From Phoronis australis (taxonomy: Eukaryota > Animalia > Phoronida): DNA of 64,000 bases. The position numbers and the translations under genes were made by a program. The stretch is from assembly GCA_002633005.1 (NCBI GenBank), contig NMRA01000429.1, positions 305,532-369,531 on the forward strand. Direction: 5' to 3'. The notes under the pieces are model-generated. The model did no database searches and was not told the origin of the DNA. It was given only the letters and a program-made list of their open reading frames with translations. How positions within the stretch are numbered: position 1 is the first letter of the stretch; every line of letters starts with the position of its first letter. Shown here piece after piece: positions 1 to 64,000 of this stretch.

Positions 1-48
1 GACCTTCAGTACTTGAGTGAGCATGGTATACTGTGTGATTTATGTTGA
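1..48 (+). CDS. 3' end of the duplicate copy of the PHD-finger ORF (DLQYLSEHGILCDLC*)
   Basis: Identical to 2176-2223; start lies outside the window. Confidence 0.7.
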   Translation, partial: DLQYLSEHGILCDLC

Positions 49-58
49 ATTATTCAAC

Positions 59-115
59 GGTTCTTTTAAGAACCATTTCACGCTATACCTACAACCAACG
101 GCCCTTTTAAGGGCC
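59..115 (+). promoter_or_regulatory. Two histone-type 3' stem-loops (duplicate copy)
   Basis: GGTTCT-TTTA-AGAACC at 59-74 and GGCCCT-TTTA-AGGGCC at 100-115. Confidence 0.8.
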
Positions 116-1270
116 ACTCAACACTTCCCAGAAGAACTGCTCACTTGAGAATGTTGATTTATCAACACGCTTTCGTAGTTTTCTCAGTAGGCCTATGTGA
201 ACCGTAAATCAAAAACTGTCCGATAACTATGCTGCTATTGGGCAAGCAGACGACATAAAGGGTCGGAACCGAAGTTTGAATTTTGAAATTAATTACCAGT
301 AGCATTGCCAAAAGTACTCACAATACCAACACTTCTACTATTGAAAGACTTTGAAAAGCGTTTCAATACCGAAATTAATATAAATTAATGTTTTTTCGCT
401 GTTTTGTACTGTAAAGTAGATGCAAGTATTTCTCGTCAAATTACACTGACCGGAAACTGCAGCAGATAGGTCAGGAGAGTTCAGCTCAGCTCGTAAGAAT
501 ATGCCGGAGTTGCGAATCTGTTGTCTATAATCTATGGTAAAACTAAGGCTACATCAGCATGTCACGCGAAAGGACCAGCGGGGGCGCATGCAAAATCTGG
601 TAGTCAACCGACACTCACATTGTTCGTTGCAGCCGTTTGAGTGGAAAACAATCGAATAAACGTCATTTTCTAGCATAATTCGCCGGCTTTTGTTACAAAG
701 AAGTGTGTCGTCAGTTTCAAAAACGGAACCCTCTTGACACGGCGCACGGCCCATTTTTTAAACCTTTGAGACGTCTTTCGGGAGATGATGACAGCTTCCC
801 AAGCACCACGGTTTGTTCTAAAATTCGGTTTGCTGGTATAAAAATACTAAAAACTTGTAACGAAATGAAACAATTTCCGATAATTTGTTGCGACATGTAT
901 GCAACCTATGTGCCGGCAGTGAAGAACGCTTGATAAAAGAATCGGGGGAAAAATCTCGTAAATGTCAGGTGACGTAATCGCAAAAAGCCCACTCAAGAGA
1001 TCCCATAACAATTTTAGCAGCAGACGATTAACGATCGCCGATTCTTTCAACACCGGTAAATAAGTTAGTTTACTCAAGGATGAGAGTAGTTTTAATGACA
1101 CTAATTTTAAGTCAGATTTTATTTGTCCATTTAACAATGAGCATACTTACAATAACACAAAAACAAGAACAACACAGACNATAATCATCCACTTTGTTAA
1201 TTTACTTCACCTACACAATTGGAAATAGCCGCTAAAATGAAACTCATTCGAGTAAGAACCACGTCATCGT

Positions 1271-1407
1271 CATGCGCGCACTCAGAGGGGGGGTTCGAGC
1301 CCCCATTTGGCGAAGTGGGCAAAAAGGTCTGCCCGCTCTCTTGTTTACAACAGGTCCATTACGTCAGGAATTCGAGCCTCCCATTTTGAAGACTGGGTGC
1401 GCGCATG
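1271..1407. mobile_element. GC-rich MITE, same family as 12280-12542
   Basis: TIRs CATGCGCGCACTCAG...CTGGGTGCGCGCATG; shared internal TTTGGCGAAGTGGGCA; no clean TSD here. Confidence 0.8.
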
Positions 1408-1579
1408 CACGTGAGTCCCTGGACAGCCCCAATATCGGGTAGAACCCAAGGAGTTCAAGTCGGGGTTAAATCAGGATGGGCATAAATAAGGAAATTTACT
1501 GTATCAACAGATTAGACAAATAAGAATAAGATACAAAGCATTGGTACAGTGTACACGCGCACAATAACTGGGTCTATCA

Positions 1580-1747
1580 TTTTCCCGCCACAAGCGATTG
1601 AACCAATCGGATCACTAATGGCGCAAACCTTTTGAAAACAAGCCTGATATTTAGGGAGTCTGTTACTGCTCTTTATATTTTCAAAACTTTAATTTGTTAT
1701 AGATAATTTATTTGCTGTGCACCTCAATGAGACCAGTTTATATATAT
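1580..1747 (+). promoter_or_regulatory. Putative cell-cycle-type promoter of the PHD ORF
   Basis: E2F-like TTTTCCCGCC 1580-1589, CCAAT 1603-1607, GGCGC 1620-1624, CHR-like TTTGAA 1631-1636, TA-rich box 1737-1747. Confidence 0.45.
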
Positions 1748-1905
1748 GCATTTAACACGATTAATACATTGTAAAACCATAGATTATGCACTATCAACAT
1801 GAGACAAAAACAGTACACCCCTTTATTAAAAAATGGGTTAAAGGTTAGAAACAAAGGACGAGAGCGTAGACAAGTTTCCATCACTTGCAACGTCGATTTT
1901 TTACG

Positions 1906-2223
1906 ATGGACGTTGGAGAAGAACATCAGTCTGGTGACAGCAACACGGAATCGCACAAAGGCGATGATTTTCGAAATTTGATTCGTTGTGTTGTTTGTCA
2001 TTTTTTTCCTACAGTTCAGGATTATTTGTGGATACAGGAACAAGAACTGAACGATGCAGGGTTCGTGACAACGTTGGTGAACGGTAATATCTATCTAAGG
2101 TGTTACAACTGTCATCGATATTGTCATCTCCTCTGTTTTCATCCAACCTTCCCAGATGAAAACTTGAATGAAGAGGACCTTCAGTACTTGAGTGAGCATG
2201 GTATACTGTGTGATTTATGTTGA
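1906..2223 (+). CDS. Small intronless PHD-finger (C4HC3) protein, 105 aa
   Basis: ATG 1906, TGA 2221-2223; CVVC...CYNCHRYCHLLC...CDLC matches C-x2-C, C-x2-C-x4-H-x2-C, C-x2-C; acidic N-terminus. Confidence 0.8.
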   Translation: MDVGEEHQSGDSNTESHKGDDFRNLIRCVVCHFFPTVQDYLWIQEQELNDAGFVTTLVNGNIYLRCYNCHRYCHLLCFHPTFPDENLNEEDLQYLSEHGILCDLC

Positions 2224-2230
2224 ATTATTC

Positions 2231-2311
2231 AACGGTTCTTTTAAGAACCATTTCACGCTATACCTACAACCAACGGCCCTTTTAAGGGCCACTCAACACT
2301 TCCCAGAAGAA
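2231..2311 (+). promoter_or_regulatory. Two tandem replication-dependent-histone-type 3' stem-loops plus possible histone downstream element
   Basis: AAC-GGTTCT-TTTA-AGAACC-A (stem-loop 2234-2249) and AAC-GGCCCT-TTTA-AGGGCC-ACTCA (2275-2290); purine-rich CAGAAGAA 2304-2311. Confidence 0.8.
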
Positions 2312-3345
2312 CTGCTCACTTGAGAATGTTGATTTATCAACACGCTTTCGTAGTTTTCTCAGTAGGCCTATGTGAACCGTAAATCAAAAACTGTCCGATA
2401 ACTATGCTGCTATTGGGCAAGCAGACGACATAAAGGGTCGGAACCGAAGTTTGAATTTTGAAATTAATTACCAGTAGCATTGCCAAAAGTACTCACAATA
2501 CCAACACTTCTACTATTGAAAGACTTTGAAAAGCGTTTCAATACCGAAATTAATATAAATTAATGTTTTTTCGCTGTTTTGTACTGTAAAGTAGATGCAA
2601 GTATTTCTCGTCAAATTACACTGACCGGAAACTGCAGCAGATAGGTCAGGAGAGTTCAGCTCAGCTCGTAAGAATATGCCGGAGTTGCGAATCTGTTGTC
2701 TATAATCTATGGTAAAACTAAGGCTACATCAGCATGTCACGCGAAAGGACCAGCGGGGGCGCATGCAAAATCTGGTAGTCAACCGACACTCACATTGTTC
2801 GTTGCAGCCGTTTGAGTGGAAAACAATCGAATAAACGTCATTTTCTAGCATAATTCGCCGGCTTTTGTTACAAAGAAGTGTGTCGTCAGTTTCAAAAACG
2901 GAACCCTCTTGACACGGCGCACGGCCCATTTTTTAAACCTTTGAGACGTCTTTCGGGAGATGATGACAGCTTCCCAAGCACCACGGTTTGTTCTAAAATT
3001 CGGTTTGCTGGTATAAAAATACTAAAAACTTGTAACGAAATGAAACAATTTCCGATAATTTGTTGCGACATGTATGCAACCTATGTGCCGGCAGTGAAGA
3101 ACGCTTGATAAAAGAATCGGGGGAAAAATCTCGTAAATGTCAGGTGACGTAATCGCAAAAAGCCCACTCAAGAGATCCCATAACAATTTTAGCAGCAGAC
3201 GATTAACGATCGCCGATTCTTTCAACACCGGTAAATAAGTTAGTTTACTCAAGGATGAGAGTAGTTTTAATGACACTAATTTTAAGTCAGATTTTATTTG
3301 TCCATTTAACAATGAGCATACTTACAATAACACAAAAACAAGAAC

Positions 3346-3364
3346 AACACAGACACGCACGCAC

Positions 3365-3414
<50 letters not shown>
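3346..3414. repeat. (CA)n microsatellite
   Basis: Direct reading. Confidence 0.97.
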
Positions 3415-3416
<2 letters not shown>

Positions 3417-3946
3417 ATACCCCGCACCTAATCCTCTTGACTACTAAGAAAAACACCAAAATTACACCATCATTTTACACAAATTCTGAATTCAAATCCT
3501 TACAAGCACTATACTTTTCACTCACATAATACTGTTTGATGAAGTTAAAAAATCTAGTTATAAGTAATCTTTTTGGTCCGAACTTTTGGTTATGAATAAA
3601 CTGTTTACCCAATAATAAATCAATCCTTTTAAAATTTTCCTGTTTATCAAAAAAGCCAAAAATAACATTGTTGCCACACCTTTACTATCAGCACAGTAGT
3701 TTTGAGTCGCCAAGAAATTTCTCAAGCCCTGTACATGTACTTGTTTCGGGGGCTACGTGCGTGACATGCAAGCCAAGATAAAGTAGGCCTACTGCAGCGG
3801 TTGGATAATGTGTGAACTTATACGTGCGCACCACTACAAAGCTGCACATAAGAGAACAGCGACAGTCCTAAATGAAAGAGTGTACCCACTTGACTCTGCG
3901 CACTGGTGCCAATGGCTTATTTGACAATGAACTTAATAGGCTCCTG

Positions 3947-4389
3947 TGCCTGGTTGCATGAAACAGTCCCAAAAATTTACTCAACTACGTTCCCTAAAAC
4001 CTAAGACGTAATTTTGGACTTGTGAAATCATCGATTGCCCTTTCTTGTATTGTTTTAGTTTCATTACTAAGTCATTTTTTGACTTTGATGCAAATCGAGA
4101 GTGAACTCTTACATGTACGTTAATTTGTCAATATTATCGAAAATAATTAAGGATATTTTTATGCAACACACCCAATTTAAGAACTGAGTCCCTATTTATT
4201 TTCGATGAACTCTTTGCTCAGTTTTTAGTCATATTATTAGCAAGTGTCATTAATCAAAGAGGAGCTCATAGTTAAGATGAAATGAAAGAAAAAATATTGC
4301 ATATGTGAGTCCATAAAGACACAAATATGCAAAAAGACTTAAGGACCTTAGTTTATTCCCTATTTGGGACTGTTTCATGCAAACCGGCC
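3947..4389. mobile_element. MITE, possibly PIF/Harbinger-derived
   Basis: TIRs GCCTGGTTGCATGAAACAGTCCCAAA...TTTGGGACTGTTTCATGCAAACCGGCC around an AT-rich core. Confidence 0.75.
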
Positions 4390-5711
4390 ACTGGTGGTCA
4401 TAGAAGACCCGGTGCTTTCCGATATTCCCCGAGACCGATGTAGCTCAGAGCTACGTAAACAGTGTCCTGGTGCGCTGCATTGTGGCACCATTTGGATCGA
4501 CTGCAGAAAGAATGGTTTGCTCAGTTTCACCACTTAGCCATTAGTGACACATCTGTGGTGCATGAATCTACAACCATGTTGCTATACTGGCATCGATATT
4601 TGTTGGTCAGTGATACCAATCATACCGTCATTGTCTGAATAATTTTGACGACGAGCAAGTCCTTTCTTGACAACAAACACCGAGGGTGCCTAAGGTTAGT
4701 GATGATGCCAAAGCGATAGCTGAGCATATCAACAAATACTTTTTGCGACAACCCTACGCTGAAAAATTCTCTAACACCTTCATGTCTACCCAAATTGGAA
4801 TATTTTTAGTAACAGAAAACAATGCCTATCGTGCGAGACCGATTTTATAACAGCGTTTTTGTTATTCAGCCAGCAAAACTAGTAGTACTGCAGAGTATCT
4901 TTAAACCCATCCCATTATCATCAGACACGTAAATCTGTTGTAGCGTGATAAATATTAAGTCCTGTATTTTCTTCAGATTATGTTATCAGGACTGTTAACA
5001 GATGGAAGCGCTCTCAATCAGTGGAAGTGGTTAACTAAAGTAAAACCGAAATAATACTGTCAAATAATAAACATAAAAATAGTCCCCATCTCTCGAGCGG
5101 TGCGTTCTTCATCAGAGGCAAGAAGCAGGCTGACAAATAGATTGCCATGAATGAAATATACCTGTAGTACAGGTGACAGCATGTTTTTTTACTATTTTTA
5201 CTATTTTATATTCTCATCCGTTGGTAATTGCACGGCATCTATTTTATTTATTTAGAAATATATTTTAAAAAATTTCGTGATATGCGTTATTTTTGATCTG
5301 TGGTGAACTGAAATGTATCAGTGCAAAAAGTCTTTAATTAAACATGGAACATAGCTAATAATCTAAGCAACAGTGGCTAAAAAGTTGAGACGACTTGCAT
5401 GTTTTTTGTTTTTCTAAACAAGAGTCTTGACACAACAAATTTTCATTTTTGGAGTCAACCCAAGAGATAATAATAGGACACCAATTTCAAAAATTCGTGA
5501 CGAGTCATGTTCCCAAACCACTGCGTTTTGACAGATTCTTCCGTGCAGGCATTCTTTACACTTCCCTGTTTTGTCCGCAGAATATTTTGCTAGATGTTTG
5601 ACAACATCATTGTGTAGGATCTCAAAACTGGTAATCAAATAGAAACGTGTCAATATAGTAGCTACGCTTTGATCAAAATGCTCATAATTTGTAATGTCTC
5701 TAATTTTTAAG

Positions 5712-6325
5712 GCACCGGATATACTGGACATCTATTGTTGAGACCAAATAACGCCCTGAAGAGTTTCATTGCGTCTTGTGACAGCGGATGGACAGTTATT
5801 CAGCGCAGGCTCGACGGAAGTTTGGATTTCAACAAAGGATGGGAGGACTATAAAGTTGGGTTTGGGGAAAGAGACGGTGAAATGTGGCTCGGAAATGAAA
5901 ACATTCACTACATTACCAAGCAGGGTCAGTACAAATTAAAGCATATTGTGAGTCTGTGGAATGGCACGCATTTTTCACATGGCCACAGTGTTTTTGCCAT
6001 TGCCAACGAGACGGAGAAGTACAAGTTGACTGTGTCAGCTATGTTGCTGTCGACCGGGTTAACGTCTCCCTTTCGTGGCTTAGATCTAGTCAACGGCTCA
6101 AAGTTCACCACCCTCGACTCGAACAATGATAGCAACTCGCGCAATTGCGCTATTGAGGGAAAGGGTGGATGGTGGTACAATACATGTTGTGCTTTCTGCG
6201 TGAATAACCTCTACCCCCTCGAAGGTTCTTGTCCAAAAAAAACAGTATGTATGAGTTTAAAGCGCAAGAGTGGACCGCCCAGACTCATGCTAAAACGTTC
6301 CGTAATGAAAATAAAGAGGAATTGA
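5712..6325 (+). CDS. Terminal exon of a fibrinogen-related domain (FReD; ficolin/tachylectin/angiopoietin-like) gene
   Basis: GWTVIQRRLDGSLDF, WEDYKVGFG, EMWLGNENIH, FTTLDSNND, NCA..GGWWYNTC, MKIKR; acceptor TTTTTAAG ending 5711; upstream exons not resolved. Confidence 0.9.
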
Positions 6326-7147
6326 AAACTTTTTCAGCTTCGGATAAAGATAAGTACGCACTCAAAAGCAATTTAAATGAGTCATTGTTAAACTAAATTC
6401 ACCTAATGGCTTCTCTATTCAGTATTCTGAAAATTTCATTGGCTGAAGAGTGAAGATTACATAGGAAATCAGCTAGCGATAATTTGGCTTAACAGGGATA
6501 TTTAATAGGATTTAACATAACATTAATGACTTTAAATTTTTAGTTCATGTAGAGAAACGAAGATGTAAATGTATCAGATGTTGAATCACAATCTTCGTTA
6601 TAAATCACTAGACACCCCGGAACTAGCCTGTAAATCAATATTCGCGTTAGCCGCTAGTGTACCTGTGTAGTGGTAAATGCGATGCAAACATAAACCAAAG
6701 AATAGTACTAAAGAACACCGAAACAAGTGCTAAATGAAATCATTCATCAGTACATGCGAAAGCAATGGAGTACTTAAGGTGCCAGGGAAAATGAACCGGA
6801 CGAAGTAACGCCCTACATTATCACGCTCTTGTCAACTACTAAAACTGATTGAAACATAGCACTTATATCTCACACTGATTATGGAAAAAAGTCATAATTC
6901 ATCGAGTGCTACTCTCGAAATCGACCGTGGCTCTACCGCAAGTGCAACCAATATCATTTAAACCCACAGCGGGTTGGGTAACATATACAGTGTATCGGTG
7001 CTGGTTTGGAGCACAGCTTTGATAACAATGGTTAACACGCTAGGCTTTTCAACGTTTTTATTATAGCGACTCGCGCAATATTGCATGACTATTTCCAACG
7101 ATGTTATCTTCAATTCTTCAAGTCTAAATCTTCGGTCCCCTCAAAAA

Positions 7148-8790
7148 ATGTCAAACGGAGTAAGTGGCGGCGAAAAACGGTCCAGCTTTTTATATTAACG
7201 GAAAGGTAAACATGCAAAAACTGACGAGTCCAGAAAATTATAGGCTCAACTTTGAAATGTATCCAGGCAAGTGAAGGTCCAGCTGAAAAGTAATCGCAAA
7301 GATTAGAGTCGGAAAGTGTTGACCAATCAAGGTTGGACGAATGAGCTGAAGAAAAATAGTCAAAACTTGAAAACCCTGTTAGCGAGCCTGTGACTCAGTG
7401 TTAGTAACATCTCAGCACCGGACAATCCAATGTCGCGCGATATTCCTGTGGTGATCGCTAAGCAGGGCAGCGATACATTCCAAAATAAGGATGATCCGTT
7501 TGCCTGGGTGTCTAAAACGTGTGACGGAGTTCGGCAACTGTCATCGGAGTGGTTTTATAAAGTTCCGGCGAGTTGAGCAAAATCTTAAGGTGTTCGTTAG
7601 GGTACCCTATATAGCTTTAGTTGCCGTTTGTTTGCAACTGCCCCAATTGACTTGACAACGATTTATGATGCTGGTGCGCTTAACAAATGATGGAAAGTAA
7701 CACCCTGAAGTACATGTATAGAACGACTATTTTTGCGAAACTACACTTCCTCTAAATGTAGAAAACGCTAGCAATAGCCTTAACAATAAACCGTGCAATC
7801 GCCAACAAATCGGTCGCAGCGGTAGTAAAGGCAAAGAAAAATGCAAAAACATATTGCAGGGGTCGTTGAGTGTAACTCTGCTTCTGGCGAATCAAAGCTT
7901 ATTATTCCAAGACTAACATGTGTGCGACCTATCCTCGAACAGGGGCATTTTTTAGAATTTTTGACAATGTTTTTTAAGTATGGCCCGGTCTTAACAGAAC
8001 ATTATTTTTGTAAGATTGGAGCTTATTGAGGTGAGATGCGCATCCTATCTATCCCCTATGATACAGAATGAATTTACTTTTGTGCTGGCAGATCCTGTCG
8101 AAAAATACTGAATACAAAATTAAGTCAGCCAAATACTATGGATAGATGTTTGACAGCACGCCTAAAGAATCCTACTTAGATCAACTGTCGGAAATCATCA
8201 GATAGTACGTGAAAACTGACTGGTGCCACAGAAGTAAAGAAGCAGTCTTGGTGTTCATAGCAGATGAGATACTCGTTCGGATGAAAAAGAAAATGACAAC
8301 AGAGCAGTTGTCAGACATGGATTTGTCATTGATGTATGGAAAAAAAATAAACGAGGAATATTCGAGTGCTTGGATATTTTCGCAAATGAATTGAGTTTCA
8401 TATCGCAAGCAATGTGCCAAATCGTCAATTTGTTCGAAGACATCCTAACCACTGATTTGGCCAACTCCACCAATGGTTGTACAAAGGTACATGTATTAAT
8501 GATGAAACTTGCCGGTTTGTATGACGGCATTTGTGCACCCGAACTCACAATCGAAATATCGACATCTGGAAGACGCTGAAATCTAAGTTTGACCGTGTTA
8601 TACACACTTTGTGAAAGAAGCTTTTGTGATCTAATGCTCAATAAAACGTTTTTGAGATCTACAATGCCCAGGCACGGGTACCTGATTTGGTAGTTCTTCC
8701 AGACATAAACTTTGACGCGGTCATTGGCAAATTTACATTTCAGGAATCTACTAGGAAATCGACGTTTGTGTAAAAAGAAAGTCTGGCCTA
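7148..8790 (+). pseudogene. Decayed hAT transposase (TTF zinc finger plus hATC dimerisation domain)
   Basis: YSFSCRLF near 7609-7635 (TTF-type xCFxCRLF); CERSFCDLMLNKTFLRSTM near 8609-8666 and DINFDAVIGKF near 8703-8735 match the hATC motif; many stops and frameshifts; ends not defined. Confidence 0.75.
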
Positions 8791-9152
8791 CTATCATGAG
8801 CTCTGAGGGGCGAGCACTTTGGATATTGGCGTTTTTCTGCATAGAAATCCATCTTTAGATAAGCTAGGGGGTTATGTATCAGAAAATCTTTCCGCAGATA
8901 TCCCTAGTGCGTTTATTTAAAAAAAACATAGTTGAATCCTAAAACTGTCATTTGAAATGGGCACCAAAACCTTGACAAGAGTAAATTTTTGGAATAAATT
9001 TCTGCTTGTGGGATAACATTACGTCGACAATGTTTTGTGTTAACTCTCATAAGTGAGCAAAATATCACTAGAACTTTCCAGTTGCTCCCCGAGGTATAGA
9101 ACTTTGGCTTTATTTATGCCCATGTGCATGTTTGTATGATTCTTGTGTCTGT

Positions 9153-9590
9153 TGTTACGGCAAAATAAATGAAAAAAAAAACACTTTTCAGGTATAATGA
9201 TCAAAATTAACATCTATTTACTTATTTACAAACATGTTGACAAGTTCCACAAAACTTGGGATGAAGACAGGTTCGAACGTCAGCACCAACACTTGAGACT
9301 TGTGGCATCTTCAGGCTTCATCAACAAGCCGTCCTCGCACGTTCCGCAGACTCCACCAAAATAATACAGTCAAATTCTATGGACTAGACGCTGTTGTCCA
9401 CGCCGTTGCAGAGGCTCGCCACATAAACAAAAAATGACGCTCAAAACTTTGAAAGTATATAAACAAAACATAGGAAAGTGCAGCCTCAGTGTTCGGATAA
9501 CAATTCATAACACACGTCCGCTAACCATCGCCGACCAACTAGATTTCTCGGATAAAACTCTAATCTGCCCCCTAGTGAGAATACGTAACA
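9153..9590 (-). mobile_element. 3' LTR of Gypsy element (438 bp)
   Basis: Terminal inverted repeats TGTTACG (9153-9159) / CGTAACA (9584-9590); purine-rich GAAACGGGGACA immediately 5' on the minus strand. Confidence 0.8.
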
Positions 9591-12500
9591 TGTCCCCGTT
9601 TCAAAAGATGGTGTGTACAACTACAAACATTTTTTTTCTTTTTTAACCAAACTTAACATATTTACAACTTAACTAAACGCGTTCGTAATACAACTCTCCC
9701 ACAAACATACTTTTAGGACCTCACTCAAATCCTAGACAAAATAACAGCAATAATATTATCCTTTCCTCTGATATGTCAAACATCAAGGTTGAGCTCCTGC
9801 ACAATGAGACTCCATCTAAGTATTCTCAGATTTTTCCCTTCATCTTATTTAAAAATATGGCCGGTTGTGATCAGTATATACAATCAACCGTGAACTCATA
9901 GACAAAACATAAACTTCGGGAGTGCTGAAACACCAAAATCAATGCGAAAGCCTCCTTTTCAATGGTTGAATAACAGCGCTGGTTCCTACTGAATTTCGTA
10001 GAATAATAGCACACAGAGTGATCTATGTCATGACCATCTTCCTGTAACAAAACCACCTGCTCCAACATCAAAAGCATCAACAGCCAACTTTGGCATGCAT
10101 CGGTCTACACAAACTTCACTTTACTTGAAGTCAAACTAGTCAAAGGTAATACAACCTCGGAATAATTTCTACAAAACCGTCTATAGAAACCGGCCATTCA
10201 CAGGAATCTAGACAAAATAGCACTTCCCCTCTTCCAGCAACTTGACCTAAAAACGTCACACATGCATGACCGGGATCACTTTAGCCAAATTGAAAGATAA
10301 TTTAGCATCACACAAACGCTGGAAAAGTTGCCTCAAATCACACAAATGTGCATCCCAAGTAGGACTACTAACTATAATGTCATCAAAGTAAACTTGGACG
10401 TTAGGTAAACCATTCAATACAGTATTCATCAATTCCTGAAAAGTCGCAGCAGCAGTTTTCATACCGCACGGCATAATACAATACTGCCGCAAACCATCAG
10501 GGGTTGCAAATGCAGACAACTCTAGCTCGCGCACTAAGCGGAACCTGCCAATACCATTTTTAAAAGGGTATTGTTAAAACATATCAAACTTAATTATAAA
10601 TTCTGCATTTCCAGCACGATTAATGCAATCGTCAACCCTCGGAACAGAGTACGCATCACCCTTGGTCACCAAGTTCAATTTTCTGAAATCAGTCACAAAT
10701 CTTACAGACTTGTCAGGCTTCGGAACAGGGATACATGGATAACTCCAATTACTCTGACTAGGTTCAATGATTCCATTATCCAACATATACTGAACCTCAT
10801 TTTTCATTAACTCTAACTTGGGGGGAGAAATTCTATAAGGGTGCTGCTTAACAGGATCAGCATCTCCAACATCGACATCATGAAACAACAGTTTTTCTAG
10901 TCACATCTGGAAACAATTAACTGAATTCCCTTAAGAGACTTTGAAGCGCGTGTCGCTGATCAACACTCAAATGACTCAATTTCTCTTGCAAGTTGCTAAG
11001 AAACTGAGAGTCGCAGAACTTGAGCGAAATACCTATAAAGCAGGTCCTTCAAAATCATAACCCGAATCAACAGTTGCAACAGTTTTATCAACATGATCAC
11101 CAGACTTTTCACGATACTCTTTAAGCATGTTTACATGACAAATGAGTCGGGCAAAACGTCAAATTCAATACCAAGTACCAAATGTGTACTAACTGCCAAA
11201 TGGGCAAATATCAAACAAAGTACCAAGTGGGTACACCAAACAGCCAACTGGGGTATAACAACCTGCAAATCAGGTTCCGGACAAGCTGAGTGAGCAGACC
11301 AGCCGCAGTGATAAAAAGAGATATTGTAAGAAACGTGGTGTTGTGGCTCAGTATGTGCCACATGGGCAGGGTTGTTCATGGATGAACAATCCTGTCCACC
11401 GCCACAACCCTCTCCACCATATACGGTCCAGAAAATTTAGCATTCAAAGAATCCCCAGGCATTGGTAACAGAACCAACACTTTGTCACTTGGACTAAAAT
11501 GCCTGTCACGGTCAATGCAAGTTTTCATAGATATCTGAGCATCTTTCAGATGCTTATGAGCCACGGTTCTAACCTCAAACAACCTATCTTCCAAATCTGA
11601 CACATAGCTCAATAAATCCACTGGGGGTATCTTTCACTCAACCACGTTTCTTTCAACAGTTTAAGCGCACCACGGGGTTGACGCCCAAAAATCAAATCAA
11701 ATAGGCTAAAACCCAGAGAATATTGTATTGTTTCCCTGTGCGCAAACAGTAAAAGTGGAACACCATCATCCCAATTCTCTTCATGAGACAAACAGTAAGC
11801 CCTTGACATTGTCTTAAAAGTTTGATAAAATCTTCCAAGAGCACCTTGAGATTCAGGGAGATAAGCGCTGGAAATGGTCAATTTTCAACAAATACATCAG
11901 ATGCTGAAAAACGCCAGGCATAAAATTTGACCCTTGGTCAGATTGAATTGACTTAAGAACGCCAACTAAAGTAAGGAACTTTACCAAAGCCTTTACTACT
12001 TCTATTTTCCTTAACGGAATAGCTTCAGAAAAACGTGTGGGATAATACATTACTGTCAATAAATACTGGTTGCCCGTTTTTATTTTTGGCAATGGACGTA
12101 TACAATCGACAATGACATGACTAAATGGCTCGCCGAACACCGGAATTGGTTTTAATGGAGCTTCAGAGATAACTTGATTTGGCTTTCCCACCAACTGGCA
12201 CAAATGACAAGTTCTACGAAAATTCCTAACATCTCTATCAATACCGCGCCAAAACAAATGACTCAGAACACGATCTTTGCATGAGCGCACCCAAGGTGGG
12301 CTCGGAGGGGCTCGAACGAGTCCCCCTCTCACATTTTGGCGAAGTGGGCATAAAGGTCCGCCTCAGAGAAAGAAAAAGGTCCTAGGAAAACGAGACAAAC
12401 GTCCACTAAAAAGGCACAGACACACAGCTCACAGTACTGAAGATGGTCCCCCGTTTTTTTAGTCATCCAGCTTTTTGTTAGCAAAAGGTCCACTTGGTCA

Positions 12501-13500
12501 GAAATTCGAACCCCAACAAACTAAAGGCTGGGTGCGCGCATGCTTTGGTCTTATTAATTGCAAAGTGACCAGCCATAGGTCCTTCATGAGCCAAATACAG
12601 CACCTCCTGGCCGTATTGCCTAAGAAATACTACATGTAACTGGTGCAGTACATGCAAAATATCAAAAGAAAAAACGTCAGATGGTCTCCATTTACGCATT
12701 AAGAAACCATTTTTCAGATAATAACCGACAGCAACTTTATCCTTTATCAGCCTCTTCTTCCAAAACAGCGTGACTATACGCTAGATCATCGTCTTGCTGA
12801 AGTTCCATAAGCTTAGAGCGCGAATACCTGCCAGTACAATCAGACACAGCCTCAAACTGCTGAACTATGAAAGTACAGTGTATCTGACAAATCAGAATTA
12901 TAATACACGTCGCACTCACTTTACGCAGCTGCCTTAGCCTTAGCTTCAGTAAGTACACAGGACGATGTTGAATTATCACAATCATATACAGGGATAGGTC
13001 CATCGACATCACAGGTTTAACAGTCACGTTACTACCTATAACATCATTTCCTTGCAACAAGAGTTATACCGCGAACGGGCATAGAGGGCACAACACCTGC
13101 AGAAATGTGCCGTAAACAAATCTGACGTGGGCAAAACTTCTTGCTGAGGTACACTGCAGCTACCACCGATGCCAGAAAGGGAAACTCGAATCTCAGAGGA
13201 GATAAACTCAGACGAAGGAACCACGCCCTCCAACAACAAAGTCTGAGCAGATGCAATATCCCGCAAAATCACGACAGGCCAACTTTGGTAATAGTGGGAG
13301 CGGACCTTTTGAAGTGCAGATGCAGGATTTTGTCCAGAGGGTCCGAAAATGGACCGGCATGCACTGTAGGTGGTGCGCGGGATTCTTAGACCATTTTGAT
13401 GTTCAAAAACTGACCAAGCAGGGGATTTTGGGCCCACTTTAAAGCAAAATTTGCTTCTCTGAAGTATGATGCGGTGAAAGGGTTTATTATTAACTCATCG
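9591..13500 (-). mobile_element. Decayed Gypsy/Ty3-superfamily LTR retrotransposon internal region
   Basis: Protease-like VVILRDIASAQTLL; integrase (AHEGPMAGHF, FSHVIVDCIRPLP, IQSDQGSNF, KFSGPY); RT (PVKQHPYR, DFRKLN, VYFDDIIV); RNase H (YSTIEKEAFAL); many frameshifts; 5' LTR not found. Confidence 0.92.
12280..12542. mobile_element. MITE inserted in Gypsy integrase, 5-bp TSD CTTTG
   Basis: TIRs CATGAGCGCACCCA...TGGGTGCGCGCATG; CTTTG at 12275-12279 and 12543-12547; removal restores NKTKDRVLSH. Confidence 0.9.
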
Positions 13501-13939
13501 GTGCATTATATTTGACTTTTTGAGCTCTTTAATCCTATAATAGTTTTTCACTGTTGCACCCGCAAAAACTGAAAATCCTTAAAGAAAAGATCTGTCCGAC
13601 AGCTTCCCGTGGTCTCCGGTAGCAACACGAATGATATTTATTTGTTTAGCATCTTGCGCGTTAGATAATTGCTCAACCGAATAGCGCAACCTAGAGTCTC
13701 TTAATCTAACTGACCGTCACAGATTGACAGAAAACTGTGTAACTGGGTTATGTAAAAACTGACTACCCAAAACTAAGAACGAGGCCAGATTTTTGGGCTC
13801 AACAAAGACAGTAGCAGCAGGTGAAAACTAGCTCATGATCCAAAATTTTTCGATAAAAGATTTGGGACTCTCTCCAACCACTCTTCCGGCCCTCTCTTCC
13901 AGTTACCTAATGGTTCCCCCATCACTCGCTCTTACTTCA

Positions 13940-14125
13940 CTCGCCACCTTAACTTGGTACTTGGGTGCGTCGGTCTCGATCCTCAACGCTATAAATCCCA
14001 TAGTTTTCGTATCGGTGCAGCCACCTCCGCTGCTACCCTCCAAATTCCGGACTCCGCAGTCCAGCGTATGGGTCGCTGGAAGTCTGACGCGCTCAAGAAC
14101 TACATTCGTCTCTCCTCCTTAAACT
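13940..14125 (+). mobile_element. Tyrosine recombinase C-terminal fragment (DIRS/Ngaro or Crypton relic)
   Basis: YKSHSFRIGAATSAA...MGRWKSDALKNYIR carries the HxxR, W and catalytic Y motifs. Confidence 0.9.
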
Positions 14126-14990
14126 TGCCCGATGCTAACGTTCCCACTCCTTCATTGCCATGATCATCCACCACCCAGGGGCAGCTCTACAGTCAGTGCT
14201 TCCCCTTCTTACACTGCCACTTCATCCTGGGGCATCTGTATTGCCAGTGCCCCCCCCCTCACTCACCACTCCCTTTTCATCGCGGGGCAACTGTATTGCC
14301 AGTGTCCCATTCATAGGCACCTGTATTGCCGGTGTCTCTTTCACTCACACCATTTCTCACCCTCGGACGCCTGTATTGGCAGTGTCCTAATTCCCTTATT
14401 CCCCATTTTCATTGGCATGTCCTTTCCACTCACCTTTTTGGGGTTCTCCCTCCCGGGCAGTCTTTCCCGCCCCTTTTATATTTGTTGTTGGTTTACCTCA
14501 TGCCCTATTATGGGTTATTCTATACTTAGCATTTTTTTCCATACTTTTTATAGGTTTACTTTTGCCGGGGCCTCCTTTTGCTGTTGCTTATCTGTATGTT
14601 GTTTGTACATGTCACCGTTTTTGTTTACTTATACCTATATTCACCTCTTTCACGAACGCGGGGCGCTGCTGTCGTGTTGATCGAAAACGAGGCGCCTTGA
14701 CAAACATGGCATCGTCCTGCAAGGTGGTGTGGTCAAAAGACTTATCAAAGTTGAAGTTGTCTGATGTTGAATCGATCTCCAAAAAACATACCAATACTTA
14801 CGGCAACTAGACTTTTACCCTCCTCAGCCATTCCTTAGTAGTTTTCCCTCTTTTGAAAAAGTGTGGAAGTCAGGGATATACGCAGGCTTTTAGTCTTGAA
14901 AAACCCTGCTCGGGCCAGCTGGGCGAGTGCCGGAGCCAGAAAATCTACTCGCCAAGCCCGAAGTTCGGTCACCCGGCCGTTGGCGTCAGT

Positions 14991-15700
14991 TTTTTTTTTT
15001 GTTTATTACGAAATCTTCAGAATACAATGAATATTCATAACCCAGAAAGCGCCAAGAGGCATTAGATCTGGGTAAAAAACTACAAAGAAGTGTACATACA
15101 ATGATTACATACAAATACATAAATAAAAAAACTGATTTTAAGAATACAATGATATATGACAACGAATGAAAATAATTTATTTTCATACAGATGTATAAAA
15201 TTCTATCCACTCACACAAAGAGATTTAATGTTATAAAGAAATTCTGATACTATTTCAAATAAAACCATATTTTCGTTTGAGTTAAGTTCTTGACATCCAT
15301 ATAGAAAGAAATTAATTTTGTTGTACAATTGCGGAACTTCAGAGTATTTTTTATAAACATTGGGGTATTGTTCGAGTGCCTGGAAGAGCTGTACCCTCTC
15401 CTTGCATACCTCACAAGCAAAGAAAACATGAGGATATGTCTGGGTATCTCCACAGGAACACAGAGCCGAAATATTATTAAAATTATGTCTAAATTTCTCG
15501 TTGTTTAGGAATAGACCACATCTTGATCTGTATAGGGTTATTTCATGGTTGCGGGGAAGTTGGAATGATGTCAATGGGACTGGCAAGTCTGGAGTAGTGG
15601 TACATGTATGCATTTTAAAGTTATTTTTGAGAGTGACGATTGAAGTGCTTTCTTTTATTTTGAATGGTAAGGAATTCCAGTTGTCAATACAAGTTAAAAT
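14991..15700 (-). mobile_element. 5'-truncated LINE with poly(A) tail and 13-bp TSD
   Basis: CGTTGGCGTCAGT at 14978-14990 and 15701-15713; T-run at 14991-15000; ORF 15203-15613 with CSCG...HVFFAC zinc knuckle. Confidence 0.9.
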
Positions 15701-15783
15701 CGTTGGCGTCAGTCACCACAAACTTGCTGCTAATTTAAATAAAAATCATCGTTTCGTGCACTGATGTCACCGTCTATTAGGGC

Positions 15784-16893
15784 TACCGTATTCGCTCTAA
15801 TAAGCGCCCAGGGGGACTCTTTTTGTAGCCTACGGCAGTTAAAATCTGGTCTCGGAAACGGGTGAAATCGGAAGCTAGGATTCATCAAATTTACGCGCTG
15901 TGACGTATGTGTAACCTATGACAGACTAGCTACAAAACTGTGGTGCATTGCTATCAAACTCTGTTGTTAAATTACGATCTTTTTAAAATTAATGTGCTGA
16001 AATCCCAGGGCGAAAACTTGCCGACTGATGCGTCGCTGCTTCGCGATCGTCGATATATAGGACAACTTGAATTCTTGAGTAAAAATAGTTTTGACTCAAA
16101 TTACCTGAAATCCTCCCAAATGGCCTTTCCTAAGATTCTTAAGTTCCTGTGGACTCGGAGTCGGGATTAACCGCAGATTAAGTCAAAATCTGCGCTAGAT
16201 CGCACCCCGCAAAGAGAAAAATCTGGACCATTACATATGTTGTTGTCACGTGATGTTTGTATTGAAGTGAGTCAGCTGGTGTGCACCGAGTGAGCGAGAG
16301 CGTGCGTGTCATCAGTGTTCATTTGCCTGAGTATAGCAGGCCCAATGAGCTGTATATGTAGTACATTTATCTCATTGAGCAGGCCCACATGTTATATGTG
16401 GGCCCTAGCCCGCGCTTCTTGGCCAAGTTTCGATTCGCGGTTTTCATAATTTTTCGTGTTCAAAGCAATCTGGATTCCTATTGTGGGAGAAGATCTGTAC
16501 GGGAAAGATACAATACCAATCCCGTTGACCTGAGTACGCTGCGTCTGTTCTGATCAGGGCCAGACCATATAGTGTGACACTTTCCTCGCAAGATTAGCAA
16601 ATCTTTTGCGTTCTTTTTGAAGCACTGCGGAATGGTTTGAAGTGTACAGCCACGGCTAAATACCAACATAGCGGCGAGGCTCGTGGTCTACTAGAAATTC
16701 TGCGCACAATGATTTTTCAGAACTGTCGGATATTATTGATAAATTGAATACATTTACTGTAGAATTTTAGAACTGTGAGGTAAGACATTTTTCGCACTGA
16801 TATATCCACATTCATGGACTGGGCGCTTATTTTAGCGAAGTCTGAAAACGAGTGGGGACGCTTATAGGGGCATGGGCGCTTATTAGGACGAAT
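15784..16893. mobile_element. Non-autonomous Tc1/pogo-like element
   Basis: TACCGTATTCGCTCTAATAAGCGCCC at left; inverted GGGCGCTTATTAGGACGAAT at right (terminus eroded). Confidence 0.6.
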
Positions 16894-18851
16894 GTTATAA
16901 AATAATTTTGGCTAAAATGACATTTTACATTACAATAAGAAATCAGTTCCAAGAAATATGGTATTTCATTTGCTATGAGCACATGGACCGGTCTTCCACC
17001 TTTCTCCCCTTTTCTTCGTTTCGCCGGGACTAGTCCACAAATTCTTTGTGCACGACCACACACTGTGTTTTTTGACGAATCGCGTAACAGGTAACATATA
17101 CTAAATCGGTAGAGTTGCACTGCGCCGATGTTTTTTACTGCCGGAGCATCGACACGATGACCAAATTGAACCTTAAATTCATGATAAAAACAGCACAAGG
17201 AGGAGGAAAATTATTCATATTCATCTGGGAAACGATATTTAGTGCTTTTGCGCTCTGAAATTCGCTCGCCACCGGGCGACCGGCAAGTCAACTTCTACTC
17301 GCCCAGCACCAATTTTACTCGCATTGGCGACTGGGCGAGTGGCTAAGTATATCCCTGGGAAGGATACCGACGAGTTATTACTGGAATTGGTACGTTCAGG
17401 CTCTGCACAGTACACCATGGCCAGCTGATGATCACACACGAGGGTTTATCATTGTGCCTCGTTTTTGATCAGTAATTAAAGATGGCGCGGAAAGATGGCG
17501 CTTTCGTGAAATAGGTGAATAGACAGCATGCTATTGGTAGGTTGATATGTCCCTTATGTATATTCCTTAATTTTAATCTATTCATGTTAGCTTTATATCC
17601 CACTGGGTTTCAATTACTATGGTTTCGCCACCTTGTTTTGTCGCTCCATGATTTTGTTTTTATTGAATCATGCTACCTAGCTGTACTACTCCATGTTTGC
17701 ATTTTCCTTTTACGGGCCCCCGTTTTCTTATGCTACTTTTGTCAGCCTCGCTCGCTCTCCCTTGGGTGGGCGGATGCATCCTTCTGCTGCATCTGTGGCA
17801 GATTGTCACCCACCTTTACAGTTCAACATGTTATATAACTTTTGTAATTACTGATATCTGTAGTAGTTTAGTTTGTCATAATATATGTGACCTTTTATCT
17901 CAACTACACGTGTTGTTTCACTGTAAACTAGCTTCGGTATCGCTTCGCAGTTAGCGCATATAATAATAAATAAAATGCCATTTTATAGCTTTAAATGGAG
18001 TCACGGAAAAATCAATAACTCCATCCAAACTAGTTTTCTTTTCTTTCCATTCTCGTCATTTTTGCTATGGTGCGAAGCGATGATGTGTTGTTGCTGACGA
18101 GAAGCACCAACTTCCCAATACTTTTGATTGCAATTTTTAAGAAAAGGCGCAAAATGGTCGTAAAAAAGGTTTTAAAAACGGGAATTGATCTTAAATTGGC
18201 TTATGCTATTGTGCAAAGTACCATTTTTCAAGGAAGATTCAAGGCTATGATACCAAATATTTTGGTCTCATCGGTATGTTGACACATGAATTCAGCTGTC
18301 AGAAATGCACTTTCGAAAAACGGCTTTATCGAAGAGTATAATAAGCACTGGAAACAATTATCCTACGTCTTCTCCGGTGAGCATAGATTGGTTAAAAACA
18401 ACTTCGTGCGCATACGTGTAGGCTTGTGTGTATTAATGTTCTTTCCCAATATACATGTACATACGCTGTGCATATTTTTGATTTATAAAATAAATATAAA
18501 AAACTCCCAGAGAAGTTTCAGTTCAGGAAGTTGACATTTTAATGACCTTGTATTTTCAGATATGCCATTAATTTCTACTTCGAAGTAACTGAAAACGAGA
18601 AGAGATGTCTTGGTCTTTGGAAATTTAACACAAGTTATTTACGCGATGTCAATCATATCAACGAAGTATTAAGTGTGTCGACTTTCATATTAATAGTTAT
18701 TGTCATATTAAACACAAAAATTAGTATGGGAACTAATTTAAATGGAAATCAGAAAAAATCCAATCTTGTATTTTATGGAAAAGAAGTTGCAAATAAGAGG
18801 GAATCAGATGAAATCCTTCTATAGCTCCGCATATACATGCTCCAAGTTTAC

Positions 18852-19823
18852 TTAATTTCCTCTTATGTTTTGTCTTATAGATTGTAGCACCTTCAAGAAT
18901 TCTGTGCGCACCGATTTGTTGATCATTCCATACACAACAGGGTTAAGGAAGTTGCAAGAGTTATACAGAGGCAGTGAGACCAACTCTACTTCACGCGCAA
19001 GTTCTTTTTCAGGTGCATACATTTTCGCCATACGCGAGCCCACATACGGAAATAACGATAGAATATAACAAGACGTAATACCGAATAACACTATCGACGC
19101 CTTCATTTGCGACCTCAGTTGTCTCTGTTTCTCTTTCCCTTCCGAGTCTGCGGCCAAAGGCACTGGAACTTTCGAGAGTTTCCTGGACTCTCTGAAAATT
19201 CGTACGTAACACCAGCACATAACAAGAGATGTTGGAAAGAAAATCGCTCCCATTACAGCAACAACTGTCCTAGTTCCAACATCCTTGTCACGTCGACTCC
19301 AGTCAAGTTGACAGGCATTTAGATAAGAGTCAAATTCGTACTTGCCGAAACCAAACAAAGGCGGACACGTGATTATCACAGGTACCACCCATGATGCAAC
19401 TATCATCCACTTTGTCAGGCGGTTATTTATTTTTAAATGATAATGCATTGGCTTTACGCATGCGTAGAAACGCTCAATGCTGATGCACAAGAGAGTCGTC
19501 ATGGATTGAATTCCTAAGCAATTCTGAAGAAATCCGATAACACTACAAAGAATTTCACTGTTCTGAAGCATCTCAACGCCGTATACGGTTATCCACAGTG
19601 TAATGGGAAAAGATATATCTCCTATAGCCAAATTGGATACAAGATAATACCCAGGAGAGTGTAATGGATAACGAGAGTAAACAGTGTAAAGCAACAAGAT
19701 GTTAGACGGAACTGTCAGAAGAGTTGTAGCTGTGTAGTAGACTTGGTACCATAAAAGGTTTTCTGGACTGGTAGAGGAATCGTTTCTGCTCAATGGCATG
19801 CTGAGGAACTCTGTAAAATTCAT
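18852..19823 (-). CDS. Intronless rhodopsin-class (class A) orphan GPCR, paralog 1
   Basis: Seven hydrophobic segments, SNLAIGD (TM2), ISIERF (TM3), WVVP (TM4), LNPVVYG (TM7); start assumed at MNFT, frame open to 19922. Confidence 0.93.
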   Translation of the reverse strand: MNFTEFLSMPLSRNDSSTSPENLLWYQVYYTATTLLTVPSNILLLYTVYSRYPLHSPGYYLVSNLAIGDISFPITLWITVYGVEMLQNSEILCSVIGFLQNCLGIQSMTTLLCISIERFYACVKPMHYHLKINNRLTKWMIVASWVVPVIITCPPLFGFGKYEFDSYLNACQLDWSRRDKDVGTRTVVAVMGAIFFPTSLVMCWCYVRIFRESRKLSKVPVPLAADSEGKEKQRQLRSQMKASIVLFGITSCYILSLFPYVGSRMAKMYAPEKELAREVELVSLPLYNSCNFLNPVVYGMINKSVRTEFLKVLQSIRQNIRGN

Positions 19824-20192
19824 GATGTTGTGAATTTGTTGGCTTCGGGATCTGAAAAACATTTTGATAGCATTAAACTCGATATGCATAGTTTTCCTGC
19901 TTTGAATTACATGTTGAGTCATAATAAAACGCCAAGTATTACTGCGACATTTGTCATACTTCTTTTCACTTTCGATTTATACAATTTAGATCGCAGCGAC
20001 AAATCAAGTAAATTAGATAAATAAATAAAATTGCGTTGTTGCTCTGCGAAATACAGTTTTTACTCAAAAACTTTAGAGCGTGACAAGTTCACAACTATAT
20101 AGTGATGGACAAATACCATTGTAAACGTTATCATGCTGTGCAATATTTCAGAACAGTATTGTATATAGATTATCATTTACATATATAAAGAT

Positions 20193-20265
20193 TATTGAAT
20201 GGCGAAGTCGTTATACCCCGTTATCTAGAGCCCGAGTGGATTTTGGACAATTATCGCCCGATGGG
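20193..20265. repeat. Partial copy of the palindromic element at 34271-34420
   Basis: Shared TGGCGAAGTCGTTAT...TTATCTAGAGCCCGAGTGGATTTTGGA. Confidence 0.75.
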
Positions 20266-23200
20266 GCATTTGAAGTTTTGTCTTTTTACAAATCTGTCCT
20301 CAATTGGATCACCTGGTCATGTCTTTTAGTAAAATTTAACAAAAAAATGAAAGCTACATCGATAGCAAAACATTCCATTTGGATTACCATAATTACACCC
20401 CTATAGGCATACTGTTTGCATTTCTCTTGTTTCTGTAATTGGTGCTCTTAAGCCAATCATAGTGATCTTCCAACGCGTCATATAGTGGTGAGGTTGCGAC
20501 CCCGATAGACTTCGCGTTTACCTGTATCTGACTTCCGGCATATATTTTCCTGTGTGATGGCGTATGCTATACTCCCTTGTTTACTTATGCTGTGTACTAC
20601 AATAGAGCTATGTTTTGAAAGATCGGGAACATTGAAATAAGCTCCTAAAGTTGTCGAGCACGTCAACGGTCAGCCACGCCCCCAAGCCTAAAAATGGCGA
20701 TGCTCAAAAACAGATCAGCGCTATCTTGAGGCATGCGGCCCAGGCTGCTCAATGGCAGACGATAGTAGCGAAACCGTTGGCGCTGGGGAGATAATTATCT
20801 TCGCCTGTTGGTGTGGAAAAGTCTATAGATGACAGATTTTATAAAAAATGGGCCGTGCCAGTCCTTCATCAATTTTTTAAGTTCGACAAGGATAGCGCAG
20901 ATGATAAGAGTTCAGGGTACACTAATGTTTGCAAGACGCAAAATAACAAAACCTTCGACTTCGTTATGGACAAGCTCTGAGTCAGGCGAATGCGAAGCAA
21001 CCAACCTGAATACAAGTGATGGTACGCTTAAAACCAAAAAATTCAGGAAGAAATAGCTTTTGCCAATGTGCCGGAGATTTTTCTGGTGAATAATTCCAAA
21101 AATATGGAAGACTGGGAACATCAATAGCTTCAAATAAAGCCAATCTATTATCCATTCAATGCCATTTAATTTGATATTAACATGTATGCAGCCAGCATTT
21201 TGTACATGTTCATTTATCAAACCTACACATTAGCATGATACATGCACTTTTATGACAAAAAATTAAAGGTGCTTATTTCACAAAACTTCGTATTGCTCTC
21301 AAGAATTTTGTTCTGTTTTACGAAAAAAATATTTCAAGATTGTATGGGTCATGTGGCTTCATTGTCGATCCCTTTTTTGCGGCGAGATAAACTGAATTCG
21401 ATAAAACACACAATAAAGGGCTTCGAGCAACACTCGCTTAGGTTTTAAGACACTCCACTCAAGGGTCCACCATTTCGTAATGCCAACAACTGATATTTCA
21501 TTTTTAACTTTTTTGGTTTTGAAGCGCCTGCATCAGTATAACACTACCAGCGTATAAGTATGATGTGTACGACTACTGTTCTTGTTCTTTGATTTGGTGA
21601 TATTAAGTGGACTTTGCCATCAGTTATTTCTCCATTAGGCCTAAATTAACTTCGTTTATTCTTCTGTGACAGACTGTTGTGCACCATTCGAAGCATTTTA
21701 TTTGCAAGCTGTCAAAAGAACTATGTAATGTGAATACGAGAAGATTTGAAGCGAAATGAGCTCATCTTACCACTAATAGAAAAAATTCGATGAGAGTATT
21801 TAACAATCTCCTGGACGGAATATTGTTGAGTTTTCTGATACCGTAAACTATAGCTCGGATAATCTGTCACTTTCGGAACCGAGGCGAAAACGACGAGTTG
21901 TAAGTTTGACGGTTTATCCGTACCAACTTTGAAGACGTGCTGAACAGAATTGCTAGTTACATTTCTTATACGTGCCTGAATTAGCTTGGCGATAGCCGCA
22001 ACTTCACATAACCAAATCGCCCAACACATTGGGTTAATTTATGTAACAGTAAAGTATCTATTTTGAATTTACTTTCTAAAGTTAAAACTCATTTTGATGC
22101 GTGTCCCTTGAATTCACACAATACTCGGAAACGTTTCACATGCGACATGTATTTTTAAAGAGTGGGGATAATGAACGACAAAATGATCCATTGCAATGTG
22201 ATCGTCTGAATATCGACTCAAGCTAGAATTCGTGACCTTGGCCTTGCTTTATGCCACGAGTCATTAATTAATCAGCAAGAAATGAAGATGACAACTTCAG
22301 ATATGTAAATTAATAATATCACCCCACAAATGTAAATTTGCTGTCATTTTCATAGGAAGCAGGTGTTGCAGATTTGATTTGCTCACACTGAAAGCTATCA
22401 AATTACTGTTAGACACTTTGTGAGAACTGAATAAACTGTCACTAGTTTTGAAAAATTAAGTACGCAGCTTATCCCTACCCCTCGCCGCTAAGAAATTTGC
22501 CACACTACATCCAAGTACGTGACCCTCCCTTGATCGACATTTCAATGAAAGTAGAATGTAAACCCATTATATGTTCTGGGCTAAGAGATGGGGGTTAACT
22601 GAAAAGACGGAATAAATGAATGGAATTGGGAACGGTGAGCTACATATATTCAAATATTGTTGACAAAACGCGACTTCAAATCTAAAATGATGGTTTATAC
22701 TATGTCGGATAACCTTAAAGGCAGGTATGTCGTGCTTTCGCCGCAATCATGAGCTCATAATGAATACCTTTTCAAACGTTAAGAGGTGCAGTGGACGATA
22801 TACATGTACGAATAGAAGATATTTGAGAGCAGTACGTGTATTTTGTGAGTCGAGGAAACGGCAGTTTGACTGAATGTATAGATACACAAATGTAGTTGAT
22901 GAGAACGGAACACAGTTCCTTACAGCTGCACAGTGGTTGATTAGAAAAGAACTGCAGCTCATGAGAAAAGAAGTGTTTGTAACTGTTTATTTCATCTAAC
23001 AGACGGAACATTAAGTAATACATTTGGGTTATGAGGGGTTAAAATAGTCTACTGTGTTTCAGACATTTATTATCTCAATAACAATTGGAAATCAATCCTA
23101 GAAAGAGTAAATAAACCCACTTTGACGAGAAGTTGAAGAACGCAAAAATATCATTCGCTGAAATATATCATCAGATGTGTGTGTTTTTCGTGTTCAAACC

Positions 23201-24044
23201 TTATTCAAGTGTCTATTTGTGAATCTCAAAAATCTAGAAATAAAACCGCATTCAGATGTGGAAAGCAAACAGGACGTCTGATCAGAAGGCAGATTGTTTG
23301 CTTAACCACGCGTTCACAAAGGCGTCCTATTTGCCGTATAACGAGTGATGGGGGACATGCCCATTTTTTGCAGGTACGGTCGCTGGCAGACTGGGTTGTT
23401 CAGCAACAGTATTATGTTTCCATTGTTGCTTATATTACTCATAATGCCTTTGTTCAGCCAAAGTCCCACCACATGAGGGCACTGCGAAGGAACGTATTAC
23501 TAACTGTCGAATTCCGGTCGCCATCTTCGCATGTTTTTGACATGGCTGGGTTTCTTTATCACTGGTTTCTCGTACACTGTGGATTGGTATGTAAGTGGTA
23601 TTAGTTGACAACCTTATTGTTTAATTAAAAAGACTGTCTGAAGCTGTTACCCGTATTGTACGCGTCAGGTTAAGGTTAATGCTGAGTGCCCGATGAAATG
23701 CAATGGTTTATTTCCTTTTGCCCGTCAGGGCCTCATATTAGCTGCTGGTATACAGATTTGCATTTTTCGTCAAATTTGGTCTTGCACAAAGAGGTGTCTA
23801 ATTAGGATTTCCGTTGTCCAACGATGTGCTCTTACCGATACATGTTTAATACATCAAAATAAGGGGTGCAGCAGTGCGTAGAAACACACCGTAATCTAAG
23901 ACCTCGTGTGCCGCAATGCATGATGCGTTTTCTTTTCCATTGGCAGGAGGAGGATCCATTGGCCGCACTTAACTTGAATTAACAGATGAATAAGGAAACT
24001 GCATTAGAATTCATATCAGCAACAAATTAAGAAATGCGTGAATT

Positions 24045-24930
24045 TTTTTCATATTTTTATTTTGCTCCAGCATGATAGTTACATATCTCATAAAACAATA
24101 CAGTACACATAGTTTACAAAGAATAACATTAAATCATTAGTCAAAAAGTACCGTATTTCCTTCAGCATGTAATTTAATGAAGTTAATGAACAATTGGAAA
24201 ATTAAGGTTTTTTAACAAACCTTTGGCTAAATATGTAATTTTTGCTAACATGATCAACAGATTAAAATTACAATTTTCCGTCTGAATGTTTCCCAAAAAA
24301 CAAAAAAACACTGCTATCCTGTCCACATGGAAATTTAAATGATATGTTTGTTTTAACCACTCAGCAAACAGGAGCCAGAAACAGGAGACAAGACGACATT
24401 CCCAAAACAGATGGAGAAAAGTTTCACTGTGTTCACCACAGAATGAGCATAGATCACTTGTTTTTTTTTTAATTCTATGTAAATAATTATTAGTTGGTAA
24501 TATTCTGAGAATTATGCGGTATTGAAACCAACGCAATTTTGTATCTTTTGTACAATGTGAGTTTATTTACATTACTCCACTCTTTATCAGAGTCACTAAA
24601 ATTTGCATTATTTATAACACCGTTTATTTCTATCTCAGATGACCACTTGCTTTTATATTTACAAGTTGTCTGAAGTGACTGTACTAAGGTGCCATAAATA
24701 TTTACCCCTTGTGATCTACATTCTGTATTATGTAAAATTTTATTAATATAACTTGGAAAAATTTGGTAAAAAGATATTATCTTGTCTCTTCTTAAAACCC
24801 CTGTACGCTGCAAAGGTTTCACTTCTTAAGCCATAGAATTCTAGTATTATAGGTTGAAAGTTATAACTATTACAGAGTTGTTCGTATGACATAAAAGAAC
24901 CTTCAGCATTAAACAAATCACACACACGAT
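24045..24930 (-). mobile_element. L1/Tx1-like LINE 3' fragment
   Basis: FQYRIILRILPTN...CSFCGEHSETFLHLFWEC (zf-RVT); same family as 57119-57948. Confidence 0.88.
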
Positions 24931-24935
24931 AGACT

Positions 24936-24972
<37 letters not shown>
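24936..24972. repeat. poly-C plus (CT)n microsatellite
   Basis: Direct reading. Confidence 0.9.
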
Positions 24973-25499
24973 AAGCAGGTGGGTTTTTAAAATTTTTAAG
25001 TGCCGGCTGCCTAAAAAGATGAGTATACCTGTTTTCTAGAAATAAAAAGTAGTGGGATGTTCCCGAACAACTAAACATGTGACATTGCATCTATACAAAC
25101 GCAGTAACTGAAAGCGAAGACCGTTTTTCGTGGTAACAATATGTGGAAATTGACAAGAGTTCAAATAACTTTTGACTAAAAATGCAGCTGCAACCCCGCA
25201 TTCCGGCTTTCAAAGAGACCACCTAGCGATATAAAAGTGTTCCCAACTAGTTCATTACTCAATGGTTTCTGGGAACAACTTACAGTTCGTCATTGGTGGG
25301 TGCCAACTACTGCAGGCGAACACGCCTTGAGAACCCAGGTTGGGTGGATACGATTCCATGGCCTAGCTTCTAAGTTTTATTTGCGGGCCCTTAAACTCTG
25401 GTCCCCGGTACGGGAGTTTGATCCATAGGTATGAAGCATTTTTGCGCGAATATAATGTAGGGGTGCGCGCAGCATAACTGGTAACATTAGAAAGTCGTC

Positions 25500-25830
25500 C
25501 AAGATATTCTTGGGCAGCGGGGAGCAGTCTGTTGCAGTTGCTTGAGGTGAGGAATCCTTTAGAATTCCTGTGGAGTCATGGGCTCAGCAATGACCAGTTC
25601 TTTGACCCTGTCTACTGTTATTGTACATTCACGATTTTCTCCCTGACATCTCCAGTAAGACAAGTTAATTTGAGGATCATCCTATCTGTTACAATGTTTT
25701 CAATATGTACAGGACACTAGTCTCCCATTCAATTTTGAAAGACTTGACAAGTAGGGGAACGACTGGGTCATGTCGTTTCACCTTGACAAATATCTAATTA
25801 TGCATATAAGCAAGAAGAATAACGGTTATT
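25500..25830 (+). mobile_element. Highly decayed CR1/L2-type RT fragment
   Basis: Remnants resembling VLGPLLFLLYINDLPD and WVMSFHLDKYLIMHISKK. Confidence 0.6.
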
Positions 25831-27039
25831 CTAACAACATGTGCACTCCATGGCCACTCTCTCAAGATCAGAACAGAGGAGAAAAATCTTTTGTAACTCG
25901 CACATCTGCTACACACAGAACAACGAGATTACATGACTGTATTTGCTTCTGTCCTCTGATTTTTATCCCCCACAAGAAGAGCATACGCTTTCCTGCAGTC
26001 AACTTCTTGAACGTCTACTCGCTTTGTTGTCAGGGTTCATGGCTTTACAGCGTTCGATTGGTCAGATCCTGAATAGCGACATCTGACGTCCGGGCGGCAT
26101 TAAAGTGACATTTCGCGGCCAGGTTGGTCAATGTTACCGAATAATAGGAAGGTATCTTACCGCATTTAGCCAACCGGAGTACAATACCTGCCCTCCAGTA
26201 TAAAGATATACATGTATAGTAACGCAAACTGTCAATATATATTAATTACTTGCTCAAATTCAAAAACAAAAATATTTATATACGGGCAATTATTTTTTAA
26301 GTAATTCTGAAATCACTTTCTGCATCGTAAAAACTTTTGATTTAGACCACTTGCTGTTGTGAAAATTGGTCTCGAATTATTCTTTAATCAAATTAGAGTT
26401 ACGTACACATGTAGGGACTTATAAGTTAACAATTAATAAGCCTGTAGCTAACCAAATACCCAGAAAACTCAGAAAAATGTACAATTTCTCAACGCAAAAG
26501 TCGGCAGAATTTGACTATTAACTTTATCCCAGTCTGCCATTAACTGGTTCACCTGACTATGTCTTCTTAGTAAAATTTAGCACGCAAGAAAGGTACTTTC
26601 ATAAAAACGCAAGTGTGTAACCAAATTTCATCTGATATACAGGAAATTGTTTTACAGTAGATGAAATCTCAATACATGTTACATTTTTCTAAGCTCTCAT
26701 TTTTTTCGCTAGTGTTTCAATAAAAATCATCAAGATTCTATTCTGATAGCCCTCATTCAACTGTTGTACATTTTAAATGGAGAATAGTGCATTAAGTATA
26801 GCATCTGAAAGCTTAATATGAGTCCTATCTGTCTGGTATTATCTTCTGACGTTAGCTAAATTGAGACATTTTTCTAGGGTCTTACAAGCTTAAAGATGAT
26901 ATTTGAAGAAAGGTTTGAGGCGGAGCACATTCTCTGTTTATAACGTACTGTAAGTGTGGTCCAACTCCAGAAATTTCGTAACTGTAAGCGGTCATGGTCA
27001 AAAGATACTTTTTGACGGTGCCCGGGTTCATAGCCTCGT

Positions 27040-28020
27040 TTAATAGCACCTTACTTTCCCCCTTAAATTTTTAAGCACTATTACGAATTCATCACGAACT
27101 GTCTTGTTAATCACTCCATATAGAATAGGATTCAAAAAATTACACGTGTTGTACAAAGGCAGCGAAATCAATTCAACTTCCCGCATGATCCTAGAATATT
27201 CCTTGTTCATCGAATCTGTGAACATTTTCGCTTGTCGTGAACCTACATAAGGGAATAACGACAAGATGTAACCAAATGTAATGGCAAATAACACCAACGA
27301 CGCCTTTATCTGCGACCTTAGCTGCCTCTGCTTCTCTTTTGCCTCTGCGTCTCTGGGTAATGACGCTGGACTTTTCGCGAGTTTCCTGGATGCCATGTAA
27401 ATCCTTACATAGCAAAAACATAAAACAAGCGAAGATGGGAAGAAAATGGCTCCCATTAAACCGATGACCGTCAGAGTTCCAAAATCACGACGACCCCAGT
27501 CAAGTTGACAAGCAATTAGATAAGAATCAAATTCGTACTTCCCGAGACCAAACAAAGGCGGACTCGTGATTATCACAGGTAGCACCCAAGATGCAAATAT
27601 CATACACTTCGTCAGGCGATTAGTTATTTTTAAATGGTAATGCATTGGCTTTACGCATGCGTAGAAACGCTCTATGCTAATGCACAAGAGTGTCGTCATC
27701 GATTGAACTCCTAAACAATTCTGAAGAAATCCGATAACACTACAAAGATTTTCATTGTTCTGAAGCAACTCCAACCCGTATACAGTTATCCACAGTGTGA
27801 TGGGAAAAGATATATCTCCAACAGCCAAACTCGAAACAAGATAATAACCAGGAGCATGTAGCGGATAACGAGAGTAAATTGTATAAAGTAACATGATATT
27901 CGATAGAACTGTTATAAGTGGTATGACAGTGTAGTAGACTTCAAACCCCAAACGGTTATCTTCATTGATAAGCGAATCGGTTTTGTTAAGTGATATATTA
28001 ATGAACACTGTAGAATCCAT
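27040..28020 (-). CDS. Intronless rhodopsin-class orphan GPCR, paralog 2
   Basis: Closely similar to paralog 1 (YSRYPLH.PGYYLVS, LLCISIERFYACVKPMHYHLKI, ACQLDW, LNPILYG); start assumed at MDST, frame open to 28134. Confidence 0.93.
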   Translation of the reverse strand: MDSTVFINISLNKTDSLINEDNRLGFEVYYTVIPLITVLSNIMLLYTIYSRYPLHAPGYYLVSSLAVGDISFPITLWITVYGLELLQNNENLCSVIGFLQNCLGVQSMTTLLCISIERFYACVKPMHYHLKITNRLTKCMIFASWVLPVIITSPPLFGLGKYEFDSYLIACQLDWGRRDFGTLTVIGLMGAIFFPSSLVLCFCYVRIYMASRKLAKSPASLPRDAEAKEKQRQLRSQIKASLVLFAITFGYILSLFPYVGSRQAKMFTDSMNKEYSRIMREVELISLPLYNTCNFLNPILYGVINKTVRDEFVIVLKNLRGKVRCY

Positions 28021-28719
28021 AATATATTCGTTCTCCAGCAAGGTATTCTGAAAAATATTATATGTTACAATTAAAATAACAACATCAGAAAAGAAGCACC
28101 TGACGCAGCAATCAAAACCAATAACCAACTGCATAAAAATCGTATCATCGTTATTAATTTCAATTACGAAATATCCATTTAAAAGTCAACAGTGAACCAA
28201 ATGTGAAATCGGAAATCACCTAGTGACAATATACCTCTACATTTTCTCGCTTACTGCAAAACATAGTATACAGTGGCCGTCTACCATAGATGCGTAATGT
28301 TACGGCCGTCTTAATAATGTGATAACAACTGTTATATAATCTGGGTTTACGATCTAGTTATATCAACTATTATACAATTTGGGCTCATAAACTAGTTATA
28401 AACCAGTGTCACAGACTATAAATGGAAATGTTGATCAGTACCATGGTAACGCAGTTTCTAATTTTGTTGAAGATTGTTTTCTTGAAACAGCTTCATCGAA
28501 TTTCGATCCTGGTTTCTCTCACTTCGGACGCCACGATGATTTTTGTCACCGCTTCACCAGCACGTCAGAAAACTCGAAAGTCATCGTCGGTTTTATGCCG
28601 AAAAACACATATTGAGAATTACTGATAAAAATGCTGTGGTATGCGTTGTACAAGTACCAGACCGCTCAGATGGGTCTATTGCACTAATCGTTTGAAACCC
28701 ATTTTATGTTTTACTAATA

Positions 28720-28720
28720 T

Positions 28721-28752
<32 letters not shown>

Positions 28753-28868
28753 AAAACCGAGCTAGGGACCTGACGCATGAGTTCAGCAGTGTGCCCCAGT
28801 GGGAGTCGAACTCATGACCTTAAGTAAAGAACAAGGATACCTGTCCCACGAGGCCACATTGCGTCCTC
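28720..28868 (-). mobile_element. tRNA-derived SINE with (TA)n tail
   Basis: Minus strand TGTGGCCTCGTGG (A box), GTTCGACTCCC (B box), 3' CTAGCTCGGTTTT(AT)n; same family as 33063-33200. Confidence 0.75.
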
Positions 28869-29061
28869 TCGAGGATTATTAGTGGATGGGATAGACTTCT
28901 TGCAGTTATTAGCTTTGACCAGAGCTATAAACCAACAAAGTTGTTTAGTTTTCAAACTTTATTAGAAATCGCCAAATTTCGCTGTTTTATGCCGGAAATC
29001 AGGGCCGGCGTCTTTTATCATTGGTAAACGCTTAAAATACACCGCTATTTAAAACACTTAA

Positions 29062-30550
29062 GGGAGAATGCCGCCCGATCTAAGTCTTTTTTACCGTCTT
29101 AATCGGTCTATATCCACATCGTCTCGCATACGATCGACCTTACCTTGCCGAGAGGTGTCGCGTTAACCTGTAGGGAAGGTGAGAAACGACGCCGCGACGT
29201 CAGTGGTTCATCAGCAGAATGAATGCCGCTATGTTGCGGTGCATCGTTCGCACTTGCCAGAACTATGGAGCTGTAAGGAAAGCTGGTACATGTATATCGT
29301 TTTTTCGACTTCCTCGAGAACCCGAATTGCTTAATAGCAGGTATGAGGCCGTGAAACATCTCCTTGTCTGTGGCCGACATTTCATCGACAGTGATTTCTC
29401 TGACGAATGCCGGCTTACCAAAGAACTATCTACACGTTCCGTTGCCTTTGCATGTTCATCGCGCCTCTTTAATATTTCTTGATCAGTGTATTCCGGTTCG
29501 AACTTATAGCCTGTGAAATTTAACGATCCACCTGTAAAGTCTTCGTCGGATGAGCTCTCGTCTAAGTCGGGATTGCGAGTTGCCATGTTGACGTTCATTA
29601 TTCTGCGTTGAAATAAATTATTCTCATCCTAACCAATGCCAAGAAACTGAAATAACGACTGTCTCATTAGATAAAATTTGGAATGCCTTTGAAGTATTTG
29701 TGAGTGCAAATGTTTTAAGAAGCCAACAATGAATAAACCACTGCGTTACCGGACTTAGATGGAATAAAGATAATTTGACCGGGCACCGAGACCGTGTGAG
29801 CACATGCTACTAAATTCAATGTTTGCTGACAGAAAGCTGTTTTGTGAAATAATAACTCGATCTTATATGCTATGGAAATCTTTATTTAGATATAAAAATA
29901 CATTATTCAAATCATTGTTACTGTACAACCTTTGCCCTGACGGTCTGTGGAAGCGGAACCCGACTTCGCGGCCCCCGACAAGTACGTAGATTTTCAGTTT
30001 CGTGGTCAATTCACCAAAATAATTACGTGCACATTATTTCTTTGGCTCACTACTACAGTCTTTTCGTGACTAGAGGTTTAGTTTCCAACTTAAGCTGGTT
30101 TATGTTCGTGATGTCCAACCCCGCCGGCGGCCGCGACGGGCCTGATCGGGTTCCGAGCCACTGGCTGGAATAACAAGTATTTTGTGTGTTTAGAACTGAA
30201 AAAATATCGCAATTCTAAAATTACAACACACAGTCATGATCTCCTGTCTGTATTTCACGGAAGAATGATTCGAATCTCTCACCAAACAGACCCAAACTCC
30301 TGCGATCGACCATGGTAAATTAGCCTACCGCACTCTATAGGACACGTTACGTTCAATACCTATAAATCCGTAACAGTGAAATAAAACACGTCTGTTCAAG
30401 AACTCGATGTATTTGTAAAGGTTTTACATCCAATTTTGATGATTTATTGGTGTAAAATAATGTATTCAAGCGATAGGTTGACACCAGTAAACGTGTTGTG
30501 AACAGCTGAATAGACTGCGTTCGGAACCGATTACGTCATTGGTTAATTTG
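29062..30550 (+). mobile_element. Kolobok-like non-autonomous DNA transposon with THAP remnant, copy 1 (right end missing)
   Basis: TTAA then GGGAGAATGCC; THAP-like CIVRTC..SFFRLPREP..VCGRHF (29231-29400); colinear with 45332-46966. Confidence 0.75.
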
Positions 30551-30667
30551 TTTAGAAAGTAAAATACTAGAGACATTAGTTCAGGTTGGGAGTTGCCGTG
30601 AACAAGGGACACTGGAACTCATTTTTACGAATGCAATGTCAGCAAACAAAGAGACAGTTACATTTTG

Positions 30668-30823
30668 CAGGGGTGGGTCCAGGATTTTGAGTTAGGGGGA
30701 CCATGGTGGAGTATTAGCCAGGATTTTGCCTGTCTGACATTCGCATCCTCGAACTGCCAAATGGAATTTGGGAAAATTTTAGGGGGGGCATGGCCCCTTA
30801 GCCCTATTCTAAGTCCGCCAGTG
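30668..30823. mobile_element. GC-rich MITE, family shared with 35654-35965 and 56350-56469
   Basis: CAGGGGTGGGTCCAGG...CTAAGTCCGCCAGTG; shared AACTGCCAAATGGAATTTGGGA core. Confidence 0.75.
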
Positions 30824-31693
30824 TTTTTAATACCTGTTCCACAATTGTCATTGTTTTAAAATGGAAAAAACAACTGTGTTGAAAAGCGGGACATCGTGCG
30901 TATATGTTAAAACGCAATTGCGAAACACTTGTCGCAGCACACCAAAACGTTCCGACGGCGTTTTGGCGAACGGCAGACGTAACTCTCAAAAGCTTCAGTA
31001 GGCGTTTTTTGTGAAGTTTTAGTCAAATGGGAAATGTCAACTTCGATTTTGCCCTGCTGAGAATGCTCCGCGCATGCGCGGCCTTTGTTTGCATTCGTTT
31101 TTTCCGGGGTTGGTTATTAGTATGGAATTTGCTGTCAATAACACTTTTCACAACTCCGCCGTTTTTCAACTAAATTGCGTAAGAGTCGTTTAAGTAAAAA
31201 CCCCTTCTTAAGTTTTTGGTTGTGTCTGATTATGACATAGGCAAAAAGATGAATAATTTAATTCATAAATAATTATAATTTCTAATACCTCACATGTTTG
31301 AAAATATTTGATAATTCTAAAAAACGAGAGTGTCGCGAAAAGGCGAAAAATGATAGGATGTAATAGTAACATCAAGAGGAAATGAATTCGGGGTTACAAA
31401 AATGACTAATTACAACAGCAAGCAAATAAAATCAATGATTCAAAAGATTTCTACCATATCGAGACAGACATTTTCAAATATGGAAAGTCACATTTCCTGT
31501 AAAGAATTTAGCCAGGAATTCTTCCAGCATTATACAACTTTTTATATTAATTGGACCTTTGGTGCAGTTTAATACGCTTCTTCACAAATAATCCAGGATG
31601 CAGTGACATTTACAAAAATGTTATAAACTAGCTACTCCAACTACTTATTGCTTTCAGCAACACAAAGTATTGAATTGGATTTTTTGTAAAGTA

Positions 31694-31696
<3 letters not shown>

Positions 31697-31738
<42 letters not shown>

Positions 31739-32421
31739 NNNNNNNNNNNNNNNNNNNNNNNNNNNNNNNNNNNNNNNNNNNNNNNNNNNNNNNNNNNNNN
31801 NNNNNNNNNNNNNNNNNNNNNNNNNNNNNNNNNNNNNNNNNNNNNNNNNNNNNNNNNNNNNNNNNNNNNNNNNNNNNNNNNNNNNNNNNNNNNNNNNNNN
31901 NNNNNNNNNNNNNNNNNNNNNNNNNNNNNNNNNNNNNNNNNNNNNNNNNNNNNNNNNNNNNNNNNNNNNNNNNNNNNNNNNNNNNNNNNNNNNNNNNNNN
32001 NNNNNNNNNNNNNNNNNNNNNNNNNNNNNNNNNNNNNNNNNNNNNNNNNNNNNNNNNNNNNNNNNNNNNNNNNNNNNNNNNNNNNNNNNNNNNNNNNNNN
32101 NNNNNNNNNNNNNNNNNNNNNNNNNNNNNNNNNNNNNNNNNNNNNNNNNNNNNNNNNNNNNNNNNNNNNNNNNNNNNNNNNNNNNNNNNNNNNNNNNNNN
32201 NNNNNNNNNNNNNNNNNNNNNNNNNNNNNNNNNNNNNNNNNNNNNNNNNNNNNNNNNNNNNNNNNNNNNNNNNNNNNNNNNNNNNNNNNNNNNNNNNNNN
32301 NNNNNNNNNNNNNNNNNNNNNNNNNNNNNNNNNNNNNNNNNNNNNNNNNNNNNNNNNNNNNNNNNNNNNNNNNNNNNNNNNNNNNNNNNNNNNNNNNNNN
32401 NNNNNNNNNNNNNNNNNNNNN

Positions 32422-32454
<33 letters not shown>
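31697..32454. other. Assembly gap (N 31739-32421) flanked by (CA)n, (TG)n and (TA)n
   Basis: Direct reading. Confidence 0.98.
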
Positions 32455-33062
32455 TGTGCTGCATGTTTTCATGGATGAGGCTGAGCCGTTCGTCACAATG
32501 CAAATGCTACAACATACCCGCAACAAAATCTGATTGGGATGGAAGTATGGTTCACCTTACCGTTAGTTATGAAACATCACTTGGCTGGATAACAAGCATC
32601 ATATGAAAAAAGACTAAAAAATAAAATGAAAAAACTCACATAAGCAAAATAAGTTAGTGCGACCACGTTGAAATTATCAGAGCCGGTGTTGGCAAACACG
32701 TATAAAACGCAGTTGACAATGGAAAGGCTTCCACCATGACAGTAATTACCTCAAGAGATACACACAGACGCACAAACTAAAACTCGTGGCAATAGAAGAG
32801 ATATAGGTCCACGACTTGAAGAAGACTCAAGTCAGATGAACAACATATACTGCTGCGGCGACGGGGTTTGGGTAATCAAAAAAATGTAAGAGACACATAG
32901 ATCTTGTGAACCAGGGGTAGCAGAAGATCGGTTGGGTGCAGTGTTTTCCAAGATAGGAGTCCTAAAACTGCTGAAAACATGCTGCCGTAGAGTTATTTAA
33001 TATAAAACTTGTAGGTGTAAATTTGTGAATAAATGTCGGCACGATGTTTATAGTAACAACTG

Positions 33063-33200
33063 AGGAGACAGTGTGGCCTGGTTGATAAGTTCCCGCTTTC
33101 TTTACCCGACGTCGTGGGTTCGAGTCCCACCAGATCACACTGCTAAGCCCTTGAGCCAGGTTTCTAGCTTCTCAGCTCGGTTTTAACCATATATTAATAA
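33063..33200 (+). mobile_element. tRNA-derived SINE
   Basis: GTGTGGCCTGGTTG (A box), GGTTCGAGTCC 33117-33127 (B box), AGCTCGGTTTT tail. Confidence 0.75.
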
Positions 33201-34270
33201 AGCATAAAAATAATTCCAGGTGATCAGTGCAATGGGCCCACATGCGAGGCCTGCGCACTTTTGGTACAACGTGTATCAGACCGCCTGCAATTATTTTTTT
33301 ATTATAATAACAGCCTGCTAGAATTGTGTATGCACTGTAAGCTATGAAAAGTAATTTATTCAAAAAGGCAGTATAGGTAAATAGGTAACTGAGACACTCG
33401 TACGTTGGGGATATTGTTTCACTGTTTCTGTTGTTAAAAGCATTGGACGACTAGCGAGTGAGGGTATAGCTTTTACAAAAACAGAGGCGTAAAGTATATA
33501 CCTATAAATCATTTTGAAGATGCAAATAAGTTTCCTTCAAATCCTGGAAAAATGAACTTGGCTTATTTTTCTTCAAAAATAGCTACTGCCGACTTGGCTG
33601 ACAAGATAAAAATATGATTCACTGAGACAAGTAGGAGAATTGCTTCATCAAACAGAGAAGCGTAAAGACAATAGTGGGAATGCTAAATCTGAGATTTGTA
33701 AGAGATCAAGCAGCCCTGCCAGATAAATGCCAAACGTTTTTTTAAAATGCCGTTAGTTGAATTTAAGGGAACTATACAAAACAAAAAAGAAACCTATTAG
33801 CCCTAAGTCATAAATTTTCTCCTACGCTTCACACAACTATTTCTGAAATAAATAAGTATATTTCATTTCAGAAATCTCTGAAAATATACCCATTAGGTCA
33901 AAAATGGATAGTTGTTCCTGGTCTGTGCTCACTTTGAAACCAGCGTTTACTGATTAAAAAAAGAAAAAAGCGCCCTGATACGCCGTAAAATGCAACAATT
34001 TCTTAAAATGTAACAACTGTTACAACTTACATCATTGTTATATTTTACGTTGCTAGGTATGCTTGCTTACATATTTCATATTATATCACAATATCAGCCT
34101 CGAATGGCCAATACAACCGTGTAATAACCCATTTAGTTATCTCACTTAGTCTAGTGAGATAACAGTTTGGTGGGAACCGAGGCCGGTAGCAAGAAAGTCC
34201 AGACGAGTCGAGAAAAGTAGATCAATTCATTGCAATAGTTCTCGTTCAGTATGTCGTATAAATACATGAT

Positions 34271-34420
34271 TATTACATGGTGAAGTCGTTATCCCCCTTA
34301 TCTAGAGCCCTCGAGGATTTTGGAGAGTTCTCACCCTCGGGGCTAACGCCTCTCGGGCGATAATTCTCCAAATCCACTCGGGCTCTAGATAACGGGAGAT
34401 AAAGACTTTGCCATGTAATA
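34271..34420. mobile_element. 150-bp near-perfect palindromic element
   Basis: TATTACATGG...CCATGTAATA with arms pairing almost to the centre; partial copies at 20193 and 35033-35097. Confidence 0.85.
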
Positions 34421-34448
34421 AATATAGATTATCAATCTATACTAACAC

Positions 34449-34600
34449 CACAATATCAGCCTCCGAATGGCCAATACAACCGTACAATAACTCATTTAGT
34501 CATCTCACTAGGGAGATCAACATTTTTGGCGAGGCCTGTTTCGAACCTGGTCCGCATGAGTTTTGAGTCGTCGACTTTACCACAGCACAACTTAGCGGCT
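34449..34600 (-). mobile_element. tRNA-derived SINE-like element; its body is repeated at 34087-34165
   Basis: Minus strand GTGGTAAAG...GGTTCGAAAC; CACAATATCAGCCTC..GAATGGCCAATACAACCGT occurs on both sides of the palindrome. Confidence 0.55.
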
Positions 34601-35653
34601 GACGTCATCGAACGTGAAAATTGAGCACGCAAAACAATCGCATGTTCAACAAACGGCATTGTACCGACATTTACACGTTATGAAAAATAAGAACCATAAT
34701 TTCCATTAAAAAGGATATTTTAATTCAGTGAAATTTATCTCTCATTTTCTCTCACTTGTAAATCACCAATCTCCAATTTTGAATGCAGGTATTCTGTCGT
34801 CGGGATTCTTCAATTTAAGCATTATACTCAGTTACCATTGGTAACCTACTTTAGCAGAAGATATTTTCTCGGTCGAAGCTTACCGTGATTAAATGTGTAG
34901 TAAGCTATAATAGTTGCTAAACCTTAATTGATAGATTCATTTTTTTCCATTTTGTTTAAATTTTCAATTGGATTTGAGTAAAAGAATTATTTGACAACAC
35001 TAGCTCGGCTTTTCTAAAAGGTCACGACCTCCGATGCCCCTCGGGTGATAATTCTCCAAAATCCACTCGGGGGATAACGACTGAGGATATGTAATAATCT
35101 ACATATCTTATTACGTCGCTGAGTGACTTTCCTTGAAGATTTTTAAAACTGTCGTCACGTGGTGGAACAGAGAGTTCGACGATTATTGACCTCGCAGACT
35201 TTGCGAAAATAAAAGCAAAAGAAAAGCACATTCACGTAAGAAAATAGAAGACTTTTATGAAAAAGCTCCAAACAACTGTTGAAGTTTTGTCTGAGATAAA
35301 ATCAGTGTAATTCTCAGTTGAACATTGGAAATTTCATGCTTCATTGTCGCTGACTGTCTCTTTATTACAATTATTCAGTGTAAGGTATGGGACTGTCGTT
35401 ACAGACGTTTAATATATTTTACCCCTTTTGAAAAATAACCTAGCGTGGGCGGCTCATTTATTTAAGTGCTACACAGCCCTGGTCTTGATGTAATAAATTC
35501 GAATTTTGAATTTTGTTGCAGGGACAAACACAGGCCTCGTGCATACAGAGCACGTGGCAGCTCGCGCGCCAACTTTCCCCGGCTAGCTCTAGTAGCGCTC
35601 TGATACGCCAAACTGAAAAATGGTTGGTGATTCCTGTCCATCGTCGGCATTCC

Positions 35654-35965
35654 CAGTGGCGGATTTAGGGGAGGCCAAGGGTCCATGCCCCCCCCCTAAA
35701 ATTCTCCCAGATACCATTTGGCAGTTCGGGGTGCGAATTGTTGAGTAGCATATGCGTGCATCCAGGGTGGCTCGAGGGGCGAATGCACAATGCATAGGCC
35801 TTGAACAAACCACGTTTACCGTTTTTTTTTTTAGTAAAAAGGTTCGCAAACTCAGAATTGGAGACCGCTACATCCCTATATTTTAGGCTGGGCGCGCTCA
35901 TGTGCCGAAATTGTGGTTATTCCTGTGCCCTGCCCCCCTCACTCAAAATCTTGGATCCGCTCCTG
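35654..35965. mobile_element. GC-rich MITE
   Basis: CAGTGGCGGATTTAGG...CTTGGATCCGCTCCTG; flanks ATTCC/ATTCT. Confidence 0.8.
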
Positions 35966-36059
35966 ATTCTGTCTTGCTATCGGACGAAAGATTCATCGGT
36001 CTGTGCTTCGGAGGTCTGTATGCCGTTTCTCACAGAAAAAGGGCGTTATTCCTGGCGTG

Positions 36060-36199
36060 CGTTCAGTAACACTGGGATCTACGCTAGGACCAAGCTAAAA
36101 TCTAGCCAAAGTCACGTGTTCTCAATAAAAATACACGGCAATATCTCACGTAATCTCCCGGAGTCATGCTTTTCTGGGATGTCCTAGTGTTACTGAACG
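36060..36199. mobile_element. Short MITE; related copy near 52826-52935
   Basis: Inverted ends CGTTCAGTAACACT...AGTGTTACTGAACG; shared TCACGTG..GCAATATCTC core. Confidence 0.65.
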
Positions 36200-37852
36200 G
36201 GAGGTTGGTTCGATTATATACGCTTGAGACGTGTGGCTGTCTGCTGCTAGTTGTGCCGGTTTGTACAGCTGTACTGACTCTGCGAAGCCGAAGGTGAGTC
36301 GATAACCTGACGCAGCCGAACCTGGCTTTGGGTCGAGGGGGTCGTGGGTCGAGAGTGTCGAGGGGGGGGCTTAGAACAATCCCGGTAACGGTCATTTGTA
36401 ATAAAACATCCAAAAATTTCAATTTATTACAGAAGACATTTCTCAGATTAGTCGACAAAACGTTTCACAGTCGTACCAACAGAACATAAGCAACGTCTAG
36501 TATAGGCAGTGCAACAGTTGTGGTCTTGAAAACAGACTGTTTGAAATAGCTCAATAACGGTGTATTTGTGTAACATTCGGGATACTCAAAGTCAAGAAAA
36601 GCAGTCTACGCCGGCGAAAAAGACGAGGTGTAAAAAACATAAATCAATTTCATCACAATTGGCTTTTCAGTAGCCCATGTAAATTTCACAGTTTTACCAG
36701 AGGTGTCTTTGTTTAGGCAGCTGTAATTAGGAAAGCTAATGGGATGACCCCCAGTTTGTTTTGAAGCTTGCAGTAAGCAGACTAAAATATATAATCTGAA
36801 CATTAAAGGAAACTAGACGATAAATTGTAAGTGTATCATTTAAAAATTTTCAGAACTGTGTCAAACCCCATAAGCTATAAAAATGGCAAAATTCAAATGT
36901 TCATATATTGAAACTGTGATAGAGAAAAGTGCAAGATTGGCTATTTTCAGTATGTTCAGAAAAGTAACAAACAGTCATTTTTATGGTCTCTTTAGTGGGA
37001 AGACGCTGCAACCGTCTTGCTCAACGTGGAAAGTAGGGACGCTCGTCCCCTTGCCCCCACTTACTACGCCTATAAGTAGCCTAGATGTATCAACTCAAAG
37101 CAGTCGAGTAAAGATTTCGAAAAGAGCGTCACCCTGACATAGGGTCATTGGAAGCTCTTTTGAAATTTTGCGGAAAGGTGGCCACGGGCGTCTCTTTTAT
37201 CGATACAAATACTACACATTTTGAAATTCGTCATTCTTTTAAGTAAAATTTTAATAAGTTGCACAATAAATAAGATATTGCATAATAATATCTTTTACCT
37301 CTCGTAGTCCTTAAAATTTCCATTTTACATGGTATCTTATTTTAGTCCGGTGAAGGAGGGGGCTCAGGGAGACGATAAATTTTGCATGTATTATATGCCT
37401 TGGTGTGTGTGTGATCATGGTGTGGCTGTGATAGAGAAATCATCAATTTTTGTACTTTTTAAGGTTTTTACCTATAGGCCTTCATGGGTTCACGAAGAAA
37501 ATGACACCTGTTGGCATATCGGAAACAACCATTTTTCTATATGAAAAACATGCAGATTGCATGCAATGAGAGGAAACACACAATGGGAGTAGGAAGTCAT
37601 GCAGAAGGACTATCACCGAAAATTGATGCATATAATTTCACTGTGTCCATCAAATACACGAGAGAAAATCTGGAGGCATTTTTGTAGGGTTGAAAGTGGA
37701 TGGATCTTGGATGCGTGAACAAATTTAACAACTCTCTCGAATCAGCTTTTTCATTTTGTTGTTGTTGTTGTTTAAAACTGTTCCAATATTCTATATTCTG
37801 CGCTAAAATGAAAATGTCTTGTAAAAATAGTAGGCAGCGTTCTGCATTGTGC

Positions 37853-38380
37853 ACCTGAACCTGCTATCCCGGTATCCTATGGATACTGCAGGATGAGTAT
37901 ACGCAACTGGGTACTCTACCCAGTCAGCAGCCCAGTGGGAATCACTTGATTCTTGCAGAGAGACCAAGGAGAGTTTTCCCAACGGGATCAACCCAAAAGG
38001 TTAAAAACCCTTGGGAGTCTTGATAGATTGGGCATAAAACACGTCATTCAAATTTTGACGGGCAACTGTAACGTAGCCCGACACAGACACATAACTGGGC
38101 ATATGGGGAGCCCAGTGTGTCCCGACTGTGGTACTGTCGTTAAAACCCTGAACACCTGGTAGAGTCTTGCTCAGCTTTTTATGGACTAAGGAGCAACCTA
38201 CTGGATGGCACTGTTACATGCCTAGAACATATAGTGCATCGCAACAAATGGAAACGTCTGTCCATTTTCTTAAAGGAGACAGGCAGACTTGAAAACTTCC
38301 TTTACGAAGAGCCATAACGAGGCTCTCGTGCTTCTTGATCAGGTGTTTGGTGCCGCAATGACATCAGGCCACCTGCACTT
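37853..38380 (+). mobile_element. Non-LTR retrotransposon 3' fragment (R1/LOA-like)
   Basis: EPAIPVSYG..., IQILTGNCNVARH...SPVCPDCG zinc knuckle; frameshifted. Confidence 0.7.
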
Positions 38381-39479
38381 TTTCTACACTTTTTAACCGA
38401 ATATTATTTATAACTTCATTACATTTGAAATGATTTCAAGCAGAAAAAATTAATGAGTATCAACATTTTAGTGACCATAACGATGTCTGACATATTCATA
38501 TACCATTTTACCCATTTGGCGTTCACAGCAGACCGTGCGTGAGAGGTTACACAGGCACAGGTGATGACACGTATTCCTGTTGCGAGTATCCGAATCAATT
38601 AACCCTCATAGACAAATTTTAAAACTGATATGAATAAATCGTGCATTTTTTATGAAATGTTAAGATTTTGCGCAATTTATATGAGACTCTTCTGAAATAA
38701 GGGTTTGAGACTATATGAACTGAGCGAATCGAATATCATTTTTTTTCACTTTGAAGATGAAAGTCTAAATCACCTGAAAAGCATCCGATGTGTGCAATAC
38801 AAAAATTAAAAATATCTATGTCGCACAGTGCGTTTAAAAGTTATCTCTATTTCTTGTAAATTTTGGGTCGCTTTTTGATCGGGTCGGCGGTTTTGGATGA
38901 CCGCGGCATAGGTTGCGAGTTTAAAAGTGTTTATGAAGCTAATTTGTTATCGGTGAAGATTACCTACATTGTAGGACAAATTTTTACATGTAGACAAGCT
39001 GCTACTAAAAAGCAGCTTTGTACAATTTCCCGGCATCTGAGCTAAGAATGTACGGAATGTCAATGTGAAGTTCCCATTCACTTGAACTTGCACTCTGCTA
39101 TAAAAGCTGACATTGTTTCGAAATCGTTTTTGTTTGAAAGTCAAGTTTTCTTCAAGGTATAAATTAGGTGTCACAATAGGACACGAGTTTTTTTCTAAAT
39201 TTATGTATAAATTGTGTATTTGATACATGTTTTGTACCTAATTACTTTCTACTTCAGGTTCAAAGGTTCAAAGCAACGTGAGAAGAACCTTCATTGGTTT
39301 TCTATAAATAGACCGAGTTTAGATTATGAAGTGTATGAAGCTTACACTCGATCCCTCGTCCTCACGGCCTTCATTATGTTATCGTTTTTGACAAATTCTA
39401 CTTTAAGAAGAAACATTCTATATTACACAGTCGTCATGGTAACAGTTATTCATATCCTCTTTTATACTTAATCTCTATA

Positions 39480-40380
39480 TTAAAGAGTCTTTGGTCGTTT
39501 AAGCTATTAAAGCGGCAGCTGTGTTGCCTTGAACCCGTGGTAGTTTGATGTGCTTGAGTATACTCGTTGTCAGTTCAACCTTTGGCACTGTTGAGTGTAG
39601 GGGATACATTTGTTTATTGTCTTGATATTGCTTTAGCGATTAAAGTGAAACATTGAACCTGAAAATCTTTGTAGTTGCGGTGGTTTTAAGTTTCTTCCTA
39701 TGCTTTGGCCAAAATCTGATTTAACTGATTTTCCAAGAGGGTCACAGGTTTTAATAGTGTCAGTGAATCCTGTTTTAAAAAATTGTCTACAGTCCATCAA
39801 AACCGAAAGAAGATTTAGACTTGAGATTTCGAATATGTTTCAATACAATATTTTCAGACACGGGGTTGAATTTGAAAGTGTTTTTTGGGAAGAGTTGAAA
39901 AATAATTGGAAATTTCATCAAAAGAATGTCCTGTCTCTGGGGTAGATTTTTCCCTATGCTAACGAAAAAGTGATTAAATGTGTACACAAGTTCTTTTTGA
40001 TTGGTAATTGTGTTTGTTGATATTGATAAATTTCGTTGATGTACTTTCTTTTGAAAGGTTGTTTGTTACAGTCGAAATAGTTTCCCACGTTTTCGTTATG
40101 TCGTAAGGTTATTGGTTTTGTGAAATTCTTGTCCACAAACCTTTGTTTTTGCTTGCGTTAATTAGGACATATTTGAGAATGTTGTTATAAACGCGTAGCT
40201 TGTGTTTATAAACTGAGTAAACGGGCAAGGTAGAAGATGTTCTTTTCAGTTTGTAGTAATTATAGTTTGTCTCTAAATTTTATTGAGAGGAGTATGACGC
40301 GCATCATGCATGTATTCGTTTTGTGCTTAGTTTTGTTGAACTTAACAGTTTTAGTTGTTTATCTCGTAGTGAAGTTAAGA
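39480..40380 (-). mobile_element. Decayed LINE ORF2 fragment (endonuclease-RT linker)
   Basis: FNHFFVSIGKNL and FKFNPVSENIVLKHIRNLKSKSSFGFDGL. Confidence 0.75.
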
Positions 40381-42920
40381 TGTTAATAAATATACATGTA
40401 TTGTAACATTAAAAACCGGATGTTGTGTAAACTGAAGCCACCCATCCCTTTATTGAACAATAGCAATGATGTGTATAAGGTTGACAGGCTGAAAGCGCAT
40501 CACACCTCAAAGAAAAGCAACATAGATAGGCACTGTGTTAGCAACAATCACCAAGCCAATTCAGTTAATCAGTAGAGAACCTAATAAGGAATTACTGTAC
40601 ATTAAAGAGTCATTGGCCATTCAGAACCAGCATGCTACGGATTCTCTGAGTAACATGCAGAGCTCAGTGACCCTGCAACTATGGTGATGACAGCTAATTA
40701 ATATTCCCTGTATCTCTTACTTCACTTTACCTGGGCTGTTTTTTTATTTCTGTGGTGATCTTCCAGTTTTTAATTTTACTATGAGCAAAAACTGATTTAA
40801 TGTATTGTAAATATGGTTGGGATCACACAAGGGATACAAGTTTAAAAGATGGTCGAAATTAATAGAATGTAAGTCATTTCTAAAATTTACTTAGGACTGG
40901 GGGTGCAAGTTTTAGTGGTAGTGTGCTTATGTTTTTGGCATTGCCGTATGTTAACTTATAGATATGAATGATATGAATGTAGGTCAATGATCAGAAAGAT
41001 TGCTAAATAATACGCCACTGTAAAGACTGAGTCAAAGCAGAGGCCTTGATAAAAATGTTGTCGACTAGGGTTCATGAACTTTTGAAGAATTGCGTTGGAA
41101 ATGAATTTTTGGTAAAATGCTTGTTTTTTACATTTGAACGAAGAAGCTGCAATTATTTCGATTGCTCATAATGGAGAACAAGTTAGTATTAAAAACATCA
41201 GCTACTGCAACATTGTCCATATTGATATAATTATCTTAATATAATTATTAGCGTTGGTCGGTTGAACTTTTTAAAGTTATTATCAACACTCAACTCCACA
41301 CAGCTATTAATTCGTTAAAACTGTTACTCTCAAATATATAATTAAATAGGTTTACCTGGTCACAAAACGCTCAGTTCGCTCAGTCCTTCTGTTGCACTTC
41401 TTGAAATGATCCTACTGATCAACTTTCGATCGTTTATAGCCGCTGATAAGTTTCGTTTTGGCAATTACGTGCAATGCATATCGCATTTTATCAGTTAAAA
41501 ATTGCGTGATCACTGATTAATATCATTTTAGAGGTGGACGAAATTGACACTTACGAGACTGATTTATGGATAATTAGAGGCTATCGCATCGTCTTCGATA
41601 ATTACACCGTACTTGAAACCACGTGGTTTTGATACATCGTTGATATTGAAAATGTCTTATGAAGGACCATTATTTGTAATTACAGACAGGGAAAATCTAG
41701 TCAAATTAACTTCATTAAGACATGTTATACACATCAATTTTGGTCACCTTCAGCATGCTGTTCCCTTTTTCAGTCCTGCCATTAAATACTTACGCTAATT
41801 GCATTGAGATTATGTCAGGAGCTCCCAAGTAGTGGTGAATAAAAACTTTCGGTAGCGCCGGAACTAATCGTAGTTCATGGCGTCATCTTGAAGAGCAGTG
41901 ATTTGATTTGATTTGTTTGACAATACACGTGAACAGAAACACTGAAGAATACATATTACTTTTATATATGTATTTTTACATAAATCTCCACAGGCCCAGT
42001 AGTACATTACAAACATGAACTTGCTATATAATAACATTTCTTGAAATTTCAACCAGAATCTTGTAAAACAACAAGTGCACAGAGGTACCGTCATTATTGA
42101 TAATACGATGAAAAGCGAAGCCTTGTTGTGAGAGCACGCGTAGAAATGTCTAAAGGTGAACAACTATGTTCACAATTGTCGCATCACGTCCCTGGACCTT
42201 GCAGTCATTCGATTAAGCTTTACAAGAAAGAACACAATGCAAAACGCCAAACGCACTAGAGAGCTTTTCAAAAGATCTGTCTTAACCAGTCATCATTGCT
42301 TCGAAGGAAATCGCGTGCCAGGATTTTTCATGTATTTTTTTAAATATTTATTTGCGTTTAGAGTTAGAAGTAACACTGATACTGCTATTTTTAGCAATTT
42401 TACTCCAAGGCATTTTAAAAATTGATAAAAGTTGAACACGAAGCTTGCACAGACGAACCTCGTTACAGCGTACATAAAGAAATTTGTTGGTTATAAATAC
42501 AGTCATTTTCAACTCAATCCTTAATAGACCAACACAGGAAAAATCTAGACTTTAATTTGTGTATTTTAGATCTCTGTAAATCCTATAAACAAGGTAGTAA
42601 AATTTATATTGTAACGAGGTTTGACTGTATAGTGCAAGTGTTTCGAACATATCTTGACTTACTAACACTCACAAAATGTAATACAGGGGTTTTGGGGCAC
42701 TTTTTGAAGTCATTTTTGATGTTTCATAGCTTGTATACTTTGATTGACCAACAAAACACCTTTAAAGTGGTTACAGAAACGATATGAATTTGTTTGCTAG
42801 TGGAGTATGGAAAGCCTTAGTTGAAACAATTCCAGGACACGTAGTTCTCTTCAAGAATTAAAATCGCTGCAGGACCATAAAACCAACTAAAAATCAGTAT
42901 ATATCACGCTCGGACCTATG

Positions 42921-43425
42921 CAGGCCTATGGACCAAAATTCAACACGTCATGACATAAAATTTATCATGACAGAACAGGAGATCTATCATGCTAGGACAG
43001 AAAAATTTCGTGCTAGGAGATCACGTGACCATCCTACATGTATATCCGAGAATAATGACGATTTGTTGTCACAGTCTCTTTGCGGTAGTATTGAAATCTA
43101 ATGTCCAAAAGGCCAAGTGTATATTGGCTTTTAAAGCATCCAAGAGTCAAAAGAAATCTAATCTCATTACCACGATAATATGACTATCATTGGCAAGTTA
43201 TATTTGAACTTTTTGCCCATGTGTACTTATAGTAGCGACGTTATCACGTTGAGGGGCCAACGCTTGTGGATGGTCACGTGCTCTCCTTGCACGAAAACTT
43301 TTTGGCGTGATAAATTTTCGGTACTGGCGTGTTAATCTCTGATTCTGCAGTGTTAAATTGTCAATCCTGACGTGATAAATTATAGGTCCTGACGTGACAG
43401 TAAATTTTGGCCTTGATCAAGCCTG
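42921..43425. mobile_element. MITE with degenerate long inverted arms
   Basis: CAGGC...GCCTG termini; CACGTCATGAC..AATTTATCA versus TGATAAATT..GTCCTGACGTG. Confidence 0.55.
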
Positions 43426-45331
43426 TGATCATGTAGACTGAATTGTTGTATCCCATTATGTGTTATCAATACCAGCTTAATTTTCGAATAGCACTGATTC
43501 TAATTGATTCACGTGTACGCTATTGCATTCATTAGGAATGAAAAGAGACAATTGCACGATAATTTCTAATTTAGTGTCCATTAAATAAGACCCCCTAGTA
43601 TGTTGTAATCGAACAACTTGCGTTTCCGTTTATGCTAAGATCGTCGAAAAAGCAGGTGGGTACTGCGAGTAAATGATCTCTGAAAAAGGAAACTATAAAC
43701 GCACAACTCTGGCTTGGCAGAACCATTAGTCGAACTACCGTCTTTGATTAGAGCTGGCGACCCTGAGAGTAACTGCGAGAGGTTGTATTGAGAATTTGCG
43801 GTTGTCTGATAGACTGAGTTTTAATCGTGCGTTGTAGAAATTAAAACAAGTCTAATTCCATTGCTTCATTTTCATTTTGTCATTTTTGTTCATCAAGCGT
43901 GATTATTGAGGTAGGCCTACGTTTCCGGACAACCAGCGATTTCCCGCCAAAATTCACCAACAAACCCCCAATAAACATTGGTCGTTCCTTTTGCCCTGGC
44001 TGGATGCCGTAAATAGTCAAAGATAAAGAGGAAAACGAGAGAAATGAAATTGCCACCAGGGGTCTCAGCGTTAGTCAGATGCTTTCATAAGTCATCATCA
44101 TCCATTGTCATCTTCCTTCAAATACAAATTTAGAAAGATCCTGCAGAGGGTTTAGGAGATAAATACAAGAACACAAAAAACTGCCACCATAATGTGCTAC
44201 AGTAGTCCCAGACGTCAGAAAAATCATCGCCAACCGCTCTATTCCCAGTAGGAACATATTTGCCACTTTTCATAAACATCCTTAGAGTGGTTTGAATGAT
44301 AGAGAGGCGGACTCAAAAATGAGCAAAACGGCCACTGGGTGGCGTGCGCATCGCCAAATCCATCTGAAAACGAAAAGGTGTCATCGCCCCTTTAAAAGAA
44401 ACCTATTTGCCAAATTTCATAAAAATCCGTAGAGGAACTCCTAAGATACATATATCTTAAAAATAAATGTGTTTAGGAAAGTAAAGCGACGCCGTTGTAA
44501 TACCTTCATTACTGCCTGGGTTGTGTTGGTGTTGTATGATTTGGATTTCATATGGCAAAGTCAGTCGTTTTTATTCATTAGAGTTTAAAAAACTGATTAA
44601 TTCCATTCTCTCACTCCCCATTTAGTTCGCAATACTGTCATAAAACTTGACGTACGCCATTTTTCATTTTAGCGAGAGCTAAATTGGCCCAAAGCAGAAT
44701 TTTTACTCCTATTTTAATCGATTAAAAAGTTTGAAAATACTAGCTATAGTCAGTGAAACCTACCAAACTTATCATGCACACCTTCCACATACCCCAGTCC
44801 CTGGATGTCGTTGTACCTCAATGTGCTTATTGCAAGCAAGGTTTTGTTGTATGACAAAACACGTGCGCAAAACAAAAAGATATAATCACTGACGGTCTGT
44901 GAACATAACCATACACGGGAATGATACAGGGTCTAAAACCGAAACGTAAATCATTTTCATTTGTTTATTTTTTCTACGCAATCCAGGTATAGCAACAGCA
45001 ATGTGTTCCATAGAGACAAGAATCTTGTGGAAACGGAATGTCTCGCAACTACACAAAACTGATCTTGCTCTCGGTGGTATTTTTGAAACTGGACTCTGGA
45101 ACCGGGTATGAAGCCATGTGCAGGGATATAGGCGGACACTAGAAAGACTGGGGAGTTTATTCTTCAGCTCGCTTTTTCCTATCAAACACATTTCGCCGGC
45201 GGGTCAAAACTCGATGGCTCATGTATTGTCAAAACTAAATTGTATTGAATTAAATCAAATTTAAAAGATATTTGGTCATGAAAGTAAAACGATGCCCTGA
45301 AAGCTGTAACCGAAGTATGAAACGTTTTTAA

Positions 45332-47080
45332 GGGAGAATGCCACCCGATTTAATTAGCCTTTTTTGCCGTCTTAATCAGTCTATATCCACATCGCCTCGC
45401 ATACGGTCGACCTTACCTTGCCAAGAGGTGTCGCGTTAACCGGTGAGGAAGGTGAGAAACGACGCTAGCAACGTCAGTGGTTCATATGCAGAGTGAATGC
45501 CGCTATGTTGCTGTGCATCGTTCCCGCTTGTCTGGACTAAGCAGCTGCGAGGAAAGCGGGTATGTCGGTTTTTTTTTACTTCCTTGAGAGTCCGAAATGC
45601 TTAGGAAGTGGCTCATTGTAGCGAAGAATGAAATGTGCGATGTACATGTAAATAGCAAGTGTGAGGCCGGGAAACAGCTCCGTGTCTGTGGCCTCAGTGA
45701 AGACGTCGCCAGTGCCTGACAAATGCCTGCTTACTAAATAACTCCATACGTTCCGTTGTCTGAGCTTGTATTTCTTCATCACTGTATTCCTGTTCGAATT
45801 GATAGCCTGTAAAACTTAACGATCCACCTGCGAAGTCGGGATTGATGAGCTCTAGCTCGTTCTAAATCGGGATTGCGAGTTGCCATGTTGGCGTTAATTA
45901 CTCAGCGTTCTGTTTCAAAATGAATTATTCTCACCCTAACCAATACTTAAATAAAACTGAAACAAAGTCTGTCTCATTAGATGCAATTTGTAATGCCTTT
46001 GGAGTGTTCGTGAGTGCAAATGATTTGAGAAGCCAACAATGAATAAATCACTGCATTACCGGCTTTAGGTGAAATAAAACTAATTGACGGGACACCTAGG
46101 ACGTATGACCTCATGGTAATTTAGTGTTTGGTGGCAGAAACTGTTGTGATTTCCATCCCACGGCCAGGTGTTAAGGGAATGTTTATTTACATTTACATTA
46201 CTCAAATAATGATTGTATTGTCAATGTACAACTTCTGCCCTGACGGTGCTGTGGCCAAAGCGGAAGCTCAGTGAATTCGCGGCCCCCCGAACATGAAGAG
46301 TAAGTAGATTTGCAGGTTCGTGGCTAATTCACCAACATAATCAGGTGCACATTACTTTGGCTCACTAGTATAGTATTTTCTTGACTGGAAGTTTAGTTTC
46401 CACTGAACTTTGGCTGGTTTATATTCGTGATGTCTGATCAGTTTCCGAGCCACTGGCCNNNNNNNNNNNNNNNNNNNNNNNNNNNNNNNNNNNNNNNNNN
46501 NNNNNNNNNNNNNNNNNNNNNNNNNNNNNNNNNNATCGGATACTTCGAGTCAATTCGGTCGGCCGCCGACGGGCCTGCTGATCCGGCTCCGAGCCACTGG
46601 CCAGGCTAACAAGCGTTTTCTGTGTTTAGAACTCAAAAAAAGTATAAACAACACAGATCTAGGTTGTCCTGTCTGTATCTCACGGAAAATACTTCAAAAT
46701 TATCTCCGAACAGACCCCAAACTCCCGTCCTGCTACGGACCTTACTGCCCTGCCGAACTTTGTAGGCTACGGTGTAATCCGTAAGAGCGAAATCAAACAA
46801 CACGTTTTTATAAGAACTCGGTGTATTTTTAAGGGTTTTACATCGAAGTTTGATGATTTATTGGTGTAAAACGATGACTTCAAGCGATAAGCTGACACTA
46901 GTAACCCGTGTTGTGAACTGCTGAACAAACTGCGTGTGAAACCGATGAAGCCATTGGATAATTTCAACACCTCCGTCTGCCGTCAGGTGTCAGGTAACGC
47001 AACTGTACGTGTGGTTATGGAGTAGAATTACTCGATCTAAATTGATACAAATTAGGTTGTTTTTTGGGTGGCATGCTCAT
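45332..47080 (+). mobile_element. Kolobok-like element, copy 2 (contains N gap 46459-46534)
   Basis: TTAA|GGGAGAATGCCACCC left; GGGTGGCATGCTCAT|ATAA degenerate right TIR; colinear with 29062-30550. Confidence 0.75.
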
Positions 47081-50000
47081 ATAATGTTTTCGAGGGAAGT
47101 TTACAGCTGAACGACGCAATACCTATCAACTTTGGTGTCATTCATGTAAGTGGTCCTGCGGGAACTTATGTGTAATTTCACTGATCGTGACGTCGGAGTT
47201 ACAACTGCTGAAGACAAAAAATTACAAATTCAACCGTGGCATTGAAGTGCAGCAGCCCCTGAGATACCAACGTCAATACACCATCCAGATCAACAAACCC
47301 GTCTTTTGGAAACTCTGAATACCGAAAAAGTGCTCTAAATGGGAATCGTGACATATGTGACCTAGTATTGAAGAGACCGTAGAGATCTTCATGGGAACTA
47401 CATGAATGGAGTATTTTCACAAAACTGAACTGCATGGGGGCTACGACGAAGTCAGATACAGGTCGTTCGTCAGTCTTGATTCGTAGACAGAGGTTTGTCT
47501 CAGTGGTCATGGTCTCTCAAAATTTGACGGATAGTTTAGTGTTTCTGTTTCATGTCCGTCAACTTTCAGCGTCATTTATTTCGATTTAGCACAACTTGTA
47601 CTGCTTTCCACTATCAGGCTCTTCCTGCCCGGCTATGCCGTGATTGACGCGAACACTACCGATCGTAGCATGAGAATATCCATAGGCGAAAGTGACATGT
47701 AAAGTGTTGCTATAAATCTGTCTAAATAGTAAACACGTACAACTGCATGTGCGAGTTTTCTATTTCACCTGCTGAAACGAGCCCTAAAAGCAAAATTGAC
47801 ATCAGCAGCAATTTTGTGCGCCGAAACCCAAATTTTGACGTTTTCCAGTTTATTTTAGAAACTCCGTATGCTAGTCTTTGCACCTTTGCACAGTATGTTG
47901 TATTGTAATACGTTGGTATGCTTGAGAACATAAAAATAGACCTATCCATGCAGATGTTGTTGTTGTAGCAACGTTACATATTGTGCGTATTAATCAATAT
48001 CTTTAAAACCCATCCACAGACCATTTTCGCTCTAACGTCCATAAGGTCCACCTACACAAATATAAAAATATGACTTGTTTTGTGTGACTAGCTTTCCGCA
48101 CCCAAAAAATTGTGCTCATAACTCGATGATTACGCTTTGTTTTGTATAAAACTGAAGTCACAAAAAGCCAAACATTTTACAAAACCCTTGAAAAGGTCAA
48201 ACCAAATATTGTTTTATGCACTACTTATTTTTAAAAGATTGCTGATGTGTTCAGAGTAGTCTCAACAACCGAAACAAAATAGCTTTTTTTATAATGAACA
48301 GGTAAGACAACTATTCCAAGATTAAGGAGACCACGCCCTGCTTCACTAGAGAACGCTTGCTTCCCAACAAGTTTCTGTAAAGGGAAAACACAGTTATTTT
48401 TTATCCTGTCAGCATGTTTACTTAGCCACAAAAATATATTCCAAGTTAAAGCATTGGACGTGGTCTGTTTAAACTTAGAAATAGGTAGAAACAATCACAA
48501 AATTTGGTGAGAGAGAGCGAGTATCAAGAATAAAAACAAATCCTTATACAACGTACCGTAACACTTTTCAGGCTGTTAAGCTACTTGTTGTGGATTTGTT
48601 CGACCATTGTCTCCGATGTCACATGTGGCAGTATTTTTTGACAGAAGACGTCATATGCCGTGACGCGTGCAGTAAAAATGTCCAGTTACTAATTTGGGAA
48701 ACTGAAAGTAGTACTTACTGCTAAAAACTGATTGATTATGGGAGTATGGGTCCGAGTTGAAAGGAAATAAAGACATCACGACGGCTTCCTAAGGTCTCCC
48801 TCTATGTGAAAAAGTTACTTGTAGCAACATGGCTTTGATGGTTCAATCAGTGTGAAGCATAATTACCCTAAAAGCTTACGACGCATGAGAGCCCCAGAGG
48901 AGCTGGACCGTCCCAACTGCCAAGTAGATACGGTGGCACTACCTGTTCTCGTGCCTGTAGTACACCTTACTGTAGATTCCCTAATTTGGCCTTGAAAGAC
49001 TGCGAAACATGGTTTGATAGCATTTTTCACGCATTTCTTGGTGGAATTAAACAAAAATCAACAGAAAGATATTAAAATGTGTTCATTTTTACTTCTAGTA
49101 ATAATTGCTCAAAGTACTTAATTCGGACCAATAGTCGATCAATAAATGTTGGCTGTGGTATAGATTTACGACCAGATAGTTGACTTGGCTTGTGGGATAA
49201 CTGGCCGGCGAGTTTTTAGGTATGATTTTGCCTAAGAGTTTTTCAGGTATGTGTAAACATTTTTACTGTTTTCAATTGTTTCTATAATGGTCCATTTGTA
49301 CAAATTCGTAAAACTGAAAATTTCTGAGCAGTGAATGTTATCTATAGTATTTGCCGTGAAATGAAATTTACCAAATGAAAATTTAATTTTGTAAAAGAAT
49401 CCAATGTAATACTTTGTGTTGCTGACAGCGTACACTGTAGTTGCCGATTATCCCATTCTTGGCGGCCTATGTCATTATTTTCCTTTTTTGCCGCCATCCC
49501 TCCACACTATCAAAATGTCCCGCTGTTTGACAAATTGAAATCATACTATTGTGAATTCCCACGAGGCATAACCTTATTTTCCCGTTCGACGAAAAAGACA
49601 AAACGGTGGTTTTATGGGATTTTGAGGCACCGGTGACCAGCAATTTCTCATTTGACCCAAAAAATCAAAAATACCCGTCGGTACTTTTGAGTGTTACATG
49701 TACTGTACGTCTCCCGTTCTACAAAAAAATGCTGTCTTGAAGTTTTTATGTGGTGCAGCGAACATTTCCCCTCAGATGTCCTGCTTTTTATCCGGAAACC
49801 CCGCTTTTCAATTCGGTTGTCCTATTTTTTCTCTCTCTCTCAAATGTTGGCAACTATGCAACGGTGGTCAAAACAACATTGTCTCTTAGTCGTGAGCATT
49901 GTTATTTTCCAAATTCAACTTTCTTTAGTAACCTAAGAATGGAAAAAATGTGTTCCAATGTCTCTTGTTTAGGGTAGCATGCACCTCATGTATCAGGATG

Positions 50001-51171
50001 ATCAGTAACTTTTAATTTCATAATGGAAAGTCTTACAACGCAACCTGTGTAGTGATCTATCCACAGTACACTTCAATGCTACACCGAATAGATGTTTGCT
50101 CGTTTATTATTTTTTTCAGAAACTCAAAAGCCTTTGTCTGCAAATTTTGAGTAAGTAGTTGGAGTAATTCATCACATTTTTGTAAATGTCACTGGCCTCG
50201 TCTGAATTTTTATTAAAGAAACGTATCAAAAGGCACCAAAGGTCCAAGTAACAGATTAAGATGTTTAATTTTGAATGAATGTCTAACAGCAATGACTGCG
50301 AGGGATCCATATTCTAAAATATTTGTCTGGATAGGGTAGAAATGATTTGAATCGAAATTATTTACCTGCTAGTTAGTTATTTACAAAGCATCCTCGTTCA
50401 GTTTCCTGCTATTACATCTTATCATTTTCGAAGTTTGGTAACATTATTGGTTTTTAGAATTGAAAAATGATTTTTAAACTTGTCAGGTATGCGAAATGTG
50501 GTTTTATATTACCGTATTTATTGTTTGCCTCCTGTATAACCATAAGAACTGATGAAGGGGTTTGTAATGATATTGAATATGACTCTTATCTAATTTGAAC
50601 GGCGGAGTTGCGAAAAGTTTTTGTGGCAGTAAATTTCACAGAAATATGTAACCACTGACACACGAACAAACGAATGCAAACAAAAGCCACCGCCTCCCAG
50701 TGTCTCAATAACTTTTTACAGTCGCCACGTTTAACAAGCTAACGACTGAGGTATGACATATGTGACGTATTTTAATTTGAAAATGAGATCCGTCCTTCCC
50801 GGCGTCGTCCGCGGCTTTTCTTGACAAAAATCTCTGTCAATAAAGTACATGTATGTCAAGCCTCAACTGGTTCAAATAACGATTATATTTGACACGATAT
50901 TCGGCGAGAAATAATCTGTGCGCTGCAAAGTGGCTAATGTCTAGTCGGATGACTCAGTAGGTCTCATTTGCAATATGAAAATAATCAATCAAATCTTGAG
51001 TTCATTGCATGTTTCAGATAACTCAGCTCGGTTACGTTTTACCACCCGTTCGAATAGTTTAATCCTGTCGGACCAGCTCCGATACCACGTAGCAAGGGAA
51101 CTTAAATAGTCACGAGAGGCCCGAGGTCGCGTTTGCGAACTTGTACACAGCGTAGAGTTCAGTAACGCAAA

Positions 51172-52823
51172 GACCCGGGCCCGGTCTCCAATCTCCGTAC
51201 TCAGACTCGAATCATGCTCAAACTCACACTTCATACTCAACTCGAGTACAGACTCAGCTTTGGTGTATTCAATGTCATACTCGAAAAATCTGTACTCGAA
51301 ATTTCGAGCACGTACTCAGTTTTCGAGTGTACTCGAACTGCAGTGTATCTCATCTATATTTCGAGTACGATTTTGAGTAAAAATTCGGAGTCTATGCTCA
51401 AATTTCAAGTTTGGTATGGCAGTGTGCTTGAAATCGTACTCGAAAATAAATACGAGCGAGAGAACAAAATATCGAATGGGAACCAAGAAACGCAGCAAAT
51501 CTAAAAAAATAAGTCCTCTTACCGTATCTCNTTCAAAATGGCGGTGTTTCTTCGGGTGCGAATCGTGAGTGGCGCGTTCATTTAAACTGCTTTCGAGTAC
51601 GGATCGTGTATTAGTTATGGGGTAGGTACTTTTTGGATCCTTATAACATCTTCTAACCATGTAATAAGTGTTAACAACGCGTGAGAGAAGGACTTTAATG
51701 GTGTGCTTTCTTTTGTTAAGAGGTAAGTTTGTGCGGATATAGGCAATGACCATCGCCTCTGTTGGCCCGAAGCAGAGGCGATGTAGAGGCTATAGGCGCT
51801 CTGTACGCCGGAAGCTTTTCGGCGAATTATGCCTCGCACCGACTAAACCACCAAAGTCACGTTGTTACAACTACCTTTTGCGCATAGAGGAACACCTTAG
51901 GAGGTTGTCGGTATGTTTAATTCCTTTCAACTCGAACAAATACTCCCGTTATGAAACTTTTTCTTCGAGCAGTCCCTATTTCAGTTCCCAAAATCGTGAA
52001 CTCAACTTTTTTATACTGCGCACGCTCCAATTCATGACCTCAATCTTTAAATAGGCTAAAGGTGAGCCATTGCGGTCTTGGCAGTCAAATGTTCGTTTCC
52101 AAAATGCCACCACTTATACTTGTCTTTAATTGGCNCCTATTTCAGTTCCCAAAATCGTGAACTCACCATTTTTATACTGCGCACGCTCCAATTCATGACC
52201 TCAATCTTTAAGTAGACCAAAGGTGAGCCATTGCGGTCTTGTCAGTCAAATGTTCATTTCCAAAATGCCACCACTTATACTTGTCTTTAATTGGCGTTAC
52301 TTGAAACTGATTGTATTTCAATGAATCATTGATTGCATTTTAAGTTGATAAAAATAAATGCTGTTGATATGACATTTAATAGTCTTTTTGCACATATTTG
52401 ACATTTTAATGTTTAACAACGCGGCAAATGCACGGCTGGTTCCCGGCAGCACGTACGCGAAGGGCGGGAACTTCAGCTTTCAAAGTTCGCCGGTAGGTCC
52501 ACAACTTCTAACCTTCGGCCTGGTTAAAAAAATGAAAAAGTTGATTTCACGATTTTGGGAACTGAAATAGGGACTGCTCGAAGAAAAAGTTTCATAACGA
52601 GAGTATTTGTTCGAGTTGAAAGGAATTAAAGTCCTTGTCTCACGCGTTGCTAACCCTTATTACATGGTTAGAAGATGTTATAAGGATCCAAGAAGTACCT
52701 ACCCCATAACCAATACACGATCCGTACTCGAAAACAGTTTAANCCAGTGAGCACGATTTTGAGTATGAAATCTCGAGTATGAGTATGAGTCTGAGTACGG
52801 AGATTGGAGACCGGGCCCCGGTC
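51172..52823. mobile_element. Harbinger-like element ends enclosing a foldback insert
   Basis: GACCCGGGCCCGGTCTCCAATCTCCGTACTCAGACTC...GAGTCTGAGTACGGAGATTGGAGACCGGGCCCCGGTC; internal TACTCGA subrepeats; N joins at 51531, 52135, 52743. Confidence 0.7.
51740..52630. mobile_element. Long-TIR foldback element (MULE-like), copy with deleted right arm
   Basis: Starts TAGGCAATGACCATCGCC; near-identical to 53432-54331. Confidence 0.8.
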
Positions 52824-53431
52824 TAACCTAGTTGCAGGACTTCGCAAAAATCACGTGCTCTATTTTAAAGTTCACAGCAATATCTCGTATAATCTCGCGA
52901 GGTCTTGCTTTCTAGCAAGGTCCTAGCATTATTGAGCTCTATCCGGGGATTCGGAGTTGAACCGGACGTTGTGGAACTCTGGGAAGGAATTTGCCTCCAA
53001 GGACGCTGGTGTGTGCGACCATTCGTGACTATCATTATTTTAGTGACTTCCGTCTCAAGGTAAGTAGACTATCGATACCTTGTTGAATGTACGTAAGATT
53101 TTATTGCGAAAGACATTGCGGAGCTCGCAAGAAGACCTCAGAAGTAGGCAAACTTAGTTTAAGTTAGCCAGCTAGCCTACTGCCTGGGCCTGGGGCTGGA
53201 AAAAGTTTATGTCATTTGCCATGCCATAGCCATAGATAGACATAGTTACTCGTCTATGACTGTGGCTTATGGCTCTCTGATGCAGGGTGTAAGAGGAGCT
53301 ATGGATAATGCGATGCATGGATTTTGCCCTGAAATTTATCAGCACTGAGTGTGGTATAACATCTGAGAAACAAGAGTCTAACACCCTTCTACGTCGATCA
53401 TAGACAGTGACCATTGTCTCTAGCTCAGTAG

Positions 53432-54331
53432 TAGGCAATGACCATCGCCTCTGTTGGCCCGAAGCAGAGGCGATGTAGAGGCTATAGGCACTCTGTACGC
53501 CGGAAGCTTTTCGGCGAATTATGCCTCGCACCGACTAAACCATCAAAGTCACGTTGTTACAAATACCTTTTGCGCATAGAGGAACACCTTAGGAGGTTGT
53601 CGATGTGTTTAATTCCTTCCAACTCGAACAAATACTGCCGTTATGAAACTTTTTCTTCGAGCAGTCCCTATTTCAGTTCCCAAAATCGTGAACTCAACTT
53701 TTTTATACTGCGCACGCTCCAATTCATGACCTCAATCTTTAAATAGGCCAAAGGTGAGCCATTGCGGTCTTGGCAGTCAAATGTTCGTTTCCAAAATGCC
53801 ACCACTTATACTTGTCTTTAATTGGCGTTACTTGAAACTGATTGTATTTCAATGAATCATTGTTTGTATTTGATAAAAACAAATGCTGTTGATATGACAT
53901 TTAATAGTCTTTTTGCACATATTTGACATTTTAATGTTTAACAACACGGCAAATGCACGGCTGGTTCCCGGCAGCACGTACGCGAAGGGCGGGAACTTCA
54001 GCTTTCAAAGTTCGCCGGTAGGTCCGCAACTTCTGACCTTCGGCCTGGTTAAAAAAATGAAAAAGTTGAGTTCACGATTTTGGGAACTGAAATAGGGACT
54101 GCTCAAAGAAAAACTTTCATAACGGGAGTATTTGTTCGAGTTGAAAGGAATTAAACACACCGACAACCTCCTAAGGTGTTCTTCTATGCGCAAAAGGTAG
54201 TTGTAACAACGTGACTTTGATGGTTTAGTCGGTGCGAGGCATAATTCGCCGAAAAGCTTCCGGCGTACAGAGCGCCTATAGCCTCTACATCGCCTCTGCT
54301 TCGGGCCAACAGAGGCGATGGTCATTGCCTA
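53432..54331. mobile_element. 900-bp non-autonomous element with about 270-bp TIRs (MULE-like)
   Basis: TAGGCAATGACC...GGTCATTGCCTA; mirror ORFs 53438+ and 54325-; further arm pieces at 56471-56544 and 56590-56675. Confidence 0.88.
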
Positions 54332-54829
54332 GTGCGGATATCGCTCCCGTGGGTTAAATTAGCCAATCAGTTCTTAGCATGATATACCTTATTATGTTAT
54401 GGGCAGCCTTTGCACAGGATCCGTATGTTAATACTGGTTGTTCCGCCCAAATGTGGCCGAATATCAGTGTCCCATGTACATGCGGTCAGCTCTTCGTCTA
54501 TAATCAGCTAAGGTTCTCACAAGGTCTGAGAGCTTGGCCCGGAGGTGTGCGGCGCTTGTCATTTTGTGCTGGTCGTGCCCAACTGCAGCACAGTACAGGA
54601 CAGTTATATTAATGGCTACTTACATGTAGCTAAAGGACTTAATAGCTCTGTAAACTGTGTATGTCAGCTTGATCGCATTTTAGAGGTTTCATTTGGAAAT
54701 ATACATTCCTGATGTCAACGAATACTCTTTTAAGGCCTTCTGTAGCCAATTGTTCAATGAAGGGATCAGACCATGCGCTTGTACTTCATAAATGATAGTG
54801 TGGGTAGAAAACCTGTGTCAGTTCTAAGA

Positions 54830-55700
54830 ATTAATGTTTTGAAGCGTGTAATACTGGAGAAGTTACAGTATCAAGCTGCCTTACTCATAACCGGAGCTTA
54901 CATGGGATCCAATAGTGTTAAGATTTTGAATAGTCTCAAGTGGCCCAAACTGTCTACCCGACACAATCTTCACAAGACCACACTCACTTTCAGAGTAATA
55001 AACAATGTCAACAACGTATCTGTCAAAAAATGTTTGATCTTTACACTAGATAAGGCCACCGTAGTGATTTTAGATCCTCCACCCCATATGCAATTCCTCC
55101 GTCGTTCAGTCCGGAATTCAGAAGGTCTACAGTCATGATGTGAATCAACAACTAGAATTATCTTCCTGTCTCTGTTAAGAAAAGCAACTCTTTTACGAGT
55201 ATAACAAATAATTTTAGACCTGCTTTTTATAATTTTGATAACTCAACACCCTTGACTCAATTCTCTTTTCCTTGCGATAACGAAATAGCATTGTCCAGAT
55301 GAAGATGTGGTCTTGTCCTCAACTCTGACAAGTTCAGGCATAACTTTTAAGTAATGTCTCTCCAAACTGTAAATGTGGTGACCATCAATCTTATCCTCAT
55401 ATGTTCTTCAAATGTCTCCTCATCGAATACCTGAGAGACTCATTCTTTCGTCCACTTAATGGAAACCAATCAATTCTTAACGCTCTCAATTCTTGTAATA
55501 ATATCCCTACTAGAGTTACATTATTATTGAATAGTAGTCCTAACCTTGACGTAGTTCTCAATGAATTCCTCCTAAGCAAAGTTAGTAAATTTTTATGTAC
55601 CGTTCATTAATATTGTTGTTACTGATTTCCATGCATGAATCTGTAAATATTTTTGTTTTTATATATTCGTAACAGCATATCTAAGTATTGGAATACTTAT
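54830..55700 (+). mobile_element. Decayed LINE 3' fragment related to 14991-15700
   Basis: LEKLQYQAALLITGA...LKWPKLSTR; RCGLVLNSDKFRHNF; CKCGDHQSYPHMFFKC. Confidence 0.8.
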
Positions 55701-56774
55701 ATTATATACTACTTAAATGTATATACATCTATGTATATTAGTTTCACTTCTAAATTGTTTACATCCCAGATATAATGCTTCGCGATTTCTGGGTTTGTCT
55801 TTATTTCTTTGTTTGTTCTGTGTATTCTTCCATAAATATATATCACTGTAAAAACATAGCCCTGAATTATTTCCTTGCTAATGTTCCATGGACATTCACC
55901 ATGCACAACCAGGGTTAGAACGGAAAGTTAATCTTACATGCATACTTTCTCATACACATTTTGAAACTCGTACCAAATCCAAGAAGCTTTACATTGGCAA
56001 GAAAAAATGGCTACAATAATCTGTTTGCTTGTTAAATCTTACAAGTGCATTGCCTAAACCAAGGACAGTTTTCATATAGTTTCAAATTCAAACCCAGACA
56101 GCAGCACTATTTTTAACTAAATATTGCTAACATGAAGCTCTTCCTGCAATGTGGGTGTAGACAGCCCAATACCACAACCGTGGTGCTTGTTTCAATGTGT
56201 ATATTTGGATGTCTATTACTTCCAAGTACTCCGCCAAATTAATAAATACCTGAAAAAAATGATGAAAAATTATCAAACATAACAGTATGTTATAGCTTCT
56301 TAACAATCCAGACATAACCCATTTACCGGGAATGTTATGCATGTAAAATCTAGGGCGGATCCATTATTTTGAGTTAGGGAGGTCAGGGCAGACTTGTAGG
56401 CAGGATTTCGACCGTCAGATATTTGCACCCCCAACTGCCAAGTGGAATCTGGGAGAATTTTGGGGGGGGNTTCCGGCGTACAGAGCGCCTATAGCCTCTA
56501 CATCGCCTCTGCTTCGGGCCAACAGAGGCGATGGTCATTGCCTAAGTAGCTGGCTGACTGGCTGAATAGTCGGAGACGGTGAAGCATAGGCGCTTCATGT
56601 ACACCGGAAGCTTTTCGGCGAGTTATGCCTCACATCAATTAAACAATCAAAGTCAGGTTGTTATAAGTTCCTTTTGTGGGATTGTAACCTCTTACCTTTT
56701 ACAAAATTCTGCAAAAGAAAGTTGTTTCTCTTTAAGGGTTGTGTGTTCACAGAATTAAGTGATCCCCATCCATC

Positions 56775-59700
56775 ATGCCATCGTATGCAGAAGAAAATGT
56801 TGTGCTCAGAGAGAAAATTGCTGAGGTCAGTAAAACTTTGTAAGCTGTCTTGTATGTTTGGTAATTAGGATCAACTCAGCTGAGGCTGGGAAGCTATGAC
56901 ACTTCCTAATTTAAATCTGTCTAATATCCGTTGGAAGACAATTGTGCTTAGAGTAAATTACAGCATATCCACAAAAGTCTAAATTCACACTAGACTATTT
57001 TCACCCAATGGGCACATTTTGCGAAACCAACTTTCAGTATACAGTAAATGAGGCATTCCGATTTGTCAAATTTTGAATGACATTTGTTACATTTGACTTT
57101 TTGGTTGAATGCAGTTAAGGTTAATGGTGACAGTAGTAATCCATAGAATTCTAGTGTCACCATTAAGAAGTGCAACCTTTGCAGCATACAGGGGTCTAAA
57201 AATAGACAAGACAATATCTTTTTACCAAATTTTCCAAGTTATATTTACAAAATTTTGCATAATAAATCACAAGGCCAGGATAAATATTTATGACACCTTA
57301 GTACAGTCACTTCAGACAGCTTGTAAGTATAAAAACAAGTGGTCATCTGAGATAGATATAAACGGTGTTATAAATAATCTAAATTTTAGTGTCTCTGATA
57401 CATGGTGGAGAAAAGTAAATAAACTCCCCTTCAATTGTACAAAAGATACAAAATTGCGTTGATTTCGATACCGCTTAATTCACAGAAAATTGCCAACGAA
57501 TAATTATTTGCATAAAATTAAAATAAAAACAAGTGATTTATGCTCTTTCTGTGGTGAACACAGTGAAACTTTTCTCCATCTCTTTTGGGAATTTCGTCTT
57601 GTCTCTGGTTTCTGGCACATGTTTGTTGAGTGGTTAAAACAAACATATCATGTAAATTTTCACGTGGACAAAATAACAGTGTTTTGTGGTTTTTTGGGAA
57701 ACATTCAATGGTAAAATTGCAACATTAATCTGTTGATCATGCTAGCAAAAAATTTCATATTTAGCCAAAAGTTTGTTACATAAATCTCAATTTCCAAATA
57801 TTCATAAACTTTATTAAATTATATCCTGAAGAAAATATGGTACTTGTTGACTAGTGATTTAATGTTATTCTTTGTAAACGATGTATACTGTATTGTTTTA
57901 TGTCACATGTAATTATCATGCTAGAGCTAAACAAAAATATTAAAAAAATGGGGACAAGGTGGAATATGTAGAATGGTGGAGAGTTAATGACCAATTTATT
58001 TGCCATTTTGTATTCTTAATGAAATGAAAAGGTCTTACTGATTGAGTTAGAATGACCCTATCGCATGCTAGATGGTGCCATACTCTGCCTACTAGTAGGC
58101 TACATGGCAATGTCCTCCTGATATAATATGTGACCTATTTTGCATTTGGATATGCAAATAGTCCAAGCGACATTTTACTTTGAAAAGTCAACATGTTGTA
58201 AAAAAAAGAACACGATAGCACACATTATATTGTCACGTGTTAGGGTCAAGGTGGTGGAGTTGATGCCAAGGTAATTTTTGTTGGTGAAAACAACTGGGAC
58301 AGAAAAAACTTAAGGTAATTTACAAAAACATGTTGAGATAGCTTTACCATGACCCAAGACGAGGAAAATACTCGAGTCTCGCATTCCGTCTAATTTGACA
58401 GTTTTAACATATAGCATGCTATCAGATTGTTAGATTTACAACATTAATTAGTCCGCATTAAAGTTGGTGGTTTCTAATGGCAGTCACATTTGAGTAGCAT
58501 TCAGAATTGCCTTAATAACAGGTAGTGTAATGTTTCCAGTTGGAGAAAGAGAAGAAGGCTATTAAAGACGAAATAGAGAAGTTGAGACATGAACAGAACA
58601 AGTTGTCCTACAAAACTCAGAAGAGTGTTATTGAAGTGCGGGGACTTGAAGAGTGAGTAAGATGGAGACCATTCTCTAGACAATGTTTCTTGTGAGAAAA
58701 GCAAGGTCATGCAAGACCTTGCAAAATATCATCATGTAAGTGTTTTGCAATAATAAAGCTCAGGAATTTACCACGCTATCTTAGCAAATTTCTGCCACTG
58801 AAGTGATCGGTGGATGAAGTTGAAGTTAGTGTTGAATCGTGAGATTGGACTCATCACTGTTTTCATATCATAAGTGAACATTTTTACGCAAATACAAGCT
58901 TATGTTTTGAGGTCTACTGAATGCAACCCGTGTTTGGCTGAATGGACTCGATCACTTAATATGTAGACAGGCGTACACCAGAGTATCTATATGGGGCCAA
59001 AGTCTTGCTTTCAGCCATGTTTTACATTGCTATAATGGCCATTGTACTGGATCCCTTCATGTTGTATAACTTAACAGGAGCTTACCCGCACGTCAATTGT
59101 CAAATAACTACAAATTTTAGAGATTTTCATCAGACAGTCTTGTGTAGTAATGGTCTACTCGGTTTTTAATTGATTAAATGTCGAAGTAGGTGGTAACGCA
59201 TCAGATTCTGGATTTTGATTGCCCAGGTTAGTATCTATACCATTGCGCTCTCTGGTGACGAATCTTAGAGCAAGATTCATGCACCTCATTATCCATGGTT
59301 CATGCTGAGCTTAGCTGGACATGTTTGACTTCTGTTGAAATGAATACTGTTTTCTGCTTTATGATAGGCTAATCAGCAGAATACACAAACTCAATTACAG
59401 ACTGACTTGGTGAATGTAGGCACCTATTACTATGTGGGTGAATCTTGTCCCTTATCTTTATGAAGTGAGATGCCTTTAGCTTTTCATCCACCAATGTTCG
59501 TAACAATATAAGGTGCACAGTAGTTTGCACTTGCTAGAAAAACATAGTAAATTGTACTATTTGCATAATACAAATTATCCGCTATAGTTGAATGCCTGAA
59601 TTTGAACTCAAGTCAAGTAACACAACATAGGTTCAAGCTGTGTGCTAATCCAAACTGATTTGACAAAAGCACAAAGTTGTCACAATTAGGCAAAGCACAG

Positions 59701-62700
59701 TCATGTCGTAATGGCACCTCCATCAAGTGCATAAGAGTTGAAATGATGATGTTGCTCATTCTGTGTACTATAGTGACTATAATGAAGTCATGATGTTGAC
59801 TCCATCATTGTAGTAACCAGCCAAGTCACAACATAGGCTTTGTGTATGTGATCCAACTTATGACGTTGACTACAATTCTTGACATTGACTCCATCTGTAT
59901 ATTGTTGTAACTAGTTAATTCATGACATTGACTGCATCTGTATATTGTTGTAACTAGACAATTCATGACATTGACTCTATCTGTATATTGTTGCCACCAG
60001 TCAATTCATGACATTGACTTCACCTGTATATTGCTGTAACTAGTCAAGTCATGACACTGACTCCATAACTCTGTATACTGCAGGCACAGGTTAACTCAAG
60101 ATGTTGATTCCACACTGTTTTTGCAGTCACAGGGCAAGTCAAGAAGTTGATCCCCAATTACAAAAGGAGTTAGAAGACCTTGAGGCTAGACATCGACAAG
60201 AAATGGAACAGCTACAAAAACAGTTTGATGACGACTGTGACGAGTTGAGAAAGGTAAGTTAATGAGTGGTATGCTGCTGGATGCTTCTAAGAACTGCCCA
60301 TTTTGACATCCTCCTTGGCCTTCCCTTCTGTCCCTGGCAGAGAGGTTTTAGGGAAAATTTAACGTCGGCAAAATATGTACCATAATGTTGAATTGGTTGA
60401 AGAAAATACAACCTACCTCTAACACAAACCTTTGGCTAAGAAAGTTAGGTACTTGTTTTATGAAGTGACAGGGCTTTGTTTTTCCAATGAATGGGGTTAC
60501 TATTTGGGGTTACTGGCTTCCCGAAATTGGGCCACATCAGTTAGACTTATATTGTCGAATTATGGATTCCACGAAGTTTGGTTAAATCAAGGCGTTGTGT
60601 GTGAAAATACTTTTCTGCTAGTTTTTAGGCAGTGAATAAGGAATTGTTATTTGCAGGGATAGAGACAAAATGTTGAGAGAAATCCTAAACTGTGTATTAA
60701 ATTGTAACTATTTATAATGAATTTAAAAAGGAATTCAAATTGGAAATTTTTTTAAGTTTGAGTATACCCATGCACAAATTATGTCATGGTACGTTTTCAT
60801 TGCTCCAGCCACAGTCTTGTGATTGAAGTAGGCAGGCTCTTGAATTTGGATAGGGCAAACAGAGTGTGTCCCTTCTGCCCCAATGTTGTAGAAGACGAGT
60901 ATCATTTCCTTCTAAGCTGTGATAAATATTTTGAACTGAGAGAAAATTATATTGAAGTGTACTTCTGGAATTTTCACTAGCCATATTTTTGTCTGTTTAG
61001 TTTGCCATACCTTTCCCACATCAGAAAATTTCTGGTTTGTGTAAGGATATGTAGGGGCTTATCTACAAGTCTGTCTATTTAGTCAAATATATTGGAAACT
61101 ATAAAAATTAAGGATAAGCTTAATTTGTTGGTATAGTTTGATGGTCTTATGTAGGGATGAGATGTGTAACTATCTTCGATAATCTCTCCTAGTCTTTTCA
61201 CAAGTAGTTTTAAATTACATAATCACTTAATTTTTGTAATTCTGATTATCTGTAACACAATGTATTTTTTATTCTCTGGTGGCTCCGTGGTCAGCGGACC
61301 TTTCGGGTCCTTCACGGAGTCTCCATAAGCGTAAATCTGCATCAAGTGTATTTTTTGTCTTAATGTGAATAAAGTGTATTATACTACTACTAACTATGTT
61401 TGTGAGCCAGTAAAGAACATGTGTTGCTATTGTCCAGCAAAACAGAGAGTCTGAGGATGCAATGACGGAGCTGTGTCAAAGGGAGAAGTTCTTGGAAACG
61501 GAACTTAAGAAACTTGACGAAAGCAAAGGGAAGGCAAAGAAGAGAATAGATGAGCTCCACACCCAACTGAAAGGTCTAGAACTGAAGTTGAATGCCAAGA
61601 AACGGGGCAGTATCCTTGGTGGAGTGTGTAAGGTAGAGTTGATGTGTACGGGCATTCAACTCATATCATGGTACTGGTGGAATGGCTATGAGCAGTTGAA
61701 CACGTGGCAACTACCTATCGAAAATCTCAATAACACAGCTGTTTCTCAGTCTGTAGTCTCAAATGGGAGCCCAGCCACAATTTTTGAAGGAAAAATTCCG
61801 GGTCACTGCTAAAAGCGGTACTTATGTCAGTGGTATTATTTGTTTTTGTTTTATCATGCTATCCAGTAGGGAGGGGTGGGATAAATCCACCTACACTGGT
61901 TTGAGCTGAATCTCGCATGGATACATACATTTGAGAGAGCTAGAGGTCTTTTAAACTTTTCTTAATCATAAGAATTTCTTGTAGTACTTATGTTCATCTC
62001 TTGAAAAACTACCTGGTTGAATTTCTGGAGATGCTGTCTGATTGTACAGTGGCATCAGAACCAATTTGGATTGAAATAACTAAAATGACTCAATATCCTT
62101 TTGTTGTCTACCCATACTTAATATCTGATTCTCCCAAAACAGGCCTCAGACAGTTTTGTACAACATTTCATACCGTATATCCAGAAATAGGTGCATGCAC
62201 CCAAAACCAAGAGAACATTGTTTAAAATATTCCTTGAGTGTAAATTTACTTTAACTGTTACACAATGATAGATGCATTCATGCTTCCAATTTAGCACTGA
62301 GAATAGTTTAAGACATTAACATAAGAGGGGGTTAATGTCTGTGCTTGTAAAGGAAGAGACATGACGTGCATGCATATGCAAAACACGAGCAAAATCTTTC
62401 CTATGAAAAAGCCATTATTTTGGATACGGGCACAAACTGGGCTTACGTATGCTCATGTCCATTTAATTAACTTGTCATACGTAGTGTTTCATTGTTTCAG
62501 GCCAGTTGTGATCATGAGAAGACTCTAGAGCTACTGAATAGTCGCGTAAAGGAGATGGAGATTGTCAACACAGAGCTGATGGTAGAGAATGAAACTGCCA
62601 AACAACAAGTGGACATTCTGCTCAGTGATTGGACAGTTCGAGAGGCAGAGTTGTCACAAGCTGAGGAGGACTTTAAGCAAAGGGTGAGTTTCAATAACGT

Positions 62701-63969
62701 TTTTTCTGACTCTTTTTTGCGTTCTTTATGACAGAATCCGAAATCTTGTGACGTTTCACGAAATGTTACAGGCTCACATGATGCGCAAAGAATTTGTCTT
62801 TGGGACAGATTTTTAAGGGTGCTGATGGGCATCATAGCTGCTGTGGAAATGTGATACTATTTTAAATGTTCCTGTGGTAGTCTCAGACGTTCATTTAACA
62901 TTTGGTACAATCACAAGACCCGTGGACTCGTCTTTCTCTCATTACTTTCCTTTTTGTAATAAAGTGCCGTCCACACGCAGACTTACCCTTAGTACATGTT
63001 ACTCCTGGAATGAGGTATGAGTTCTCGCTAGGTTTGAATGCTGTGTGGATGCTATAATTTAAACTAGCGCAGTTTACTTCACTTCTAATCGCTGTGTGGC
63101 TGCAAACCTGGGGTAAGGCAGAAATAATTATCTGCTGCAGTTTCATTCAGATGGGTCTTCTTTTGTGTATTGTAATCGCATCAGCTGTACATTGTCATAC
63201 ACAGAATGACAACATATTATGCCTTACACTAGTTCTTGGATAAAGTGGGGCAAGTTGCACTAAGTGCAAGTTGTTCTATGGCAGGCTGTGTGTGGACGAG
63301 ACTTAAGATAGGAGCTACTTAGGGTAACCACAAATTTGTAATCAGTCAGCACCATTTTGATTCAGCGAATGGGTGTATAAAAGTGGGGCGATTTCTAGAC
63401 CAGTGTCTCAACAAGCTAGCTTGTCTCAGTCCATTTTTGCACTGCATGTGGCCTCAGGTATTAATGAACTGTCAGGTTTTTATTAAAAGTCCAGAAACCG
63501 CTACTCATCTGAGTAGGGCCAAAGTTGAGAAGTTTAATCATGAGGTAAGTCAAGCTTAGTTTAAATTCTCTCAATTGATGGAACGCTAGTTTGCAGCAAT
63601 TTTAATTTCTGCATCCCATTTTAGGAGAATGGTTTTTTACCCATTCAGTAAGAGCAAACTTAAGATATAGAATACAAGATCTTTGAAATGTGCTGAAAAC
63701 TTTGAACTTGTAGAAAAATCTTTTAAACTGGTCGCTGTTGAATTCTGTTGATTCTTTGTTTGTGCTTTCAAATGACTACACTCAATGTGGTTACGCGGTG
63801 GTTTTGTCCAATAATTAACACTGGCAGTGGCGGTCTGTGTCTACCGTTTTTAATACAATGCATTGTTTCTCCTATTGTAGTTGCAAAACAAATGGCAGGA
63901 AAGATACCGCAAGTGGATGGAGACAACGGAAGCCAAAATAGTAGAGCTGCAACGAGCCAACCAAGTATT
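56775..63969 (+). CDS. Multi-exon uncharacterised coiled-coil protein, 3' incomplete; exons 56775-56825, 58540-58652, 60127-60253, 61438-61632, 62501-62683, 63881-63969
   Basis: All introns GT-AG with consistent phases (0,2,0,0,0); spliced frame open: MPSYAEENVVLREKIAELEKEKKAIKDEIEKL...WQERYRKWMETTEAKIVELQRAN. Confidence 0.85.
57119..57948 (+). mobile_element. L1/Tx1-like LINE 3' fragment in intron
   Basis: PTNNYLHKIKIKTSDLCSFCGEHSETFLHLFW; A-rich tail; homologous to 24045-24930. Confidence 0.88.
59780..60155. repeat. 43-bp minisatellite, degenerate at both ends
   Basis: Unit CATGACATTGACTCCATCTGTATATTGTTGTAACTAGTCAATT starting at 59921, 59964, 60007, 60050. Confidence 0.9.
60350..61396 (+). 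mobile_element. LINE 3' fragment with 3' UTR hairpin and short-repeat tail
   Basis: YGFHEVWLNQGV; SHSLVIEVGR...CPFCPNVVEDEYHFLLSC; AATAAA followed by (TAC)n. Confidence 0.8.
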
Positions 63970-64000
63970 GTGAGTAATTTTTATGCTGCAACGCGTTTTT

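Follow-up and report, generated by a model that had tools for sequence, protein, structure and literature searches.

According to the available text of two papers (PMC4604434; PMC5054213), the route by which SLBP and U7 form the 3' ends of histone messages serves these messages only, and in HeLa cells SLBP bound solely to histone mRNAs, as far as the accessible part of the former report goes (PMC4604434). What, then, is the role of two histone-type stem-loops placed immediately behind an open reading frame (ORF) that encodes a small PHD-like protein and no histone? The locus under study lies in a stretch of 64,000 nucleotides from the phoronid Phoronis australis (contig NMRA01000429.1), hereafter the window, whose features are collected in Table 1. 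Our preferred reading, for which belief and doubt are evenly balanced, is that the locus represents a derivative, without transposase, of a Sola-type DNA transposon, and that the PHD gene would be expressed via a borrowed histone 3' end that is cut by the SLBP/U7 route at hairpin 2. If this were true, a transposon-derived gene would constitute a second client class of that route, and the protein supply of a mobile element would be tied to S phase. The reading predicts one RNA end, at 2294-2295, which makes for a cheap test; without a mapped RNA end, what the locus offers is a well-formed signal in a repeat.

Table 1. Features of the locus and of its surroundings, numbered from the first letter of the window (for X1, see text).
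Feature	Position	Strand	Description
Exact duplicate of 2176-3354	1-1179	+	100% identical across a single N at 1180; ends where a CA microsatellite begins
Multi-copy repeat with PHD-like gene	1181-2855	.	Right edge near 2855; left end beyond the window
MITE-like insertion	1264-1454	.	Skipped by X1 contig; inverted repeats 1271-1285 and 1393-1407
Candidate Pol II promoter	1584-1744	+	GC box at 1584, CCAAT at 1603, TATA-like at 1672 and 1737-1744; motif matches only
Intronless ORF	1906-2223	+	105 aa, PHD-like C4HC3 finger; stop codon 2221-2223
Hairpin 1	2234-2249	+	Histone-type stem-loop, less canonical; 10 nt past the stop
Hairpin 2	2275-2290	+	Canonical histone stem-loop; predicted SLBP site ~2270-2295
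Purine run	2305-2311	+	Candidate histone downstream element
Shared block	2670-2713		44 nt common to a far more abundant repeat
AATAAA/ATTAAA hexamer	2830-2835	+	Sole one in 2224-3340; the repeat has its right edge ~20 nt further on
Fibrinogen C-terminal domain ORF	5711-6325	+	Pfam
Broken retroelement pieces	10256-14163 and 24183-24566		Reverse transcriptase, integrase zinc finger, weak tyrosine-recombinase match, zf-RVT
Paralogous rhodopsin-family GPCR genes	18852-19976 and 27040-28185	-	Single ORFs, Pfam 7tm_1; DNA 74-90% alike

A histone-type 3' end behind a non-histone reading frame

The letters and spacings described in the original prediction are all present in the sequence, and so are the two stem pairs by which the hairpins differ, both of which are fully compensatory. 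The hairpins are separated by a spacer of 25 nt (41 nt from start to start) and the second one is directly followed by ACTCA at 2291-2295. The view that both are canonical histone stem-loops has however to be narrowed to one of them: against the Rfam model RF00032 (Histone3), hairpin 2 attains 36 bits and exceeds the gathering value of 34 (E 8.3e-07, match 2270-2316), whereas hairpin 1, with 22.8-25.5 bits, stays under it. A second Rfam match at 95-141 is not independent, since it falls within the segment that duplicates 2176-3354. The strict hairpin pattern has two occurrences in the 62,057 unique non-N bases of the window and was met 0 times in 200 simulations at the dinucleotide level, each of 124,114 bases; in the same simulations a loose pattern occurred 0.275 times on average, with a maximum of 2. 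Both hairpins are also contained in the minimum-energy fold (z -3.43).

The anticipated purine-rich element is likewise found behind hairpin 2 and is missing behind hairpin 1. The bases at 2306-2310, 16 nt past the stem of hairpin 2, pair with the conserved UCUUU box of U7 through four Watson-Crick pairs and one G-U, the pairing being scored against the universally conserved 5-nt box and not against the species' own U7. According to the available text of PMC5054213, UCUUU is the universally conserved box of the histone-binding region of U7. A match to this box is weak evidence when taken alone, and it is its position that carries the weight. Behind hairpin 1 nothing at the usual distance pairs well with the U7 box and there is no U7-type purine run, which together with its score below the cut-off indicates that it is probably not a processing site. 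Cleavage takes place 4-5 nt after the stem, as stated in the accessible part of PMC7026596, and the predicted cut for hairpin 2 would therefore fall after 2294-2295.

The 105-aa ORF itself matches no histone family in Pfam, and within 1181-3340 none of the other 43 frames of at least 30 aa matches any Pfam family, histone or other. In agreement with what had been noted from the letters, no histone is thus visible here, and a decayed histone pseudogene was rejected as the source of the hairpins, as these frames hold no histone remnant. A hammerhead core was also looked for near the hairpins on the plus strand, and none was found.

The reading frame and its protein

The ORF is continuous. None of the five read joints listed has GT-AG ends and none is listed in 2060-2420, so that, within the limits set by a low depth, the description of the gene as intronless is upheld. 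Its description as a PHD finger fares less uniformly. The zinc ligands C28, C31, C66, C69, H74, C77, C102 and C105 follow the C4HC3 order, and each of the eight is either invariant or conserved to 90% or more throughout an alignment of 23 family rows, across which an acidic N-terminal S-x-T-E-S motif is also kept. The protein alone matches Pfam PHD weakly, below the cut-off (E 0.15), and the cut-off of PHD_NSD is passed by two of the eight homologs scanned; it is thus from its relatives that the PHD assignment draws support. We take Y63 and Y72 to stand at the positions of the PHD aromatic cage, the latter being occupied by Trp in the relatives P0006, P0036 and P0037.

The predicted structure is of fair quality (pLDDT 80.8), and in a VIA structure search PHD was named in 18 of the 20 top rows, with a best Z of 4.4 that is weak (rmsd 5.2, 66 aligned), while Foldseek returned no match for the same model at E 0.001. 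The leads of an Atlas search are headed by an unnamed match (0.91), the named ones being PHD families (0.85-0.88). In the model, the first loop of the finger spans 34 residues and contains a helix, and the protein stands alone. The best sequence match in the PDB is SLX1, a RING-variant (E 0.026), and an E3-ligase-like role may also be considered besides that of a PHD finger. We describe the protein as PHD-like, with binding to histone tails as a putative property.

The gene resides in a dispersed repeat

Sequencing reads were taken from one contig run (X1, which may be DNA) and from three raw RNA runs (X2 and X3 among them) that bear the same species label; the samples may be pooled individuals, and copies of the repeat are mixed in them. 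Among the records listed as containing the stretch, none is entered as RNA. The exact duplicate at the start of the window is probably an assembly (scaffolding) overlap and, if it is read in this way, the window does not include the left end of the element. The diversity of the reads evidences a dispersed multi-copy repeat with deletion derivatives. Indeed, the 244 X2 reads on 2060-2420 fall into several classes of identity, with 37 reads at 99% or more, 82 at 95-99%, 69 at 90-95% and 56 below 90%, and reads reveal copies with internal deletions (1987-2626 and 2491-2578) as well as truncated ones. Indels that shift the reading frame occur among copies at 1999, 2001, 2096, 2150 and 2156, and a non-coding flank of ~1.6 kb is common to the copies. 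A TIR or target duplication was sought in 1181-3340, a segment that excludes the left end of the element, and none was convincing; the inverted repeat 1234-1251/2827-2844 was rejected as a TIR, as an X1 contig continues past 1200.

The variants listed allow an analysis of selection among copies, which is confined to the best-supported 40 of 211. When the seven A>G rows are set aside, 8 of the 14 changes in the ORF are silent, in comparison with an expected fraction of 0.20-0.30 (p 0.002-0.033, a range that depends on the transition bias assumed), and none of these 14 listed variants alters a zinc ligand. The excess is weaker when T>C rows are also dropped (5 of 11, p 0.022-0.103). These results suggest coding constraint on the ORF. 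None of the 22 listed variants of non-editing type lies within the 32 hairpin bases, which is suggestive only (p 0.13).

A second X1 record bears on the origin of the 3' end. This contig of 381 nt shares 2265-2339, with 12 differences, and thus covers hairpin 2 and its downstream block behind a different upstream sequence of 296 nt; it could stem from a histone gene that acted as donor, or belong to a second non-histone family. A donor of this kind would suit the idea that the repeat happened to capture part of the 3' end of a histone gene, or a stem-loop cassette that is itself mobile, and carries it as an unused neutral passenger, the RNA being read-through and possibly polyadenylated near 2850. 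We regard this as possible, although on the unlikely side. It also accommodates the copies devoid of hairpins, represented by 6 and 3 reads that skip 1987-2626. A chance capture does not account, however, for a module in sense orientation 10 nt behind a stop codon, nor for two hairpins that differ by compensatory pairs only, nor for the silent excess in the ORF. In addition, the six differences listed, of the 12 in the second record, all spare the stem, and one of them makes the match to the U7 box perfect.

Relatives of the protein and the link to a transposase

A profile search retrieved 30 relatives among 864 candidates, most of them unnamed and the named ones all from Dreissena polymorpha; P0008 was dropped as a spurious repeat-protein match. 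Longer fused forms of 201-2000 aa were absent among 6532 candidates, which is weak evidence. Of 31 pattern matches, two were confirmed as metagenome loci that encode relatives (L001 and L002), and in both of these readable loci the PHD-like gene lies directly upstream of a Sola-type DDE transposase. In L001 (1-2465) the PHD stop codon occupies 181-183 and the transposase ATG follows two bases on, at 186; the transposase frame has one in-frame stop, and Pfam recognises DUF7869 above its cut-off in the 3' half of the frame (27.7 versus 26 bits). We presume that the L001-type transposase belongs to Sola1. L002 (about 1100-2400) has the same layout in a decayed state, with a pyrimidine tract and AG, resembling a 3' splice site, right before the PHD start; unlike L002, the window has upstream of its ORF a T-run without AG. 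Furthermore, in Dreissena P0030 the PHD continues into a fused segment of 50 aa with 54% identity to the L001 transposase (E 2e-13). The family comprises at least 30 stand-alone PHD-like proteins, whose readable members are accessory genes of transposons.

Identity between the protein of the window and the main family amounts to 30-42%, and the long branch that it shares with P0002 (65% identity where the two align) is uncertain in its placement, so that the link to transposons is one by family and not a direct one. A tblastn search for a transposase gave no match in 1181-3340 and a best E of 0.22 across the window, and Pfam detected no transposase in the 1181-3340 frames. Neither of the two readable loci has the hairpin; these homologs tell in part against the prediction, but they are distant relatives with a different layout.

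Regarding where the gene comes from, the original prediction had left a choice between host innovation and cargo of a virus or transposon. The relatives linked to transposases and the many variant copies favour transposon cargo, a gene invented by the host being less likely than a transposon derivative. Hairpin patterns had no match in viral contigs. For PHD relatives, two sets of pattern matches there, 37 and 6 in number, yielded no confirmed case, as did 14 matches in genome contigs, and plasmids gave none; the L001 transposase was confirmed for 0 of 19 in viral contigs. No indication of viral ancestry came from these collections, in which animal viruses are scarcely represented.

The same data bear on the possibility of domestication, in which a PHD gene of transposon origin would now form a host multigene family with histone-like expression and a role in host chromatin, an outcome that we consider unlikely. 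The promoter-like boxes, the intact ORF and its silent excess would be expected of such a family, no transposase or TIR was found in the segments searched, and the existence of P0002 indicates that the lineage is not a one-off. On the other hand, copies are deleted, truncated and frameshifted, they have the long non-coding flank in common, antisense RNA is comparable to sense, and no gene cluster is apparent in the surroundings, which hold fibrinogen-domain and GPCR genes and fragments of retroelements.

RNA over the locus

The preferred reading, in which a transposon-derived gene uses the histone 3' end for cleavage, also has to be confronted with the RNA. RNA over the gene is low, amounting to about 19, 20 and 3 reads per million records in the three runs. 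In all three raw-read runs reads pass through both hairpins, no pile-up of molecule ends is listed in 2060-2420, and the listed read rows include no poly(A) end; poly(A) selection, if used, would hide a hairpin-ended mRNA. The presumed sense depth over the ORF, the hairpins and the region beyond is 53.5, 25.6 and 29.4 in X2, and 42.6, 37.8 and 45.7 in X3. The drop in X2 is located at 2190-2203, where seven reads show a truncated copy, and for this reason it is no evidence of an end at the hairpin. The reads count against a dominant hairpin-ended message in the sampled RNA and tell in part against the transcript ends at the hairpins that had been foreseen. The hairpin-ended mRNA is a prediction from the anatomy of the DNA.

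Both strands are transcribed, antisense RNA being comparable in amount to sense, and two types of change are unevenly distributed between them. Summing X2 and X3 over 38 of the best-supported 40 of 211 variant rows (two rows seen in X1 only were left out), A>G is found in 15 of 413 first-mate-plus versus 146 of 751 first-mate-minus reads, and T>C in 149 of 428 versus 62 of 557, while the other changes are unbiased (195 of 1057 versus 313 of 1565). This pattern is what A-to-I editing of both strands would leave in stranded libraries, and we infer that much of the RNA is double-stranded repeat RNA. Such an editing-like signature is typical of passively transcribed repeats. Within 2060-2420, many A>G and T>C changes occur in reads that carry several other differences, which fits A-to-I hyper-editing, and these changes include hairpin loop bases on the antisense strand.

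Uninterrupted passage through the hairpins, the lack of listed ends and the strand-biased changes on both strands are all as a neutral passenger would have them. The same applies to the AATAAA at 2830, after which read depth drops past ~2855, although this drop occurs on both strands and may just mark the edge of the repeat. Passage through both hairpins would also suit a use of the hairpins as an SLBP decoy, or as a stability or export tag in longer transcripts, in place of a cut site. Two hairpins with a downstream element behind just one of them would be in line with this proposal, and a precedent is known from the H2AX mRNA, where an internal stem-loop occurs in a polyadenylated message (available text of PMC4604434). 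We nevertheless hold it to be very improbable: a decoy would call for more RNA than is present, and cutting is suggested by a U7-type run that lies at the right distance.

A model for the expression of the gene

Cleavage at hairpin 2 in a transposon-derived gene, as preferred here, draws on a score above the gathering value, a strict hairpin pattern absent from the simulations, a stop codon 10 nt away and a U7-type run at the expected distance. Against it stand the lack of listed ends, the low RNA on both strands, the hairpin-less homolog loci, and the failure to find a transposase in the window or a TIR. A more specific version can be proposed only tentatively, and we would sooner doubt than assert it: in a Sola-type lineage, a working histone 3' end would have taken the place of the transposase that followed the PHD gene, and the element would produce a chromatin-binding, non-histone microprotein from an unspliced, poly(A)-free mRNA through the host SLBP/U7 route, timed to replication or to the germ line.

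Under the preferred reading itself, the ancestral element would have had the PHD gene directly before the transposase, and in the present lineage the latter would have been lost from that place, where the stem-loop and the downstream element are now found. Pol II would start in the CCAAT/TATA region, SLBP would bind hairpin 2 and U7 would pair at 2306-2310, upon which CPSF73 would cut at ~2295 to yield an unspliced message of ~0.5-0.6 kb without poly(A). Hairpin 1 may be a spare SLBP site and not a cut site. Production of the protein would take place in S phase or in oocytes, and its action on chromatin would serve the element; alongside the hairpin-ended message, the many copies could also give rise to antisense and read-through RNA. 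What has been observed is the anatomy of the DNA and the link by family; cutting, timing and the function of the protein are proposals.

Comparison with known systems

In the titles and the openings of abstracts surveyed, a literature from which subscription journals were outside the scope, we found no description of a histone stem-loop on a gene of a transposon or on any other non-histone gene. The closest system is the 3' end of metazoan replication-dependent histone mRNAs (RF00032; SLBP, U7 snRNP, CPSF73), with which the locus shares the 6-bp stem, the 4-nt U-rich loop and the A/C-rich flanks near the stop codon, as well as a U7-fitting purine run 16 nt past the stem, the lack of any visible intron and CCAAT/TATA-like boxes upstream. 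In contrast to histone genes, the ORF in the window is non-histone, it is followed by two hairpins, it belongs to a dispersed and decaying repeat, and no processed end is seen in the reads.

Compared with Sola-type transposons, the copy in the window has no transposase, and its transposase-linked relatives have no hairpin. The L001 transposase shares SDG-x3-Q-x-[KR]-N with the portion seen of a published Sola2 alignment (PMC3627910, supplementary file 10), but it was rejected as a Sola2 member, being without the DF[AS]ENY and ATSHGK motifs. According to the available text of the same paper, there are Sola2 elements that have kept a cargo gene and lost most of the transposase, and Sola2 has short TIRs and a 4-bp AT-rich TSD (PMC3627910).

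With respect to its fold, the protein has the same C4HC3 ligand order as PHD fingers (MLL3/MLL4 PHD6, MLL1 PHD3, Pygo; PHD_NSD) and as RING-variant C4HC3 domains (the C-terminus of SLX1). It differs from these domains in standing alone, in the length and the helix of its 34-residue first loop, and in a structural similarity that does not go beyond a Z of 4.4.

Finally, U7 snRNA is reported to repress HERV1/LTR12 transcription via HDE-like motifs (bioRxiv 10.1101/2023.08.25.554787, abstract). Both cases link U7 with mobile DNA; the abstract names no stem-loop there, whereas the window has a full stem-loop and a downstream element behind a coding ORF.
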